A DNA stretch of 63,839 bases, filler included, from Myxococcota bacterium (lineage in GTDB: Bacteria; Myxococcota; Myxococcia; Myxococcales; Myxococcaceae): assembly GCA_049322255.1 (NCBI GenBank). It is 9 parts of 9 records of this genome, joined end to end, with 100 filler letters (N's around TTAATTAATTAA, not from the genome) between each part and the next. Parts side by side here need not be neighbours in the genome. Positions count along the whole stretch, not along the records: positions 43,826 to 50,784 come from JBMORE010000159.1; 8 more parts are not named here. One strand, 5' to 3'. Made by a program: the position numbers and the translations under genes. A model generated the notes under the pieces. That model was not told where the DNA came from, did no database searches, and worked only from the letters and a program-made list of their open reading frames with translations. Position 1 is the first letter of the stretch. Every line of letters begins with the position of its first letter. Below are positions 1 through 63,839 of this stretch, piece by piece.

Positions 1-12
1 CCACAGGGCACC

Positions 13-300
13 TTGGTAGCATTCAGAAACGTGAGCAACGAGAACACCAAAGGAGGAGGAAAGAAGCCCTCCGCCTTCAAGCCGCCCGCACCCGCTCCGC
101 GCCCCCGCGCACAGGTCGCCTACGAGGGCGACGACGCCTTCAGCCTGATGTCCACCGACGAGTCGGTGCGCGCGCAGAAAAAGAAGGTTGAGCTCAAACC
201 CGGAGACCCCGGTTACCGGCCTCCGGCGCCGGTTCCCAGCGACCAGCAGCCGAAGGGAAATTCGGCTTGGCAGTTCTTCCGTAAGATTTTCGGCGACTGA
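13..300 (+). CDS. Small Pro/Lys-rich hypothetical protein (start may be GTG 31)
   Basis: GC3-biased ORF ending in an amphipathic AWQFFRKIFGD; no recognisable domain. Confidence 0.5.
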   Translation: MVAFRNVSNENTKGGGKKPSAFKPPAPAPRPRAQVAYEGDDAFSLMSTDESVRAQKKKVELKPGDPGYRPPAPVPSDQQPKGNSAWQFFRKIFGD

Positions 301-380
301 CATGGTGCTTGCTCCGAGGCTGGTGCTGATGACTCGTGAGCTTGCCCTGAGCTGACCGCGTAGCGGCTATGCTCTGTGGC

Positions 381-1244
381 ATGCCGCTGTTTTCCCGCCC
401 CGACGGAACGCTGGCGACGGATGTGGCGCCGTATCGCCGCATCATGCCTTTCCTCATGCGGACGCGTACCGAATCGGCGGTGTACTTCGAGCAAGAGGTC
501 GACCTCACCAAGACCCTGCCCTTCCTCGAGGCCTTCAACGCCCAGAGCGAGCACCGGGTGACGGTGTTTCACCTCTTCCTCTGGGCGGCGGTCCGCACGC
601 TGCACGAGAGAGCGCGGCTCAACCGCTTCGTGATGGGCAGCCGCATCTACCAGCGCGACGGCATCTGGGTGTCGTACTCGGCCAAGAAGGCGCTTTCCGA
701 CGAAGCGCCGATCGTGGTGCTCAAGCGCCGGTTCGACCCAGCGCTCTCTTTCACCGAGCTGGTGCGCTTCGTCTACTCGGACCTCGGCAAGGGCCGCTCC
801 GACGAGAAGAGCCATGTGGACAAGGAGCTCTCTCTCTTCCTCCGCCTTCCGGGGCCGTTGCTCTCTTTTGGGGTGCGCGTTTTGCGCTGGCTCGACCGGT
901 GGAACCTGCTCCCCGGCTCTTTCATTCACCCCGATCCGATGTACGCCAGCCTCTTCGTCGCCAACTTAGGCAGCCTCAAGCTCGAATCGGCGTACCACCA
1001 CCTCTACGAGTACGGGAACATTCCTCTCTTCGCGGCCATCGGCCAAACCCGGCACGCGGTGGTGGCCCGCGCCGACGGCACCGTCTCCACGCGCCCGGTG
1101 TGCTCCATCAAGTACTCCCTCGACGAGCGGGTGGAAGACGGCCTGTACTGCGCCCGCGCGCTCGAGGTGTTGCGCGGAATGCTCGAGGACCCGGCGGCTC
1201 ACGGCGCAATGCCGGCAATGCTCCCGGTGCGGGAGTCGGCGTGA
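381..1244 (+). CDS. 2-oxo-acid dehydrogenase E2 catalytic-domain-like protein without lipoyl domain
   Basis: LNRFV, ANLGSL and SLDERVEDG motifs resemble the 2-oxoacid_dh/CAT fold; stop overlaps the fdhD GTG. Confidence 0.75.
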   Translation: MPLFSRPDGTLATDVAPYRRIMPFLMRTRTESAVYFEQEVDLTKTLPFLEAFNAQSEHRVTVFHLFLWAAVRTLHERARLNRFVMGSRIYQRDGIWVSYSAKKALSDEAPIVVLKRRFDPALSFTELVRFVYSDLGKGRSDEKSHVDKELSLFLRLPGPLLSFGVRVLRWLDRWNLLPGSFIHPDPMYASLFVANLGSLKLESAYHHLYEYGNIPLFAAIGQTRHAVVARADGTVSTRPVCSIKYSLDERVEDGLYCARALEVLRGMLEDPAAHGAMPAMLPVRESA

Positions 1245-2056
1245 AGGGAGTCACCCAACGCCCGGTGCAAAGAAACGGCGGCGAAGCCGGCGTGGACGAT
1301 GTGGTCATCGAAGAGCCGCTCGAGATTCGCGTCGCCGGTGAGCCGCTCGCCGTCACCATGCGCACCCCGGGAGACGATGCGCGGCTGGCGGTGGGCTTTC
1401 TTTTCGCCGAAGGGGTGGTGCGCGCGATGGAGGATGTGGGCGCGGTCGCCCATTGCGGCCGCCTGGGGGAAGAAGGCTTTGGCAACGTCATCGAGGTCAC
1501 CCCGGCCCCGGGAGCCAAGCTCGAGCTTGCGCGCGTGGCGGCAAGTCGCCGCGGCACCCTCACCACCGCCGCGTGTGGAGTCTGCGGCCGCAAGAGCATT
1601 GACGATCTGCTCGCCCACGTCGGCGTGCTCGAAGACGGTCCCGCGCTCTCTGCCCAGCTCATCACCAACGCCCCGGCGCGCTTGCGTGAGGCGCAAAAGA
1701 ACTTCGCACGCACCGGAGGGCTTCACGCGGCGGCGGCGCTCGATGCGCAAGGAGCCGTTCTCGCTGCCTTCGAAGACGTCGGCCGCCACAACGCCGTCGA
1801 CAAGGTGGTGGGAGAGCTCCTTTACCGGGGGCTGTTGCCCTTGCGCCGCGCAGCCGTGCTCGTGGTGAGCGGGCGGGCGAGCTTCGAAATCATTCAGAAG
1901 GCGCTGGCGGCGGGCATTCCGGCGGTGGCGAGCGTCTCGGCAGCAAGCTCGTTGGCCATCGACCTCGCGCAGCGCGGCAACCTCACCCTCGCCACCTTCG
2001 TGCGCGACGGGGGCTTCAACGTGTATACCGGAACGGCTCGCGTTCTCCCCGGTTGA
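1241..2056 (+). CDS. fdhD: Formate dehydrogenase accessory sulfurtransferase FdhD
   Basis: EEPLEI, TMRTPG, ACGVCG, TGGLHAAA, EDVGRHNAVDK, SGRASFE motifs; GTG 1241 overlaps the upstream TGA. Confidence 0.95.
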   Translation: MKGVTQRPVQRNGGEAGVDDVVIEEPLEIRVAGEPLAVTMRTPGDDARLAVGFLFAEGVVRAMEDVGAVAHCGRLGEEGFGNVIEVTPAPGAKLELARVAASRRGTLTTAACGVCGRKSIDDLLAHVGVLEDGPALSAQLITNAPARLREAQKNFARTGGLHAAAALDAQGAVLAAFEDVGRHNAVDKVVGELLYRGLLPLRRAAVLVVSGRASFEIIQKALAAGIPAVASVSAASSLAIDLAQRGNLTLATFVRDGGFNVYTGTARVLPG

Positions 2057-2059
2057 GAC

Positions 2060-4294
2060 ATGCTCCGCCGCTTCTGGAACTTCCTGCGCACCTTCTTTCC
2101 TTTCGGCCTCTTGGTCAGCACCAAGCCGCGGCACTTCCGCGAGATGCTCGCCGTCCTCTGGGAAAACCGCCGGCAGCTGCCCTTTGCTTGGCGCATTCTC
2201 CGCCACGGCGTTTGTGATGGGTGCTCCTTGGGACCGCGCGGGCTCAAAGACGACGTCATTCCCGGGGTGCACCTGTGCCTCACCCGCCTCAAGCTCTTGC
2301 GCCTCAACACGATGGAGGCGCTCCCGGACGGCGCATGGAGCGACATCGAAAGACTGCGCACCCTCACCAACGAACAGCTCCACCACTTGGGCCGGCTCCC
2401 CTACCCGCTGCTCTACACAAAAGGAGCGCCGGGCTTTCGGCGCATCTCCTGGGACGAGGCGGTGCAAAAGGTAGCGAGCGCACTGGCGACGACCGACCCG
2501 GAGCGCATGGGTTTCTTCGCCTCCAGCCGCGGGCTGACCAACGAGACCTATTACACCTTCCAAAAGCTCGCCCGCATCGCCGGCACCCCGCACGTCGACA
2601 GCTGCGCACGTCTGTGCCACGCCGCCTCTGCCACCGGCCTGAAAGAAACCCTCGGCTGGGGGGCCGCCACCTGCTCGCTCAAAGACTTGATTGGCACCGA
2701 TTTGGTCATCCTCTTCGGCACCGACCTGCCCAACAACCAACCGGTGGCGACCAAGTACCTGCACTTCGCCAAGAAGGCGGGTACGAAGATTCTGGTGGTG
2801 AATCCGTTTCGCGAGCCAGCGCTCGAGAGGTACTGGGTCCCATCGGTTCCCGTGAGCGCCCTCTTTGGCACCCCGCTGATGGACGCGTTCTTTCCCGTCG
2901 CTCCGGGAGGAGACATCGCCTTCATCCATGGAGTGCTCAAGTCGCTCGACTCTCTGGGCGGCTTCGATCGCCCCTTTTGTGACACCCACACCCTCGGCCT
3001 CGACGAGCTGCTCGCTCGGGTACGCAGTCTTTCTTGGGAGGAGCTTCAGCAACACAGCGGCCTTCCCCGCGCCGAGATGGAAAAGTTCGCCCGCCTCTAC
3101 GCCCAGAGCCGGCACGCGGTCATCGTCTATTCGATGGGCCTCACCCAGCACCGCTTCGGGGTGGACAACGTCAAGGCGGTGGTGAACCTCGCCCTTGCCC
3201 GAGGCAACGTAGGACGTCCCAAGACGGGCATCATACCAATCCGCGGACATTCGGGAGTGCAGGGCACCGCCGAATGCGGCGTCGACCCCGACAAGCTCCC
3301 CGGAGCGGTGGAGATTTCTCCCGAGTCGGTCGCCCATCTGGAAAGTCTGTGGGGGCACCCGGTGCCGGCAAAGAAAGGGCTTCGGGCGGCGCACCTGCTC
3401 GATCGCGCCGGCGAGGGTGGGCTCGATCTGCTCTACACCTTGGGCGGCAACTACCTCGACACCATGCCCGACCCCAACGCAGCAGCCAGCGCTCTGGGGA
3501 AGGTACGCCTGCGGGTGCACCAAGACATCGTCATCAACACCTCGGCACTGGTCGAGCCGCAAGTCGACGGCGGCGAAGTGTTGCTCCTGCCGGCGCAGAC
3601 CCGCTACGAGCAGCCCGGGGGCGGCACCTCGACTTCCACCGAGCGCCGCATTCGCTTCACCCCGGAGATTCCCGGCCGCCGCATCGGCGAAGCAGTCGCC
3701 GAGTGGAAGATTCCCGTGCGCATCGGCCGCGCGCTCGAGCCCGACCGGCCCGAGTTGTTCGCCTTCGACGACTCTCAGGCCGTGCGCAAGGAAATGGGAA
3801 GGGTGATGCCGCTCTACGCGGGCATCGAGAACCTCTCCCAGGAAGGCCAGTGGGTGCAGTGGGGAGGCGAACGACTGGGCGAAGGGGGCCACTTCGTGAA
3901 TCTGCCCGGCGGGCGCGCCCGCTTTTCCGCGGTGGAGCTGCCCAAGGTGGAAATACCTGCGGGCCACTTCTTCCTCACCTCGCGCAGGGGCAAGCAGTTC
4001 AACTCCATCACCTACGGCCCCAAAGACGGCGTCACCGGTGCGGTGACACGAAAAACCATCTTCTTTGCGCCCGAGGATGCCTCCCAGCTGGGTCTTGCGG
4101 CGGGAGACCCCGTGCGGCTGTCCAGTGCGCTGGGCCAAATGGAAGGAGTCTGCGCGCTGGGCCCTTGCCGACCAGGACACCTGCAGGCCTTCTGGCCGGA
4201 GTGCAACGTCCTCATCGGCCGCCGCTACGATCCGGCCTCCGGAGAGCCCGACTACAACGCCTTCGTCCGCGTGCACCCGGTGACAATTCGATGA
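2060..4294 (+). CDS. FdhF/YdeP family molybdopterin oxidoreductase
   Basis: GVCDGCSLG, DSCARLCH, PIRGHSGVQG, RRGKQFNS and SGEPDYNA motifs; directly follows fdhD. Confidence 0.92.
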   Translation: MLRRFWNFLRTFFPFGLLVSTKPRHFREMLAVLWENRRQLPFAWRILRHGVCDGCSLGPRGLKDDVIPGVHLCLTRLKLLRLNTMEALPDGAWSDIERLRTLTNEQLHHLGRLPYPLLYTKGAPGFRRISWDEAVQKVASALATTDPERMGFFASSRGLTNETYYTFQKLARIAGTPHVDSCARLCHAASATGLKETLGWGAATCSLKDLIGTDLVILFGTDLPNNQPVATKYLHFAKKAGTKILVVNPFREPALERYWVPSVPVSALFGTPLMDAFFPVAPGGDIAFIHGVLKSLDSLGGFDRPFCDTHTLGLDELLARVRSLSWEELQQHSGLPRAEMEKFARLYAQSRHAVIVYSMGLTQHRFGVDNVKAVVNLALARGNVGRPKTGIIPIRGHSGVQGTAECGVDPDKLPGAVEISPESVAHLESLWGHPVPAKKGLRAAHLLDRAGEGGLDLLYTLGGNYLDTMPDPNAAASALGKVRLRVHQDIVINTSALVEPQVDGGEVLLLPAQTRYEQPGGGTSTSTERRIRFTPEIPGRRIGEAVAEWKIPVRIGRALEPDRPELFAFDDSQAVRKEMGRVMPLYAGIENLSQEGQWVQWGGERLGEGGHFVNLPGGRARFSAVELPKVEIPAGHFFLTSRRGKQFNSITYGPKDGVTGAVTRKTIFFAPEDASQLGLAAGDPVRLSSALGQMEGVCALGPCRPGHLQAFWPECNVLIGRRYDPASGEPDYNAFVRVHPVTIR

Positions 4295-4352
4295 CAGGGG
4301 CGCACCAGTCTCGCTAGTGTCCGGTCGCGAACGAAGTACTCGAGGAAGTCGA

Positions 4353-5159
4353 ATGGCGCACATCAAGCTGAAACAACAGGACGCCAAGGCGCTGGCGGAA
4401 GGTTACAGCCGCGCTTTTCGCCGAGTGGAGATTGGCAGCATCCTCTCCTTCGCGGTGTTGATGGTGCTTTTGGGTGTGAAGGTGGCTCCGCATGGAGGGG
4501 AGAGCCCCTGGCTTCTGCTGGCCGCGATGCTGTGCGGCTATCTCGCCGCCGACTTTGTCTCCGGGTTCGTGCACTGGCTGGCGGATACCTGGGGTTCCTT
4601 GAGCACCCCGCTGGTGGGAAAGACGCTGATTCGCCCTTTCCGCGAGCACCACGTCGACGAGAAAGCGATGACCCGCCACGACTTCGTGGAGACCAACGGC
4701 GCCAACTGCCTCATTTCACTTCCGGCGGCGCTCGTCGCGTTGGCCATTCCGCTGGGCCCGGGGCACTGGCACTGGCTGCGCCTGTTTGGCGCCACCTTCC
4801 TCGGAGCGATGATTTTCTGGGTGATGGCCACCAACCAGTTCCACAAGTGGTCGCATATGGACGAGCCGCCCACCCTCGTCGCCTGGCTGCAGCGGCTGCA
4901 TTTGATTCTGCCGCCCGCGCACCACGCCATCCATCACACCGCGCCCTTCGCCAAGTACTACTGCATCACCGTCGGGTGGCTGAATTGGCCGCTCACCAAA
5001 CTCCACTTCTTCCCCACCCTGGAGCGGATGATGACCGCCACCCTGGGCTGGCTGCCGCGGCAAGATGACATCGGTACTGAGGCAGCTTTGGCCATCGCTC
5101 CGGGGATAGAGAACGAGCAAAAGCATTCAACGCTCGTGGCCGCCCCCCCCCAACATTAA
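4353..5159 (+). CDS. carF: CarF/TMEM189 plasmanylethanolamine desaturase
   Basis: His boxes HWLADTWG, FREHH, QFHKWSH, HHAIHH and YYCITVGWLN; ATG 4353 after GAGGAAG. Confidence 0.93.
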   Translation: MAHIKLKQQDAKALAEGYSRAFRRVEIGSILSFAVLMVLLGVKVAPHGGESPWLLLAAMLCGYLAADFVSGFVHWLADTWGSLSTPLVGKTLIRPFREHHVDEKAMTRHDFVETNGANCLISLPAALVALAIPLGPGHWHWLRLFGATFLGAMIFWVMATNQFHKWSHMDEPPTLVAWLQRLHLILPPAHHAIHHTAPFAKYYCITVGWLNWPLTKLHFFPTLERMMTATLGWLPRQDDIGTEAALAIAPGIENEQKHSTLVAAPPQH

Positions 5160-5164
5160 TTTAC

Positions 5165-5404
5165 GGCCGACCCCCGAGCAGTGCCGAAAGATTGCTCCAG
5201 GTCTTCCTCGAGAGCACCCCTGCCCTAAAACCGCCGGATGCAGAGCACCAAGTGGCTCAAAAGAGGCCAGGCATGTCTTCAACGCGGTCAAAACCGCCAT
5301 CATGCTCGAGCCCCCGAACATGGGTGAGACTCCGGCCCGTCTCCGGATGTGGACTCAAAGGGCCTTGAGTGGGTGCGCGGGAATTCTCCGAGGCTCCCAG
5401 GGCC
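5165..5404 (+). ncRNA. Candidate structured RNA of unassigned family
   Basis: Several nested and serial helices in the 279-nt gap between convergent carF and murI; G-U pairs favour the + strand. Confidence 0.35.
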
Positions 5405-5438
5405 CGCAGAGCAAAAAACTCTGAGGGGTTGAGCCCTC

Positions 5439-6251
5439 TCAACCAAAACGAATGTCCACCTGCTGGGCGCCAGCGAGCGGGCGCCCGAGGAAGCGCTCCC
5501 CCACGGCGAGGAAGCGCTCTGGGACATCGGTGACGAAGTAGTGCCGCTCCACCGCGCGTAGACCGGTGGCAAGCAAGTCGGCGTCGGCAAGGAGCTGCGC
5601 TGCCGCCTCCGCGGTGGCCTCCGCCGAGTCCACCAAAGCCACTTTCGGGCCCACCACCTCGCCAATCACCCCTCGCAAGAGCGGGTAGTGCGTGCAGCCG
5701 AGCACCAGGGTGTCGATGCCGTGGGCAAACTCGGAAAGGTACTCCGTTGTCACCAACCGGGGAACTTCCCCATTCACCCAGCCCTCCTCGGCCAGAGGCA
5801 CGAAGAGAGGGCAGGCCCTGGCCTTCACTTGCACCCCTGGCCGCGCGGCCTCGAGGGCACGCTGATAGGCGCCCGAGCTCACCGTCCCCCAAGTCCCCAC
5901 CACGCCAATCACCCCGCTTCGGCTGAGCTTCGCCGCCGTCTGCGCGCCCGGTTCGATGACTCCCAGCACCGGAATTCCCAGTTTGGCTTTCAGCTCGGGC
6001 AGCGCCACCGCCGAAGCCGTGTTGCAGGCCACCACCAGGAGCTTGATGCGGCGCGCCAGGAGGAACTCGGCGTTCTGGAGCGAATAGCGTGTCACCACTT
6101 CGGGCGATTTGGTGCCGTAGGGCACGCGAGCGGTGTCCCCCAAGTACACCGTACTCTCCTGGGGCAAGCGCTCCGTCAACGCTTTGAGCACCGTCAGCCC
6201 GCCCACCCCGGAGTCGAAAACGCCGATCGCCCTGTGTGCATCCTGCCGCAT
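5439..6251 (-). CDS. murI: Glutamate racemase
   Basis: FDSGVGGLTV, PYGTKS, VVACNTAS and LGCTHYP catalytic motifs. Confidence 0.98.
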   Translation of the reverse strand: MRQDAHRAIGVFDSGVGGLTVLKALTERLPQESTVYLGDTARVPYGTKSPEVVTRYSLQNAEFLLARRIKLLVVACNTASAVALPELKAKLGIPVLGVIEPGAQTAAKLSRSGVIGVVGTWGTVSSGAYQRALEAARPGVQVKARACPLFVPLAEEGWVNGEVPRLVTTEYLSEFAHGIDTLVLGCTHYPLLRGVIGEVVGPKVALVDSAEATAEAAAQLLADADLLATGLRAVERHYFVTDVPERFLAVGERFLGRPLAGAQQVDIRFG

Positions 6252-6413
6252 CGATGCGCGTAGCTATCACGAAAGGTGCCAAGCGTCGGGCTGTCGAAGG
6301 CTCGCCGCGCGGGAGTGAAGGTACCCAAGCCCGGCCAAGCAACGGCCATGACCAAGCGGCGCAAGAACGCGCGCGCCGCCTACCGCAAAAGGAAACGGTA
6401 GCTCACCCACACC

Positions 6414-6442
6414 AACGAAAAGGCCGGGAGAATCTCCCGGCC
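6414..6442 (-). terminator. Intrinsic terminator of the 6466-7423 gene
   Basis: Perfect 9-bp stem GGCCGGGAG/CTCCCGGCC followed on the minus strand by TTTTCGTT. Confidence 0.75.
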
Positions 6443-6465
6443 CTGGCGGCTTGGGGCGTAAACCA

Positions 6466-7423
6466 CTACTGGCGATAGAGCTGGACGCTGGTCGCCTGCT
6501 GCGCGGTGGGGAATTGGCCCGCGGTGATGGTCACCACCGGCGGGTTGGTGCCATTGGAAAGGTAGAGCACGTTGCCCGGCCCGGTGCCTTTGATGAACAC
6601 CCGGTAGGTCCCCGGCTGCAGGTAGCTGTAGACGATGGGCGCCGCGTTGCAGGCCTGTGGGTCGCCGTTCTGGCCGTAGATGAGGTTGCCCTGCGCGTCT
6701 TCGAAGTTGATGCTCATGGTGGTCACCCCTGCCGAGGCGCAGGTATGTGCCACCTGTCCATCGGTGAGCTGCCAAGTCAACGCCACCCCGCCCACGCCCC
6801 ACGCCAGCTGATAATCAACGAAGACTGGGTTACCAGCGACGGTCTGCAGCGAGCTGGTGAGCCGGTAATAGGGGTATCCGTTGGCATCCATGGCGACGAA
6901 GGAGATGACGTGGGTGCCCGCGGTGAGAAAGGGCGTCTGCGCTCCCGCCAAGGTTTGGCCCTGCTCGCAGGTATAACGAGTGGTGACACCATCGATGGTC
7001 ACGTCTACGTGGGTGACGCCCGCTTGCTGGCAGTTGGGGTTCTGGCTGAGGGAGTTGGGGGGGAACCTCCACGTCAAGTAGGCGACGGAACTGGAGCCAC
7101 CCGCCGGGGTCAAATCGACGGTCACTTGAGTGTCGCCGTTGACGGTGAAGCTTCCAGAGCCCGTGTAAAGCACCTCGTTGCTGGTACCCAACGCGTCGAT
7201 ATCGAAGGTGTAGGTCTTGCCTACGAAACCTTGCAGCACGATGCCTGGGTAGTTGTTCGTCAGGCAGGAGTAGACACCGTTGTTCTGCAGCGTCTCCCCA
7301 GCGATGCGGATTTGAACCTTAGCCACCTGCGGAACATCGCTGCAGGTTTGTCCCGCGAAAGACCAAGTGAAGGTCACCTCACCCGGCTGGAGCTGCCCTC
7401 CTCCGCCACCGCCGCCACCACCA
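6466..7423 (-). CDS. Secreted protein with three beta-sandwich-like repeats (5' truncated by contig end)
   Basis: Three repeats of the pattern TW...C...V...I...C, preceded by a Gly-rich linker; ORF runs into the gap. Confidence 0.7.
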
Positions 7424-7523
7424 NNNNNNNNNNNNNNNNNNNNNNNNNNNNNNNNNNNNNNNNNNNNTTAATTAATTAANNNNNNNNNNNNNNNNNNNNN
7501 NNNNNNNNNNNNNNNNNNNNNNN
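7424..7523. other. Artificial contig linker (N-TTAATTAATTAA-N); also at 14869-14968, 22170-22269, 29437-29536, 36609-36708, 43726-43825, 50785-50884, 57760-57859. Pure-N scaffold gap at 52657-52756
   Basis: Identical 100-nt spacer with a six-frame stop; flanking contigs are size-sorted. Confidence 0.97.
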
Positions 7524-7525
7524 GC

Positions 7526-7954
7526 TTCGGCTCCCGCCCACAGCCGCAACGTGCGTTCGTCGAGGTGCCTGCTCATGAGCTTGAACCGCTTCCGGACTTC
7601 TTTCTCGGTGGCCATCGCCACCTTCGATCACGTTCGCGAGAGCTTGTCGACCCCCTCGTCGCTTACGTAATTCGATCTCAGGCCCTTACTGTGCCTTTGC
7701 CTGAGGAAGTGATTGGAATGCCGGTTGCCGAATATCATTCGCACCCGGAGATTTGCCTGACACCACGCTGCATGGGGGCGGATCCCAACAACTTCGCGCC
7801 GCCTGATCTCAGGCGCGCAGCAGGGCATGCTCGCGATTCCTATCTGTTCACGCCGTCCGGACGAATCCGCGTGTTTGATGTATATGATGATTGGAGGCCC
7901 GGCGACCTCGTGGGCGACTTCGAACGGGCAGGAAGGAAGGGGTGGTTAAAGTGA
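7526..7954 (+). CDS. Putative polymorphic toxin C-terminal domain (DUF4329/JAB-like), 5' truncated
   Basis: AEYHSHP...FAPPD...SYLFTPSGRI motif; lower-GC tract; RHS remnant nearby; frame open to contig start. Confidence 0.55.
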   Translation, partial: FGSRPQPQRAFVEVPAHELEPLPDFFLGGHRHLRSRSRELVDPLVAYVIRSQALTVPLPEEVIGMPVAEYHSHPEICLTPRCMGADPNNFAPPDLRRAAGHARDSYLFTPSGRIRVFDVYDDWRPGDLVGDFERAGRKGWLK

Positions 7955-8361
7955 CTGCGCCAACGGCCAGGAGGAAGGTGTGTCTTGGGCTGCTACTGGC
8001 AGCAACCGCTTGGTTTGCTGCATCGTGTCGCGCCCAGACGGGCGCTCCAAGTTCAACAGCGAAGACGCCCTTAGCAGCGGGTCTCAACAACGGCGTCGAA
8101 TGGGAGGAAGAGGTGAGTCTACCGCGTGGAGTTACCCTTCAGGCCCAGCACGTAGAGGCGTTAGGCCTGACTTGGACTCGATACAGCAGCACGCTCGATG
8201 AAGACGAGTTGCGCCGAGAGTACGAGGCCACCATCTACGAGGAGGCGGGCAACTGGGTTGTAATCTGGATGCCTGCAGCTCCGAACATCATTGGCGGTGG
8301 GATGGTCTTCCGCGTCGATCGTAAAGGAAAGAGAATCCTCCAAGAAACGGGAGGCCAGTGA
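7951..8361 (+). CDS. Putative immunity lipoprotein (NTF2-fold immunity-like)
   Basis: GTGA overlap with the toxin stop; lipobox-like FAASC; C-terminal WVVIW...GGG..F.VDRK.K.IL pattern. Confidence 0.55.
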   Translation: MTAPTARRKVCLGLLLAATAWFAASCRAQTGAPSSTAKTPLAAGLNNGVEWEEEVSLPRGVTLQAQHVEALGLTWTRYSSTLDEDELRREYEATIYEEAGNWVVIWMPAAPNIIGGGMVFRVDRKGKRILQETGGQ

Positions 8362-8473
8362 ACGCCTCCTCCGATTCGTCGCCCCTGCAAAGGGTGGATG
8401 AACTCTATCGCGATTTCAGGATGAGATGGCGCCATGCGGTTAAGGCTACGCAACGACGATGGGGCGATCCGCC

Positions 8474-8845
8474 ATGACCGGAACGATTCGCGTATTCCTC
8501 CTGGGTCTTGCTTGCATTGGATGCGCCTCGGGCTCGCAGTCACCAGTAGCTTGGGTGGACACTAAACCAGCGCTAGAAATCATTGTTCTTTCGCCCAGGA
8601 CCGGCGACGACTTTGCCGCAGATCCAATCGTGGTTCATTTCAGAGCAGCAAGCCCATGCCCCATCAAGGAAATCAGCTACTCGTTGGGTCAGTGGTCATC
8701 GGTGTTGCGGGCGCCACCGTGGCGAGAAGAAATATCGCGCGATCAACTCGGAGCCATCGATGAAAGCGACGTTGTCTTCTTCTTCAAGGCCGAAGACGAA
8801 TGCGGGCACTTCAGGGTGCACGCCCATGGTCGCACGGTGCTGTAG
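8474..8845 (+). CDS. Hypothetical lipoprotein, copy 1
   Basis: Signal peptide ending LACIGC; near-identical paralog at 9261-9632. Confidence 0.65.
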   Translation: MTGTIRVFLLGLACIGCASGSQSPVAWVDTKPALEIIVLSPRTGDDFAADPIVVHFRAASPCPIKEISYSLGQWSSVLRAPPWREEISRDQLGAIDESDVVFFFKAEDECGHFRVHAHGRTVL

Positions 8846-9012
8846 AGACAGAGCGTGATTTTCGAACCAACTGCCGGCGGCGGTCACCGTGGGCGCGTTC
8901 TTGCTGGGTTTCGCTGCCACCCTGGCGCTGGGCAGTTTGACTACACAGGGAATTGGCCAACGAGCAGCGGTGGTCCATGGGTCGTTCCAGAGATTCAATT
9001 CTGGGAGGAACC

Positions 9013-9264
9013 ATGAAGCGGATATCGCGCATCATTTGGATTGTCGCAGGGATGTGGGTCGGTCTTCACATGTATTGGTTCGTCGCCAGTATTTTGCCCG
9101 AGCGCTGGCGCGAGTGGTTAGCCGATGACGGAATTGATCTGGGCCAGGACCGCATCCTCCCGTTTGCAGCCTTCGCATGGCTTTTATTCGGTTTTCTAGG
9201 CTCGTTGGCATTCCTGAGACTAAGAGAAATATGGCTCGCGCGGCAGAGGCGAATAGAGCCATGA
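9013..9264 (+). CDS. Small two-TM membrane protein (possible immunity protein)
   Basis: GGAGG SD before ATG 9013; two hydrophobic segments; stop overlaps the next ATG. Confidence 0.6.
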   Translation: MKRISRIIWIVAGMWVGLHMYWFVASILPERWREWLADDGIDLGQDRILPFAAFAWLLFGFLGSLAFLRLREIWLARQRRIEP

Positions 9265-9632
9265 CCGGAATGATTCGCGCATTCCTCCTGGGTCTTGCTT
9301 GCATCGGATGCGCCTCGGGCTCGCAGTCACCAGTAGCTTGGGTGGACACCAAACCAGCGCTGGAAATCATTGTTCTTTCTCCCACGACGGATAACGACTT
9401 TGCGGCAAACCCAATCGTGGTCCATTTTCGACCGGTGAGCTCCTGCGCCATCAAGGAAATCAGGTACTCGTTGGGTCAGTGGTCATCGGTGTTGCGAGCG
9501 CCACCGTGGCGAGAAGAAATATCGCGCGACTGGGTCGGCACCATGGATGAAGACACCGTTGCTCTCTTCTTCAATGCCGAAGACGAATGCGGACATTTCA
9601 CGGTGCAAACCAAGATTCATACAACCATGTAG
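9261..9632 (+). CDS. Hypothetical lipoprotein, copy 2
   Basis: Same length (372 nt) and highly similar to 8474-8845. Confidence 0.65.
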   Translation: MTGMIRAFLLGLACIGCASGSQSPVAWVDTKPALEIIVLSPTTDNDFAANPIVVHFRPVSSCAIKEIRYSLGQWSSVLRAPPWREEISRDWVGTMDEDTVALFFNAEDECGHFTVQTKIHTTM

Positions 9633-9646
9633 CGGGCGTAGCATGA

Positions 9647-10243
9647 TTGCTGGCCTACGAGTACTTCGCCGATGGAGCCGTACGAAGCAGGCATGACGTC
9701 TTGCTCAACTCCTCGGAGGACTTCGAGTACGACTTCGCCGACCGGCTCACCAAGTGGACGCATGCACAAGACTGCCAGAGGTCTGTCGTAGAATACGAGT
9801 ACGACGATGGAGGAAACATGCGGGAGCGGCGCGTGCTGGAAGGGCCTCTTGCGGCGCTCTCCTACTCGTACGGAGAAGGAGGAGCCGGCCCCGGCGTGCT
9901 GACATCGGTGACGACTTCAGCCGGAGGCGCCACCCAGTTTGGGTATGACGCCAATGGCAACCAGACAAGCGCCGGCGCGAGGGTGGTCGACGCATACACG
10001 CCGTTCAACCTGCCGCGCACCATGCGAGTGCAGGGCGTTTCCACCGGCTTCGAGTACGACGCATTTGGAACGCGTGTGAGGAAGTCCTCGGGCACCGACG
10101 AGACGGTGTACGTCGAAGGCCTGTACGAAAAGCGCATGGCATCTCTTGTGAGGACGCACGTCTACAGCGCGTCCAGGCCAACAACGGCTTTGAGCAGCGC
10201 ACGCTTTCCCCCGGGGGCCAGTTGGGCAGATGACTTCCGCTGA
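9647..10243 (+). pseudogene. Orphan RHS/YD-repeat fragment
   Basis: FEYDFADRL, YEYDDGGN, FGYDANGN, YTPFNLP, FEYDAFGTRVRK; no RHS core end; apparent frameshift after THVYS. Confidence 0.85.
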
Positions 10244-10562
10244 CTCTCAGGCACAGGACTCCATTTCTAAAAACGCGCTGCCGTCGGCCCAAGTTCTATG
10301 ACCAGCAAGGCGAATGCGCTCGCCGTCAGTATCGGCGATGGCACCGAAAACCAGCAACTTCGCGCGTAACCCTTTCGGCACACCCGTGCGCGTGGCTGGG
10401 GGACAACGGGCGAGGCTGCGGGTGGGACGGTGATCCGGAGATTTCTTTGCGCAGGCTTGAAGGCGTTATTCGCCACAGGCGGGCGTGCCGAAGGGGCGGA
10501 GTTGGACCTTTTCCTCCCGAGCCTTGCTGGGCCATTGAGGGAGATTCTAGTCTCAGCGGCGC

Positions 10563-11993
10563 TTGAACGCCCGTGACCGGCTCGACCGGATCATCCTCCC
10601 CCTCGCCCTGACCATCGGAACCGCCGCGCGCGTCGTCTTCGCCCTCGTCGACGACGGCATCCACTGGCCGGATGAAATCTATCAATCGCTCGAGCCGGCC
10701 CACCGCGCCGTCTTCGGTTACGGCTGGCAGGCGTGGGAGTTTCTCGAGGGCGCGCGCCACTGGAGCTTTCCCGGCCTGGTGGCGCTGGTGCTGAAAACGG
10801 CGCTCCTCTTCGGCTTGCGTTCTCCGGCCGAGTACCTTCCCTTCCTCGAGCTCTTCTTCTGCACGGTGGGGACGGCCACCATCGCCTCGACCTACCTGCT
10901 CTCCCGCAGCGTCGGGGCCAGCCGCCTCTCCTCTGCGTTGGGCGCCGCCAGCTTCGCCTTCATGGGGTTGGCGGTGTACTTCGCCCCGCGGGCGATGGGA
11001 GAGACGCTCTCCGCGTTGCCTGTGACGCTCGCCTTCGCCCTCTTGTTGCTTGACGCGCCTCGTCGCTGGCACCTGGTGGCCGCCGGGGTGCTGCTTTCTT
11101 TGGCGGTGGGCTTTCGGCTGCAAAACGGGCTTTTGTGCTTGGGGGCGCTGGGCGTGCTTCTGGCGCGCCGCCGCCGCACCGACGCCCTGTGGCTTTTGGG
11201 AGTGCTCGGCCTGGGGGCGCTCGCCTACGGGCTGGTCGATTGGCTCACCTGGGGCAAACCCTTCCACTCCGCCCTGGTGTACCTGCGCTTCAACGTGCTG
11301 GAGGGGCGCTCCTCCGATTTCGGCCGCTCGCCTCCGTGGCACTACCTACGGGTGCTGGTCAGCGCCGAGTGGCTCACCGTGGTGCCGCTGGTGGGGCTGG
11401 CGGTGCTCGGTTTTCGCCGCCACCGCGCCCTGGCGGTGCTGTCGCTTGTCTACCTCCTGGCGCACTCCCTCATCCCGCACAAGGAGCTGCGCTTCCTCTT
11501 TCCCCTCTTTCCTTTGCTGTGCGCCCAAGCGGCGGTCGGGCTCGATGTGCTGTCTGCCTCCCGGCCGCGATGGGCACCGGCGGTCGCCGTGGGCTTGAGC
11601 CTGGCGAGCCTTCTGTCCTGTGCCACCCTCCCCGCCCTCACCTTCCGCCGCCTGGGCATCAAAAATCCCGGGCCGGGCAACCGGAGCGCGCTCGATTACG
11701 CCGGCGCGGAGAACCGGCTCTTGCTTTTCGCCAGCGCCCTTCCCGACGTCTGCGGGCTGAAAATCTCCAGCATCGAGAACTGGCGTACCGGCGGTTACAC
11801 CTACTTCCACCAAGAGGTGCCGCTCTACGGACGCGAGCGGCCCAACGACGGCGAGGGCCACTACAACTACCTCATCGCCCCCAAAGGCTCGGTGGCGGGC
11901 ACCGAAGTCGCCGCTGACGGAGAGGTGGCGCTGGTGCGTCTGTCGCCTCCTCCCTGCGCTCCGGACCCCGGCTATGACTGGCATCTGGAATGA
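10563..11993 (+). CDS. GT-C glycosyltransferase, GT22 (ALG9/PIG-B)-like mannosyltransferase
   Basis: HWPDEIYQSLEPAH and PHKELRFLFP motifs; many TM helices. Confidence 0.85.
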   Translation: MNARDRLDRIILPLALTIGTAARVVFALVDDGIHWPDEIYQSLEPAHRAVFGYGWQAWEFLEGARHWSFPGLVALVLKTALLFGLRSPAEYLPFLELFFCTVGTATIASTYLLSRSVGASRLSSALGAASFAFMGLAVYFAPRAMGETLSALPVTLAFALLLLDAPRRWHLVAAGVLLSLAVGFRLQNGLLCLGALGVLLARRRRTDALWLLGVLGLGALAYGLVDWLTWGKPFHSALVYLRFNVLEGRSSDFGRSPPWHYLRVLVSAEWLTVVPLVGLAVLGFRRHRALAVLSLVYLLAHSLIPHKELRFLFPLFPLLCAQAAVGLDVLSASRPRWAPAVAVGLSLASLLSCATLPALTFRRLGIKNPGPGNRSALDYAGAENRLLLFASALPDVCGLKISSIENWRTGGYTYFHQEVPLYGRERPNDGEGHYNYLIAPKGSVAGTEVAADGEVALVRLSPPPCAPDPGYDWHLE

Positions 11994-13446
11994 CGCGCGC
12001 GCCCGGTGGGCGGCGGCAGCGGTCGCGCTCTTTGCCTTCCTCTGGCGCGTCTACCCTTTCTGGCGCCACGGCGCCTTCGGCGTCGCCACCGACTACGACG
12101 AGGGCGTCTACTTCTCCGCCGCCTCCTTGCTCCTCCAAGGAGAGCTTCCCTACCGCGATTTCACCTTCGTCCACCCGCCGGGGCTCATCGCCTTCCTCTC
12201 TCTCACCAGCGCGTGGGCGACCCATCCCTTCGGCCCGGAGGTAGGCTTTACCCTCGCGCGCTGGGTGGCGGCGCTGGTGGCAGCGGTCAACGTGCTCCTG
12301 GTGTTCCGCCTCACCGAGCGCTGGACGGGGGCGGCGGGAGGGCTGGTCGCCGCGGCGCTCTACGCCACCTACCCCGAGCTGGTCATCGTGGAACGCGGTC
12401 CTTTCCTCGAGCCGGTGCTCAACCTCGCCTGTCTGTCGATGGCCGCGGCGCTGCAAAAAGCCGAGTCGCTGGAGAGCGCCGGCCACCAGCGCTGGCTCCT
12501 CGTCGCTGGCGTCTTGGGCGGGCTGGCGGTGACGGTGAAGGTGTGGGCGGTGTTCTGGGTGCTGGGTGGAGCCTTCGCGGTTCTCGTCCGTTCTCCGCGC
12601 GGGGTGGTGCGCTTCCTTCTCGGCGTGGGCTTGGGCGCAGCGGTGGTGGTGCTGCCCTTCGTCCTCGCCGCCCCTGCCCGCTTCTTCACCGAGACGTTGC
12701 TCTTTCACCTCTGGCGGCCACCCGACGGTACCCCCGAGCGGCTGCCGCGGCTGGGACAAATCATCGCCAAGCGCCACCTGGCCTCTCCGCTGCTCGCCCT
12801 GGCCTGCTTGGGCTTTTTCGCGCTCCGCCGCGGTCCCAAGGTGAACGTTCTTTTCGCCACCGCGTACGTGCTGCTCTTGGCCGCCTTCCTCGCCTCGGCC
12901 GCCTACTGGAATCAGTACAACGCCCACCTCATCGCCGCCGAGGCGGTGCTCGCCGGTGGATTCGCCGGCTGGATTCTCATGCACCCGCGGCTGCGGCTTT
13001 TGCTCGCCTTGCCAGCGGTGGCCAGCCTCTCTTTTTCGGTACGCGCCAGCGCCCGACTGCACGGAGCGCCGCCATCGAAAAAGCTGACGGAAGCCGTACG
13101 CCGCCACGTGCCCCAAGACGCCTGCCTTTTTGCCTTCGAGCCGGCCTGGGGCCTCGCTGCCGGGAGACTCCCTTCGCGCGCACCGGAAGGACCGCTGGTG
13201 GTGGACAGCTACGCGCGCATGCTCCTCTCCGCCGTGGAGGGGGGCGAGCGCTTCTCACATGCCCAGGCGGCCTTCGAAAGTCTCCAGAGCCAGCGCGAGG
13301 TGAAGGCGCTTCTACACGCGTGCCGCTTCGCCGCCGTCGGCGACCGCGGGCGCTGGCAACTGTCCCCTGAATCGCGCCGCTGGTTGGAGACCTCGTTTCA
13401 GGAGGTGGAGCCGGGCAGCGACGTGTGGCGCCGCCTCACGCCATGA
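11974..13446 (+). CDS. GT-C glycosyltransferase (ArnT/PMT-like)
   Basis: YDEGVY and LPYRDF..HPPG first-loop motifs; multi-TM. Confidence 0.8.
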   Translation: MTGIWNDARARWAAAAVALFAFLWRVYPFWRHGAFGVATDYDEGVYFSAASLLLQGELPYRDFTFVHPPGLIAFLSLTSAWATHPFGPEVGFTLARWVAALVAAVNVLLVFRLTERWTGAAGGLVAAALYATYPELVIVERGPFLEPVLNLACLSMAAALQKAESLESAGHQRWLLVAGVLGGLAVTVKVWAVFWVLGGAFAVLVRSPRGVVRFLLGVGLGAAVVVLPFVLAAPARFFTETLLFHLWRPPDGTPERLPRLGQIIAKRHLASPLLALACLGFFALRRGPKVNVLFATAYVLLLAAFLASAAYWNQYNAHLIAAEAVLAGGFAGWILMHPRLRLLLALPAVASLSFSVRASARLHGAPPSKKLTEAVRRHVPQDACLFAFEPAWGLAAGRLPSRAPEGPLVVDSYARMLLSAVEGGERFSHAQAAFESLQSQREVKALLHACRFAAVGDRGRWQLSPESRRWLETSFQEVEPGSDVWRRLTP

Positions 13447-13627
13447 AGTCGTGCCCGCGCACCGTCTTGCGGCCGTTGGCCTTGGCGCGCTTGGAGGCTT
13501 GCTCCAACAACCAGTACACGTAGCCGTTGAGCGCCTCGAAGGCGTCCCCGGCGGTGTTGCAGCCCGCCTTCTTGAGCACCGCCTTGGCCTTGCTGGCAAT
13601 CACCAACGGCTCCTGATTCTTCGCCAT
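13436..13627 (-). CDS. Bacterial histone-fold protein, 63 aa
   Basis: MAKNQEPLVIASKAKAVLKKAGCNTAGDAFEALNGYVYWLLEQASKRAKANGRKTVRGHDFMA; RKTVxxxD L2/alpha3 signature; AAAGGGA SD-like sequence upstream; forms the tail of track ORF 13436..14074. Confidence 0.9.
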   Translation of the reverse strand: MAKNQEPLVIASKAKAVLKKAGCNTAGDAFEALNGYVYWLLEQASKRAKANGRKTVRGHDFMA

Positions 13628-13723
13628 CGTCATTCCCTTTCTTGGGGGGGTGAAACCGCGGGCGGACTCTACCTCGCCCGGCGGTTTCGGAGGGGCGGCT
13701 TTTCTGCTAACCGCCAGCGCCCG

Positions 13724-14503
13724 ATGTCCTCCTTCTCCACCGCCGGCCTGGGCAAGGTCCTCTTCCGCTTCCGAAGCTTCACCCCGGTGCCCGTGCTCGC
13801 CCTCCTCGGGCTTCTCCTCTGGCGCTCCCGAGGCCAGGCGGGCCCGGGAGGCGACTTTGTCGACGCGGGCTTGAACGGCCTGGGCCTCTGGGTCGCCCTC
13901 GCCGGGCAAGCCTTGCGCTTCTACACCTTGGGCCAGGTGCCCGAAGGCACCAGCGGCCAGGGCTCTCAGCTGGAGGCAGTGACCCTCAACACCCGCGGCC
14001 CCTACGCCTACGTCCGTAACCCGCTCTACTTGGGAAATTTGGGCATCATCCTCGGCCTGCTCCTCATCGCCCACGACGTGTGGGTGTACGCCCTGGGGCT
14101 CTCGTTCTTCTTCGGGGAGTACTTCTTCATCATCCGGGCCGAGGAGGATTTCCTCCGCGCCCAGTTCGGAGCGAAGTACGAGGAGTTTCTGAAGAAGGTT
14201 CCCCGCTGGGTGCCGCGCCTTTCACCGGCCTACGAAGGCGAGCTGCGGGCCGGCTTCGACCTCGCCCGCGCCTTGAAGAAGGAGCACAACCCCTTCGCTG
14301 CCTGGGGCAGCGGCGCCCTCCTCCTCCTCGGCTGGGAGCTCTACGCCCGCCAGAACCTCACCTCTGGGCGGCTCACCGGCCTCGTCTGCCTCGAGGCGGC
14401 GGTGCTCGTTTCCTTCGCGCTCATCAAGGCCTACAAGCACGGGTGGGTGGGGGTGCCTTCGCGGGGGTCGCCCAATCGTCAACCTGGAGGGGTTGACGAA
14501 TAG
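13724..14503 (+). CDS. Isoprenylcysteine carboxyl methyltransferase/PEMT-family membrane methyltransferase
   Basis: GPYAYVRNPLYLG, EEDFL..QFG..YEEF...VPRWVP motifs. Confidence 0.88.
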   Translation: MSSFSTAGLGKVLFRFRSFTPVPVLALLGLLLWRSRGQAGPGGDFVDAGLNGLGLWVALAGQALRFYTLGQVPEGTSGQGSQLEAVTLNTRGPYAYVRNPLYLGNLGIILGLLLIAHDVWVYALGLSFFFGEYFFIIRAEEDFLRAQFGAKYEEFLKKVPRWVPRLSPAYEGELRAGFDLARALKKEHNPFAAWGSGALLLLGWELYARQNLTSGRLTGLVCLEAAVLVSFALIKAYKHGWVGVPSRGSPNRQPGGVDE

Positions 14504-14570
14504 GTTGACGATTACCGAATCTCCCTCTGAAGCGGGTTGACGATTCGGTTGACGCAGGGGTTGACGATTA
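14474..14570. repeat. GGTTGACG(ATT) repeat array with 12-bp period
   Basis: Direct copies at 14491, 14503, 14535, 14547 and 14559, plus an inverted AATCGTCAACC at 14474. Confidence 0.8.
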
Positions 14571-15086
14571 GCCCAACCTCACAAACAGACCCCAGGGGGT
14601 GCGCTTCGGTGGTCGCCGTTCCTAGCTTGACGGAATGCAACCAAGCGCCTTCGAGCACGACCGCACCCACATCACCGAGGAGCCGGAGCCGCCCGGGTGC
14701 CACCACGACCCGCGGCACCAGGACGTGGATTGGCTGGGAAGCGCCCATCAAGGCGGCGGGGGGGTGCCTGAAGAGTATGAGTGGACCACCAACCCCCGCC
14801 ACGACCGGCTGCTCGAGCACGTGGGCAACTGACGGCGGCGAAGCAAAGATGATAGGTGCGGCCGCATGNNNNNNNNNNNNNNNNNNNNNNNNNNNNNNNN
14901 NNNNNNNNNNNNTTAATTAATTAANNNNNNNNNNNNNNNNNNNNNNNNNNNNNNNNNNNNNNNNNNNNTCCGGGACAGCAGTCTGCCGAGGCTTGGTCAT
15001 GACCCACAGCCAAACCGAAGTGCGTGTCCCCCCACAACTTCAGCGTTCGGTATTGCTAACGAGATCGATCACTTATCGTGCGCTCG

Positions 15087-15120
15087 CCCTGCCCCCTGGG
15101 AGAGGGTGGGGGTGAGGGGC
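15087..15120 (+). repeat. REP-like palindromic element
   Basis: CCCTGCCCCCTGGGAGAGGGTGGGGGTGAGGGGC; homologues at 28764, 33534 and 57744. Confidence 0.75.
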
Positions 15121-15148
15121 CAACAACTCACGTTCATGAGCATCCTCC

Positions 15149-16150
15149 TCACATCAGCTCGTTCTTCGGCTGCCGCGTCATCAACTCCACCACCGCGGCC
15201 TTGGGGTTTTTACCCTCGTACATGATGGCGTAGACCTGGTCGCAGATGGGCAGCTCGACGCTCATCTTTCGCGACAGGTCGCGCGCGCTCTTGGCGGTCT
15301 TCACCCCTTCGGCCACCTGGTTCATCTCGGAGAGAATTTGGTCGAGGCTCCTTCCCTCCCCCAGCAAAAGCCCCACGCGGCGATTGCGCGACAGCTCGCC
15401 GGTGCAGGTGAGCACCAGGTCCCCCATGCCGGCCAGCCCGGAGAGGGTGAGCGGGTTGGCGCCTTTGCGCACCGCGATGCGGGTGATTTCCGCCAGCCCG
15501 CGGGTGATGAGCGCAGCGCGGGCGTTGTGGCCAAAGCCCAGGCCGTCGGAGATGCCGGCGGCGATGGCGACAACGTTCTTGAGGGCGGCGCCGATTTGCA
15601 CCCCCACCACGTCGGAGGAGGTGTACGAGCGAAAAGTCTCGGTGTTGAACGCCGTCTGGCAGCGCAAGGCGACCTTGTCCCACTGGGCGGCGATGGTCAC
15701 CACCGTGGGTAGGCGCATCACCATCTCTTTGGCGAAGGAGGGCCCGGAGAGCACGGCCAGGTAAGGGTGGAGCTCCTCGGGGAGGACCGACTCCATCACC
15801 TCGGTCATGGTGAGCAAGGTCTCGTTCTCGATGCCCTTGGAGACGGTGACGATGGGCGCGCCCTTGGGCAGGTGCCCCACCGCGCGTAAGAGCACCTCGC
15901 GGGTGGCGTGGGAAGGCGTGGCCAAGCAGACCAGCTCCACCCCGGCGAGCGCCTCACCCAAATCGCCGAAGGCGAGGAGGTTCTTCGGCAGGGCGATGCC
16001 CGGAAGGTAGGTGGGGTTCTCATGCCGCTCGTTGAGGGCTGTGACCAGCGCCCTCTCGCGGGCCCAGATGCGCACCTCTTCACAGTTGGTGGCCAGCGCA
16101 GTGGCGACCGCGGTGCCGAAGGAGCCGGCTCCGATGACGGCAGCCTTCAT
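15149..16150 (-). CDS. gpsA: NAD(P)H-dependent glycerol-3-phosphate dehydrogenase
   Basis: GAGSFGTA, SKGIE, LSGPSFA, ALKNVVAI, GDLVLTC...SRN, AEGV motifs. Confidence 0.98.
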   Translation of the reverse strand: MKAAVIGAGSFGTAVATALATNCEEVRIWARERALVTALNERHENPTYLPGIALPKNLLAFGDLGEALAGVELVCLATPSHATREVLLRAVGHLPKGAPIVTVSKGIENETLLTMTEVMESVLPEELHPYLAVLSGPSFAKEMVMRLPTVVTIAAQWDKVALRCQTAFNTETFRSYTSSDVVGVQIGAALKNVVAIAAGISDGLGFGHNARAALITRGLAEITRIAVRKGANPLTLSGLAGMGDLVLTCTGELSRNRRVGLLLGEGRSLDQILSEMNQVAEGVKTAKSARDLSRKMSVELPICDQVYAIMYEGKNPKAAVVELMTRQPKNELM

Positions 16151-17010
16151 ATCGCCGTGACCAAACCTACCGAACACGCGGGCATGAACACCGAATCGAC
16201 GTTGCGCCCGTGCAGGTCGAAGCCGAGCACGAAGAGGAAGGAGGTCTTGGGCGAGAAGGGCATCTCGGCGCCCATGCGTACCAGGGTGTTGTGCCCCAGC
16301 TGCACCGCCGCGGGCACACCGCCGAGCGGGTCTTGCTGGTACGGCTCGGTGTCGAACGCCGCCTGATAGCGCAGGTCGAGGAACATGCGCGCAGAGCGGG
16401 GCGTGTCGCCGCGGTAAGAGACGAGCACGCCGGGCACTACGTTGTAGTTGCGCCGCCCGGTGAGCCAACGCGCGCCCTTGGGGTCGGCTCCGGGCTTTTG
16501 CGAGAAGAAGGCGCGCCCGCCCTCCACGGCCAGCCCCAGCGACCAGTGCTCGTCGGCGGCCAGTTGCCACTTCACCAAGGCCCGCACCTCGTTCATCGTT
16601 CCGTAGAAGCTGTCGAAACCCACCCCCACGTCGAGGGTGTCGAGCACCCCCAACCCAGCACGCAGCCCCACCAGTGGGAAGCCCAGATGCAGCCCCAGCC
16701 CGCGGTTCCACTGCCCCAGCGCGGGGGCGCCGAACATGCTCACCCGGTTGAAGTCTTCGGGGCGCGGAGGCCTTGGCACCGGCCGCTGCAGCGTCGCCGA
16801 CGTCGGCGTGCCCACCGGCAGCGAAACGGGCGGAGGCGGCAACACCGCGGGTGGCGGCGGCTCGACCGCTGGGGGAGGCACACTTGCGGGCGCACCCTCA
16901 GCGGGGAAAGTGCCCCACTCCTCGTCGGGGGCGCCCGGGTCGGTCTGAGCGAGCGCAACAGCCCGAGGCAGGAGCAGGGCGGCGAGGAACCAGGGGCGAA
17001 GTGCGCGCAT
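16147..17010 (-). CDS. Secreted or outer-membrane beta-rich hypothetical protein with Pro-rich linker
   Basis: Signal peptide, poly-Pro linker, alternating beta-strand pattern; stop overlaps the gpsA start. Confidence 0.7.
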   Translation of the reverse strand: MRALRPWFLAALLLPRAVALAQTDPGAPDEEWGTFPAEGAPASVPPPAVEPPPPAVLPPPPVSLPVGTPTSATLQRPVPRPPRPEDFNRVSMFGAPALGQWNRGLGLHLGFPLVGLRAGLGVLDTLDVGVGFDSFYGTMNEVRALVKWQLAADEHWSLGLAVEGGRAFFSQKPGADPKGARWLTGRRNYNVVPGVLVSYRGDTPRSARMFLDLRYQAAFDTEPYQQDPLGGVPAAVQLGHNTLVRMGAEMPFSPKTSFLFVLGFDLHGRNVDSVFMPACSVGLVTAI

Positions 17011-17096
17011 TGTCCGCTCCTTTACTCCAACGAAACGGGGTGCAACCGGACCTTGCCCAGTTGCACCCCGATGAAACGCCTTTCGCCTGGCTTTCG

Positions 17097-19112
17097 CTAG
17101 AGCGACTTCAAGTATTCGACCAAGTCGTCCATCTCGGCGTCAGAAAGCGGGCTGGTCAAGCCGTGCTGGTCGGTGGCCTTCGACAGCTGCAAGCGGTGAC
17201 GCAGCGAGGTGGCGCTCCCGTCATGCAGGTAAGGCGCGGTACGCGCGAGGTTGAGCAGCGAGGGGGTGTTGAGACCGCCGTTGGGGAGCTTGCTCAAGTC
17301 GTCGGGGTTGGCGCCTTTGGTCACCAGGGTGCCCACATTGGCGAAGAGGTTGTTGGTGAGGGTCTCCCCGGCGTGGCAGCCGTTGCACTGCGCCTTCTCG
17401 AACACCGCCTTGCCGCGCACCTGCGGCTCGGTGAGGGTGCCGTCGAGCTGCTGGTGCGGGTTGTCGGCCGCGGGCAGCGAGTCGACGAAGGCGGCGATGT
17501 GGCCCGCCACGGTGTCGGTGACGCCAATGCCACCCATGCGCGCCTTGATGGTGTGGTCCATGAAGCTGGCCAGGGTGACGAACTCGCCGTTCCAGTGGTA
17601 GGGCCCGGTCTTCAAGGTGGCCCTGCCCGCCAAGGTGGGCGTCTGCCGCGGCCCGTCGGGGAAGTTCCACACGTGGCTGTCGTCGCGGCCCTCGAGGTGA
17701 CAGGTGGAGCAGGCCACGTTGGTGCCCTTGGCGCTCATCCTCTGGTCCCGAGCGTCGAAGAACATCTTGCGGCCCGACACCAAGTCGGCAGAGAGGGTGT
17801 CTTGCGCCACCGCAATCACCTTGCCGGTGTTGATGACCTCGGCCTCCGGACCGCTGCCGGTGGAGACGAGGGTGTCGATGCGGTGGTCGAACTGGCTGTA
17901 GACGTACGCCTTCTTCCCATCGCGGGTGAGGGCGATGCCGTCGGGGCCGGCGCCCACGTCGGAGACGTAGTCGCGCACCGAGCTCCCGGTGGAGGAGAAG
18001 CTCACGCCGTCGACGCTCAGGTCGTCCCCGTCGCGCCGGGCGGTGGGCATGACGGCCACGCTGTTGGTTTCCTTGTTGACCAAAAACAGCCATGCGCCGG
18101 TCGGGTCCACCGCCGCGGCCACCGGCCCTTGCACTGGCCTATTCCCGGACCGGTCGACCGCCACCGTGGAGGGGGGAAAGTCCTTCCCGTCGGAGTTGGT
18201 GCTGAAAGCGCAGGCGGTCAGGTCGTCGACCTTGGGCTCGGCTTGAGCGGTGAGGGTGACCAGACCGGCGGTGGCGATCGCTCCTATGTTGCAGGGGCCT
18301 CCGTTGGCGTAGTAGCCGCCGAAGGTGGAGGGCGCGGTGGCGATGGCGTCTTCGCGGGCCCACACCACCGGGGCGTACACCCGCTCGCCGTCGGGGCTGA
18401 CCACCACGTCGGCCGCCGCGCGGGCGTGGAAGGAGCTGAAGGCGGTGCGGCCGAAGCCGGGGTTGGTGCCCTCCAGCCGCGAGCGGTTCACATTCTGGTA
18501 CAGCTGGATGTCGTTCTCATCCTTGACGATGGTCTGGGTCTCCAGATTGACCTTCACGAACTCGCCCCGGCGGTAGAGGGAGACGATGGCGGTGTTGTCC
18601 CGAAGCAGGGCGATGGCGCGGGGCTCCTCGCCGACTTTCATCTCCCACACCGGCTGGAGCGAGGCCACGTCGATGGCGGTGAGCGTGCCCACCGAGGCGT
18701 CATCGAGCGAGGTGCTGCTCACCACGTAGAGCAGCTTGTCGTCCGCCGAGACCGCCATACCGGTGGGCTCGACGCCGACGTCCGCGATGGTCGCCGCCGG
18801 CGCGCTGAAATCTCCCCGGCGGATGACCGAGACGCTGCGGCTGCCGCGGTTGGAGACGTAGATGGTGTCGTCGTGGCCGACCACCACCCGCGTGGGAACC
18901 TTGCCCACCTTCACCTTGGCGATAACCTCGTCTTTGCGGGTGTCGACCACGGCGAGGATTTCGTTGTCGGTGTCGAGCGCATAGAGCAGCGCGTCGTCCC
19001 GGGAGAGGGCCAAGGAGCCGGACGAGTTGGTGTACGTGGGCGAGATGGGCCCCTCACAGCCGACCAAGGCGGCGGTCGCCACCCCGACAAAAATCCGCTT
19101 CCAGTTCTGCAT
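17097..19112 (-). CDS. Lipoprotein: YVTN/YncE beta-propeller plus di-haem cytochrome c (peroxidase-like) domain
   Basis: GGAGG SD; lipobox ALVGC; VG..P propeller blades; CSTCH and CNGCH; PYHWNG, TPSL..LARTAPYLHDGS. Confidence 0.85.
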   Translation of the reverse strand: MQNWKRIFVGVATAALVGCEGPISPTYTNSSGSLALSRDDALLYALDTDNEILAVVDTRKDEVIAKVKVGKVPTRVVVGHDDTIYVSNRGSRSVSVIRRGDFSAPAATIADVGVEPTGMAVSADDKLLYVVSSTSLDDASVGTLTAIDVASLQPVWEMKVGEEPRAIALLRDNTAIVSLYRRGEFVKVNLETQTIVKDENDIQLYQNVNRSRLEGTNPGFGRTAFSSFHARAAADVVVSPDGERVYAPVVWAREDAIATAPSTFGGYYANGGPCNIGAIATAGLVTLTAQAEPKVDDLTACAFSTNSDGKDFPPSTVAVDRSGNRPVQGPVAAAVDPTGAWLFLVNKETNSVAVMPTARRDGDDLSVDGVSFSSTGSSVRDYVSDVGAGPDGIALTRDGKKAYVYSQFDHRIDTLVSTGSGPEAEVINTGKVIAVAQDTLSADLVSGRKMFFDARDQRMSAKGTNVACSTCHLEGRDDSHVWNFPDGPRQTPTLAGRATLKTGPYHWNGEFVTLASFMDHTIKARMGGIGVTDTVAGHIAAFVDSLPAADNPHQQLDGTLTEPQVRGKAVFEKAQCNGCHAGETLTNNLFANVGTLVTKGANPDDLSKLPNGGLNTPSLLNLARTAPYLHDGSATSLRHRLQLSKATDQHGLTSPLSDAEMDDLVEYLKSL

Positions 19113-19406
19113 ACTGCCTCCCTTTGACCGATTCGCCATGACAGCCTTGCCCTGATCGGCGGCCCCCAACCAGGCGGGGTGGCACAAGAATGGTACGAAA
19201 ATCCCCGAGTTAATTCACCTCACGCTCGACCGGCCTGGAAGTGTTGCACCAAGCATGCCCTTCGCCCGCCGGCACGCCCAGGACGAGCAAGCTAGCCACC
19301 CCGTTGAGGAAAAGACCATATGGCCGCGGGAGCAGCTCCTGGTCCGACGCCAGACTGCGCAAGCCCCTGCGCAGAGGTGCGCGAAGGTTGAAGGCGCCCA
19401 CCCGAC

Positions 19407-20960
19407 GTGGTTAGTGGCCGTTTTGCCGTGGCGCGTTCTCCCCTAGAGCTTCTGTCGTTTCGACGCACCTTCGCGCTGCTCATCGTCTTGGTCGTTTTGC
19501 CGTCGGCCGGTCTGTCGGGGTTTGGCGTGTTGGCGATCATCAACGAGCGCGCCGCGGTGGAAAAACGCCTGGAGGCCGCCTGGGCGGGCAAGCTCGACGC
19601 CGTCTCCCAGCGGCTGACCGCACGCCTCTCCCAACTCACCGCACATCTGGAGGACGACCGGCTCACCTTCGCCACCGCCGAAGGCACCGAGGTGAGCGAC
19701 GTCTCGTTCACCGTCTCCGGCGGCGAGGTGCGAACCGCCGACCCGCGCCTTCGCCAGGCGTTGGCCGCCTTCGCCTCGGAGCTGACCCCGCTGGGCGAGC
19801 GACCGCTGTTCTTCTCCGTCGCGGGGGTGCAGGGCACCTACCTCATCGGAGCGCTCCGCCGGGGGGACACCACCTTCGGCGCCCGGCTGTCCCCCCCGGC
19901 GACCAAAGAGCTGCTCGCCTTGGCCGCACAGGGGCTGGTGACACGCGGAGAGGCGGTGTCCTTCCAGCTTCGGCCGGTCAAGCGCGAGGTGGCGGAAGGT
20001 TTTTTTGGCCGGCTCGCCTCCGGGGTCGCCGACGTGCGCGAAGCCGCGCTGGGGGGCCCGCGGGAGCTGTCGGGGAAGACGCTCGCTCCCCCGATGCAGG
20101 ACTTCCGCCTGGTGGCGCTGCCCTTGGGGGAAGACCCGGTGGCCCAGGCCTCGGCGCGAAACCGCACCCTGTACGGGGTGCTCCTGGGGGTGTTCTACGT
20201 CACCCTCGCCCTGGGGGTGGTGTACACCGGCCGCGCGCTGTACCGGGAGGCCAAGCTTTCCAAGCTGAAGACCGACTTCGTCTCCCTCATCAGCCACGAG
20301 CTGCGCACCCCGCTCACCTCCATTCGCATGTTCATCGAGACGCTCGCGCTGGGCAGGGTGAAGGACCCAGCCCAGACCAGCGAGGTCTTGAGCATGCTCT
20401 CCAAGGAGACCGAGCGGCTCTCGGACATGATCGAGCGCGTGCTCGACTGGGCGCGCATCGAGAGCGGGCGCAAGACTTACCATCGTCAGGTACAACCCGT
20501 GGAAGCGCTGGTGGAGGCCTCGCTCACCGCCTTTCGCGCCCAGCGCATGGGAGCGGAGGTCGACCTCTCGTACCACTTGCCGTCGGGGCTGCCCCAGGTG
20601 GAAATCGACCGCGACGCGGTGGCGGGGGCGCTGCTCAACCTTCTGCAGAACGCCTACAAGTACAGCGGGGAGAACAAACGCATCGAGGTGCGGGCGCGGC
20701 CGGAGGCGAGCGGGGTGGCGATCGAGGTGCACGACTTCGGCATCGGCATCGCCCCACGGGAGAAAAAGCGCATCTTCGAGCGGTTCTACCGGGTGGACGA
20801 GCTGCTCACCCGCCGCACCGAAGGGTCGGGCTTGGGGCTGTCGATCGCCAAGCGCATCGTCGAGGCGCACGGAGGAAAAATCTCGGTGAAGAGTGAGCTG
20901 GGCAAGGGGTCGACGTTCACCATCCACCTGCCGCGGGCCGTGGCAGAAGGCCGGGCGTGA
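19407..20960 (+). CDS. Membrane sensor histidine kinase
   Basis: Two TMs; [10 protein letters not shown]-box; NLLQNA, D.GIGI, FERFYR, GSGLGL boxes. Confidence 0.95.
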
Positions 20961-21649
20961 TGAACGACCCTACCCGCATCTTGGTGGTGGAGGACGACCT
21001 CTCCATCCTCACCGGGTTGTCGATGAACTTGAAGTTCGAGGGGTACGAGGTCTTGCAGGCGCAAGACGGCCGCGCAGGGCTCCAGAAGGCCGTCGACGAG
21101 ACGCCCGACCTCATCATCCTCGACGTGATGCTGCCCCAACTGAACGGTTACGAGGTGCTCAAGGAGCTTCGCCGCCGCCGGCTGTCCACCCCGGTGGTGA
21201 TGCTCTCGGCCAAGGGCATGGAGGGCGACAAAATCACCGGTCTCGACCTGGGCGCCGACGACTACGTGGTCAAACCCTTCGGGCTGCAAGAGCTGCTCGC
21301 GCGCATCAAGGCCGTCTTGCGCCGCCATTACCGCAGCCAGGAGGCAGCCGGCTTCGCCGACGTCACCATCGACCTGGCCGCCAAGACGGTGACCCGCGCC
21401 GGCAAACCGGTGGACGTCACCGCCCAGGAATTCAAGCTGCTCGTCCACTTCCTCTCCCACCCCGGGCGCACCTTCACCCGCGACGAGCTGCTCTGTGGCG
21501 CGTGGGGTTACGCCTACGAAGGCACCGCGCGCACGGTGGACAACTTCGTGTCGCAGCTACGCCAAAAGCTCGAGCCCGACCCCGACAAGCCGCGCTTCTT
21601 CCTCACCGTGCGCGGGCTGGGCTACCGCTTCGTCCCCAAGCCCGAGTAG
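20957..21649 (+). CDS. OmpR-family response regulator
   Basis: [43 protein letters not shown]. Confidence 0.96.
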
Positions 21650-21665
21650 CCGCCTTACACAGGCG

Positions 21666-22169
21666 CTAACCATTCATCTTGCGCTCGAGGTACTGCACGA
21701 ACGACTCGGGGAGGAAGAAGACGAGCTCGATGTCCCCCACTCGAATTCGGGCTCCGTCGCGAAGCTCCGCGCCCACCAGGGGCGAAAGCTTGGTGGCGCC
21801 CACCCAGGTTCCGTTCTTGCTCTCGGCGTCGACCACCTGCCACCCGCCGCTCTTGGCGTCCTTTTGGAAGTAGGCGTGGAACCGCGAGACGCTGTTGTCG
21901 GGAACCACCACGTCGTTGTTGTTGGTGCGCCCCAGGGTGACCCCCATGGCGAACGCGTTGGGGGTGGGGCTTTTCTTGAGCTCGAACACCAGCGGCTCCG
22001 CTGCCCGCGGCCGGTTCATGGTCGCGCCCGTCTCGGTGATGAGGATCAGGGCTTCCTTCGCTTCGAGCGCGGGCGTCTCCCATACGAGCACCGCCGTCTT
22101 CAGCTCGGCCAGCGCCTGAGCGCGGTTGATCAAGAACTTCCGCCCGTACTTGGAGAGCCCCTCACCCAT
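21666..22169 (-). CDS. FHA domain protein
   Basis: LGRTNNND, SVSRFHA, SKNGTWV motifs; ATG sits at the contig edge, so it may be truncated. Confidence 0.9.
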   Translation of the reverse strand: MGEGLSKYGRKFLINRAQALAELKTAVLVWETPALEAKEALILITETGATMNRPRAAEPLVFELKKSPTPNAFAMGVTLGRTNNNDVVVPDNSVSRFHAYFQKDAKSGGWQVVDAESKNGTWVGATKLSPLVGAELRDGARIRVGDIELVFFLPESFVQYLERKMNG

Positions 22170-22907
22170 NNNNNNNNNNNNNNNNNNNNNNNNNNNNNNN
22201 NNNNNNNNNNNNNTTAATTAATTAANNNNNNNNNNNNNNNNNNNNNNNNNNNNNNNNNNNNNNNNNNNNCCGCTCAGGGAAGCGAGCCCGTTACCGCGGC
22301 ATCCGGAAGAACCTCTTCGACCAACGACGACATGCCGCCCTCGTCAACCTTCGGGCCCTCGCCTCACTCGACCTAACCGGGTCAGCTCTCTAGCGTTGGT
22401 GCCGGTGGGTTACCCTTCGCAGAAGCTTCACAAGGGCCAAGGCGCCTGCGGCGGATGGGCTATGTTGAAGTCGTTGGTGAAGGCGCCGTTCGAGGAGCTC
22501 CAATAGGTTTGTCCAGCCGATCTCGTCCGTGAGCACCAGCCGGTGCTTCTCGTCGAACGGAATCGACGGTCGCTTTCGAATAGGGACGAGCGCGTAATGC
22601 GAAGTTGGGTCTGCCGGCCGGGGCTTCTCTTTTGCTAGCACTTGCTCTAAAGTAACAATCAAAGCTAAATATTTGCAACTCTCCTTGTATTATATGCAAG
22701 GATGCCGCGAACGCCGCCTCTGGGGTCGCCCTTGGAGAGAGACGGCGGGTGGTTGAGCAAGTGCTTCAAGAGCGAGGACTGTATTCGCGCGGCTGCGCGC
22801 TGGACCCGCCGGGAAGTCAAAGCTACGTCGAGAGGGTCGTCCATTTGATGCGATGCCGACGCCCGCTGGCGTCACGCCGGCGACCCTCAGCGAGGGTCAC
22901 CTTCGCT

Positions 22908-24665
22908 TCACTTGCGGCGTGGGTCACGCGATTTCTCGGCCATTGCCTTCAGGAGCTCGATGGCACTCTCCAGGGCTGGCCCCTTTTCGCCCTCGGCCTG
23001 AATCGCCAGGAGAATCACACCCGCAGCGGCCGTGATTACTTCCCAGTCGCCGCCTGGCGTTTTCGACTCCTCGAGCAGGTTGGCCCGGTCTTCGACCCGC
23101 ATGGCAAGGACAAGGCCGGCTTGAATCAGCAGGCTGGCCTCGGGATTTGTCGAGCTGAGGGCCTCTGCCTGTGCTTCCTCAATAACAGAGCGATCGAGGT
23201 CGCGAACGAGGTCCTCCCGGTTGCTCTCTGTCGGCTTGGTTCGCTTCAGCTGTCCCTCGGCCCTCTTCACAATTGGGAGAAGCGCCTTGGGCAGGCGGTA
23301 TGCCTTGTTGCGCCCAAACGCCACCAGGTACCGGGGAAAGAACTTACGCGCAGAGTAGTCACGCGCGAGAAGCGTCAGCTCTCGAGCATCGCCGCGCCCG
23401 GTGCCTTTCACATCGATGGCAAGGACTCGGGCCTTGGCCTCCTCGGATTTCAGCTCGCGGAGGAGTTGGTCACGATACACGACAATGTACTCGTGAGCTC
23501 GGATCGACTCGAACTGCTCATAGGGCGCGACTGGCAAACCGGCGACGAGTACTGCCGACGCGTCTGGTGCTTCTTGACGCCGAGGTGTTCCAAGCTGGCC
23601 ACTGGAGTTGTCGCCCCAACATTGAATCTCTCCCGACGAGTTGACCGCGCACGCATGCATCGCACCGGCGGCAAGGTGCACGATTCCTCGAAGCTGGGGG
23701 ACGATCATTTTCGTCCAACCGCCCCAACAGCTCACTCTGGCGTCCTTTGTCAGCGCGCAGGAGAATCCATTCCCCAGGGCGAGTTGCGTGACGTCACGGA
23801 CACCCACGACTGTCACAGGCGGACTCTTCTCGCCAACCAGGTTGCCTACGGGGCGCCCAGAGAGGAGTCCCTTGGGGTTGTTCCAACCCCAACACTGCAC
23901 AGTCCCGTCCTGGAGCACCGCGCAGGTATGGCTCAGACCAGCGGCAACAGAGGTGGCGTTGTGCACGCCCTTCACTAGGGTCGGCGGGTTCGAGTACTCC
24001 GGAAGAGATGGTTCCCCCATTTCACCACGCCCGTTACCTCCCCAGCACCAGACGGTGCCGTCCTTCTTGCGGCCGCAACTGAAATTCCACCCCGCTGCGA
24101 CTTCGACGAAATCGCGCGCTCCATCGACCTCGATCGGCTCCGCGGAGCTCGGCTTGTCGGTTTTCCGCCCCAACTGGCCATACACGTTGTCGCCCCAGCA
24201 CATGACGCGACCGTCGACCAAGACCGCACAGCCGTGGCGCTGGCCCATCGACACCTGCTTGACCGACTTGAGATTGGGGATTGGCACCGGCCTGGAAGAG
24301 CGAGGCATATCGGTACGACCGAGCTGTCCCTCTGCGTTGGAACCCCAGCAGGAGACCTCGCCGTTCCTGCGGCGAGCACAGGCTGAACCTTCTTGGCCCG
24401 AGGTCAGCTCGACCGCGTCGTCTAAGCCTTCGAGAGGGAAAGGGGTGTTTCGCTCAATGTCCGGTGGGTTCAGGTCGCCCCAGCATGCCACCAGACCGTC
24501 GGACTGAAGGGCGCACGAGAAACCGCTGCCGCAAGCGACGGACGTGACCCTCGCCGCTCCTTCACCACGAGATGAAGGCTGAGCGTTGACCAATAGGGGC
24601 CATCCGAGGGCGATCAGCACGAAAAGTGGTCGGCCTGTTCCCAGCACATTGGAAGACCGGTTCAT
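22908..24665 (-). CDS. Secreted RCC1-repeat beta-propeller protein with unassigned C-terminal domain
   Basis: Seven C-A...G.V.CWG repeats, several with N..GQLG; signal peptide. Confidence 0.88.
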   Translation of the reverse strand: MNRSSNVLGTGRPLFVLIALGWPLLVNAQPSSRGEGAARVTSVACGSGFSCALQSDGLVACWGDLNPPDIERNTPFPLEGLDDAVELTSGQEGSACARRRNGEVSCWGSNAEGQLGRTDMPRSSRPVPIPNLKSVKQVSMGQRHGCAVLVDGRVMCWGDNVYGQLGRKTDKPSSAEPIEVDGARDFVEVAAGWNFSCGRKKDGTVWCWGGNGRGEMGEPSLPEYSNPPTLVKGVHNATSVAAGLSHTCAVLQDGTVQCWGWNNPKGLLSGRPVGNLVGEKSPPVTVVGVRDVTQLALGNGFSCALTKDARVSCWGGWTKMIVPQLRGIVHLAAGAMHACAVNSSGEIQCWGDNSSGQLGTPRRQEAPDASAVLVAGLPVAPYEQFESIRAHEYIVVYRDQLLRELKSEEAKARVLAIDVKGTGRGDARELTLLARDYSARKFFPRYLVAFGRNKAYRLPKALLPIVKRAEGQLKRTKPTESNREDLVRDLDRSVIEEAQAEALSSTNPEASLLIQAGLVLAMRVEDRANLLEESKTPGGDWEVITAAAGVILLAIQAEGEKGPALESAIELLKAMAEKSRDPRRK

Positions 24666-24727
24666 CCGCTCTCCATGGAAGCTCTTGCAGTCTCATGTCT
24701 CGGGACCGGCATTGGTTACGGCCTGCG

Positions 24728-25897
24728 TCAGTCACCCGTGCCGGTGTCGCGTGGCACCGCGGTGAGCGCAGGCGCCGGTTCGGGCGGCAGGACTTTCAGA
24801 CGGGCGAAGTCGAAGCACGCCACCGCGATGGCGGCGATGGGAACAGCAAAGAGCGCCCCCACCAGGCCGAAGGTGCGTTCGCCGGCGATGAGGGCGAAGG
24901 CCACGATGATCGGGTGAATGCGCGCCGCGCTCCCCATGATTTTCGGGTTGAGCACGTACGCCTCCAACGCGTGAATGCCGATGATCCACCCCAGCGCGCC
25001 CAAGCCGGTCTGCCAGCTCTGCGACAGCCCGATGGCCACGATGGGCACCGAGCTGATGATGCTCCCGAAGATGGGGATGAGGGAGAGAACCGTGGCCACC
25101 GTGGCGAGCAGGAAGGCGAACTTCACCTCGAAGAGCGCCAGCCCCACGAAGGTGAGCACCCCGTTCACCAGACAGATGACCACCTGCCCGCGCACCACCC
25201 CGGCCAGGGAGCGGTCGATGCGCCCCAAGAGCTTCATCACGTCGCCTGCGTACTCGGGGGGAATCAGGCTCCTGGCGTAGGCGCCGATCTTCTGGGCGTC
25301 GATCGACATGTACGCCGCGACCATCAACACGAAAAAGAGCATGAAGACGCCGGCGAGCACGCCTCCCACCACGCGCCTCGAGACGTTGACGATGTCTCCG
25401 AAGTTATCGCGCGCCAGCCGTCCGATGCGCTCCACCGCGTCGCTGATCAGCGCCTGCAAGTCCACCGAGAGGGTGTGGTCCCCTCCCAGCCCGTGCAGAC
25501 CCACCGGGAGCCCGCGTGCGGCCAGCCACTCCTCGGCACGCAAGGACATCTCCTCGATGCGCTGGGGAGTGAGCGAGTTGGCGTACTCCACCGTTTCGCG
25601 GCTGATCCGTGCCAGCTCGCCGTAGAGCTTGGGTACCAGGGCGAGGATCGCCAGATACACCACGAGGAAGAACGCCGCGTAGATGGTCAAGATGGCTGCC
25701 CACCGGGGCACCTGGCGCCCCTTCACGCGCACGGCGGCGATGCGCCCGACCAGGGGGGCGACGACGTAGGCGATGATGGCCGCCGCCGCGAAGAAGAGGA
25801 CTACCGAGCGGAAGGCGAACAACACCCCGACGATCGACAACCATAGAGCGCCGAGCACGATCAAACGGCGGCGCGGCAAAAGACCTTCGCTGCTCAT
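24728..25897 (-). CDS. AI-2E (PerM/TqsA) family transporter
   Basis: AYVVAPLV, VRGQ, LIPIFG, LNPKIMG...IHP, FG.VGALFAVP motifs. Confidence 0.93.
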   Translation of the reverse strand: MSSEGLLPRRRLIVLGALWLSIVGVLFAFRSVVLFFAAAAIIAYVVAPLVGRIAAVRVKGRQVPRWAAILTIYAAFFLVVYLAILALVPKLYGELARISRETVEYANSLTPQRIEEMSLRAEEWLAARGLPVGLHGLGGDHTLSVDLQALISDAVERIGRLARDNFGDIVNVSRRVVGGVLAGVFMLFFVLMVAAYMSIDAQKIGAYARSLIPPEYAGDVMKLLGRIDRSLAGVVRGQVVICLVNGVLTFVGLALFEVKFAFLLATVATVLSLIPIFGSIISSVPIVAIGLSQSWQTGLGALGWIIGIHALEAYVLNPKIMGSAARIHPIIVAFALIAGERTFGLVGALFAVPIAAIAVACFDFARLKVLPPEPAPALTAVPRDTGTGD

Positions 25898-26116
25898 CGC
25901 GCGCTCCTATGGCAGGTTTGCACGGCCCCCTCAAGGTCGACCGCGCGTGCCTGAGTGCCAAGCGAAAAGCCCTTTTGCCAGACGGACGACGAGACAGGCG
26001 TCTGACGTTGACACGCTACCTTAGGGATCCCTAAGGTCCGCGCGCTTTTGAATAGGGCCTGCGGCGCGCCGTGGGTCAGCTTCGAGAAACACCAACCCAA
26101 CAAGGAGCAGCACTCT

Positions 26117-26803
26117 ATGAAGCTCAATGCATTCAGCGCGGTGGTTGCCTCTCTCGTCGCGAGCGCGGCCTTTGCCGGCGGCAGCGTCACCGGCACCGTC
26201 GCCTACACCGGGGCTCCCCCCAAGGCCGAGAAGCTCAACCGCAAGTCCGACGCGGTGTGCGCCAAGAAGGACTTCAACGACCCCACCGTCACCCTGTCGA
26301 AAGACGGCAAGGCGCTCGCCAACGTGCTGGTGCGCGTCACCAACGCTCCTGCCGCCAAGCCTCCCGCCGAGCCGGTGGTCGTCGACCAACACGAGTGCAT
26401 GTACACCCCCCGCGTGCAGGGGGCGGTGGAGGGGCAGAAGATCACCATCAAGAACAGCGACGGCACGCTGCACAACGTGCACGCCTACGCGGGCACCAAG
26501 ACGCTCTTCAACCAGGCGCAGCCGCCCAAGTCCAAGGAGCTGCAGAAGGACGCCAAGGGCGGCGACGTCATCAAGTTCAAGTGTGACGTGCACCCGTGGA
26601 TGACCGGGTACGTGGTGGTCAACAAGAGCGGCTTCTTCGCCACCACCGGGGAGGACGGCAAGTTCGAAATCAAGGACGTGCCGCCGGGCAAGTACACCGT
26701 CGAGGCCTGGCACGAGAAGCTGGGCACCCAGAAGGCGGAGATCACCGTCGAGGAGGGCAAGCCCGTCGAGGCCAAGTTCTCCTTCAGCGACAAGAAGTCC
26801 TAA
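26117..26803 (+). CDS. Secreted cupredoxin-like / carboxypeptidase-regulatory-like domain protein
   Basis: AAGGAG SD; signal peptide; DQHECMYTP, NSD..LHNVH, KCDVHPWM motifs. Confidence 0.8.
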   Translation: MKLNAFSAVVASLVASAAFAGGSVTGTVAYTGAPPKAEKLNRKSDAVCAKKDFNDPTVTLSKDGKALANVLVRVTNAPAAKPPAEPVVVDQHECMYTPRVQGAVEGQKITIKNSDGTLHNVHAYAGTKTLFNQAQPPKSKELQKDAKGGDVIKFKCDVHPWMTGYVVVNKSGFFATTGEDGKFEIKDVPPGKYTVEAWHEKLGTQKAEITVEEGKPVEAKFSFSDKKS

Positions 26804-26847
26804 TCGGCCGGTCCAGGCTGGTCGATTGGCCAGTGCTTGATGTGCAC

Positions 26848-26881
26848 GCGGCCCTCCGTTATGCGGGGGGCCGCTTTTTTT
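26848..26881 (+). terminator. Intrinsic terminator
   Basis: GCGGCCCTCCG-TTATG-CGGGGGGCCGC followed by T7. Confidence 0.85.
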
Positions 26882-26895
26882 CGCTCCCTTTGACC

Positions 26896-27782
26896 ATGAG
26901 CCACGTGGACGCTTCTTCCAAGAGCACGGCGCTGGCCGACCTGCTCTCGCTGGTCAAGCCGCGCCTCTCGGCGTTGGTGCTGTGCACCACCGCGGGCGGC
27001 ATCTGGCTCGCCGGGCGTCCGATGGCGCTTTCGCAGTGGCTCTTGGCGCTGCTGGGTACCGCGGGCACGGTGGCGGCGGCCAACGCGCTCAACTGTTACC
27101 TCGAGCGCGACACCGATCGCTTCATGGCGCGCACCAGAAACCGGCCGTTGCCGGCGGGCCGCATGGAACCGGCGGTGGCGCTGTGGTTCGGGCTGTCCTT
27201 GGCCGCGCTGTCTTTGCCGGCGCTCTTCTTCGGGGTGAACCCGCTCACCGCGCTCTTGGCGCTGGTGGCGCTCTGTTCGTACGTGCTCGTCTACACTCCG
27301 CTCAAGGCGCGTAGCCACCACGCGATGCTGGTGGGGGCGGTGCCGGGGGCCTTGCCGCCGCTCATCGGGTGGACGGCCGCCACGGGGGAAGTCGAGCTGC
27401 CGGGCGTCGCCCTCTTCGGCATCCTCTTCCTCTGGCAGCTGCCGCACTTCATCGCCATCGCCCTCTTCCGCAAGGAGGAGTACCGGCAGGCGGGCCTCAA
27501 GTCGGTGCCGTTGGAGAAGGGTGACGACGCCTCGCGCGTTCAGGTGCTCGTGTACCTGGTGCTCCTGTTGCCGGTGACCCTGTTGCCTTACCTGCTCGGG
27601 GTGAGCGGGCCTTTGTACCTCGCTTCTGCGCTCGTCTTGGGCGGGCTCTTCCTCGCTGTGGGCGCGTGGGGAACCTTCCGGCGTCTGGGGCCGGCGTGGG
27701 CCCGGCAGCTGTTCTTCGTCTCACTCGTTCATCTGGCCGGCTTGTTCGCGGCGTTGATGATCGACGGCGGTGCGCGCACGTG

Positions 27783-27783
<1 letters not shown>
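26896..27783 (+). CDS. cyoE: Protoheme IX farnesyltransferase (haem O synthase)
   Basis: LVKPR, N...ERDTD..MARTRNRPLPAGR, YTPLK, GAVPGALPPLIGW, LWQLPHF, EY..AG. Confidence 0.96.
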
Positions 27784-28789
<1,006 letters not shown>

Positions 28790-28793
<4 letters not shown>

Positions 28794-29436
28794 GGGGCGT
28801 GCCCTCGCGAAGTCTCATCCGACTCAGCTGGGCGACGGTGCGCGTCTTGTGGGGCCGCGACGTGGTGCGCTTCTTTCGCCAGCGAAGCCGGGTGGTGGGC
28901 GCGTTGGCGCAGCCGATCATCTTCTGGCTGGTGCTGGGGGCGGGTTTTTCGGGCTCGTTTCGCGCGCCCGGTGTTCCCGAGGGGCACTCGTACCTCGAGT
29001 ACTTCTTCCCCGGGGTGGTGACGATGGTGCTGCTTTTCTCGGCCATCTTCGCCACCATCACCGTCATCGAGGACCGGCGCGAGGGTTTCCTCCAGGCGGT
29101 GCTGGCCGGGCCGGGGTCACGCTTTTCGTTGGTGCTGGGCAAGGCGCTGGGGGCCTCCACCGTCGCCCTTTTGCAGGCGGGGCTGTTCCTCTTCTTCGCA
29201 CCCTTCGCCGGAGTGCGCTTCGCCGACGTCGACGTGCTCCAACTCGCCTCGGTGATGGTCTTGGCGGCGCTTTCGCTCACCGGCCTGGGCTTCACCTTGG
29301 CCTGGTGGCTCAACTCCTCGACCGGCTACCACGCAGTGATGAGCGTCTTGCTCATTCCCATGTGGGTGCTCTCGGGAGCGATGTTCCCACTGGCGGGAGC
29401 GCACCCCATCGTGGCGGCGGTGATGAAGGCGAACCC
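28790..29436 (+). CDS. ABC-2 type permease (3' truncated)
   Basis: RDVVRFFRQRSR, YLEYFFPG, IEDRREGFL, LSGAMFP; runs into the gap. Confidence 0.92.
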
Positions 29437-29607
29437 NNNNNNNNNNNNNNNNNNNNNNNNNNNNNNNNNNNNNNNNNNNNTTAATTAATTAANNNNNNNN
29501 NNNNNNNNNNNNNNNNNNNNNNNNNNNNNNNNNNNNGGTTGCACTGCCGTTCAATTGGCGGCCGAGGGCGAAAAAACGAAAGACCGCCTCCAAGATGACT
29601 GGATGAA

Positions 29608-29657
29608 TGAATCGGAAGTTTCTGCTGAGCAGTTGAATCGGAAGTTTCCCCTGAGCA
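29608..29657. repeat. Tandem 24-bp direct repeat (26-bp period)
   Basis: TGAATCGGAAGTTTCTGCTGAGCA / TGAATCGGAAGTTTCCCCTGAGCA. Confidence 0.75.
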
Positions 29658-29709
29658 TCGACACGCTGGCGGGTGCAGCCTTGACGCTGTCGGCGCCCGC
29701 GCGTACAAG

Positions 29710-29940
29710 CGGTTTCGCCTTTGGGTGCCCAAGGAGGGCGTCGAAAAGGGAAGCCGGTGAGAATCCGGCGCGGTCGCGCCACTGTGACCGGACGGCTCCG
29801 ACGGAACGGAGCGCAACAGCCTTCGGTGGTCGCCACTCCGCGAAAGTGTGCGGGGGAAGGTGGAAGGCGGGTGTCGGCCAACGCGCATGGGCGCGGAAGG
29901 CGGCCGAGTCCGGCGAGCCAGGAGACCTGCCCGAAGGTGC
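29710..29940 (+). promoter_or_regulatory. Cobalamin riboswitch
   Basis: GGTGC...AAAAGGGAAGCCGGTGAGAATCCGGCGCGGTCGCGCCACTGTG, GCCACT...GGGAAGG, B12 box GAGCCAGGAGACCTGCC; upstream of a TonB receptor. Confidence 0.95.
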
Positions 29941-29994
29941 GGCGCCACGCCGCGCGGTGCCTTCTCTCTTCGCGCAAGAGAGCGGAAGGCGGGC

Positions 29995-31905
29995 ATGGAA
30001 AGCCGGTCCACTTCCCGTTCGGCGTTGCTCGCGGTCGCGGTGCTGGCGAGCGGCCACGTACGCGCCGAAGATGAGGTGGTGCTGCCTCCGGTCGTGGTGC
30101 CGCTGCCAGCGCCCGAGGCCTCCCCGTCCTCTCCACAAAAGAAAGACCCCACCGGCGCCGTCACGCTGGTGGAGGTGGCGGAGCGCCGTTTGGAAGCGAA
30201 GGACGCCGCCGAGCTCATCGCCAGCTCGCCGGGGGTGGTGGTGCAGGACGCCGGCGGGCTGGGCCAAGCCAAGTCGCTCTCCTTGCGCGGAGCGGCGCCC
30301 AACGGGGTGCTGGTGCTCCTTGACGGTATTCCCCTGAACGGCGCCGGAGGCAATGTCGACCTCTCCCGTCTGCCGGTGGCGATCATCGAGCGCTTCGAGG
30401 TCCTGCGCGGCGGCGCCGGGGCGCGCTACGGCAGCGGTGGCTTGGGGGGCGCGGTGAATGTGGTGACCCGCCGGCCACAAAAGGGCGCGCGGCTGTTCGG
30501 CGAGCTTTCCGCAGGCAGCTTCTCCACCCAACTGGGCGCGGTAGGAGCCAGCGGCAGCGTGCTGGGCGGGGAGGCGCTTTTCCTTTTGCACGGAGCGAAG
30601 AGCGAGGGCGACTTTCCTTTCCTCTTCGACGACAAGCCGGCGCTGGAAGGGAACGTGCTTTTGCCCTCACGGCGGCAAAACAACCACGCCGCGCAAGGAG
30701 GCGCCTTGGCGCGCTTTCGCCGCGAGGGAGAGCTGCTCCTCGACGGCTTGGTGGAGGCCGCGCTCGATGCACGGGGGCTTGCGGGCACCGCGCAAAACCC
30801 CACCTCCGACGCCAGCCAGCGCTCCCGGCGAATGGCGGCCTCGGTGCGCGCCGAGCGTCGTCTGCAAGGAGGCGAGCTGTCGGCGCTGGCCTACGGGAAG
30901 AGCGACGCCCTCTGGCTCTTCGGTGGGCCTCACGGAGAAGGGTACTCCCAGCTCGACTCCTCCGCCGGGCTCGAGGTGTCGCTGGCGCGGCTGGTGGGAG
31001 AGCGGCACGGGCTCTCCGCATCCGCCGGCGCGGCCCTCGAGCATCTCTTCGAGCCCAGCGGGACCAACCCCGCCTGGGCGAGGCTTTTTGCCATGGCCGC
31101 CGACGAGGTGCTCTTCCTCGACGGGCGCTTCGCACTCACCCCGTCTTTCCGGGTGGACCAGAGCGGGCCGTACACCGGGCTGTCGCCCAAGCTGGGAGCG
31201 GCGCTCAGCCTGCCCGCCTCGCTCCAGCTGTCCGCCAACTTGGGTCAAGCGCACCGCGCGCCTTCCTTCCTCGAGCTGTACGTGCGCCAGGGCCACCTGT
31301 TGCCCAACGAGGGGCTGCGTCCCGAGCGTGCGCTCTACGCCGACCTCGCGCTCTCCCGTCGCGTGGAGGAGTCCTTCGTCTCCGTCGGCGGCTTCTATGC
31401 CCTGTACGAAGACCTCATCGTCTACGAGTACTACCCGCCGATGCTCGCCCGCCCCTTCAACTTCGCCGCCGCCGAGGTGGCCGGGCTGGAGGCCGAAGCG
31501 GAGGCCCGCCCCCACCCGCTTCTCTCCCTCGCCGCCAGCTACACCTTGCTCTTCTCGGCAAACTTGAAGGACGACCCGCGCTACTACCTCAAGGAGCTGC
31601 CCTACCGTCCGCGCCACCGGTTGCACGCGCGCATCGCCGCGGGGCCCGAGGTCGCCCGCGCGCGCGCCGAGCTTCTCTACCAGTCGGCGCAGTACCAAAA
31701 CCGCGCGCAGACTCTGGTGCTCCCCGAGCGGGCCTTCCTCAACCTCGGCCTGGCCAGCCGCCTGTGGCGCGCGCCCGAGGTGTCCGCCTCCATCGAGGTG
31801 AAGAACCTGCTCGATGTGCAGAGCGCCGACTTGGATGGCTACCCGCTGCCCCCGCGCGCGGTCTTTCTCACCTTGGCGTCGAGCTACGACGCCGCCCACG
31901 ACTAA
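29995..31905 (+). CDS. TonB-dependent receptor (BtuB-like)
   Basis: Plug motifs LSLRG, VLVLLDGIPLN, IERFEVLRG...YGSGGLGGAVN; C-terminal VKNLLD...GYPLPPR; riboswitch-led. Confidence 0.9.
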   Translation: MESRSTSRSALLAVAVLASGHVRAEDEVVLPPVVVPLPAPEASPSSPQKKDPTGAVTLVEVAERRLEAKDAAELIASSPGVVVQDAGGLGQAKSLSLRGAAPNGVLVLLDGIPLNGAGGNVDLSRLPVAIIERFEVLRGGAGARYGSGGLGGAVNVVTRRPQKGARLFGELSAGSFSTQLGAVGASGSVLGGEALFLLHGAKSEGDFPFLFDDKPALEGNVLLPSRRQNNHAAQGGALARFRREGELLLDGLVEAALDARGLAGTAQNPTSDASQRSRRMAASVRAERRLQGGELSALAYGKSDALWLFGGPHGEGYSQLDSSAGLEVSLARLVGERHGLSASAGAALEHLFEPSGTNPAWARLFAMAADEVLFLDGRFALTPSFRVDQSGPYTGLSPKLGAALSLPASLQLSANLGQAHRAPSFLELYVRQGHLLPNEGLRPERALYADLALSRRVEESFVSVGGFYALYEDLIVYEYYPPMLARPFNFAAAEVAGLEAEAEARPHPLLSLAASYTLLFSANLKDDPRYYLKELPYRPRHRLHARIAAGPEVARARAELLYQSAQYQNRAQTLVLPERAFLNLGLASRLWRAPEVSASIEVKNLLDVQSADLDGYPLPPRAVFLTLASSYDAAHD

Positions 31906-31928
31906 CCCGAAAGAAAGAAGGAAACCTC

Positions 31929-33530
31929 ATGCGAGCTCAAATTCCCCTGTCCCTGACGCTCGCCGCCGTCGGCGTGCTCTGGCTCTCTGGCTGCCCCAAC
32001 CGTGGGGTGGTGTGCACCGAAGGGCTCTCTGCCTGCCAAGAGGCGTGCGTGGACCTCGCCAGCGACCGTCGCCACTGCGGCGGGTGCGGGGTGAGCTGCC
32101 AGGTGGGTCAGATGTGCCAGGAAGGAAGCTGCCTCTGCGAAGGCGGCCGCGAGCCATGCGAGGGAAGCTGCGTGGTGACCTCCACCGACCCCCGCCACTG
32201 CGGCGGGTGCGGCCAGGCCTGCGCCCCCGGACAGGTGTGCGAGCAAAGAGCGTGCAAGGCCGCCTGCGAGCTGGGTAGCTCCACGCGGTGTGGCGACTCG
32301 TGCGTCGACCTCTCCTCGAGCACCGCGCACTGCGGCGGGTGCGGCGCCTCGTGCGACCCGAGCCAGAGCTGCCGTCAGGGCAGCTGCACCTACGACGTGG
32401 TGGCGGCGTGCTTCACCAACGGCCAGCTCACCGGGCTTCGTTCCGACAGCTTGGCCAAGGGGCCCAACGCGCAGCTCGGCACTGGGCCGGCGGCGCTGGC
32501 CAGCTTGGAGGGAGTCCTCCTGGTCGCCGACGGCATCGACAACGCGCTCTACCAGGCGCGCCTTTCCGCCGGGCCCGACGGTGGTGCCTTCGCCCCGCTC
32601 CCCGAGTCGGTGCCCACCGGGGCGGTGCCCAACCAGGTGTGGGTGGACACTCCTTTCGTCTACCTGGTGAACGCGGCGAGCGGGACGTTGCAAGTCTTGC
32701 GCAAAGGGGCGAGCGACGCCGGATTCGCGGCAGACGCGGGGCTGGGCCTGGGCACGGTGGCCGAGCTGAACTTCGGCCCCAACACCTACCCCGAAGCCAT
32801 CGCCCAGGTGGGCAGCTTCCTCTACGTGCCGCTGTACGGAGGCTTTGGCGCATCGGGTGCCAGCGCCGGTCAGTCGGTGAAGAAGGTCGATGTCTCCGAG
32901 CCGCACAGCCCGGTGGTGGCCGGCACCTTCGACCTCTCCGCGCTCGACTTGAAACCCTTCGACGGCGGCAGCCCGGTGCCGCGGCCGTATGCCGCCATCG
33001 CCCACCGGGGAAAGGTGTACGTCGCGCTCAACAACTTGAACCCCGACACCTACGCGGTGGAGGGACCGGGGCTGCTTGCGCGCATCGACCCCGGCACGGG
33101 TGCGCTGGATGTGGTGGAGCTGGGGGAGGGCTGTCTCAACCCCGCCTGGCTCGCCTCCGACGGCACCCACTTGGCGGTGAGCTGCCAGGGGCGCGCGGTG
33201 TACAGCCCAAGCTTCGCGCTCGAGTCGGTGGAGAAGACGGGGGTGGTGCTCTTCGACGAGAACGGCACACGCACCGCGACGTGGAACGTGGCCTGCCCAG
33301 CGGGCGGAGACGGCGGCTGCCTGCCGGTGCAAAGCGGGCGGCTGGCGATTCAGGATGGCAAGGTGTTCGTGGGCGACCAGAATGGCGGGCGCATCTTCGT
33401 GCTCGAGATTTCCAACAACCAGCTCGTCGAGCGGGCTGGCTTCAACGCAGCTCGCCCGCCGGTGCAGGCCTGCGCGGTCGACCCGATGACCAACTACTCC
33501 AACGTGAGCGACGTCTTGGCGGTGCCATGA
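31929..33530 (+). CDS. Lipoprotein with Cys-rich (HCGGCG) repeats and a beta-propeller-like C-terminus
   Basis: Lipobox LSGC; three CV......HCGGCG..C...Q.C repeats; propeller-like blades; lies inside the B12 operon. Confidence 0.8.
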   Translation: MRAQIPLSLTLAAVGVLWLSGCPNRGVVCTEGLSACQEACVDLASDRRHCGGCGVSCQVGQMCQEGSCLCEGGREPCEGSCVVTSTDPRHCGGCGQACAPGQVCEQRACKAACELGSSTRCGDSCVDLSSSTAHCGGCGASCDPSQSCRQGSCTYDVVAACFTNGQLTGLRSDSLAKGPNAQLGTGPAALASLEGVLLVADGIDNALYQARLSAGPDGGAFAPLPESVPTGAVPNQVWVDTPFVYLVNAASGTLQVLRKGASDAGFAADAGLGLGTVAELNFGPNTYPEAIAQVGSFLYVPLYGGFGASGASAGQSVKKVDVSEPHSPVVAGTFDLSALDLKPFDGGSPVPRPYAAIAHRGKVYVALNNLNPDTYAVEGPGLLARIDPGTGALDVVELGEGCLNPAWLASDGTHLAVSCQGRAVYSPSFALESVEKTGVVLFDENGTRTATWNVACPAGGDGGCLPVQSGRLAIQDGKVFVGDQNGGRIFVLEISNNQLVERAGFNAARPPVQACAVDPMTNYSNVSDVLAVP

Positions 33531-34405
33531 ACCCCCTCTCCCTGAGGGAGAGGGTTGGGGTGAGGGGCGCCATCGTCGGCGTGCTCCTCCTCTCGGCGCT
33601 CCCCGCGAACGCGCTCGATTCCCCCACCTACCTGGGGCCTGCTCCACCCAAGGAGGTGAGGCGAGTCATCACCCTGGCGCCCTCCCTCTCCGAGGTGGTG
33701 GTGGCGCTAGGAGCGACGGAGCGCTTGGTCGGCGTCTCCCGCTTCGACGAGCTGCCACAGGTCGCCCCGCTTCCACGGGTGGGCGGCTTCATCGACCCCA
33801 GCGTGGAGAAGGTGGTGTCGCTGCGGCCCGACTTGGTGCTGGTGCAGCCCGCCCCGGGCAACGAGGCGCCGGTGCGCAAGATGGCCGAGCTGGGGGTGCC
33901 GGTGCTGGCGTTGCCCATGCACTCGGTGGCTTCGACCTGCACCGCCTTGCGCGAGGTGGGGCGGGCGTTGGGGCTGAGCGGGCGCGCCGAAAAGCTGGTG
34001 CAGGCGCTGGAAGAGACCCGCGCCCAGGTGCGCGCGCGGGCCGCCAAGCTGCCGCAAAGAAAGGTGCTCTTCGTCGTCGAGTTTTCACCGCTGGTGGTGG
34101 CCGGGCCCGGTTCCTTCGCCGACGAGCTGCTCGCCGATGCCGGAGCCACCAACGCCGCCGCCGATGCCCGCAGCCCCTTCACCGTCTACTCGGTGGAGAG
34201 CGCCCTCAAGGCCAAGCCCGACGTGGTGGTGGACGGGGCGCACCAGTCGCAGGGCGCGCAGAAGCTGCGGGCGCTCCCGGGGTTGGCAAAGGCGCGTTGG
34301 GTGAAGCTCCCCAGTCAGGACTTACTCCACCCCGGCCCGAGCTTGGGGCGCGGGCTTTGGGAGCTCTTTTTTCTCCTCCACCCGGAGACGAAGGAGGAGC
34401 GGTGA
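33527..34405 (+). CDS. btuF: Cobalamin/iron-siderophore ABC substrate-binding protein (alternative start GTG 33560)
   Basis: RVITLAPSLSE, LVGVS, P.VGG..DPSVEKVVSLRPDLV, AG.GSF..EL, PGP motifs. Confidence 0.85.
   Translation: MNPLSLRERVGVRGAIVGVLLLSALPANALDSPTYLGPAPPKEVRRVITLAPSLSEVVVALGATERLVGVSRFDELPQVAPLPRVGGFIDPSVEKVVSLRPDLVLVQPAPGNEAPVRKMAELGVPVLALPMHSVASTCTALREVGRALGLSGRAEKLVQALEETRAQVRARAAKLPQRKVLFVVEFSPLVVAGPGSFADELLADAGATNAAADARSPFTVYSVESALKAKPDVVVDGAHQSQGAQKLRALPGLAKARWVKLPSQDLLHPGPSLGRGLWELFFLLHPETKEER
33534..33568 (+). repeat. REP-like element at the 5' end of btuF
   Basis: CCCTCTCCCTGAGGGAGAGGGTTGGGGTGAGGGGC; its GTG is in frame with btuF. Confidence 0.85.
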
Positions 34406-35433
34406 GCGTCCGGTTCACCGTGGGCCGCGCGGTGACGGTGCTTTTCCTTCTCGCCGTCGTCTTGACGGCCACGTTCCTCTTGGCCCTGCTTCTGGGCGAG
34501 CAGCCGCTCTCCTTCTCCGAAGCGTTCACCGCGGGGACGACGGACGCAGCCATCTTGTGGTCTTTGCGGCTGCCGCGCGCGCTGCTCGCAGGCATCGTGG
34601 GGGCGGCGCTGGCCGCCTCCGGGTGTGCGCTGCAGGCGTTGATGCGCAACCCCTTGGCCGATCCGTTCGTGCTCGGTGTCTCCGGCGGGGCGGCGCTGGG
34701 AGCCACGGTGGCGCTGGCGCTGGGCTTGGGCACGTTGACGGCGGCGAGCGGGCCCACCGGGAGCATCTTCCAGGCATCGGCCACCTCGGCCTTCGCGCTG
34801 GTCGGCTCCTTGGGAGCGACCGCCCTGGTGCTCACCTTGGGCAAAGTGGCCGGAGCGCGCTCGCCTCACACCACCTTGCTGTGCGGCGTCATCTTCAACT
34901 CCTTCGCGCTGGCGGTGATCATCTTCATCAAGGCGCTCGCCGCGCCCGACAAGCTGGGGGAGATTCTCTACTGGCTCGCCGGCACCTTGGGTTACGAGCG
35001 AGGGTGGACGCTGGCGGCCACCGGAGCTTTCGAAGTCATCGCCATCGGAGCGATGTGGGCGGCGTCGGGGCGCCTCAACCTGCTCACGTTGGGCGATGAG
35101 GAAGCTGCGTCGTTGGGCGTTCACGTCGAGCGCACGCGTCTGTTTCTCCTCGTCGCCGCTTCGTTGGCGGTGTCGGCAGCGGTGGCGCTCTCGGGGCTGG
35201 TGGGTTTCGTCGGGCTCATCGTGCCGCACGTCTTACGGCTGTGGCTGGGGCCCGACCAGCGGCTGCTTCTGCCTGCCAGCGCGCTCGGCGGAGCGGCGTT
35301 TCTCGTTTTCGCCGACCTGTGTGCGCGCTTGCTCTTCCGTGTCTTTCATGAAGAGCCGCCGGTGGGAGGGGTGACGGCGCTTCTGGGTGTGCCGTTCTTC
35401 TTCCTCTTGCTCTACCGCGGGCGCAGAGCGTGA
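34402..35433 (+). CDS. btuC: FecCD/BtuC family ABC permease
   Basis: LRLPRALL, RNPLADP..LGVSGGA, LGDEEAASLG, GFVGLIVPH motifs. Confidence 0.9.
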   Translation: MSVRFTVGRAVTVLFLLAVVLTATFLLALLLGEQPLSFSEAFTAGTTDAAILWSLRLPRALLAGIVGAALAASGCALQALMRNPLADPFVLGVSGGAALGATVALALGLGTLTAASGPTGSIFQASATSAFALVGSLGATALVLTLGKVAGARSPHTTLLCGVIFNSFALAVIIFIKALAAPDKLGEILYWLAGTLGYERGWTLAATGAFEVIAIGAMWAASGRLNLLTLGDEEAASLGVHVERTRLFLLVAASLAVSAAVALSGLVGFVGLIVPHVLRLWLGPDQRLLLPASALGGAAFLVFADLCARLLFRVFHEEPPVGGVTALLGVPFFFLLLYRGRRA

Positions 35434-35537
35434 GTCAGAACAGATCGGCTGCTCGTTGGCGGAGCTGCAGCTATATGCGGTCATCGGCGGTGGGCACACC
35501 TGGCCTAGCGGATCCAGCGAGGTGACTTGCTCCGTCC

Positions 35538-35598
35538 CAGCGGGCTCACCCACTTGCATCGGGCCTTCTCTGGAGCTGGGTGGTTCGGCGCGGGGAGG
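35538..35598. repeat. About 60-bp imperfect direct repeat, second copy at 36429-36489
   Basis: CAGCGGGCTCACCCAC.TGCA.CGGGCCTT.TCTGGAGCTGGG.GG.TC.GC.CGGGGAGG flanks the TA module. Confidence 0.8.
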
Positions 35599-35641
35599 GC
35601 GCCAGCCCCTCACTTGCCCCGGGTGCCAACGAAGCGGCTGC

Positions 35642-35914
35642 TCAACGTTGGCCGCGGCGCTTCTTAGAAACCTTGAGTCCCAGCTCTTTGCGGACTGCCG
35701 CGAGCGACACGGTCGGTCGTTTTCGGCGACGCTCGATGAGGGCCCAGAACTTGGGGTCCTGGGCGAGGAGAACATCCTCGAGGTCCTGGCCTTCGACGCC
35801 GATGACGACAGCCGCAGGCTTGCCGTGCTTGGTGATGAGCACACGCTCGTGCTGCGCTTCGTCGACGTACCCACTGAGCTGCTGCTTTGCCTCACGTAGA
35901 GCGACGACTTTCAT
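35642..35914 (-). CDS. Phd/YefM family antitoxin
   Basis: MKVVALREAKQQLS.YV....E.VLITKHGKPAAV; ATGA overlap with the toxin. Confidence 0.9.
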   Translation of the reverse strand: MKVVALREAKQQLSGYVDEAQHERVLITKHGKPAAVVIGVEGQDLEDVLLAQDPKFWALIERRRKRPTVSLAAVRKELGLKVSKKRRGQR

Positions 35915-36207
35915 AGAACCTCCTCGGTGGTCTTCTTCCCTTTGCGGCGAATGGCCCGGACGAGGACTTCCATCTCCTCGTCGTCGACGTCGTAGAAGAC
36001 GCGGTACTCGCCAACGCGTAGCTGCCAGACCGGCGAAACGTGATGCCAAGGTGGTACCAGGCCGGCGAGCTCTTTGCGGAGCTTGCTTGGCACGTGCGGC
36101 TCAGAGGAGAGCTTCTCCTCAATCTCGTCGAGAATCCTGGCTTGGTCAAACGGCCTGAGCATCTTGAGGTCCTCGAGCGCCTCGTCGGCGAAAACCACGG
36201 AGTACAT
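35911..36207 (-). CDS. RelE/ParE family toxin
   Basis: YSVVFADEALEDL, WQLRVGEYRVFYDV, VRAIRRK. Confidence 0.9.
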   Translation of the reverse strand: MYSVVFADEALEDLKMLRPFDQARILDEIEEKLSSEPHVPSKLRKELAGLVPPWHHVSPVWQLRVGEYRVFYDVDDEEMEVLVRAIRRKGKKTTEEVL

Positions 36208-36277
36208 ATGCGTCCATAATTGTGGACGCGCAAGGGGTCGTCAAGTCGAGCCGCAGCGCAGCACCCCTGAGCCTGAA

Positions 36278-36608
36278 CATGGAATGGGTTTTCACTCCCC
36301 GATGAACGCCACCGCCGACATTGGCTCGCTTGCTCCCTTGAAGCGGCGATGCCATCGTCGAAGCCGACGAGTGGCCGCTCGACTTCATGTGGTGGTGCTG
36401 TTCCTTCTGGCTGCCGGTCAAGCCCGTGCAGCGGGCTCACCCACGTGCAACGGGCCTTTTCTGGAGCTGGGCGGGTCTGCACGGGGAGGCGGGGTGAGCA
36501 ACCGCCCGACTTCGATTCGTTGCCAACGGATCGAGCTCGACCGTCAGGGCAAGCCGTTCGCGATGTGGGCGGATGATTCGGTCGGAACCTGGGAGGTGTA
36601 CCTACGCC
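36278..36608 (+). CDS. Hypothetical secreted protein, 3' truncated (start uncertain)
   Basis: Hydrophobic signal-like stretch, then ELGGSARGGGVSN...WEVYLR running into the gap. Confidence 0.45.
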
Positions 36609-36708
36609 NNNNNNNNNNNNNNNNNNNNNNNNNNNNNNNNNNNNNNNNNNNNTTAATTAATTAANNNNNNNNNNNNNNNNNNNNNNNNNNNNNNNNNNNN
36701 NNNNNNNN

Positions 36709-38029
36709 AGAGGGTGGAGGAGGCGGCGGACTCGATGCCGCGGTGGAGGTCGACTCTGGTACTCCCGGCGATGATGGGGGAGGAGGCGGAGGTGGTGGTG
36801 GGGGAGGCGGAGGCGGAGGGCAGGACGCCGGAGTCGACCCCGGGGTCGAGCTGAATCCGGGGTGGATCGGCGGGGCGTGCACGAGTGCGGCGAGCTGCAA
36901 CAACCCCGACTTCTCCGCCACGCCCAGCTGTGTCACCAACGGGTTTCCCAACGGCATGTGCACGCAGAGCTGCACGGTGTCGGGCGCGGGCACATACGTC
37001 TGCCCCGACACGACTTACGGCGCCGGTACGCTCAACACCATCACCCGCTGCATCAGCGCTGCGGGCAGCCCCACCTGTGCCGCTGAGTGCGACTTCGGCC
37101 TGTCTCCCACCGGTTGCCGGCCGGGGTACACCTGTGTGCTGCGGCAGCGCTATAACCAGCCCTCGAGCATCTTCCGCGTTTGTCTGCCGACCGCCACCCA
37201 GCGTTGGCCGGGAGAGCCAGCGCCGGCCAACGACATTGGCCAAGCGTGCGCAGGAGACTCGACGTGCGCCCACCTGTCGTGCATGGCGATGAACAACGGG
37301 TACTGCACCAAGACGATGTGCCAGCACTCGGGTTGCCCTGCCGGATCGACCTGCTTCGGCATCGGCAACACGGGCAACACTGCTTGTCTCAAAGATTGTC
37401 TGGGCAACGCCGACTGCCGCACCAACGAGAGCTACCTGTGCCACTCGCAGTACAAGATTTGTTACCCGGGCACGACCAGCGCTTCCTGGAACCCGTCGGT
37501 AGGTACGGCCGATTGCGCCTCGGTCTGGGGTACCGCGGGCAGCGGGCTCTCGGTGTGCGACTCGGTGAAGGACAAGTACCTCGTCATCCGCAAGAGCGCG
37601 CGTAACGTGGCTTTGTGCAACCAGGGTGCCGTCGTCGCCAATTTCCGCGGCGGTTTGGGCTTCGCCCCCGTCGGCGACAAAGAGCGCGAGGGAGACGGCA
37701 GGACCCCGGAGGGCGTCTTCTACGTCGCCTCGCTCCTTCCCACCTCTGAGTACTACAAGGCGTTCCTCTTCAGCTACCCGGACAAGAGCGACGCGACGCG
37801 GGGGCTGTCACAAGGCCTCATCACCCAGTCGCAGAAGACCGCCATCGACACCGCACAGGACAACTGTGGGGTGCCGCCCCAGACGACCCAGCTAGGTGGC
37901 TACCTCGAGCTCCACGGCAACGGCGGCAGCTCGGACTGGACGCTCGGCTGCGTCGCCATCGCCGATACGGAGATCGACACCGTCTGGAGCAACATCTCCA
38001 CTCGGGACACCGTGGTCGTTTTCCCGTAG
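36709..38029 (+). CDS. Cys-rich repeat protein with C-terminal L,D-transpeptidase (YkuD) domain, 5' truncated
   Basis: Two IG.AC...C..G.CT repeats; GDKEREGDGRTPEG.FY, SYP...DA, ELHG...DWTLGC. Confidence 0.88.
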
Positions 38030-38046
38030 CAGGGACCCTGCGATGC

Positions 38047-38505
38047 TCAAGCGGTCGAGATGGAGACCGCCGGAAAGCCCGAGCCGGCGCACTCGTCGAT
38101 GACCCGCACCAGGTCTTCGTAGCGCACTGAATCCTCCGCCTGGATGGTAATCGTTGTGCCTTCGAGCCCCTTCAGCTTGGCTCGCAGAAGCGCCAAGTCC
38201 AGCCGGCCGTGGGCGTCGCGTACCATCGGAATGACCCCATGTTCGGCTCCGCCCACCAAAAGGCGCAAACCCGCCGCGCTCATCACCAGGGTGATGGGCG
38301 GTGAAGTTGGCTCCGTGGGCGCCTCCGTGGGGCCGGCACCCGCCTGCGAGACCTCTAGGCGCCCCACCTGGGTCCACACCGCGGTCATGATGAGAAAGCT
38401 GATGGTCACCGCCATCAGATCGATGAAGGGCACGAGATTGATGGTGGCGTCGAGCGACTTTTTGCCGCCGACTCCGCCCGTGCCCAGGTCCATTCCGCCG
38501 GCCAT
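38047..38505 (-). CDS. exbD: ExbD/TolR family biopolymer transport protein
   Basis: INLVPFIDLM TM motif; I.AE..V.YEDLVRVID. Confidence 0.9.
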   Translation of the reverse strand: MAGGMDLGTGGVGGKKSLDATINLVPFIDLMAVTISFLIMTAVWTQVGRLEVSQAGAGPTEAPTEPTSPPITLVMSAAGLRLLVGGAEHGVIPMVRDAHGRLDLALLRAKLKGLEGTTITIQAEDSVRYEDLVRVIDECAGSGFPAVSISTA

Positions 38506-38623
38506 AGATGTCTCCTTCGCAGCGATGGCTCAGACAGCCTGGGCCCGGTGCGGTTCCCGCGCTCGCTCGCCCGCCGTCCACGAACGCGCGCAGACGGCGC
38601 AGAGGCGCTAACCTTGGTCGCGG

Positions 38624-40150
38624 ATGGCCGACGCCGCCGATTTCGGCAAGTACCGTCTCATTCAACCGCTCGCCCAGGGCGGCATGGCGGAGATCTACAT
38701 CGCCAAGCAGTTCGGCCCCGCGGGCTACGAAAAGACGGTGGTGCTCAAACGGGTGCTCCCCCACCTGGCCAAGGACGCCGAATTCATCCACATGTTCCTC
38801 GACGAGGCGCGGTTGGCGGCGCGCCTGTCCCACCCGAACATCGTGCAGATCTTCGACTTCGGCGAGGTGGAGGGCGCCTACTACCTGTGCATGGAGTACC
38901 TCGCCGGCGAGGACCTCTCCTGGCTCATCCGCTGGGCGAAGAAGAACAACCAGCTCATCCCCGCGCAGGTGGCCGCGGTGGTGATCGACGCCGCGTGCAA
39001 CGGGCTCCACTACGCGCACACACTCGCCGACGACGAGGGCCGGCCGCTGAACATCGTCCACCGCGACTTGTCGCCGGCGAACATCTTCATCACCTACCAG
39101 GGCGCGGTGAAGGTGCTCGACTTCGGCATCGCCAAGGCGGAGGGCAAAGTCGTCCAGACGAACGTGGGCACCATCAAGGGCAAGTTCGCCTACATGTCAC
39201 CTGAGCAGGTGAAGGGGAAGTCGCTCGACGGCCGAAGTGATGTCTTCGCGCTGGGCCTGGTGCTGCACGAGCTGCTCACCGGGCAGCGCCTGTTCCGCCG
39301 CGAAGACGAGCGCGTCACCTTGCTCGCGGTGCTCAACGACCCGATTCCGCACCCGCGGCAGCTGCGACCCGACGTGCCCGAAGAGCTCGACGCGATCTGC
39401 ATGAAGGCGCTCGAGCGCGATCTGTCGCGCCGCTACCAGTCCGCGGGCGAGATGCACGCCGCGCTCGACGACTACCTCGCCTCGCGCACCTACGTCCCCG
39501 CGGCCACCCAGCTGGCGCAGTACATGCGCGACCTGGTGGGTGAGGACGTCATCAAGGAGCGCACCAAGCTTCCTGCTCCCGTGAGCAAGGGGCCCGCCCA
39601 GCGCGAGCGGGTGCTGGCGACCCCTTCCCAGGCGATGCCCACCCGGAGCGGCCGCGCTGCGCCCACCGCGCCCACCAACTCCCCACGCCTCCTCTTTCCA
39701 TGGGTGCTCGCCGCGGCTGCGGTCCTTTGCGCCTTGGGGGCCTACGTCTTTTGGGGGGACGAAGCACTGGCGCCTCCGCCCGAGAACAATCTCCTCGTCG
39801 TTGCCAAGCCGCCACCTCCTCCTCCGCCACCACCTCCGCCCCCCCCAGTGGAGGAAGACGCGGGGGCGACCGAGCTGCCTAAGGAAAGCTCGCCCCCGGA
39901 CGCGTCGACGGCGGCGAAGCTGCACCCTAAGCCCAAGCCGTCGCGAGGCACGCTGGAGGTGAACTGCGTGCCTTGGTGCCGCATTTACATCGATGGGCAG
40001 GACTCGGGGAGAATCTCCCCGGCGCTGGGCATTTCGCTGAGCGCGGGGCGTCACCGGCTCAAGGTCGTCAATCCTCCGACCGGGGTGGAGCGGGAGCGCG
40101 ATGTGGTCATTCGCCCTGGGAGCGTCACGCGGGAGATCATCCGGTTCTGA
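38624..40150 (+). CDS. Membrane Ser/Thr protein kinase with C-terminal PEGA domain
   Basis: GGMAEI, VLK, HRDLSPAN, DFGIAK, YMSPEQ, DVFALG; TM, poly-Pro, PW..IYIDG. Confidence 0.96.
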   Translation: MADAADFGKYRLIQPLAQGGMAEIYIAKQFGPAGYEKTVVLKRVLPHLAKDAEFIHMFLDEARLAARLSHPNIVQIFDFGEVEGAYYLCMEYLAGEDLSWLIRWAKKNNQLIPAQVAAVVIDAACNGLHYAHTLADDEGRPLNIVHRDLSPANIFITYQGAVKVLDFGIAKAEGKVVQTNVGTIKGKFAYMSPEQVKGKSLDGRSDVFALGLVLHELLTGQRLFRREDERVTLLAVLNDPIPHPRQLRPDVPEELDAICMKALERDLSRRYQSAGEMHAALDDYLASRTYVPAATQLAQYMRDLVGEDVIKERTKLPAPVSKGPAQRERVLATPSQAMPTRSGRAAPTAPTNSPRLLFPWVLAAAAVLCALGAYVFWGDEALAPPPENNLLVVAKPPPPPPPPPPPPPVEEDAGATELPKESSPPDASTAAKLHPKPKPSRGTLEVNCVPWCRIYIDGQDSGRISPALGISLSAGRHRLKVVNPPTGVERERDVVIRPGSVTREIIRF

Positions 40151-40165
40151 CGCTCTTCGGCTAGC

Positions 40166-41611
40166 ATGGGCACCATGTGGCAGCGCGTCAGCCGCGCCGT
40201 GGTCTTCGCCGGGGTCCTCCTCGCAGCCGGGGCACGGGCGGAGCTTCGCCGGCTGGCCACCGCGGTGGTCGCGCCAGGGGAGGTGAGCGACGTCGAGGTA
40301 CTCTGGGTGGAGCACGCGGTGAAGAAGGTGGTCGCCTCCGATGCGCGCTTCGAGCACGTCAGCCTGGGCCACCACGCGCGTGACGCCGCCGCCAACCGCG
40401 AGGTGAAGGAGCTGGAGGCCAAGCGGCTGCACAAAGAAGCCACCGACGCGTTTGACAACCTCGACTACTCCGGCGCGCTGGAAAAGGTGAAGAAGGCGCA
40501 GCGCTTTCTCGAAGAATCGGAGCTCACCCGCGGGGTGGGGGCGCTCCTCGACGCGATGGCGCTCAAGGCGCTCATTCACTTCGCGCGCAACGAGCGGGCA
40601 GAGTTTTCGAACGAGGTCTCGCGTGTGCTCGCGCTGAACCCAAAGTACTCGTGGGATCGGGCCCGGCTCACCCCGGCGACCAGCGCCGCCATCGAGCCGT
40701 TGAGGAAAAAGCTCGCCGCGGTCCAGCGCATCCAGCTCGAGGTGCAGTCCCATCCGGTTGCGGGGTGGGTCTACGTCGACGGAGTCTTTCGCGGGGTTTC
40801 GCCCGTCACCGTCGCCGATTTGGCTCCGGGCAACCACTACCTGGCGGTGCTCGCCAACGGGTTCGAGCTTTGGCAGGAGCAGGTCTTCGCCGGCTCGGGG
40901 CAACCGGTGAAGGTGGCGCTGGTGCCGGCCAAGCAGGGCAAGGAACTCTTGGCGCTGTTGAGCGAGCTGCGCGGGGCATTGGAGAAGACCGACGGGGAGG
41001 CGCAGGCGGCGAAGCTTACGCAGTGGGGCTTGGCGGAGGAGATTCTCGTCGTCTCGCTGGAGGGGAAGAAGGGCAAGCGGCAGGCGCGGGCCCTGCGCAT
41101 CGGGTACGACGGCGCGGTGCTCGCAGAGAAGGAAGGTGGGGCAGACGGGGAGAGGACGGCGATGGTGGCCGCAGTGGAAAAGCTCGCTCGCGAAGCGCTC
41201 AGCGGGGAGGCGCCCAAGAAGCTGGCGGGGCTCGGCGAGGAGCCAGGGGTGGAGACGGCGCCATCGGAGCCGAAGATGTCGAAGCGGACGCTCGGGATGG
41301 TCGTGGGCGGCAGCGGGCTGGCGGCGCTCCTCGGCGGCTCGGTGCTGGGGCTGTCCGCCATGGGGAAGGCGCGCGAGGCGAACGCGCTCCCGCAGGTGAG
41401 AGAAGTGGAGTACGCGCGGGCGGCCTCTTCGGCCAAGTGGCAGGCGGGCATCGCCGACGGGTTGTTTACTGCCGGAGTGGCGGCGACGGTGGTGGGCATC
41501 GTCTTCTTGGCGACCGCCCCCGACGACGAGGTGGAGGAGGATGAGGAGACGGTGGTGCTCGCTCCCTTGGGGCCCGGTGGGCTCGGCGTCTCGCTCGAGG
41601 GGAGGTTTTGA
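40166..41611 (+). CDS. PEGA domain secreted/membrane protein
   Basis: Signal peptide, helical region, SHP..GWVYVDG...G.SP, C-terminal Gly-rich hydrophobic segments ending LEGRF. Confidence 0.8.
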   Translation: MGTMWQRVSRAVVFAGVLLAAGARAELRRLATAVVAPGEVSDVEVLWVEHAVKKVVASDARFEHVSLGHHARDAAANREVKELEAKRLHKEATDAFDNLDYSGALEKVKKAQRFLEESELTRGVGALLDAMALKALIHFARNERAEFSNEVSRVLALNPKYSWDRARLTPATSAAIEPLRKKLAAVQRIQLEVQSHPVAGWVYVDGVFRGVSPVTVADLAPGNHYLAVLANGFELWQEQVFAGSGQPVKVALVPAKQGKELLALLSELRGALEKTDGEAQAAKLTQWGLAEEILVVSLEGKKGKRQARALRIGYDGAVLAEKEGGADGERTAMVAAVEKLAREALSGEAPKKLAGLGEEPGVETAPSEPKMSKRTLGMVVGGSGLAALLGGSVLGLSAMGKAREANALPQVREVEYARAASSAKWQAGIADGLFTAGVAATVVGIVFLATAPDDEVEEDEETVVLAPLGPGGLGVSLEGRF

Positions 41612-41612
41612 G

Positions 41613-42557
41613 ATGCGCCGCGGGTGGGAGCTTTGGGTGTTGTGGCTCGCTGGCTGCTCGTTTTCGCTCGGGCTCAAGGGCATCGAGGGGCGGCCCTGCG
41701 AGAACGACGAGTGCCTGCCCGGGTACGAGTGCCGCGACCACGTCTGCGTGAGCCGCGGGTTGCCGGTGGGCGAGCCGTGCGCGCAGCACATCGACTGTGC
41801 CTTGAGAATTTGCGCCGAGGGTACCTGCGCTGCGCCGCCGTGCGAGGACGGGGTGACAGGCCCCAACGAGACCGACGTCGACTGCGGCGATTTCTGTGGC
41901 CCCTGCGCCGAAGGAAAGGCGTGCGCCGACGCCGACGACTGCACCTCGGGAATTTGCACCGCGCAAGTGTGTCAGCCGCCCTCGTGCACCGACGTGCTCA
42001 AGAACGGCATGGAGACCGACATCGATTGTGGCGGGCCGACCTGCGCTCCGTGTCAGCTGGGCAAGCTGTGCCTGGTGGGGAGCGATTGCACCACCAACAC
42101 GTGCGAGGTTTTCTGTCTGCCCGCGAGCTGCAACGACCAAATCTTCAATGGACAGGAGACCGATCTCGACTGCGGCGGCAACTGCGGCAAGTGCGCCGCA
42201 GGAAAAGCGTGCACGCAGAGCTCGGATTGCGCATCGCAGATCTGTACGTCGAATGCTTGTGCAGCGCCCGCTTGTTCCGACAGGGTGAAGAACGGCAGCG
42301 AGGCCGACCTCGACTGCGGCGGCACCTGCTCCGCTTGCAGCGACGGGTTGATGTGCTCGGTGAGTGGCGACTGTCTGAGCAACGTTTGCAGCAGCGGCAC
42401 CTGCCGGCCGGCACACTGCGGCAACAGCACGAAGGACGCCACCGAGACCGACCGCGACTGTGGTGGCCCGTGCGAGAAGTGTGCGACGGGCGACAGCTGC
42501 CGGGCCGGCAGCGACTGCGAAAGCGGGCGGTGCTACGCCAACATTTGCTGGTTCTGA
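41613..42557 (+). CDS. Cys-rich repeat lipoprotein (E[TA]DxDCGG repeats)
   Basis: GGAGG SD; lipobox LAGC; five C.D...N..E[TA]DxDCG..C..C repeats. Confidence 0.88.
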   Translation: MRRGWELWVLWLAGCSFSLGLKGIEGRPCENDECLPGYECRDHVCVSRGLPVGEPCAQHIDCALRICAEGTCAAPPCEDGVTGPNETDVDCGDFCGPCAEGKACADADDCTSGICTAQVCQPPSCTDVLKNGMETDIDCGGPTCAPCQLGKLCLVGSDCTTNTCEVFCLPASCNDQIFNGQETDLDCGGNCGKCAAGKACTQSSDCASQICTSNACAAPACSDRVKNGSEADLDCGGTCSACSDGLMCSVSGDCLSNVCSSGTCRPAHCGNSTKDATETDRDCGGPCEKCATGDSCRAGSDCESGRCYANICWF

Positions 42558-42622
42558 CCGTCGGTTCGCCCGCCGGATCGCTTGCGTCGGGTGGCGACAA
42601 AGGCTAACTGTGCCGCCTCCTT

Positions 42623-42696
<74 letters not shown>

Positions 42697-42701
42697 CTGG
42701 T

Positions 42702-42753
42702 GCAAAGGCCGGGATTCGCTGGGGAAACTCAGCGGTCTCGGCCTTTGTTTTTC
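42702..42753 (+). terminator. Terminator-like hairpin after tRNA-Arg
   Basis: GCAAAGGCCGGGA...TCTCGGCCTTTGT followed by a T run. Confidence 0.65.
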
Positions 42754-42808
42754 GCCTCGGCGCCCTCGGGTAGTAACCGGGTAGTACACATCGAACGCTG
42801 GCCGCTCC

Positions 42809-43195
42809 GTGGTAGGCGGGGCGCGTGGCCATGAAGAGCAAGGAAACGGAGTACCGCCGCCGCTGGCGGTTGAGGGCGGCAATCGTCCGGTCAGGGACTT
42901 CCTCGACGGTCTGCCAGCCTCAGACGCTGCCGAAATCGTCGCTGAGATGAAGCAAGTTGCCAAGGTCGGTCTCGAAGCTTCCCGCCATCTTCGCGGCGAC
43001 ATCTGGGAAGTCCGGGTGCAGGGTGAGAACCGAATCTTCCGCGTGCTGTTCGCTCCGGAAGGCCGCTTCGGGCAGGTTCTGCTCGCCCTCGAGGCGTTCA
43101 CCAAGAAGACTCAGAAGACTCCGCCCGCCACCATCGCCGTCGCCGAGAAGCGGCTCTCCGATTGGAGAAGACGAGGAGCAACCGCCCAAAGGTGA
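42809..43195 (+). CDS. HigB/Gp49-like RelE-family toxin, N-terminus possibly frameshifted
   Basis: G.RPVRDFLDGL, HLRGDIWEVR, FRVLF, LEAFTKKTQKTP. Confidence 0.8.
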   Translation: MVGGARGHEEQGNGVPPPLAVEGGNRPVRDFLDGLPASDAAEIVAEMKQVAKVGLEASRHLRGDIWEVRVQGENRIFRVLFAPEGRFGQVLLALEAFTKKTQKTPPATIAVAEKRLSDWRRRGATAQR

Positions 43196-43293
43196 GGCTA
43201 AGCCGCAGGATGCCAAGCGGACGAAGCAAAGGCGCTAGCGCTAAAACGAGTTAGCGTATATGATATGACCACAAAGGTTTGGTGGAGGCAGCC

Positions 43294-43590
43294 ATGAGCA
43301 GCGAGCTGGACAAATACGTCGCGGAGCGAGAGGCCCGTGAGCCCGGCTTCGCCGCACTGGTCGAGGCTGCCGAGCAACGGCGGGCCTTCGCGCGAGAGAT
43401 GGCTGAGCGGCGAAAGAAGCATGGCCTCAGCCAGACGCAGGTTGCCGCCAAGATGAAGACCTCGCCATCCATCGTGAGCCGCATCGAGAGCGGCGGGGAC
43501 GTACGGCTCTCCACGCTCGAGAAGTACCTCGTCGCTCTCGGCTTCGAGCTGACGATGCAGGCGCGGAGGCTGCCGCACGGAGCCGGGTAA
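43294..43590 (+). CDS. HigA-like XRE HTH antitoxin
   Basis: GGAGG SD; RKKHGLSQTQVAAKM.TS.S.VSRIESG.D..LSTL. Confidence 0.9.
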   Translation: MSSELDKYVAEREAREPGFAALVEAAEQRRAFAREMAERRKKHGLSQTQVAAKMKTSPSIVSRIESGGDVRLSTLEKYLVALGFELTMQARRLPHGAG

Positions 43591-44027
43591 AGGCGGGGCG
43601 CCATCGGCGAGCTCGTACTGCGACGCTCTCAAGATTGACGTTCCGCGACTCGATGAGGAGGTCGGCCCTCGGGACGGGTAGTGACCGAGTTTGACGCGCC
43701 GCAAAGAGTGGGGTGACTGCGCGGGNNNNNNNNNNNNNNNNNNNNNNNNNNNNNNNNNNNNNNNNNNNNTTAATTAATTAANNNNNNNNNNNNNNNNNNN
43801 NNNNNNNNNNNNNNNNNNNNNNNNNGGCAACGCGGGACATGTGAAGCTCCTTGAGATGAGTGACTTGGACACTTCCATTGTCTTGGTGCGTCGCGCGGAG
43901 TTTCGCTGATCCAATGTAAAGCCGGTTGTCAAAAGATTCGCCGCGGAATCTGGATGTGCGGGCTGCGCCCCCTCTTGAAGCGACTCCGACTGGAGCCCGG
44001 CCAAGCATGAAACGAATTGCCCCTCGT

Positions 44028-44483
44028 TCAAAGCGTCAGCCGACGCTCCCAACGCCCGAGCGCCACGGCGAGCACTCGCCGGTTTCCGACGCGCCGGAAG
44101 GCCAGCGCCCATCTGCCGCGAGGTAGCAGGCCGCCGCGCGCGCGCTTCCAGCGCATGTCGACCTCGAGCAGCTCGGCCGCGACCGAGCCGGGCCATGCGT
44201 TCGCGGACAAGGAGTCGATGAAGGCACGGCCGTCGGCCAGCGGACCGCCCAACGCGGGAGGCGGATGAGCCGCGGCCCACGCAGAAAAGCGCGAAGCGAA
44301 GCCAGCGCCGAGAAAGGCCGCCAGGCGTGGCCAAGCTTGACGCGCTTCCCGCGCTCTCTTGCGCAGCAACATTCGCTCGGTCGCCTTCACCCGCGCCGCG
44401 TCCAGCCCGAGCGAAACGGGGCCACCTGCCACCAACGAATCGACGAGTGCCGCCTGCGCGCGCTGGAGCTCCTGGCGGGTCAC
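44028..44483 (-). CDS. Putative MNIO partner protein (DUF2063/RRE-like role)
   Basis: GTGA overlap with the DUF692 stop; QAALV.SLVAGGP, LLRKRAR...AWP.L...LG..F...F pattern. Confidence 0.7.
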   Translation of the reverse strand: MTRQELQRAQAALVDSLVAGGPVSLGLDAARVKATERMLLRKRAREARQAWPRLAAFLGAGFASRFSAWAAAHPPPALGGPLADGRAFIDSLSANAWPGSVAAELLEVDMRWKRARGGLLPRGRWALAFRRVGNRRVLAVALGRWERRLTL

Positions 44484-45304
44484 GCGGCGCTCCTCGTCGC
44501 GGCCGAAACAGCGCACACGATCGCGTCGAGCTCGGCATTCAGCTCATCGGCGGGCGGAAAATTCGCGTCGCGCTCGAGCATGAAGCCTCTCGCGCGCGGA
44601 CCTAGGTGCGCCAACAGATCGAGTGACCCCGAAGGCAAGGGGTGCGCGTGCGTGTCATGGTAGAGGCCGCCGCGCCGGGTGCCTCCCGCCAAATGGACGT
44701 ACGCGATGCGGCCCTGCGGTATGGCGTCGAGCCATTCATACCCGCTGAAGCCGCCGTTCAGGGCATTGGCGTAGAGGTTGGCGACGTCGACCAGCAGCCC
44801 GCAACCCGTCGCCGTCACCAGCTCGGAGAGAAACTCCGGCTCGTCCATTTCCGCGCCAGGCCACTCGATGAGGGAGGCGATGTTCTCGATGGCGAGCGGC
44901 ACCGGCAGCACCGCCTGCGCACGGCGAACGTTCTCCACCAGGGCCTCCAACGCTGGGGCGTTGCGCGGGAGCGGCAACAAATGCCCAGCCTCTTTTCCGC
45001 CCGCGCGCACGAAGGCGGCATGCTCGCTCACCAGACAGGCGCCCGTCGCTTCGGCGAGCCGGGCCAGGGCATCGAGGCGGCGCACATCGACCGGCTCCGC
45101 CCCCCCGAGAGAGAGCGAGAGACCATGAAGCACGACCTTCACGCCGCTGTGGGTGAGCCGCCGCACCGCGCAGGGCAAGGGATGTCGCGGGTCCAAGTTC
45201 TCGGCGACCAGCTCCACGAAGCTCAAGTCTTGACGAGCGTCGATGGTCCGCCCGAGCGCCGGACGCCAACCGATTCCCAAGCCCAACGACGGGAGCGCAT
45301 TCAC
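44480..45304 (-). CDS. DUF692 multinuclear non-haem iron oxidative enzyme (MNIO)
   Basis: GLGIGWR, ELVAEN, HGLSLSLGG, SEH, IENIA, DVANLY.N, HLAGG, HDTH, LERD metal-ligand motifs. Confidence 0.95.
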   Translation of the reverse strand: MNALPSLGLGIGWRPALGRTIDARQDLSFVELVAENLDPRHPLPCAVRRLTHSGVKVVLHGLSLSLGGAEPVDVRRLDALARLAEATGACLVSEHAAFVRAGGKEAGHLLPLPRNAPALEALVENVRRAQAVLPVPLAIENIASLIEWPGAEMDEPEFLSELVTATGCGLLVDVANLYANALNGGFSGYEWLDAIPQGRIAYVHLAGGTRRGGLYHDTHAHPLPSGSLDLLAHLGPRARGFMLERDANFPPADELNAELDAIVCAVSAATRSAA

Positions 45305-46179
45305 GAGCCGCACCCTCCGCAGCCACCTCCGCCACAGCCTCCGCCGCATGAGCTGCCGCAGCTGCTTCCGCACGAGCTGAAGCTTCCTGCGCCGCTGGAG
45401 GCGTGCGTCTTCTTCTGAAGCGCCAGCTGGAGATCCACCGGGAGCAGGGCGGCACCCCACAAGCCGACCGCGAGCGCTACATCGTTGGGGGCGAGGTTTT
45501 CCTCCGGGTCATACGCGGTGCTTCGGAGGGCGGCGTTCTTGTCTTGTAGCCGTGTGAAAACCACGTCTCCCGCGCGCGTGCGAAGCGGCGGCCGCCTGAA
45601 CACCATCAGCGCGGCAACGGCTGTTCCGACGACGAACAAAACCAGGAAGCTGACCGGCCGGTCGCGTGAGAGACCGACGGCGACCTTTGCCATCCCTAGA
45701 GCAGCAACCGCAAATACCAACCCCATCGGCAAGACCGTCGTGCGGCGGCGTGTGCTCCCGTCGAGAATGAGCCCCAGCTCGATCAGCTTTCCTTTCAACT
45801 GGGCGGCCTCGTCGATGGCGAACTGGCGGAATGCTCCTAAGCTCTCTTCCGTGGGGTGCAGCCCGGCCAGGACCGCCCGCTCCAGGGGATGAGCGCCTTG
45901 GGGGAGCTGCGCGACGGAGCCCGGCACAACCGACCCGGCGTATCCATCCACGCTCAGAAGTTGTTTGCGGATGAGCGCGCTCAGAACGGCGTCGGCGGCG
46001 CGCTCGGCGTCTCCTGCCAGGTACGCCACCTCATATGCGTCCAAGTCGTATGAGCGGGGAACGGGCATGCTCGGCACCCGCAGGAAAAACCGGAGGAAGG
46101 CTGCGGCGCCGAACGCGGTAACTGCTGCGAAAAGGTACAGCTGCAAAAACTCCGGGCCGCGAAGCTCAAGTGGATTCAT
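45301..46179 (-). CDS. TIGR04222-type membrane protein with Cys/Gly/Ser-rich C-terminal tail
   Basis: MNPLEL.GPEFL.LY start, LD.YEVAYLAG, GL.RDRPV.FLV, tail SSCGSSCGSSCGGGCGGGGCGGCGS. Confidence 0.9.
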   Translation of the reverse strand: MNPLELRGPEFLQLYLFAAVTAFGAAAFLRFFLRVPSMPVPRSYDLDAYEVAYLAGDAERAADAVLSALIRKQLLSVDGYAGSVVPGSVAQLPQGAHPLERAVLAGLHPTEESLGAFRQFAIDEAAQLKGKLIELGLILDGSTRRRTTVLPMGLVFAVAALGMAKVAVGLSRDRPVSFLVLFVVGTAVAALMVFRRPPLRTRAGDVVFTRLQDKNAALRSTAYDPEENLAPNDVALAVGLWGAALLPVDLQLALQKKTHASSGAGSFSSCGSSCGSSCGGGCGGGGCGGCGS

Positions 46180-46933
46180 CTCTCACCTCCACCGTTCGGG
46201 CAAGCGCGGCCGCGGCGGAGACCACCCCCAGGATTTTGGCGAACAGTACCGGCGGCTCGTTCTCCATCGGCTCTCCGGCCTTGAGTGCCGCCAATTGGGC
46301 GAGCGGCTCGGCCTCGAGCCCAAACCGTTTCGAGGCGGCCGCGAATACGGCTGCTGGCGCGTCGTCTGCCACTGCCGCCTCCCCGGCCACACGGAGCAGC
46401 ACACCGAGCTCGACCGAGAGTGGAGTGGCAATGTCCGACAGGGCGGAGAAGAGCCCCGCGGCGTCATCGCTGGTGCCGACGTACCGGCGCCGGAGCCGCA
46501 TGGCCAGATTGGTCAGCTCCATCTGCGCGCGAAGGCGAAGATGTGCCGGGGCCACCTTTGCCGAGGCGAACGGATTTTCACCGTAAAGCAATACCTGATG
46601 CTCCCGAAGCTCCAGCACCTTGGCGGGGAACAGATCGGCAATCGTCGCTACTTCGTGCTCGGCGACGATGAAGGGCTCGAGGCGAATCGCGCGGAACGCC
46701 GCGCGCAGAGCGGGGGCGATCGCGTCGAGGGTTGCGGGCGACGTAGATCGAAGGACGATGGCCACGTTGACGTCGCTCGCGTTGGGCCGATAACGCTTTC
46801 GGGCCACGCTTCCGTACAGAATGAGGGCGCGAAGCTCTTGCCCGGCGTGCGACCTCAGAGAGGCGCGCAGGGCCTCAAGGGCCACCGACACACGCGGCGG
46901 CAAGTCGAGGGGAATCAGAGCGTCGAAGGGCAT
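46166..46933 (-). CDS. Pol-beta-like nucleotidyltransferase-domain protein
   Basis: ILYGSVAR...SDVNVAIVL, D.FP, VLLYGE.PF; overlaps the TIGR04222 start by 14 nt. Confidence 0.75.
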   Translation of the reverse strand: MPFDALIPLDLPPRVSVALEALRASLRSHAGQELRALILYGSVARKRYRPNASDVNVAIVLRSTSPATLDAIAPALRAAFRAIRLEPFIVAEHEVATIADLFPAKVLELREHQVLLYGENPFASAKVAPAHLRLRAQMELTNLAMRLRRRYVGTSDDAAGLFSALSDIATPLSVELGVLLRVAGEAAVADDAPAAVFAAASKRFGLEAEPLAQLAALKAGEPMENEPPVLFAKILGVVSAAAALARTVEVRDEST

Positions 46934-47029
46934 GAGAAACCTCGCACGGAAGGGTACGGGCGCGCGGTGTCGGCCCGGTAACAGCGGAGTGAATTCGCGG
47001 TGAGCTCGATGTTGGCGCGGTGCGGCGTT

Positions 47030-47883
47030 CTACGCGCGGACGCCGGAAACCACCCAGGTCACCCCGGGCAGCTCGAGCGGACCATCGGTTTTCAACCCGG
47101 CGTAGGCGGTACGAATCTCGTCCTCCACCGCCGAGCGCCCTTGGGGAGCGACGGAGCCGAGCATCGTCGCCACCGGACCAGCGAGCTCGGAGATGAAGGT
47201 GAAGGCATGCGCGACCGACTCGAAGGGGCCCCAGCGCACCTGCTGCTCGACGACCTGCACGTCTCGAAAGCCCGCCTCTTCGACGACCGACGTCAGCCGC
47301 TTGGGGTCGGCGAAGGCGAAGATGCCGGGCGCTCCGGGCGGAGGCGCGGGCAGCTCGAGCTTCTTGCGCAGAATTCCCGCCGGCAATGAGGCCCAGGGGT
47401 TGCGGGGCGGCTCCGCCCAGCACGCGGCGGCGATTCGCCCACCCTTTTTGAGAGACGTCAGGCAACGGCGAAGACAAGCCAGCGGGTCGGGCATGAACAT
47501 CAAGCCCCAGCGAATGGTGACCGCGTCGAAGTGGCTCGCGGGGACATCGAGCGCTTCGCCGTCGACGCACTGGAACACCACGTTCCCGACGCCCTTCCGC
47601 TTCGCCTTCTCGCGTGCGAAGGCCAGCATCGGCTCGACGAAGTCAGTCGCCAGCACCGACCCTTTGGGGCCCACGCGGGAGCCAATGGCCAGCGCCGGCT
47701 CTCCCGTCCCTGAGGCGATGTCCAACACCTGCTGCCCCTCGCCAATCGCCGCCAGCTCCAGCATGCGAGTGGAGACCGGCTGCGCGCAGCGCGTCAGCAC
47801 CTCGTCCCACTTCGCCCATCCCGGGGCGACCTTGGTCCAGCTCGTTTGCTCTTTCTGTTTCTGCTCGGTGGTGGATGTCGTCG

Positions 47884-47887
<4 letters not shown>
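47030..47887 (-). CDS. Class I SAM-dependent methyltransferase (UbiE-like)
   Basis: VLDIASGTG, TDF...ML, FDAV..RWGLMF, LKKGGRI; ATGA overlap with the ileS stop. Confidence 0.92.
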
Positions 47888-50727
<2,840 letters not shown>

Positions 50728-50884
50728 GACGAGAAGGGGCCGTAGCACCGCGGCCCTGTGCTTTCAACGAGTGCCCGCGCTGCTNNNNNNNNNNNNNNNN
50801 NNNNNNNNNNNNNNNNNNNNNNNNNNNNTTAATTAATTAANNNNNNNNNNNNNNNNNNNNNNNNNNNNNNNNNNNNNNNNNNNN

Positions 50885-51099
50885 CACGACAAGCGAGGGA
50901 GCTGGTGCTCCGCGCGCTCGAGCCGCTGCATCCGGACCGCAAAGCCATCTTCATCTTGCACGACATCGACGGCTGCAGCGTGCCCCAGGCGGCCGAAGCG
51001 CTCGCCGTGCCCGTCAACACCGCCTACACCCGGCTGCGCGCCGCGCGGCTGGACTTCAGCTCGCAGCTTCGCCGACTCCGCGCGGGAGGTCTGACATGA
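50885..51099 (+). CDS. ECF sigma factor region 4 (5' truncated)
   Basis: R.AIFILHDIDG.S....AEAL.VPVNTAYTRLRAAR. Confidence 0.85.
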
Positions 51100-51824
51100 A
51101 CGATACCGACCTCGAACCCTTGGCCGCTGACGTCCTCGAGGTGCTCCAGGCAGAGCGGCGACGCCCCGACCTGGCCGCAGAGCAGCATCACGCGTTGTCC
51201 GAGCGGATTCGCCTTGCGGTGGCGACGAGCCTCGCGGCGCCTTCGCCATCTCCATCGCCTTCCGAGCCGCCTGCACCCTCGCTCGCCGCGCCTACCCTGG
51301 CCTCTGGAGTCGCCACCAAAGTCGGCGTTGCCCTCTTCGCCGCGGGCGCCCTCACCGGAGGCATCGCCGGTGCCGGCCTTCACGCCGCGCTCACTATTCC
51401 TGAGGAGCCACGACCCGCTCCCGTGCCGGTGCAGGCGCAGCGCCCCGTAGAGGTCCCTCCCCTTCCGCCGCAGCCCTTGCCCGCGCCGAAGCTGCCCCAC
51501 GTCGAAGCGAAGCGCCCCGCTCCCAAGCCAACCACCAGCCCCAAACGCGAATCCGACGTGGAGCTGGCCGAGGAACGAGCGCTGCTCGAGGTGGCCAGAA
51601 CCGCGCTGGCGCGAGGCAACGCCGCCGAGGCGCTCGATGCAGTGAACCGCCATGCCAGCCACTTCAAGACCGCCCGGCTGGCCGAAGAGCGAGAGAGCCT
51701 CGCCATCCAGGCCCTGCTCGCCCTGGGAAGAGAGGCCGATGCCCGCCAGCGTGCCGAGGACTTTCGCCGCCGCTTCCCTGAAAGCATGCTACTTCCGCTG
51801 ATCGACAGCCTCGCGCCTCCATGA
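51096..51824 (+). CDS. Putative anti-sigma factor (TM, Pro-rich linker, TPR-like end)
   Basis: ATGA coupling to the sigma gene; LAEERALL..AR.AL..G...AL...EER...AI.AL pattern. Confidence 0.75.
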   Translation: MNDTDLEPLAADVLEVLQAERRRPDLAAEQHHALSERIRLAVATSLAAPSPSPSPSEPPAPSLAAPTLASGVATKVGVALFAAGALTGGIAGAGLHAALTIPEEPRPAPVPVQAQRPVEVPPLPPQPLPAPKLPHVEAKRPAPKPTTSPKRESDVELAEERALLEVARTALARGNAAEALDAVNRHASHFKTARLAEERESLAIQALLALGREADARQRAEDFRRRFPESMLLPLIDSLAPP

Positions 51825-52656
51825 GTTTTCGAATCGAAGCCATCCGTTCTGAGCAAGTGGAGTCGGTGCACCGCGTCTCGGTCGCGGTGGTAGACGAGAG
51901 CGGCCGGAGGGTGGCGAGCGCGGGTCAAAGCGACCTTTGCACCTTCTGGCGCTCGGCGGCCAAGCCGTTCCAGGCGCTGCCGATGGTGCAAGACGGAGCC
52001 GCTGCGCGCTTCGGCTTCGCCTCGCGCGAGCTGGCGTTGGCATGTGCCTCGCATTCCAGCGAACCGATGCACCGCGAGGTGTGCCGGGGAATGCTCGAGC
52101 GGCTGGGTCTTTCCGAGAGCGCGCTGGCCTGCGGCCCTCATCCTCCCTTGTCTCCCGTGGTGGCGGCGCAGCTGGCCAAGGAGGGCGCTTCGCCCACGTC
52201 GATGTGGAGCAACTGCTCGGGCAAGCACGCTGGCATGCTCGCGCTGGCGCTCCACCGCGGCTGGCCCGTGGCGGGCTACGAGCGTCAAGGGCACCCGCTC
52301 CAGGAGCGCGTGCTCGCCGAGGTTTCGCGGTGGACCGGTGTGCCGCCCAAAGACATCGGGCTGGGCGTCGATGGCTGCACGGCGGTGTGCTTCGCACTGC
52401 CGCTGGCGGCGATGGCGACCGCCTACGCGCGCTTCGGTGTTTCGGATGAACCGGCGGCGGCGAAGCTGCGCGAGGCGATGTGGACACACCCCGAGCTGGT
52501 CGCCGGTACCGGCCGGCTGTGCACCGACTTGATGACCGCGGCCCGCGGCCGGGTGTTGGCCAAGGTGGGCGCCGAGGGCATCTACTGCGCCGCCCTTCCC
52601 GAGCGCCGGCTGGGCGTGGCGCTCAAAGTGGAGGACGGGGACGGACGCTGCTCCCC
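51821..52656 (+). CDS. L-asparaginase II (Rhizobium-type) family protein, 3' end in gap
   Basis: ESVHR, RSAAKPFQA, ASHS.E..H, NCSGKHAGML, DGC, AKVGAEG, ALKVEDG. Confidence 0.92.
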
Positions 52657-52756
52657 NNNNNNNNNNNNNNNNNNNNNNNNNNNNNNNNNNNNNNNNNNNN
52701 NNNNNNNNNNNNNNNNNNNNNNNNNNNNNNNNNNNNNNNNNNNNNNNNNNNNNNNN

Positions 52757-53882
52757 CCTCGAGCACCGCGAGGTCGTCTCGGTGCACCGCTTCATCCAGG
52801 TAGCGGTAGCCGAGCACCTCTTCGATTTGTCCGCTCTTCTTCCCGGCGATGCGCTGCAAATCCTCGGCGCCATAAGCAGCAAGCCCTCGCCCGAATGCCT
52901 TGCCCTCGGCGTCGACGAGGTCGACCGGATCTCCCTCGGCAAAAGCACCCTCCACCTTGCGAATACCGCTGGGGAGCAGGCTCTTCTTCGCCTCCAGCAC
53001 CGCCTTCTTGGCGCCCTCGTCGACCCAGAGCTTTCCCTTCGGGCGCAGTGCGTGCGCAATCCACGCGGTGCGCGCTTGTCGCCGATTGGCGAACGGCTCG
53101 ATCAGAGTGCCCACGCGCCCGCCCTCCAGCGCAGCGCGCAGCTGCCCCTTCTTGCCCGAGGTGATGACGCACCGCACCCCCGCCTCCGAGGCTCGCGCCG
53201 CGGCACGCAGCTTGGTCGCCATTCCGCCCACGCCGACACCGGAGACGCTCCCTCCGGCCATGGCCAAAACCTCGGGCGTCACCGCGTCGAGCTCCTCCAA
53301 CAAGTGGGCGTCGGGAGAGCGACGTGGGTCCTGGTCGTAGAGCCCTTCGACGTCCGAGAGGATGACCAGCGCCTCGGCCGAGACCAGCCCAGCCACCAGC
53401 CCGGCGAGGGTGTCGTTGTCGCCGAACTTGATTTCGTCGACGGACACCGTGTCGTTCTCGTTGATGATCGGCACCACGTTCGCCGCGAGCAGCCGTTCGA
53501 GCGCGTGCCTGGCATTCAAGTAGCGCCGGCGGTCCTGCACATCCTCGTGGGTGAGCAGCACCTGCGCCACCACCCGCTCGGCGCGCCCGAAGGCCTCTTC
53601 GTAGGCCTGCATCAGACGGCTCTGCCCTACCGCCGCGCACGCCTGCTTGCCGGGAATGTCCTTGGGGCGGGCAGACAACCCCAGCCGCTCGACGCCCAAG
53701 GCGATGGCGCCCGAGGAGACCACCACCAGCTCGCGGCCTTGGGCCGCCCAGAGCAAGTCCGCCGCCAGCGCGTCGAAGTGGGCGCGGTCGAAGCGCCCGG
53801 TGGCGTGGGTGAGCGCTCCGGTGCCGATTTTCACTATCACCCGCTTGGCCGCCGGCAGGGCCCCTCTTCCGCGCTTGGTCAT
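52757..53882 (-). CDS. proB: Glutamate 5-kinase with PUA domain (last codons in gap)
   Basis: VKIGT, VSSGAI, INENDTV...FGDNDTL, GGMATKL, VD.GA, SLLPSGI, VHRDDL. Confidence 0.98.
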
Positions 53883-53945
53883 CGGTGCCACCATAGGAAG
53901 TCTTTGACGGCAGCCAACGGTTTTTTCCATACCCGGGAATGACGT

Positions 53946-55586
53946 ATGACCGGCCCTTCAATGAACGACGTCTTCGGTAACACCCTAGGCCTCAAGCCCA
54001 GCGAGCTGCGGCATCTGCGCAACACCTACCGCCGGCGGGTCTCACCCCACGAAATCGTCTCTCCCGAGCTCGCGCGCCACCTCTCCGAGCTGTCGAGCGC
54101 CACCCACCGCCAGCTGGGGGTGCTGCTCAACCGCAAAGGAGAGGTCGAGTACGTCATCGTCGGCAACGCGCACCGCCTCGAGCTGCCGGACATCGGTCGC
54201 GCGCGCGCCGGGCAGGTGCGTTTGCGCGGCTTGCGCCTGGTGCACACCCACCTCAAGTCCGAGCCGCTCACCAAAGACGACCTCACCGACTTGGCCCTGC
54301 TACGGCTCGACTTGGTCGCCGCCGTCGGCGTGCAGCACGACGGCCTGCCCGGGGTCTTGCATTTCGCCCACCTGGTTCCCGAGAACGGCACAGGGGCGTA
54401 CTGGCGCACCGAGACTTTGTCTACCGTCCACGGCCCCCAGCCCGACCTCGCCGAGACGCTCTTGGCGCTGGAGGACGAGCTTTCCCGCCGCGCCTTGGCC
54501 CGCAAGGTCGACGGCCGGGAGCGCGCCATTCTCGTCGCGGTCTGTCTCGACGGAAGCCGCTCCCAGGCGGAAAGCTCGCTGGCGGAATTGTCCGAGCTGG
54601 CGCGCACCGCGGGCGTCGAGGCGCTCGACCGAGTGCTGCAGATGCGCCGCGAACCCGACCCGCGCTACCTCATCGGCCGCGGCAAGCTCGAGGAGCTCAA
54701 CCTACGTTCGATGCAGCAGGGGGCCGATCTGCTCATCTTCGACAAGGACCTCTCCCCCTCGCAGAGCCGGCACATCGGCGAGGCGACCAGCCTCAAGGTG
54801 CTCGACCGCACCCAGCTCATCCTCGACATCTTCGCCCAACGCGCTCAGAGCGCCGACGGCAAACTTCAAGTAGAGCTGGCCCAGCTCAAGTACCTCTTGC
54901 CGCGGCTGGCGCAGAGCGACGACTCGCTCTCGCGGCTGGCGGGCGGCATCGGTGGCCGCGGCCCTGGGGAGACCAAGCTGGAAATCGACCGCCGGCGGGT
55001 GCGCGACCGCATCGCCCACTTGGAGAAGCGCATCGACGCCCTCTCGCGCGACCGCGCAGTGCGAAGGGCCCAACGCGCGCGCCGCGAGGTGCCCGTCATC
55101 TCCATCGTCGGCTACACCAACGCCGGCAAGTCCACCTTGCTCAACGCGCTCACCCAGTCGCAGGTGCTGGTGGAGAACAAGCTCTTCGCCACCTTGGACC
55201 CCACCAGCCGGCGTCTGCGCTTTCCCCGCGAGCACGAGGTCATCATCACCGACACGGTGGGCTTCATTCGCGACTTGCCCAAGGACCTGGTGGCCGCCTT
55301 CCGCGCCACCTTGGAGGAGCTGGACGACGCCTCCTTGCTCCTGCACGTCATCGACGCCTCCGACCCGGCGAAAGAGGCGCAGGTGGAGGCGGTGGAGAAC
55401 ATCCTCACCTCCCTCGGTCTTCACCCAAAGCCGCGCCTCAAGGTGTGGAACAAGTGCGACCAGGTGCCGTCCGACGAGCTGTCCGCGCTCTTACGCCGCG
55501 AAGGCGGAGTGGCGGTCAGCGCCCTCACGCGCCTTGGCCTGGACGAGCTTTTATACAAGGCGGAGCAGGCGGCCTTTCTTGCTTAA
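53946..55586 (+). CDS. hflX: GTPase HflX with N-terminal extension
   Basis: DRTQLILDIFAQRA, GRGPGETKLE, GYTNAGKST, LFATLDPT, DTVGF, NKCD. Confidence 0.97.
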   Translation: MTGPSMNDVFGNTLGLKPSELRHLRNTYRRRVSPHEIVSPELARHLSELSSATHRQLGVLLNRKGEVEYVIVGNAHRLELPDIGRARAGQVRLRGLRLVHTHLKSEPLTKDDLTDLALLRLDLVAAVGVQHDGLPGVLHFAHLVPENGTGAYWRTETLSTVHGPQPDLAETLLALEDELSRRALARKVDGRERAILVAVCLDGSRSQAESSLAELSELARTAGVEALDRVLQMRREPDPRYLIGRGKLEELNLRSMQQGADLLIFDKDLSPSQSRHIGEATSLKVLDRTQLILDIFAQRAQSADGKLQVELAQLKYLLPRLAQSDDSLSRLAGGIGGRGPGETKLEIDRRRVRDRIAHLEKRIDALSRDRAVRRAQRARREVPVISIVGYTNAGKSTLLNALTQSQVLVENKLFATLDPTSRRLRFPREHEVIITDTVGFIRDLPKDLVAAFRATLEELDDASLLLHVIDASDPAKEAQVEAVENILTSLGLHPKPRLKVWNKCDQVPSDELSALLRREGGVAVSALTRLGLDELLYKAEQAAFLA

Positions 55587-55639
55587 GGCACAAGGCGGTC
55601 AATAACATCCGCCCCGCTTTGATGTGCCAACTTCTCAGC

Positions 55640-56023
55640 ATGACGCTCGCGGCCCCACCCCCGCAGGCGAGCTCTCCCGAGTACTTCGAGCTTCTCGAGA
55701 GCAACGCCCACATCATCTACCCTTTGCTGGGTTTTCTCGTGGTGCTCCTCTTGGTGGCCGGCATCCTCCACGCGTGGCGCACCCAAGACCTCGACGGGCT
55801 GGCCAAGGCCGAGCTCAAGCGGGAAATTCTCCTCGAGCTGCGCCGGCAAGTCAGTGGGGTCACCGCCGAGCGGCTCTCGAGGGTGGTGGGCCTCGAGCCC
55901 TTCAAGCTGGTGAAGGTGCTCGAGGAGATGCAGAACGACGGCTTGCTCAACTCGCACACCAACACCCAGCGGCTCACCGTGTGGCAAGTCAAAGGCGCAC
56001 CGCCGCCGGTGTTCCGCAGGTAG
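55640..56023 (+). CDS. Single-TM protein with possible cytoplasmic winged-helix-like domain
   Basis: Hydrophobic helix, then EILLELRR...GVTAERLSR.VGL....L..VLEEM..DGLL. Confidence 0.6.
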   Translation: MTLAAPPPQASSPEYFELLESNAHIIYPLLGFLVVLLLVAGILHAWRTQDLDGLAKAELKREILLELRRQVSGVTAERLSRVVGLEPFKLVKVLEEMQNDGLLNSHTNTQRLTVWQVKGAPPPVFRR

Positions 56024-56029
56024 CGTTAC

Positions 56030-57742
56030 TCAAGGGAGCGACGCCACGCCCGCCATCCGTGCGCGAACGATGGGGCCGTAGGGGTCGTCGGTGTGAACCT
56101 CGGCGTGGATGCGGTAGAGCTGATTGGGGGTGGGGCACGTCCCCGGACCGCTGGTGGGCGAGCACTGCGGGCCGAAGACCAAGGTGCCCAGCGCCTTCTG
56201 GGTAGGCTGCGCGGGGTTGGTGGTGGCGGGAAGGTCGTGCGGCGCGTACTGGTTGGGGTCGCCGCCGTCCACCGCCTCCCAGCCGAAAAACCGGCAAGGA
56301 CTCGTCGGGCCGGCGCTCGCGCAGCTTTGGAACTGCAGCCCGCCGTCGGTCTGGGGCACCTCCTCCACGAGCTCGACCTGGGTCACCTTCAGCGGCGCGT
56401 CGCCCGAGTTGTTCACCCCGTAAAAGGCGAACTTGCAGGGCGGCGTGGCCGGCATCGCCAGAGAGCCGCAGTTCCAATCGGAGGGAACTCCCCATGGCAG
56501 CTTGGAGGTGCCGTCCATCGTCACCAGGATGGTGGCCGGCGTGTGCGAGGCCGGCTCGTTCTGGCGAGTCCACACCACCCGCGCCAAGTCAGTCCCCTCG
56601 TCGCGGCAACGCGAGCGCGCGGTGTACTGAACCGTCACCTTCTGGCTCTCCCCGCCCTCCGGCAAGCTCGCGGTGGGCTCGACGTATGGGCTGGCGACGC
56701 CGCCGTCGGCGAGCTGCGGCACGTTGGAGAAGGTGAAGTCGGAGAGCGCGGGGTAGCCGGCGTCGCACCGGTCTTTGGTGTAGGGGTAGGGCTCGTAGCG
56801 CATCGAGTACGCCACCGGCACGTTGCCCTCGTTCTTCACGAAGAGCTGCCCGCGTCCCTGGCTGGCGCCGCTGGCGCAAGAGTTGACGCCCGCGTCGCCA
56901 AAGAGCGACTGGTCGCACAGCCCCAGAAAGCGCACGGGAAGATTCGGCGCCGCCTCGGTGGGGTCGGTGCAGTTGGCGGTACCGGCGCCTTCGGGTTGGA
57001 AGCACACCCGAGGCAGGGCGAGCACCCCGCGCCCCTGCAACGGCACGCGCAGCGTTCCTCCCTGGAGCGGATCGAGGGTGAGCTCCAGCGCCCCTGCCAC
57101 CTCGAGCATCTGGGCGGGTGCAAAGGTGATGTCCACTGAGACACTCGCTCCGGCAGCCAGGGTGGAAAGAAGCGGTGTCCAGTCGGCGCTCATGACGGGA
57201 GCAGGCGGCGCGGAGGAGTCGAGCTGCGCGGCGTGAATCTGCAGCTCCTTGCTCCCGGCGTTGCTCACCGTCAACGTCACCGTCTTGCGCTCGCCCACGT
57301 AGACGTCGCCGAAGGCAAGGGGGTTGGGAGAGGCCACCGCCACCGCGGTGATGCCGGTACCAGCGAGGTCGATGAGCACCGAAGGCCGCTGTGGGTCGTC
57401 GCTGCGAAGGGTGAGCTGCCCGGTGACCCGGCGGTTGACTTGGGTGGGCTTGAAGGACACCACCAGCTGGGTCTCCTCGCCCACGCCCACGGTCAACGGG
57501 AGGGGGGTGGTGCTGCCGAAGGGGGCAGCCGCCTCGAGAGCGGAGAGGGTGAGCGCCGTCGCCCCACCGTTTCGAATGCGCAAGGGCAGGGTGTGCTCCA
57601 GGCCAACCTGCACGGTGCCGAAGTCGAGAAAGGTTCGCTCCGCCCCGTCGTCACTGGGGACTTCGAGCTTCGGTTGGCGCCTGCTGGTGCGGGTGTCGCA
57701 GGTGCAACCGACCAGCGCGAGCACGGCGAGCGCCGCGAACAA
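56030..57742 (-). CDS. Lipoprotein with choice-of-anchor D (ASH/Ig-like) domains; start uncertain at contig edge
   Basis: Lipobox LVGC; repeated LDFG.V.VG...I.N.G...L and SDDP motifs. Confidence 0.82.
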   Translation of the reverse strand: MFAALAVLALVGCTCDTRTSRRQPKLEVPSDDGAERTFLDFGTVQVGLEHTLPLRIRNGGATALTLSALEAAAPFGSTTPLPLTVGVGEETQLVVSFKPTQVNRRVTGQLTLRSDDPQRPSVLIDLAGTGITAVAVASPNPLAFGDVYVGERKTVTLTVSNAGSKELQIHAAQLDSSAPPAPVMSADWTPLLSTLAAGASVSVDITFAPAQMLEVAGALELTLDPLQGGTLRVPLQGRGVLALPRVCFQPEGAGTANCTDPTEAAPNLPVRFLGLCDQSLFGDAGVNSCASGASQGRGQLFVKNEGNVPVAYSMRYEPYPYTKDRCDAGYPALSDFTFSNVPQLADGGVASPYVEPTASLPEGGESQKVTVQYTARSRCRDEGTDLARVVWTRQNEPASHTPATILVTMDGTSKLPWGVPSDWNCGSLAMPATPPCKFAFYGVNNSGDAPLKVTQVELVEEVPQTDGGLQFQSCASAGPTSPCRFFGWEAVDGGDPNQYAPHDLPATTNPAQPTQKALGTLVFGPQCSPTSGPGTCPTPNQLYRIHAEVHTDDPYGPIVRARMAGVASLP

Positions 57743-57743
57743 A

Positions 57744-57759
57744 CCCCTCTCCCCCTGGG
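57744..57759 (+). repeat. Partial REP-like element at the contig break
   Basis: CCCCTCTCCCCCTGGG, the 5' half of the element seen at 28764 and 33534. Confidence 0.6.
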
Positions 57760-57859
57760 NNNNNNNNNNNNNNNNNNNNNNNNNNNNNNNNNNNNNNNNN
57801 NNNTTAATTAATTAANNNNNNNNNNNNNNNNNNNNNNNNNNNNNNNNNNNNNNNNNNNN

Positions 57860-58015
57860 CTCACCGCGGTGGTCGCCTTCGTCGAGCGCAGCGGCGGGAG
57901 CCTCCGTGTACGCTCCCGGCCCGGCACTGGCAGCTGCTTTACCATCGACCTCCCGCGCGCGAGGCAAGAGACCGTCGCGCAAGAGGCCGAGCAGCCAGAC
58001 ACCGGAACGACATGA
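57860..58015 (+). CDS. Histidine kinase HATPase C-terminal fragment (not in the ORF track)
   Basis: Translates LTAVVAFVERSGGSLRVRSRPGTGSCFTIDLPR..., the typical post-G2-box pattern. Confidence 0.75.
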   Translation, partial: LTAVVAFVERSGGSLRVRSRPGTGSCFTIDLPRARQETVAQEAEQPDTGTT

Positions 58016-58039
58016 AGTAGGCGCGCCAGGACTCGAACC
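58014..58039 (-). repeat. Degenerate tRNA 3'-end copy (att-like)
   Basis: 22/26 identical, same orientation, to 63793-63818 (T-arm and acceptor of the CAT tRNA). Confidence 0.7.
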
Positions 58040-58050
58040 CGCGCCTGAGG

Positions 58051-58593
58051 TCACGGGGAGGGTGCGGTCGGCACCGCCGCTGTTGGTCGAGGTGGCTGCG
58101 AGATTTCCACCACCAGGTTGCCAAGCGAGCGCCGCGCGCGCACGGCGAGCGTCCTGACGACCTCGCCCGACGAGACCAGGACTTCCGCCATGCCCTGGCC
58201 CGTCACCGTGAGGGTGACTCGCGGGCCGCTGGCCGGCGAAATTTGCACGAGCTGCGCGTCGGATGCCGTCCATTCCAGGGGGACCTCGATCGCCCGCCCG
58301 GTTGTGTCAACGCCGGTCGCCTTCACCTGCACCTTGACTGGGCCACCTGGCTTTGGGCTGACGTAGGTCGCTTCCCGCACCCAGACTGGACCCAGGTACT
58401 GGCTCTGAGTGAGGCGAGGGTCGAGGAGCAGCAGCACCGAAATGTCGGCCAGGCGTGCCGGCGTGGGAGAGGCCTTGGCGCCGGCCGACGCATCGGGTGG
58501 ACCGACGGGCGCTCGCGAGACGTCGGGCAGATCGCCGGAGCAGTCTGCGAGCGCTACAAGAAGCAGCCCCAAGCCGCGGTATGGCGCCGTCAT
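58051..58593 (-). CDS. Hypothetical lipoprotein-like protein with Ig-like domain
   Basis: Hydrophobic leader ending in C; WTASD...V.ISP..G..VTLTV...G; coupled to the PPIase stop. Confidence 0.65.
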   Translation of the reverse strand: MTAPYRGLGLLLVALADCSGDLPDVSRAPVGPPDASAGAKASPTPARLADISVLLLLDPRLTQSQYLGPVWVREATYVSPKPGGPVKVQVKATGVDTTGRAIEVPLEWTASDAQLVQISPASGPRVTLTVTGQGMAEVLVSSGEVVRTLAVRARRSLGNLVVEISQPPRPTAAVPTAPSP

Positions 58594-58594
58594 C

Positions 58595-59542
58595 TCAGTC
58601 CTTCCGTGGCCTGCTTTTCTCCACCGGGTCCGACGACGCGACTGGAGAAAACACCTCGATCTTCGAGCTCCGCTCCTGCTCCGCCAGCCAGGCATGCAGG
58701 ATCTCTTCGCGCCTTTGGGCCAGCAGATGCCGCTCGATGCGGGGTTGCGCCTCCGCCAGGGTCAGGGGGCGGCCCTGGCGCCGGCCATCGAGACGGACGA
58801 TCAAGAAGTCGCTGCCTCGCCGCAGTGGCCCGCGCGCTGCTCCGACCTTCATGGCTTGGACGTTCTCCCGGATGGGTGGTGGCAGGGACTCGGCAGAGAG
58901 CCAGCCGATGTCGCCGCCCTGGCGAGCCCGGTAGCCCAGCGATCGCTGTTGGGCGATTGCCGAAAAGCTCGCCCCCTTCTGCAGGGCGGCCATGATCGCA
59001 TCAGCCGCCGCCCTGTCTTTGACCGCGATCACCCGCACGCGGACCTCCTCGCCCGCCTTCAGCTCGGCCTGGTGCGCCTCGTAGTACCGGTCGATCTGGT
59101 CCGGTGAAGCGGTGGAGCCCCGAACCAGCGCCTGCTTCATACGGCCCACCAGAATCTCCTCACCCACCGCCTCGAACAAAGTTCGGTCGTTCAGGCCGTG
59201 CTCCGCCATCCACCGTCCGAAGCTGGCGAGATCGAAAAACCGGCGACGGAGCGATGCCACTCCCTGGTCGACTTCCTCGGACGAGACGGCAAGGTGTCGC
59301 CGGCGGGCCTCTTGAAGCAACAGCCGACGATGGATCAACTCCCGCATCGCCAGGTGGTCCAGCGTCTGCAAATGGCGCGTCACTGGCTCCCCGTTCACCC
59401 GAGCCACAATCTCCGCGTCCGCGCCTTGGGCGTCGGCCCAGCAGAGAGCGGCGGCAAGGAGGATGCCGGCGAACCGGGAGGTGCTCGGGCCGGGGTGCGC
59501 CCGGTCGGATTTCCAGGGAAGCAACATCGAACCGAGCTCCAT
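58595..59542 (-). CDS. SurA/PrsA-type parvulin peptidyl-prolyl isomerase
   Basis: VARVNGEPVT, LLLQEARR, GASFSAIAQQRS, GGDIGW. Confidence 0.9.
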   Translation of the reverse strand: MELGSMLLPWKSDRAHPGPSTSRFAGILLAAALCWADAQGADAEIVARVNGEPVTRHLQTLDHLAMRELIHRRLLLQEARRRHLAVSSEEVDQGVASLRRRFFDLASFGRWMAEHGLNDRTLFEAVGEEILVGRMKQALVRGSTASPDQIDRYYEAHQAELKAGEEVRVRVIAVKDRAAADAIMAALQKGASFSAIAQQRSLGYRARQGGDIGWLSAESLPPPIRENVQAMKVGAARGPLRRGSDFLIVRLDGRRQGRPLTLAEAQPRIERHLLAQRREEILHAWLAEQERSSKIEVFSPVASSDPVEKSRPRKD

Positions 59543-62500
59543 TTACGGCGGGTTGGGGTCGAAGTGGTCGTTGTTTGGCCCCGGCTGCGGCTCGCTGGAG
59601 ATGCCCAGGAAGTTCGGGAGGGGGCCGCAATCGGCGGTGATCGGACCTCCGCAAGCAGGTCTGCCCGATGCCCCCACTGCGGCGATCTGCCGGAAGCAGA
59701 CCGGGCCTGGGTTCGGCCCCGGTACTGGGCACGGCACGCCCGACTGGGCGACCAACTGCGTGGGGCCGCCGGTGTTGTCGGGCGCCGCCCCGTCGATGGG
59801 GATGAAGATCTGGGGATGGTCGAAGGGCGCCCGCTCGAGCTTCACCCGTGGATCGGTGAGCGCGAGGAGGAACTTCACCAGCGCGTTCTTTGCGTCTTCC
59901 GTGGTTGCGTACTCGGGGGTGATCGAATGATCGGTGTCGGGCATGGCGTCGTAGAGGAACGCCGTGTCCGGAAGCCCATCGGCGAAGCTGCCCACCAGGT
60001 AACTGAAAGAACCGCAGCGATTGGTTCCCACCCCGGGTACCAACGGGTAGGCGGGGTCGTTCGGCGCGGCGGTCGAGCAGTCGAACGGGTTCAGGAGGTT
60101 TCCTCCCCGCGTCGGTCCGAAGGAGAACGCCTGGAAGTCGAGGTTGACGACGTGCGGGTCTCGACTCTCGCGGTTGGTCACGGGGAAGTCGCCGCCGCGA
60201 GCGTAGAAGTCGACCACCTGGCGCAGGGTCAGGTAGCTGCCCGTGTGGAAGAAGGGACCGGTCAGCTCGACATTACGCAGCGGGGGCGCCTTGAACGCAC
60301 CGTTCCTCATCACCCGGTTGGGTACGGGCCAGGTGCCCTGTGCTGGGGTGGCGAAGTTGCCCGCGACGCCCGACTGGTGCTGAGGGCAGAGCCGGTCGTC
60401 AGAGGTGGGAGGCCCCCACCCAAAGTTCGGCGGCCCGTTGCCGAACACGGCCGGATCGTAGCGGGCACAGTGGAAGTCGGCGCCGAACAGAATCTCAGGG
60501 AACTCGATGCCCGGGCCACCGTTGGGAGGCGTGATGGTGTTGGGCACCATCCCCGCGATCTCGTCGATCTGCGGGTGCAGCTCGCCGGCAGGCAGGCTGT
60601 GTACCCAGGAGGTCATGTATTCGGGCAGCTCGGGGTGGATTGGATCTCGCTCGAACCCGGGGTTGATCGATTGAAGGTCGTGCGCGCTTCCCGGGAAGGC
60701 AACCCCGCCCCCGGTCTCCTCGAAGCTTTCGCCGAGGTCGAACGGGTCGAAGTTGGGCATCAGACAGCTGGCCAGTGAATCGTCACAGGGCTCGAAGTCC
60801 GCCCCCCCGATGTTCTTCAGGGTCAGCGTCGCCAGCGAGAGAGGCCAGCCAAACGGGTCCAGCCCACCCCGGCCGAGGTCGTCGGCGAACGGTCGAAGGC
60901 CGATGTTGTAGACCCCCTGGTCGCCGAAGGCGAAGTTGCTCTCCTGCGCGATGATTCGATCGTCCCAGGGTGTCGCTGGGTCATCGAACACCGCGAAGTC
61001 GCGGGGCTCCACCTCCACTGCGTCCTGAGCCACGCCCTCGCCGACCTCCTCTTCGAGGATCAAGCCGGGGACGACCTTCGAGGTGCCTGAGGGCTCGGGC
61101 GTCGGAAGAAGGCCGTCGGCGAAGGTGGCAGGCGTCGTCGGGTCGGGGAGCACCGGCGGGGTCGGGTACTCGAACTCGGCGTCGTTCTTCAGCACGCCGT
61201 GGGAAATGTTGATGCTGTGGTCGGTCTGTTCGGCGCCGAGGTGGCAGAGCATGCACTTGGCGCTTCGGGTGAATGGGTTGGACCCGACCCTGATCGTCTG
61301 CCCGAGGCTGTTGGTGATCTCGGGGTTCCGGTTCACTCCGGAGCGGGGATCGACCGCGTCGGCGGGGGCGAGGCCCGCGGTCAGGTTCGCTCCGGCGAAG
61401 ATGTCGAACCCGAAGAGCTCATCTGGGCCGAAGCCATCGTAGAACGGCGTCGTCGGGTCGTCGGGGATGAGGGTGACCTTGCCTGATTTGGTGCCATTGA
61501 GCTCCCCGTCATCGAGCAGGTCGGGGATGAGCGTGGGAAAAAGAACCGCCTGGTCTCCGGGTTCGCCGACTCCGTGCCCGGCGTTGGGGTTGGCGTCGAA
61601 GAATTGGTCGGCGGGGGTGTGGTCAGGGATGGTGAGCGACTCGTAGGCCTGCACCGCGAGTGCGAAGAACAGGCTGAAGTTCGCTTCCATTTGGGTGAAC
61701 TCGTTGGTGTTGCTGGGGCTCGCGGGGCCGGTGGCGACAGTGAGGACGTAACCGTCGAAGGGGTCGCAGCCCGCGGGCGACACCTCCCCGTTCAGGGCCG
61801 GCGCGTCCGGGTCGCAGGGAGCGGGCGTGCCTACGAGCCTTCGGTTTCGACGATTCCAGTACTCCCGCTTGAACGAAAGCCGGATCAAGTCGGGATAGGA
61901 GATGCACAGCCCTGGCCTGCCCAACGCGGTGGGCCGGTCCAACACCTGGCAGACCGAGCCGCCCTGGTTGGAAAAGGGGCCGAGCCGGCTGTCGTCGGTG
62001 GCCACCAGCTGGTTGGCCAGCGGCACCACCGCGTTCGCCCGGTTGGTGCCCGGCTGCTGGGGAGCGCCGTTGCCCTGGCTCTGGATGAAGCCCTGGTCTC
62101 CCTGGAGCAGCTTCTTTCCGATTTTTGGCCAGTTTCGACCATCGAACGACATCTCGAAGTTGCTGAGCGGAGGCCCGACCGACTGGGAGGCTAGGCTCGC
62201 GAACTTGATCCGCACCGGTTGCTCGGCAAGCGCGGGGTCGAACTCCTCCTCGTCTTCGTCGAGGAGGTCGGGGCGGAGATGGCCCATGGTCGCACCGGTG
62301 AATTCGCCGGTCCCGAAGATGGAGAGCCCGGGGTTGATGAAGATGTGGGGCGTGGGATCTGCGGGGCCGAACACGCTGCCGCCGTTGAAGGCGAAGCGGG
62401 CGCGCCCGTCCCAGAAGTTGTCGAAGTTGAAAGCGGCGCCGTGGAAGGTCGGGGTGTTGCGGGGCTCGACTCGACGCACGCCCTGCATCACCGGCACCGG

Positions 62501-63646
62501 GTCAGGCTCCTCCACCCCGATGTCGGGAGGCAATGCCCGAATCCCGTTGACTGGCGCCAGGAAGCTCGCCAGCCCAGGCGGGGGAATGTCGACGAACCGC
62601 TTGAACCGGCTCACGCCCATCGAGGACAGGACGTCGTTCGCGTCGTTGGCCAAACTGTCCTGCACGCCCTTGTGGAACGGGAAGTCGCTGGCGAGCACCT
62701 CCACGTTGCTGGTGAGAGAGCCCGCGGCCGAGGTGACGTCCAAGTCGAGATCGCCGCCAAGGGTGCCGGGGTTGAGCTGATTTCGGGTGCGGTTGTCGAC
62801 CCCGGCGTGAAAATGGCACGAGGCACACGCCTGAACGCCGTCGCTTCCAACCTGCATGTCCCAGAACAGCGCCTTGCCGAGGACCTCCGCCCCGGCTCTG
62901 CCGATATAGGGCTGGAGCGCGAGGGGAACTGCGGTGAGGTCGGTGGGGTCGCGGAAGAAGTCCTCCTCGTTGACAGGGATGTCGAGCCCTTCGACGTCCA
63001 CGGTGTCAGTGGTGCTTTCGCCATCGAGCTCCTGCAGCACGCCGTTCACGACGGCGGCCACCGCGACCACCGTTCCGTCGGGGGGGATGGCGTCACTTCC
63101 GCTGTCGTTGTAGACGACGAGGCTGCCCTCGGGCTGGTCGTCGCAGAAGTCAGCCGGCAGCGTTGCCGCCTGGTAGGGAGGGTCGTTAGGGCAGGCCACC
63201 AGGTGCCCGAGGACGGTACGGAGCTGGGTCGGCGTGTTGAATGCATCGGTGGCGACCACCTCCTCCGGATCGAACAGAGGGCCCGGCTGATCCCAGCTGA
63301 CCTCCCCGTCTGAAGCTCGCAAGCGCAGCGGTTGGCCGGTCAGGAAGTTGTAGTCGAGCGGGTAGACCTTGAGGGGCGGCATGGCGACGCCGAACCCTGG
63401 GCGGCGTACGATGGTGCCGTCGTCGGCGGTGCCAGGCACCCCGTCAGGTCCGTAGGGATTCTTGAGGAGCTGGTACAGCTCTTTCCACAGCGGCGCCTGC
63501 TTCAGAGAACCTGCCGGGCTGAGCTCAATCTCTACTTCCAGCGGCAGCTCCATCGGCACGATCGGCGTCGTACGTTGGCAAGCGCCCTGGACGAGCGCGA
63601 AGATCAACCCCCACGCACCTACCCTCCCCCCTGCTTCTCTTGTCAT
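59543..63646 (-). CDS. Very large di-haem cytochrome c peroxidase/MauG-superfamily lipoprotein (~1367 aa)
   Basis: GAGGA SD; Cys after the signal; LGKALFWD, CASCH, RNTPT, FWDGRA, CMLCH, FKAPPLRNVELTGPFFHTG, LVKFLLALTD. Confidence 0.88.
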   Translation of the reverse strand: MTREAGGRVGAWGLIFALVQGACQRTTPIVPMELPLEVEIELSPAGSLKQAPLWKELYQLLKNPYGPDGVPGTADDGTIVRRPGFGVAMPPLKVYPLDYNFLTGQPLRLRASDGEVSWDQPGPLFDPEEVVATDAFNTPTQLRTVLGHLVACPNDPPYQAATLPADFCDDQPEGSLVVYNDSGSDAIPPDGTVVAVAAVVNGVLQELDGESTTDTVDVEGLDIPVNEEDFFRDPTDLTAVPLALQPYIGRAGAEVLGKALFWDMQVGSDGVQACASCHFHAGVDNRTRNQLNPGTLGGDLDLDVTSAAGSLTSNVEVLASDFPFHKGVQDSLANDANDVLSSMGVSRFKRFVDIPPPGLASFLAPVNGIRALPPDIGVEEPDPVPVMQGVRRVEPRNTPTFHGAAFNFDNFWDGRARFAFNGGSVFGPADPTPHIFINPGLSIFGTGEFTGATMGHLRPDLLDEDEEEFDPALAEQPVRIKFASLASQSVGPPLSNFEMSFDGRNWPKIGKKLLQGDQGFIQSQGNGAPQQPGTNRANAVVPLANQLVATDDSRLGPFSNQGGSVCQVLDRPTALGRPGLCISYPDLIRLSFKREYWNRRNRRLVGTPAPCDPDAPALNGEVSPAGCDPFDGYVLTVATGPASPSNTNEFTQMEANFSLFFALAVQAYESLTIPDHTPADQFFDANPNAGHGVGEPGDQAVLFPTLIPDLLDDGELNGTKSGKVTLIPDDPTTPFYDGFGPDELFGFDIFAGANLTAGLAPADAVDPRSGVNRNPEITNSLGQTIRVGSNPFTRSAKCMLCHLGAEQTDHSINISHGVLKNDAEFEYPTPPVLPDPTTPATFADGLLPTPEPSGTSKVVPGLILEEEVGEGVAQDAVEVEPRDFAVFDDPATPWDDRIIAQESNFAFGDQGVYNIGLRPFADDLGRGGLDPFGWPLSLATLTLKNIGGADFEPCDDSLASCLMPNFDPFDLGESFEETGGGVAFPGSAHDLQSINPGFERDPIHPELPEYMTSWVHSLPAGELHPQIDEIAGMVPNTITPPNGGPGIEFPEILFGADFHCARYDPAVFGNGPPNFGWGPPTSDDRLCPQHQSGVAGNFATPAQGTWPVPNRVMRNGAFKAPPLRNVELTGPFFHTGSYLTLRQVVDFYARGGDFPVTNRESRDPHVVNLDFQAFSFGPTRGGNLLNPFDCSTAAPNDPAYPLVPGVGTNRCGSFSYLVGSFADGLPDTAFLYDAMPDTDHSITPEYATTEDAKNALVKFLLALTDPRVKLERAPFDHPQIFIPIDGAAPDNTGGPTQLVAQSGVPCPVPGPNPGPVCFRQIAAVGASGRPACGGPITADCGPLPNFLGISSEPQPGPNNDHFDPNPP

Positions 63647-63796
63647 GTGTTTTCCTCGTCTGGCATTCCGCTGACGCGGCCGTTCGGGTTGCAAGGCGTC
63701 GCCGGATATGTGCACGAGGTTGATGCTGGGCAAGTCACCGAGGCGGGAGCTGCTTGCCCATTGGAACGAGGCGCGCCGCCGTCTGTGGAAACGAAG

Positions 63797-63839
63797 TGGG
63801 CCCTCCAGGATTCGAACCTGGGACCAATCGGTTATGAGC
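63797..63839 (-). tRNA. tRNA with CAT anticodon, probably tRNA-Ile2 (5' part outside the window)
   Basis: GCTCATAACC anticodon loop, CCAGG-TTCGAAT-CCTGG T arm, AGGGCCC-A acceptor; resembles Ile2 rather than initiator Met. Confidence 0.85.

What the first reader, a model, noticed from the sequence alone, without database searches (positions are those of the whole stretch)
13436..13627. Hidden bacterial histone in a myxobacterium-like genome
Seen: a basic 63-aa ORF with its own SD, buried at the end of a probably spurious 212-aa track ORF. It is a standalone gene, divergent from a methyltransferase and overlapping the convergent GT-C stop by 11 nt. It parses as alpha1 (ASKAKAVLKKAG), L1 (CNTAG), alpha2 (DAFEAL...KRAKANG), L2 with RKTV, and a stub alpha3 (RGHDF) keeping the R...D clamp. 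Known: alpha2 about one turn shorter than archaeal HMf plus a truncated alpha3 is the pattern of Bdellovibrio Bd0055/HBb and Leptospira HLp; from memory it is closest to the HLp face-to-face type. Inference: this lineage may use a histone as a chromatin protein, which has not to my knowledge been studied in myxobacteria. The Cys in L1 and the YVYW patch could be lineage-specific.
Basis: partly seen in the sequence, partly recalled or inferred. Interest (0 to 1): 0.85.

Follow-up and report, generated by a model that had tools for sequence, protein, structure and literature searches.

The report
Face-to-face-type bacterial histone gene
This 63-residue gene from an uncultured myxobacterium encodes a small bacterial histone of the already described tetramer-forming "face-to-face" type, so it is a sound catch but a new member of a known kind.

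Summary
Window 13436..13627 (minus strand) is a real 63-aa basic gene (pI 9.8). It starts at the second ATG and lies at the end of a spurious 212-aa ORF. It overlaps a convergent GT-C gene by 11 nt and diverges from an ICMT/PEMT methyltransferase gene.

It is a histone:
- By sequence, the family profile hits HLp of Leptospira perolatii (PDB 9QT0) at E 3.6e-18, HBb/Bd0055 at 3e-8 and archaeal HTkC at 1e-5.
- The AF2 model (pLDDT 92) superposes on HLp at 0.5 A.
- The HLp tetramer residues (R47, N51, R53), the R53-D60 clamp and 8 of 9 HLp DNA contacts are kept.
- A four-copy prediction gives a handshake dimer plus the HLp-type dimer-dimer interface.

The gene is under strong purifying selection. 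It is single-copy, with codon usage like EF-Tu and rpoB, and the genome also has three HU/IHF genes.

The family is not new. Schwab 2024 and Hu 2025 already list Myxococcota among bacterial face-to-face histone carriers. IMG names its cluster mates "histone H3/H4". This scan has reported similar genes on other DNA. No myxobacterial histone has been studied experimentally in the papers searched.

Verdict: new member of a known kind, modest interest.

The parts
13436..13627 (-). Coding sequence of the 63-aa alpha3-truncated (face-to-face type) histone, stop codon included
   Evidence: ORF and translation. PDB hits HLp, HBb and HTkC. AF2 model and Foldseek. Purifying selection. The exact protein is in the public collection.
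13634..13639 (-). Partial Shine-Dalgarno (AAGGGA), 6 nt upstream of ATG 13627
   Evidence: Read from the sequence. Relatives carry GGAG-like boxes at the same distance from their M-A-K start (by eye).
13666..13671 (-). -10-like hexamer TAGAGT, 38 nt upstream of the start codon; putative promoter element (inferred)
   Evidence: TA[CG]A[AG][TG] lies 25-65 nt upstream in 15 of 23 close loci, against a mean of 0.52 in 500 shuffles. The motif was chosen after seeing these sequences and the loci are kin. The consensus sigma-70 scan found 0 sites.
13628..13723 (.). 96-bp divergent intergenic spacer between the histone gene and the methyltransferase gene
13628..14074 (-). Upstream extension of the open frame (the 212-aa ORF minus the gene); not coding
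   Evidence: No Pfam family for the 212-aa ORF. It is not in the protein collection. It lies antisense to the methyltransferase gene. Open-frame lengths around the gene range from 64 to 551 aa in relatives.
11974..13446 (+). Convergent neighbour: GT-C glycosyltransferase (PMT_2). Context only, not linked to the histone
   Evidence: Pfam PMT_2 at E 1.4e-9. Found next to the histone in none of the other 91 loci held.
13724..14503 (+). Divergent neighbour: ICMT/PEMT-family membrane methyltransferase. Context only, not linked to the histone
   Evidence: Pfam PEMT 3.3e-10 and ICMT 1.1e-6. NCBIfam LmtA_Leptospira 82 bits, below its 325-bit cut-off. Absent from all other loci.

Best explanation
The gene encodes a face-to-face (FtF) type alpha3-truncated bacterial histone. 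Two chains form a handshake dimer through alpha2, with the Y36-W39 patch and Cys23 in the core. Two dimers join through the C-terminal end of alpha2, loop 2 and the stub alpha3 (R47, N51, R53, H59, F61) into a closed tetramer like that of Leptospira HLp. The basic rim (S12-K13, K15, K19, T25, G27, R53-K54-T55) binds the DNA backbone without sequence preference. By analogy with HLp it would wrap or bend roughly 60 bp and so compact the nucleoid.

Shown here: the fold, the family, residue conservation, selection and the predicted assembly. Inferred: DNA binding, wrapping, abundance and role in the cell. The protein probably acts as an abundant nucleoid-associated protein beside HU/IHF, not in place of it.
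For: Sequence. phmmer against the PDB gives HLp 9QT0 at E 7e-11, HBb 8CMP/8FVX at ~3e-5 and HTkC 9F2C at 2e-3. The family profile A2 gives HLp 3.6e-18, HBb 3.3e-8 and HTkC 1e-5.

Fold. The AF2 model has pLDDT 92 and helices 11-20, 27-50 and 59-62. Foldseek ranks HLp first (TMq 0.87, TMt 0.98, rmsd 0.5 A, 46% identity), then HBb, HTkC and nucleosomal histones.

Residues. I mapped the alignment onto the residues named in PMC12701072. The offset of 2 between chain and paper numbering is my inference. Tetramer residues R49, N53 and R55 correspond to R47, N51 and R53. The clamp R55-D62 corresponds to R53-D60. F63 corresponds to F61. Each of these is kept in 86 of 86 close relatives. Of the 9 HLp DNA contacts, 8 are identical; T56 becomes K54.

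Assembly. Four copies gave ipSAE 0.92 in all three runs, with a best control of 0.00. This mark was reached by 20 of 30 proteins solved as pairs and by 1 of 23 solved as single chains. The runs agree in at least 95% of contacts and the partner's pLDDT is at least 90. The contacts are a handshake dimer plus a second interface at residues 43, 46-47, 50-51, 57, 59-60 and 62-63.

Real gene. pN < pS in 3238 of 3240 pairs. dN/dS to relatives at 90% aa identity or more is 0.03-0.10.

Expression proxy. CAI is 0.769 against a tuf/rplKAJL/rpoBC reference. That exceeds 99.9% of 3092 crude gene calls and 95.5% of random 63-codon windows, and is similar to EF-Tu (0.745) and two HU genes (0.745, 0.723).

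Charge. pI is 9.84.
Against: No experiment and no expression data exist for this protein.

The tetramer prediction may reflect the model's memory of the solved HLp or HTkC tetramers. Only one copy was scored, and the calibration used two copies, not four.

The loop-2 motif is R-K-T. Schwab 2024 describes this motif for 'bacterial dimers' and nucleosomal histones and says the FtF profile lacks it. Elusimicrobiota, which carry 24 of the 80 nearest loci, are listed in that paper under bacterial dimers, not FtF. The protein could therefore sit between the two categories.

Two HLp tetramer contacts differ: S52 becomes A50 and T61 becomes H59.

Pfam histone models are below threshold.

The genome has three HU/IHF genes, so the histone need not be the main chromatin protein. 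Leptospira, by contrast, is reported to lack HU.

CAI on 63 codons is noisy: 4.5% of random windows reach the same value.
Confidence: 0.75

Rival explanations
1. It is an HBb/Bd0055-like 'bacterial dimer' histone. It stops at the dimer and bends DNA locally, as HU or IHF do, instead of forming a wrapping tetramer.
For: The R-K-T loop-2 motif is shared with HBb and with Schwab's bacterial-dimer logo. HBb is the second-best hit by sequence and by fold. Elusimicrobiota relatives at 80-88% identity belong to a phylum listed under bacterial dimers. The tetramer prediction could come from memory of solved structures.
Against: Bacterial dimers are defined as lacking the R and N that make the dimer-dimer contact. 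Here R47 and N51 are kept in 86 of 86 relatives, while HBb has Ser and Asp at those positions (alignment). The family profile is ten orders of magnitude closer to HLp than to HBb. The predicted second interface uses exactly these residues.
Confidence: 0.15
2. It is a histone-fold protein without a general chromatin role, such as a specific regulator or a protein-protein adaptor, as proposed for DUF1931 proteins and for TAF-like folds.
For: Schwab 2024 warns that not all prokaryotic histone-fold proteins need be genome organisers. HU/IHF genes are present in the genome. The family is patchy: 15 of 171 genomes in the same family.
Against: The DNA-contact residues of HLp are kept (8 of 9), and S12, K13, K19, R53, K54 and T55 are each invariant in 86 of 86 relatives. 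pI is 9.84. Codon usage resembles that of highly expressed genes. No gene neighbour is conserved that could suggest a dedicated partner.
Confidence: 0.08
3. It is a chance ORF or the tail of the 212-aa ORF, and not a gene of its own.
For: The genome is GC-rich, so long open frames are common. The ORF track showed a 212-aa frame.
Against: There are 597 relatives of 63-107 aa. pN < pS holds in 3238 of 3240 pairs. Relatives start at the same M-A-K. The exact 63-aa protein is in the collection while the 212-aa form is not. The 212-aa ORF has no family hit.
Confidence: 0.01

Closest known systems
HLp, the face-to-face histone of Leptospira perolatii (PDB 9QT0-9QT2; Hu et al. 2025, PMC12701072)
   Same: Same size and the same fold, with a 4-residue alpha3. 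46% identity and rmsd 0.5 A. The tetramer residues R, N and R, the RD clamp and 8 of 9 DNA contacts are kept. A tetramer with the same interface is predicted.
   Different: Loop 2 reads R-K-T, not R-T-T. S52 becomes Ala and T61 becomes His. The L1 position is Cys where HLp has Phe. The N-terminal tail is very short (about 7 residues). The host genome also has three HU/IHF genes, whereas Leptospira is reported to lack HU. The SMC/MAP/DUF350 neighbourhood reported for hlp is absent here. No experimental data exist.
HBb / Bd0055, the 'bacterial dimer' histone of Bdellovibrio bacteriovorus (PDB 8CMP, 8FVX, 9EZZ)
   Same: An alpha3-truncated singlet with the R-K-T-x4-D loop-2 motif and a basic alpha1. 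TM 0.82.
   Different: Only 36-37% identity. HBb has Ser and Asp where this protein has R47 and N51. The profile E-value is 3e-8 against 4e-18 for HLp. HBb is a dimer that bends DNA (abstract and passages).
HTkC, the archaeal face-to-face histone of Thermococcus kodakarensis (PDB 9F2C)
   Same: The same alpha3-truncated fold (TM 0.82, rmsd 1.0 A). It belongs to the tetramer class to which HLp is compared.
   Different: 32-33% identity. It is archaeal, and the profile E-value is only 1e-5.
Nucleosomal archaeal histones HMfA/HMfB (PDB 1B67, 1A7W)
   Same: Histone fold, RD clamp and R-K-T-type loop 2.
   Different: The match is weak (profile E 0.55; Foldseek TM 0.56-0.62, rmsd 2.7-2.9 A). Those proteins have a full-length alpha3 and a longer alpha2 and form hypernucleosomes through a four-helix bundle (PMC12701072 passages).

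Membership tests
alpha3-truncated prokaryotic histones (Schwab 2024) | Histone fold: alpha1-L1-alpha2-L2-alpha3, forming a handshake dimer | tested here: met
   AF2 model with pLDDT 92. Foldseek's top 50 hits are nearly all histones or NF-Y. The predicted dimer has alpha2-alpha2 crossing (37:37) and L1-L2 pairing (23:56).
alpha3-truncated prokaryotic histones (Schwab 2024) | alpha3 of only 3-4 residues; alpha2 4-5 residues shorter than in nucleosomal histones | tested here: met
   The model's alpha3 is residues 59-62 (4 residues) and alpha2 is 27-50 (24 residues). The criterion is quoted. I did not measure the alpha2 length of HMf here. The chain is 63 aa against 68-69 for HMfA/B.
Face-to-face (FtF) histones | Conserved Arg and Asn at the end of alpha2 that make the dimer-dimer contact (HLp R49, N53; R48/N52 in Schwab's logo), plus R55 | tested here: met
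   R47, N51 and R53 align to these residues. Each is kept in 86 of 86 close relatives. R47 is invariant and N51 and R53 are nearly invariant in the 48-row alignment A1.
Face-to-face (FtF) histones | Confident predicted or solved closed tetramer (two dimers joined on both sides) | tested here: inconclusive
   ipSAE was 0.92 in three runs against a best control of 0.00 (mark reached by 20 of 30 solved pairs and 1 of 23 single chains). The second interface matches HLp's residues. However, only one copy is scored, closure of the ring was not read out, and the solved HLp tetramer may be remembered by the model.
Face-to-face (FtF) histones | The FtF profile lacks a conserved Lys/Arg after the loop-2 Arg (no R-K-T) | tested here: not met
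   R53-K54-T55 is present in 86 of 86 relatives. Schwab 2024 gives this as a tendency of the profile, not as a definition.
Face-to-face (FtF) histones | Sequence-independent DNA binding and wrapping of ~60 bp | not testable with these tools
   This needs recombinant protein. Only residue conservation (8 of 9 HLp contacts) could be checked.
Bacterial dimer histones (HBb type) | Lack of the FtF Arg/Asn pair; no confident multimer above the dimer | tested here: not met
   The Arg/Asn pair is present and a tetramer is predicted.
Pfam CBFD_NFYB_HMF (PF00808) / DUF1931 (PF09123) | Score at or above Pfam's gathering threshold | tested here: not met
   12.7 bits against 21.4, and 13.6 bits against 21.8. 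NCBIfam archaea_histone scores 13.7 against 50. The family is too diverged for these models. The PDB name 'DUF1931 domain-containing protein' for HLp is the depositors' label.

The most novel reading that the evidence does not exclude
The clade to which this gene belongs may be a distinct hybrid subfamily. Its marks are G-C-N-T in loop 1, Y-W in alpha2 and R-K-T in loop 2. It joins the FtF tetramer interface to the nucleosomal/HBb-type R-K-T DNA contact. It is kept at 75-90% identity across Myxococcota, Elusimicrobiota and Bdellovibrionota, through transfer between phyla or through extreme constraint. On this reading it serves as a highly expressed principal chromatin protein in those uncultured Myxococcaceae that carry it. 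The well-studied genera seem to lack it.
Probability: 0.25. Interest if true: 0.5.

Novelty: new member of a known kind. Interest (0 to 1): 0.3.

Why it matters
Bacterial histones were characterised only in 2023-2025 (HBb, HLp), and almost all carriers are uncultured. This gene adds a well-supported myxobacterial example with residue-level predictions that can be tested on recombinant protein. It also shows that, within Myxococcaceae, the histone is confined to a minority of mostly uncultured genera (15 of 171 genomes sampled). It does not change the picture: the phylum and the class were already catalogued. The related tandem doublets, and the zinc-finger proteins that contain a doublet, seen in passing may be the more original lead.

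Tried and rejected
Expression. The look-up of sequencing runs listed no RNA holder. The only holder is a DNA run that may be the source sample. Read laying was therefore not used, and expression remains untested.

Synteny. tblastn with the seven neighbouring ORFs of the contig found them in none of the other 91 loci held. I rejected a functional link with the glycosyltransferases and the methyltransferase.

Promoter. The consensus sigma-70 and terminator scan found nothing in 13300..13900.

Schwab 2024 supplements. Two short family motifs and 'Myxococc' were not found in the readable files. One PDF has no text and one is too large. I could not check how that paper classified this subfamily.

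Horizontal transfer. A quick tree of 81 rows and 58 columns shows phylum labels clustered but interleaved. Myxococcota need 8 changes, of which starred branches force 3. Most forks are unresolved and MAG bins can be mixed, so this does not prove transfer. Low pS to some Elusimicrobiota genes (0.28-0.30) is uninformative because both sides have extreme GC3.

Other copies. The own genome has no second copy; the next matches are at E > 1.

Earlier scan notes. The sequence look-up found nothing. The word look-up found ten similar reports on other genomes, of which eight were shown.

Errors corrected. A first Pfam call failed on wrong frame coordinates and was repeated.
Full report
**What is there.** On the minus strand, window 13436..13627 encodes 63 residues. 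The protein is basic: 8 Lys and 3 Arg against 5 acidic residues, pI 9.84. That extension has no Pfam match, is not in the public protein collection and runs antisense to the neighbouring methyltransferase gene.

There are two in-frame ATGs, at 13633 and 13627. The second is the start. It is preceded by AAGGGA at 13639..13634 with a 6-nt spacer, and relatives begin with M-A-K at this point.

The convergent GT-C (PMT_2) gene ends at 13446, so the two genes overlap by 11 nt. The divergent ICMT/PEMT methyltransferase most likely starts at 13724.

The window is not one piece of DNA. It is a chain of ~7.3-kb contigs joined by N runs, and the gene's contig is window 7524..14868 (G000:C153). Context is therefore limited to 7.3 kb.

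**Is it a gene?** Yes.
- A word-indexed search found 597 relatives. The best 120 are 63-107 aa long and 79-97% identical.
- An exhaustive search of 50%-identity representatives found 346 clusters at E <= 1e-3 and 49 at E <= 1e-10.
- I compared the core 50 codons of 86 close loci (81 distinct DNA sequences; the 3 distant ones of 89 were left out). Non-synonymous divergence was below synonymous divergence in 3238 of 3240 pairs, with median pS 0.47 and pN 0.15.
- dN/dS between the window gene and relatives at 90% protein identity or more is 0.03-0.10.
- The exact 63-aa sequence is already in the public collection (sources NCBI and Logan, contig of 7345 bases). Five of its ten cluster mates are named "histone H3/H4" by IMG. 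The gene is hidden only in a naive ORF track, not from gene callers.

**What is it?**
- Sequence. phmmer against all PDB chains gives HLp of Leptospira perolatii (9QT0) at E 7e-11, HBb/Bd0055 of Bdellovibrio (8CMP, 8FVX) at ~3e-5, archaeal HTkC (9F2C) at 2e-3 and the Methanopyrus double histone (1F1E) at 0.056. A profile of 15 close relatives sharpens this to 3.6e-18, 3.3e-8, 1e-5 and 1e-3.
- Family models. Pfam and NCBIfam histone models are only sub-threshold.
- Fold. AlphaFold2 with a 48-row alignment gives pLDDT 92 and helices 11-20, 27-50 and 59-62. Foldseek against the PDB ranks HLp first (TM 0.87/0.98, rmsd 0.5 A, 46% identity), followed by HBb, HTkC and then nucleosomal histones.
- This is the alpha3-truncated architecture defined by Schwab et al. 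2024: alpha3 of 3-4 residues and a shortened alpha2 (passages read).

**Which subtype?** Hu et al. 2025 name the HLp residues that build the tetramer (R49, S52, N53 against R55, T61, F63), the RD clamp (R55-D62) and the DNA contacts (A13, S14, K15, K17, K21, T27, G29, T56, T57).

I used the alignment and inferred a numbering offset of 2 between the PDB chain and the paper. With that mapping:
- Tetramer and clamp residues become R47, A50, N51, R53, H59, D60 and F61.
- DNA contacts become A11, S12, K13, K15, K19, T25, G27, K54 and T55.
- The Arg/Asn/Arg tetramer triad, the clamp and 8 of 9 DNA contacts are identical.
- In 86 close relatives, R47, N51, R53, K54, T55, D60 and F61 are each kept 86 times.
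- HBb has Ser and Asp at the R47 and N51 positions. This fits Schwab's statement that "bacterial dimers" lack this pair.

A four-copy prediction scored ipSAE 0.92 in all three runs, with a best control of 0.00. This mark was reached by 20 of 30 proteins solved as pairs and by 1 of 23 solved as single chains. The runs agree in at least 95% of contacts and the partner's pLDDT is at least 90. The scored copy makes a full handshake dimer with one copy. It touches a third copy through residues 43, 46-47, 50-51, 57, 59-60 and 62-63, which is the HLp-type dimer-dimer surface.

Caveats: the HLp and HTkC tetramers are solved, so the pass may be from memory. Only one copy is scored, and the calibration used two copies.

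One feature points the other way. Loop 2 reads R-K-T. Schwab et al. ascribe this motif to bacterial dimers and nucleosomal histones, and say the FtF profile lacks it. Elusimicrobiota, rich in close relatives here, are listed in that paper under bacterial dimers. I could not read the paper's sequence tables. I file the protein as FtF-type with a nucleosome-like loop 2 and keep the dimer-only reading as the main rival.

Cys23 is kept in 82 of 86 relatives and Trp39 in 82 of 86, across several phyla. Tyr38 is kept in 71 of 86, and Tyr36 varies. In the predicted complex, residues 23 and 35-42 lie in the dimer interface. The Cys position is Phe in HLp and Met in HBb. These are core residues of the subfamily, not lineage-specific additions.

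**Distribution.**
- The genome is 4.85 Mb in 196 contigs and 99.6% complete. It has one copy of the gene and three HU/IHF-family genes.
- A pattern scan of one genome per species found 152 relatives. The best 80 are all MAGs. By the submitters' titles, 41 are Myxococcota (Myxococcales, Myxococcaceae, Archangium, Kofleriaceae), 24 Elusimicrobiota, 8 Bdellovibrionota, 2 Pseudomonadota, 1 Nitrospirota, 1 Planctomycetota, 1 Acidobacteriota and 2 unplaced.
- The window protein sits in a branch of 25 rows, 23 of them Myxococcota (SH-aLRT 87, not starred).
- An HMM of the broader alignment hit 106 of 401 genomes sampled from the phylum (63 of 154 genera). In the window's own family it hit only 15 of 171. 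The heavily sampled genera scored 0 of 21, 0 of 32, 0 of 12, 0 of 12 and 0 of 10.
- A single-protein search of 40 relatives gave 5 of 24 in the same family.
- No gene neighbour is conserved: 0 of the other 91 loci.

**Expression signals (indirect).**
- CAI against a reference of tuf, rplK, rplA, rplJ, rplL, rpoB and rpoC is 0.769. That is above 99.9% of 3092 crude gene calls and above 95.5% of random 63-codon windows.
- For comparison: EF-Tu 0.745, rpoB 0.775, two HU genes 0.745 and 0.723, and the neighbouring genes 0.57-0.63. The histone's GC3 is 0.95 against a median of 0.85.
- A -10-like hexamer (TAGAGT, 13671..13666) lies 38 nt before the start. The pattern TA[CG]A[AG][TG] occurs 25-65 nt upstream in 15 of 23 close loci, against 0.52 expected from shuffles. 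I chose this pattern after seeing those sequences, and the loci are related.
- The consensus sigma-70 scan found nothing.

**Mechanism.** Most likely, handshake dimers pair face to face into a closed tetramer whose basic rim binds the DNA backbone without sequence preference. As shown for HLp (~60 bp; abstract and passages of PMC12701072), the tetramer would wrap or bend DNA and so compact the nucleoid, here alongside HU/IHF. The fold, family, conserved contacts and predicted assembly are shown. DNA binding, wrapping and abundance are inferred.

**Novelty.**
- Schwab et al. 2024 state that bacterial FtF histones are found predominantly in Spirochaetota, Planctomycetota, Bdellovibrionota and Myxococcota. 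Hu et al. 2025 repeat this and note that most are from uncultured organisms.
- Full-text searches for 'face-to-face histone' with 'Myxococcota' found only those authors' paper and its preprint. A search combining 'bacterial histone', 'histone fold', 'myxobacteria' and 'Myxococcus' showed no experimental study of a myxobacterial histone among the 15 top-ranked of 788 papers.
- This scan has already reported similar genes from other Myxococcota MAGs and reached the same verdict.
- The finding is a new member of a known kind.

**Seen in passing.**
- 43 of the best 150 representatives are tandem doublets of this family. One of them, P0122, has halves 61% and 48% identical to the window protein. 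It folds at pLDDT 93 into two alpha3-type histone folds.
- In other Myxococcota families, two adjacent matches lie in single ORFs of ~250 aa. These ORFs have an N-terminal Cys-rich zinc-finger-like domain and a Pro/Ser/Ala linker.
- The passages I read of a 2026 review of double histone folds list only DUF1931-type bacterial examples.

Noticed in passing
proteins P0122-P0266; not in the window: 43 of the best 150 representative relatives are tandem doublets (about 118-207 aa) with two copies of this alpha3-type histone fold. Both halves keep the R...N...R-K-T...D residues. P0122 has halves 61% and 48% identical to the window protein, and folds at pLDDT 93.1 / pTM 0.85 into two histone folds. 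In the passages read, the 2026 double-histone-fold review (PMC13088155) lists only DUF1931-type bacterial doublets.
   Followed up: partly
L093 508..1272 (-), L094 121..876 (+); also G119, G065, G105, G158: In other Myxococcota families, single ORFs of ~250 aa combine three parts: an N-terminal Cys/His-rich zinc-finger-like domain (weak zf-FCS and Prok-RING hits), a Pro/Ser/Ala-rich linker and a histone doublet. This resembles Schwab's ZZ histones, but with two folds.
   Followed up: partly
window 10563..14503: The histone lies among envelope-modification genes: two GT-C glycosyltransferases (Glyco_transf_22 at E 9e-38; PMT_2 at E 1e-9) and an ICMT/PEMT methyltransferase. The methyltransferase has sub-cut-off similarity to Leptospira LmtA, the lipid A 1-phosphate methyltransferase (82 bits against a 325-bit cut-off). 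None of these genes is linked to the histone in other genomes.
   Followed up: partly
window 9647..10243 (+): A 198-aa ORF with an RHS repeat (E 3e-9) lies on the same short contig. Its function and extent were not examined.
   Followed up: no
whole window (N runs at 7424-7523, 14869-14968, 22170-22269 and so on): The window is a concatenation of ~7.3-kb contigs of a 196-contig MAG separated by N spacers. Apparent long-range context across those points is not real.
   Followed up: yes
L030, L035-L038, L041-L045, L053-L055 and other Elusimicrobiota loci: Elusimicrobiota MAGs carry histones 75-88% identical to this myxobacterial one, and phylum labels are interleaved in the tree (Myxococcota need 8 changes, of which 3 are forced by starred branches). 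This is compatible with transfer between phyla, with extreme constraint or with mis-binning. It was not resolved.
   Followed up: partly
G000:C63:14785-15057, C2:33440-33709, C103:69748-70011: The same genome encodes three HU/IHF-family proteins, two of them with codon usage as biased as the histone's (CAI 0.745 and 0.723). The histone therefore coexists with classical nucleoid proteins.
   Followed up: partly

Follow-up and report, generated by a model that had tools for sequence, protein, structure and literature searches.

The window, by which we mean the whole 63,839-nucleotide stretch of DNA analysed, is a chain of contigs from a Myxococcota bacterium joined end to end. On one of these contigs (window positions 43826-50784), and confined to it, lies an operon of four minus-strand ORFs encoding an NTase-fold protein, a TIGR04222 membrane protein, an MNIO of the DUF692 family and a small MNIO partner. 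The genes and their features are as follows:

46166..46933, minus strand: NTase-fold protein, 255 aa, a pol-beta-like domain plus a helical bundle (AadA/KNTase architecture)
within 46166..46933, minus strand: NTase-fold motif G41-S42...S53-D54-x-N56, with Asn at the second catalytic Asp
45301..46179, minus strand: TIGR04222 membrane protein, 292 aa, a DUF2207_C homologue with three predicted TM helices, a GOLPH3/GPP34-like soluble domain and a disordered tail
46087..46149, minus strand: predicted TM1 (residues 11-31 of the membrane protein), N-out/C-in from charge bias
45595..45732, minus strand: predicted hairpin of TM2 and TM3 (residues 150-195), its loop 7 residues long
45415..45489, minus strand: H4 (residues 231-255), marginally hydrophobic, short broken helices in the model, inside the GOLPH3-aligned range
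45304..45378, minus strand: Cys/Gly/Ser tail (residues 268-292) with six Cys-Gly pairs, the predicted substrate
44480..45304, minus strand: MNIO (DUF692/PF05114), 274 aa counted from the GTG of the overlap
44028..44483, minus strand: MNIO partner, 151 aa, SCO6045_C (PF26136)-like and related to DUF2063 (PME-type 2), of insufficient length for a full RRE domain

The ORF coordinates and family calls agree with the preliminary description of four overlapping minus-strand genes. GTGA overlaps join the membrane-protein gene to the MNIO gene (45301-45304) and the MNIO gene to the partner gene (44480-44483), while the NTase-fold gene and the membrane-protein gene overlap by 14 nt. An NCBIfam profile search scored the TIGR04222 call at 133.3 bits (cut-off 43), and the PF05114 call for the MNIO reached 248.1 bits (gathering cut-off 25). 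We found no promoter-like sites, and terminator-like sites did not exceed the chance level. The contig ends 202 nt past the partner gene, with genes further downstream lying off it. A methyltransferase gene upstream (47030-47881) was considered as a tailoring enzyme and rejected, having matched solely the window's own loci among the 308 scanned.

The membrane protein ends in SSCGSSCGSSCGGGCGGGGCGGCGS. Each of the Cys residues in this tail (270, 274, 278, 282, 287 and 290) is followed by Gly, and the protein contains no further Cys. A filter for Cys/Gly/Ser tails, run over the genome's 61,712 stop-to-stop ORFs, retained just four; the three besides this gene are short Ser/Arg-rich frames of 76-95 aa, and from this rarity we judge a chance origin of the tail to be out. 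Across homologues, Gly follows Cys at 82% of 480 tail positions compared with 55% in shuffles, a value that none of 1000 shuffles attained, bearing in mind that related sequences are not independent. A preference for the Cys-Gly dyad has been described for FonBC (PMC13097082). The tail stops exactly two residues past the last Cys in 61 of 97 homologues and terminates in Gly-Gly in 65 of 97. TGA is the stop codon of 88 of 96 tail genes; selenocysteine read-through was nevertheless rejected, no further Cys-Gly repeat lying beyond the TGA in the five tails followed up.

The earlier reading that no separate short precursor is present holds for this region: all 14 short ORFs with at least two Cys represent another frame or strand of the four genes, and no free-standing precursor ORF was found. 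The contig end does leave room for a downstream substrate, which would suit a rival explanation in which a DUF2207/TPM-like envelope protein uses its Cys-rich tail unmodified, for plain metal or redox purposes, while the MNIO has another substrate or is a passenger. DUF2207 and TPM proteins indeed have similar Gly-rich tails without Cys. We nevertheless regard this explanation as improbable, and the linkage of the genes over several phyla, with no other recurrent gene, argues against it. A TIGR04222 gene lies directly upstream of the MNIO gene at 73 of 74 scorable MNIO-anchored loci, and the partner gene lies downstream at 80 of 80. At least two Cys occur in the last 40 residues of 70 of 71 adjacent TIGR04222 genes; homologous operons thus seldom lack the Cys tail, a frequent lack of which had been named beforehand as grounds for abandoning the tail as substrate. 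The survey of neighbours took in ORFs of at least 70 aa and revealed neither a recurrent metal-related neighbour across phyla nor a recurrent protease or transporter; recurrent neighbours beyond the four families were traced to close kin or opposite-frame ORFs.

The operon is a member of the predicted, uncharacterised TIGR04222-MNIO-PME-type 2 class. Antoine et al. (Microb Genom 2025; PMC12452194) had already proposed in silico that the TIGR04222 tail is an MNIO substrate, in keeping with the statement of the preliminary description that this association had been noted bioinformatically. Gene order, the Ser/Gly/Cys tail, the short DUF2063-related partner and the absence of a Sec-signal precursor are all shared with the class set out there. 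The paper also reports that one third of TIGR04222 genomes have no MNIOs and that over a quarter of TIGR04222 proteins have no C-proximal Cys; the main text and two supplements mention no nucleotidyltransferase, DUF2207 or SPASM, and no radical SAM beside TIGR04222. Our literature searches found neither a biochemical test of a TIGR04222 tail as MNIO substrate nor a paper on DUF692 with a glycine-rich membrane protein.

The MNIO has its active-site positions intact. Residues H60, H95, E140, D173, N176, H204, D217, H219, E244 and D246, which by position we take to be the iron-ligand positions and the catalytic Asp, are invariant in 56 of 56 aligned MNIOs, including the genome's two BufB-type paralogues. 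Both of these further MNIOs score above the cut-off for BufB, and a short ORF containing Cys lies upstream of each. The window's enzyme is closest to BufB (186.1 bits, cut-off 310) and then to HvfB (151.7 bits, cut-off 360), with weaker matches to ApyH (90 bits), MbnB (46) and ChrH (40). Since none of the MNIO equivalog cut-offs in NCBIfam was reached, its chemistry may differ. This fact, along with TglH being its second-best solved relative (148 bits) and the uniform ends of many tails, would fit a second rival explanation, to which we give little credence: that the MNIO does act on the tail, though by carbon excision, cleavage or cross-linking, that a small product may be freed, and that the NTase-fold protein activates the C-terminus. 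The lack of a recurrent protease or transporter among neighbouring ORFs of at least 70 aa speaks against it. The enzyme also keeps the E-R-D motif, which is common to MbnB and absent from TglH.

Bufferins and captophorins (BufABC, FonABC, HvfABC) resemble the window's system in having the nearest MNIO families, the Cys-Gly preference, the E-R-D motif and a partner encoded after the enzyme. By contrast, the window's system has no Sec signal or small precursor, its enzyme stays under the family cut-offs, and its candidate substrate is a 292-residue polytopic membrane protein. The partners differ as well: theirs is a DUF2063-RRE protein (PME-type 1) of about 250-260 aa, whereas the window's 151-residue partner has no full RRE. 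It matched no Pfam or NCBIfam family in the libraries searched, DUF2063 and HvfC included, and a PDB sequence search with its profile gave nothing significant. An Atlas search identified it as SCO6045_C-like, with TM scores of 0.60-0.64 to DUF2063 clusters, and at profile level the two BufB-type partners in the genome matched it weakly (probability 25% and 3%). SCO6045 itself has a single entry (3-fold) in a table of a Streptomyces redox regulon (PMC4991794), too slight a hint to build on.

Further insight into the chemistry comes from six homologous loci without an adjacent MNIO, in which a radical SAM/SPASM gene stands next to the gene with the Cys tail or next to that gene's NTase partner. 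The best NCBIfam match of these swapped enzymes is SbtM in five cases and the ACGX-system in one. They align to SbtM profile positions 197-516 only; one passes the SbtM cut-off (415 versus 350), while the other five fall under it, with haem-synthesis families scoring not far behind. Three of the four genomes among these loci have no PF05114 match. Conversely, among 173 MNIO-containing loci (of 308 scanned, overlapping loci counted) a single one has a radical SAM match, which is weak, partial and 2.4 kb off. SbtM turns Cys into thiooxazole (PMC11002830), and the SbtM-like swap supports a Cys-to-thiooxazole chemistry, counter to carbon excision, cleavage or cross-linking. The SbtM thio(seleno)oxazole system (TIGR04082) is itself absent from this window.

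That two unrelated enzyme families turn up in one and the same slot, and hardly ever together, argues against a passenger MNIO. Both families have Cys-modifying members, which together with the Cys-Gly bias also tells against an unmodified tail. On the other side, four Cys-tailed genes (L099, L116, L108 and G344) have neither enzyme nearby in the DNA covered, and for G344 neither PF05114 across the genome nor radical SAM across 13 kb gave a match.

The likely role of the tail depends on which side of the membrane it occupies. Profile-profile comparison matched residues 27-215, the soluble domain and TM hairpin, to DUF2207 (probability 95.6%, E 1.2e-8), the matched part being that which comes after a signal-like N-terminus, a large N-terminal domain and the first TM helix. 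Of 97 homologues, 21 match PF20990 at E<=0.01, the best of them at 4e-7, and the membrane protein of this operon is not one of them. Residues 41-259 of the model align with soluble GOLPH3 over 165 residues (Z 7.9, rmsd 6.0), a Z in the range that the tool calls common; other readings of a GOLPH3/GPP34 fold are a second Z of 7.2 with an rmsd of about 6, a profile probability of 53% and a Pfam match in 2 of 97 homologues. Searches with the membrane protein otherwise gave just generic three-helix bundles over residues 1-216 (a wide VIA structure search), no match at E<=0.001 (Foldseek with the model), and low-complexity and weak HTH matches only (a PDB sequence search with the profile). K/R residues are in excess after rather than before TM1 in 89 of 97 homologues, with the reverse in none. 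Charge bias, DUF2207_C homology and the GOLPH3-like domain make a cytoplasmic tail more likely than a periplasmic one, and point to a topology contrary to the periplasmic domains and tail predicted in PMC12452194. A periplasmic tail had been listed in the preliminary description as telling against modification; the charge bias and homology favour the cytoplasm, with H4 marginal.

Which side the tail is on hinges on whether H4 spans the membrane. If H4 were a fourth TM helix, the same chemistry could operate on the tail before export, leaving a tethered, bufferin-like copper sponge in the periplasm. The Sec signals on bufferin-type precursors and the periplasmic exposure predicted by Antoine et al. 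(PMC12452194) would agree with this, as would the hydropathy of H4 (1.7 in the query) and the four hydrophobic segments that a simple threshold finds in 55 of 97 homologues. We consider this arrangement unlikely. In the model, H4 breaks up into two helices, 11 and 8 residues long, inside the GOLPH3-aligned range; its median insertion score is +1.3, compared with -1.0 to -3.4 for TM1-3, on an insertion scale that puts H4 below 0 in 18 of 97 homologues. H4 also shows no charge bias (29 versus 33) and contains Pro-Asp in actinobacterial homologues, and the large domain placed outside in that prediction conflicts with the charge bias of TM1.

The preliminary idea that the tail is the MNIO substrate is well supported, if indirectly, by co-occurrence, the Cys-Gly bias, the intact active-site positions and the SbtM-like swap; the modification itself, its product and its metal role we infer. 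In our favoured model, to which we would give an even chance as a whole, the MNIO and its partner oxidise the tail of a three-helix membrane protein to 5-thiooxazoles, forming a cytoplasmic metal patch. The protein would insert N-out, with TM1 followed by the cytoplasmic GOLPH3-like domain, the TM hairpin and the cytoplasmic tail. As a full RRE would not fit into so short a partner, and a leader peptide is absent, the MNIO-partner complex would recognise the folded domain or the tail itself. The O2-dependent reaction would remove 4 Da per Cys, up to 24 Da, and give rise to absorbance near 305 nm. The six Cys-Gly pairs, once converted to 5-thiooxazole rings, could make a membrane-tethered patch binding a soft metal, probably copper, a role suggested by analogy with bufferins and captophorins. 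In other lineages the SbtM-like radical SAM enzyme might do the same job without O2, and the swap predicts the loss of 4 Da per Cys and the 305 nm band with either enzyme. All characterised MNIO substrates in the literature covered are peptides or small exported proteins. A modified integral membrane protein would thus take RiPP chemistry into membrane proteins and answer a question that PMC12452194 leaves open. Read as cytoplasmic, the tail would more likely belong to an element bound to the membrane on the inner side than to a copper sponge in the periplasm.

The NTase-fold protein fits less readily into a tailoring pathway. Pol-beta nucleotidyltransferases carry the metal-binding motif G[GS]...D-x-[DE], from which the window's protein departs with D-x-N; Asn likewise replaces the second catalytic Asp in 57 of 60 TIGR04222-linked members. 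Its NTP_transf_2 match falls below the cut-off, while its model (pLDDT 94.7) matches AadA/ANT/KNTase structures (Foldseek E about 1e-5, TM about 0.5-0.57). The two-domain architecture is that of AadA, ANT and kanamycin nucleotidyltransferase, but identity to these is 10-18% and nothing hints at a resistance gene; aminoglycoside resistance was rejected on the altered motif and the lack of an NCBIfam ANT match, and an MntA antitoxin on the altered motif and a score of 21 bits (cut-off 60). The conserved pocket (G41, S53, D54, K105, R135, N142, R146 and R148) would be in keeping with activation of the C-terminus, as the second rival explanation has it. Against this stand the Asp-to-Asn change, the presence of the gene at just 6 of 71 scorable MNIO-anchored loci, and a sister clade, grouped by a quick tree, which has a more decayed active site and serves LemA-TPM operons with Gly-rich, Cys-free tails. 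The NTase-fold gene tracks the membrane protein, not the MNIO, a tie that the preliminary description had not noticed. A predicted complex of the two proteins scored 0.07 (mark 0.32), which speaks neither for nor against their pairing. Within the thiooxazole model the NTase-fold protein, which LemA-TPM operons share, would accompany the membrane protein as an optional adaptor or nucleotide binder and would not be the tailoring enzyme.

More tentatively, and in our view less likely than not, a LemA/TPM/DUF2207-type envelope module may have gained Cys in its Gly-rich tail and recruited maturases of two unrelated types, an O2-dependent MNIO or an O2-independent SbtM-like radical SAM enzyme, which would converge on the same thiooxazole ring. 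An integral membrane protein would then carry RiPP-type heterocycles on its cytoplasmic face, as a metal-sensing or metal-buffering switch with a pseudo-nucleotidyltransferase adaptor as reader. Our searches found no paper on operons joining LemA, a TPM domain and a nucleotidyltransferase, and profiles built for the search found no LemA or TPM in this genome. Through its tie to LemA-TPM and LemA-DUF2207 operons, the operon gives a way into those widespread, poorly understood systems. The window's operon shares with LemA-TPM-NTase-like and LemA-DUF2207 operons the NTase-fold family, the DUF2207_C membrane domain and a Gly-rich C-terminal tail, whereas their tails are Cys-free and mostly aromatic-ended and their loci carry LemA.

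The operon truly belongs to a class that Antoine et al. predicted in 2025 (PMC12452194). In that paper, more than 3,500 TIGR04222 proteins are described, their Cys-rich tail is put forward as the MNIO substrate and predicted to be periplasmic, the short partners are named PME-type 2, and the modification and role are left for future investigation. The preliminary description knew of the TIGR04222/DUF692 association from bioinformatics and of no characterised product. The literature searched, including text and two supplements of PMC12452194, yielded no experimental test of the class and no mention of the four-gene form, a radical SAM swap, a DUF2207/GOLPH3 relationship or a cytoplasmic topology, and titles and abstract openings of part of the MNIO literature from 2025 on gave no membrane-protein substrate. 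The window's sequence bears out the first description: all four genes are there, as are the two GTGA overlaps and the Cys tail. The operon's contig, C159 (window 43826-50784, 6,959 nt), ends 202 nt beyond the partner gene; the window strings together separate contigs by way of N-flanked linkers (N runs within 7424-57859), so that genes across a linker are not true neighbours. Two genes lie upstream of the operon on the same strand:

47030-47881, minus strand, class I methyltransferase, UbiE-like
47884-50748, minus strand, ileS

The methyltransferase was rejected as a system component, having no match outside the window's own loci among 308 loci scanned and not being kept with the cassette.

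Gene linkage was scored in the best 80 of 93 confirmed MNIO loci, a kin-rich sample (many Amycolatopsis and Myxococcus kin) whose counts, like those of the other linkage samples, are not independent: TIGR04222 lies upstream of the MNIO in 73 of the 74 loci with enough DNA, the partner downstream in 80/80, and an NTase-fold gene is present in 6/71. At least two Cys occur in the last 40 residues of 70 of 71 MNIO-adjacent membrane proteins in this set, versus 31 of 45 non-adjacent or frameshifted ORFs; the frequent loss of the Cys tail from homologous operons, which would have spoken against the original proposal, was not found. TIGR04222 genes above cut-off numbered 14 among 201 genomes from the phylum of the comparison genome G251 (MNIO adjacent in 10, radical SAM in two, contig end in one, neither in one), and 250 further genomes of the window's phylum gave 21 matches, with an MNIO within 1.5 kb in 18 and 4.3 kb off in one, and a radical SAM enzyme in two. 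In some actinobacterial and myxobacterial loci (L018, L025, L051, L071, L078 and L306-L310), one MNIO is preceded by two to four TIGR04222 genes in tandem, some copies of which lack the Cys tail. Amycolatopsis-group loci (e.g. L056:3185-3724 and L057:7512-8468) share two recurrent neighbour genes, in 29 and 26 loci, which we take to resemble MsrB and HemQ; their recurrence is probably synteny shared by kin. The window's genome (99.6% complete) holds one TIGR04222 gene and three MNIOs. The remaining two MNIO clusters (L081:1091-3101 and L082:1-1903, on contigs C8 and C192) exceed the BufB cut-off (391 and 314 vs 310), each with an HvfC-like partner and one short Cys-containing ORF upstream, that of L081 with six Cys after a signal-like start. 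Of the genome's three MNIOs, only the operon's thus lacks a small precursor.

In six loci (G162, G305, G341, G126, L161 and L175), a radical SAM/SPASM gene lies beside the Cys-tailed gene, or beside the NTase-fold gene coupled to it, without an adjacent MNIO; the G341 locus is split over two contigs within the NTase-fold gene, and the G126 membrane gene has one internal stop. PF05114 had no match in the genomes G162 (98% complete), G305 and G341 and one in G126, away from the radical SAM locus, and a radical SAM gene appeared in one of 173 MNIO-containing loci, as a weak partial match 2.4 kb distant. The top NCBIfam match was SbtM for five of the six enzymes and an ACGX-system enzyme for the other. 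SbtM is reported to take four hydrogens off Cys, which yields a thiooxazole (PMC11002830); bufferin-type MNIOs are reported to form this ring too (PMC13097082). Two unrelated enzyme families, both known for this product, occupy one gene slot, the strongest indirect support for the tail as substrate and for thiooxazole chemistry. This argument is weakened because five of the six enzymes fall below the SbtM cut-off, which the L161 enzyme passes, and four tailed genes (L099, L116, L108 and G344) whose retrieved surroundings contain neither enzyme count against it. At L302:1462-2247, a TIGR04222 gene with one internal TAG, which may reflect a pseudogene, an assembly error or read-through, is directly followed by an SbtM-like radical SAM gene.

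The last 40 residues hold 2-8 Cys in 97 aligned TIGR04222 proteins (chosen from 115 non-redundant proteins plus the query); of 480 tail Cys, 82% have Gly as the next residue and 56% as the preceding one, against 55% in shuffles. FonBC is reported to prefer Cys-Gly and to reject a charged residue after Cys, and FonB to need Asp249 for thiooxazole formation (PMC13097082). The operon's MNIO scores highest against BufB and HvfB, reaching no equivalog cut-off; 56/56 aligned MNIOs keep the same ten acidic, His and Asn residues, and its E-R-D motif (244-246) is common to MbnB and absent from TglH. By its position, D246 would be the equivalent of FonB Asp249. The partner is SCO6045_C-like, its predicted structure resembles DUF2063 proteins (TM 0.60-0.64), and one Atlas cluster holds fusions of its family with MNIOs. 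In our own judgement, modification of the tail by the MNIO is likely, a thiooxazole would, given modification, be the probable product, and metal handling is a tentative role, somewhat short of an even chance.

PMC12452194 predicts a periplasmic tail for the class, whereas we favour the cytoplasm for the operon's protein, a fairly likely placement for which H4 (residues 231-255) is the deciding point. In the membrane-protein model (pLDDT 88.6), residues 8-33, 141-171 and 177-194 form long helices, the tail being disordered. The K/R bias around TM1 (residues 11-31) places the following segment inside in 89 of 97 homologues and is reversed in none, with roughly 16 K/R in the 118-residue loop. 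Pfam matches among these homologues were DUF2207_C (21) and GPP34 (2). A profile of nine DUF2207 proteins, with a Gly-rich C-terminal tail in eight and LemA adjoining in eight, aligned with residues 27-215 (95.6% probability). In most of the nine, the first TM helix is preceded by a large domain and, at the start of the protein, a signal-like segment; since the alignment covers the region after these, the shared domain should be cytoplasmic. H4 is marginally hydrophobic on an insertion scale and modelled as short broken helices, and an alignment with soluble GOLPH3 spans residues 41-259, H4 included, at a modest score (Z 7.9).

The least certain part of our reading is that the NTase-fold protein optionally accompanies tailed membrane proteins. 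Its predicted fold is that of AadA/ANT/KNTase, and its family is large (1,158 clusters at E<=1e-30). In the best 80 of 106 metagenome loci found with an NTase-fold alignment, TIGR04222 adjoins the gene in 64 of 65 scorable loci, and an MNIO or partner is present in 25/31. The phylum of G251 (121 genomes) and L187 together gave 30 loci, one unpublished-genome locus being excluded; all 26 strong matches among them adjoin either TIGR04222 (7) or a Gly-rich-tailed TPM-domain protein (19, with LemA visible in 17), and four short weak matches have neither alongside; the window's phylum added one LemA-TPM locus with an NTase-fold gene. A quick midpoint-rooted tree (83 rows) separates the 20 TPM-linked proteins from the rest by a single branch (SH-aLRT 99). 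The NTase-fold proteins of LemA-TPM operons (L179:2441-4370; L187-L211) differ as a sister clade with a decayed catalytic motif (D54 kept in 11/20 rows) and an invariant F/Y-P-x-E-type patch; our literature searches found no paper on this trio. Asn replaces the second catalytic Asp in 57 of 60 TIGR04222-linked rows, and the NTase-fold protein is probably not a classical transferase. In two genomes (L177:4267-5124 and L178:4604-5434), the ORF coupled to an NTase-fold gene of differing motif (D-x-D in L178) resembles a membrane protein but lacks both a Cys tail and a family match; their close relative L182 has a Ser/Cys tail and an MNIO.

Elsewhere in the window, a tRNA-Arg(CCG) (42623-42697) lies beside two small ORFs (42809-43195 and 43279-43590) that by eye resemble a RelE/HTH toxin-antitoxin pair, a second such pair appears at 35642-36207, and 36743-38029, starting at a contig edge, encodes a Cys-rich repeat protein ending, also by eye, in an apparent L,D-transpeptidase domain.
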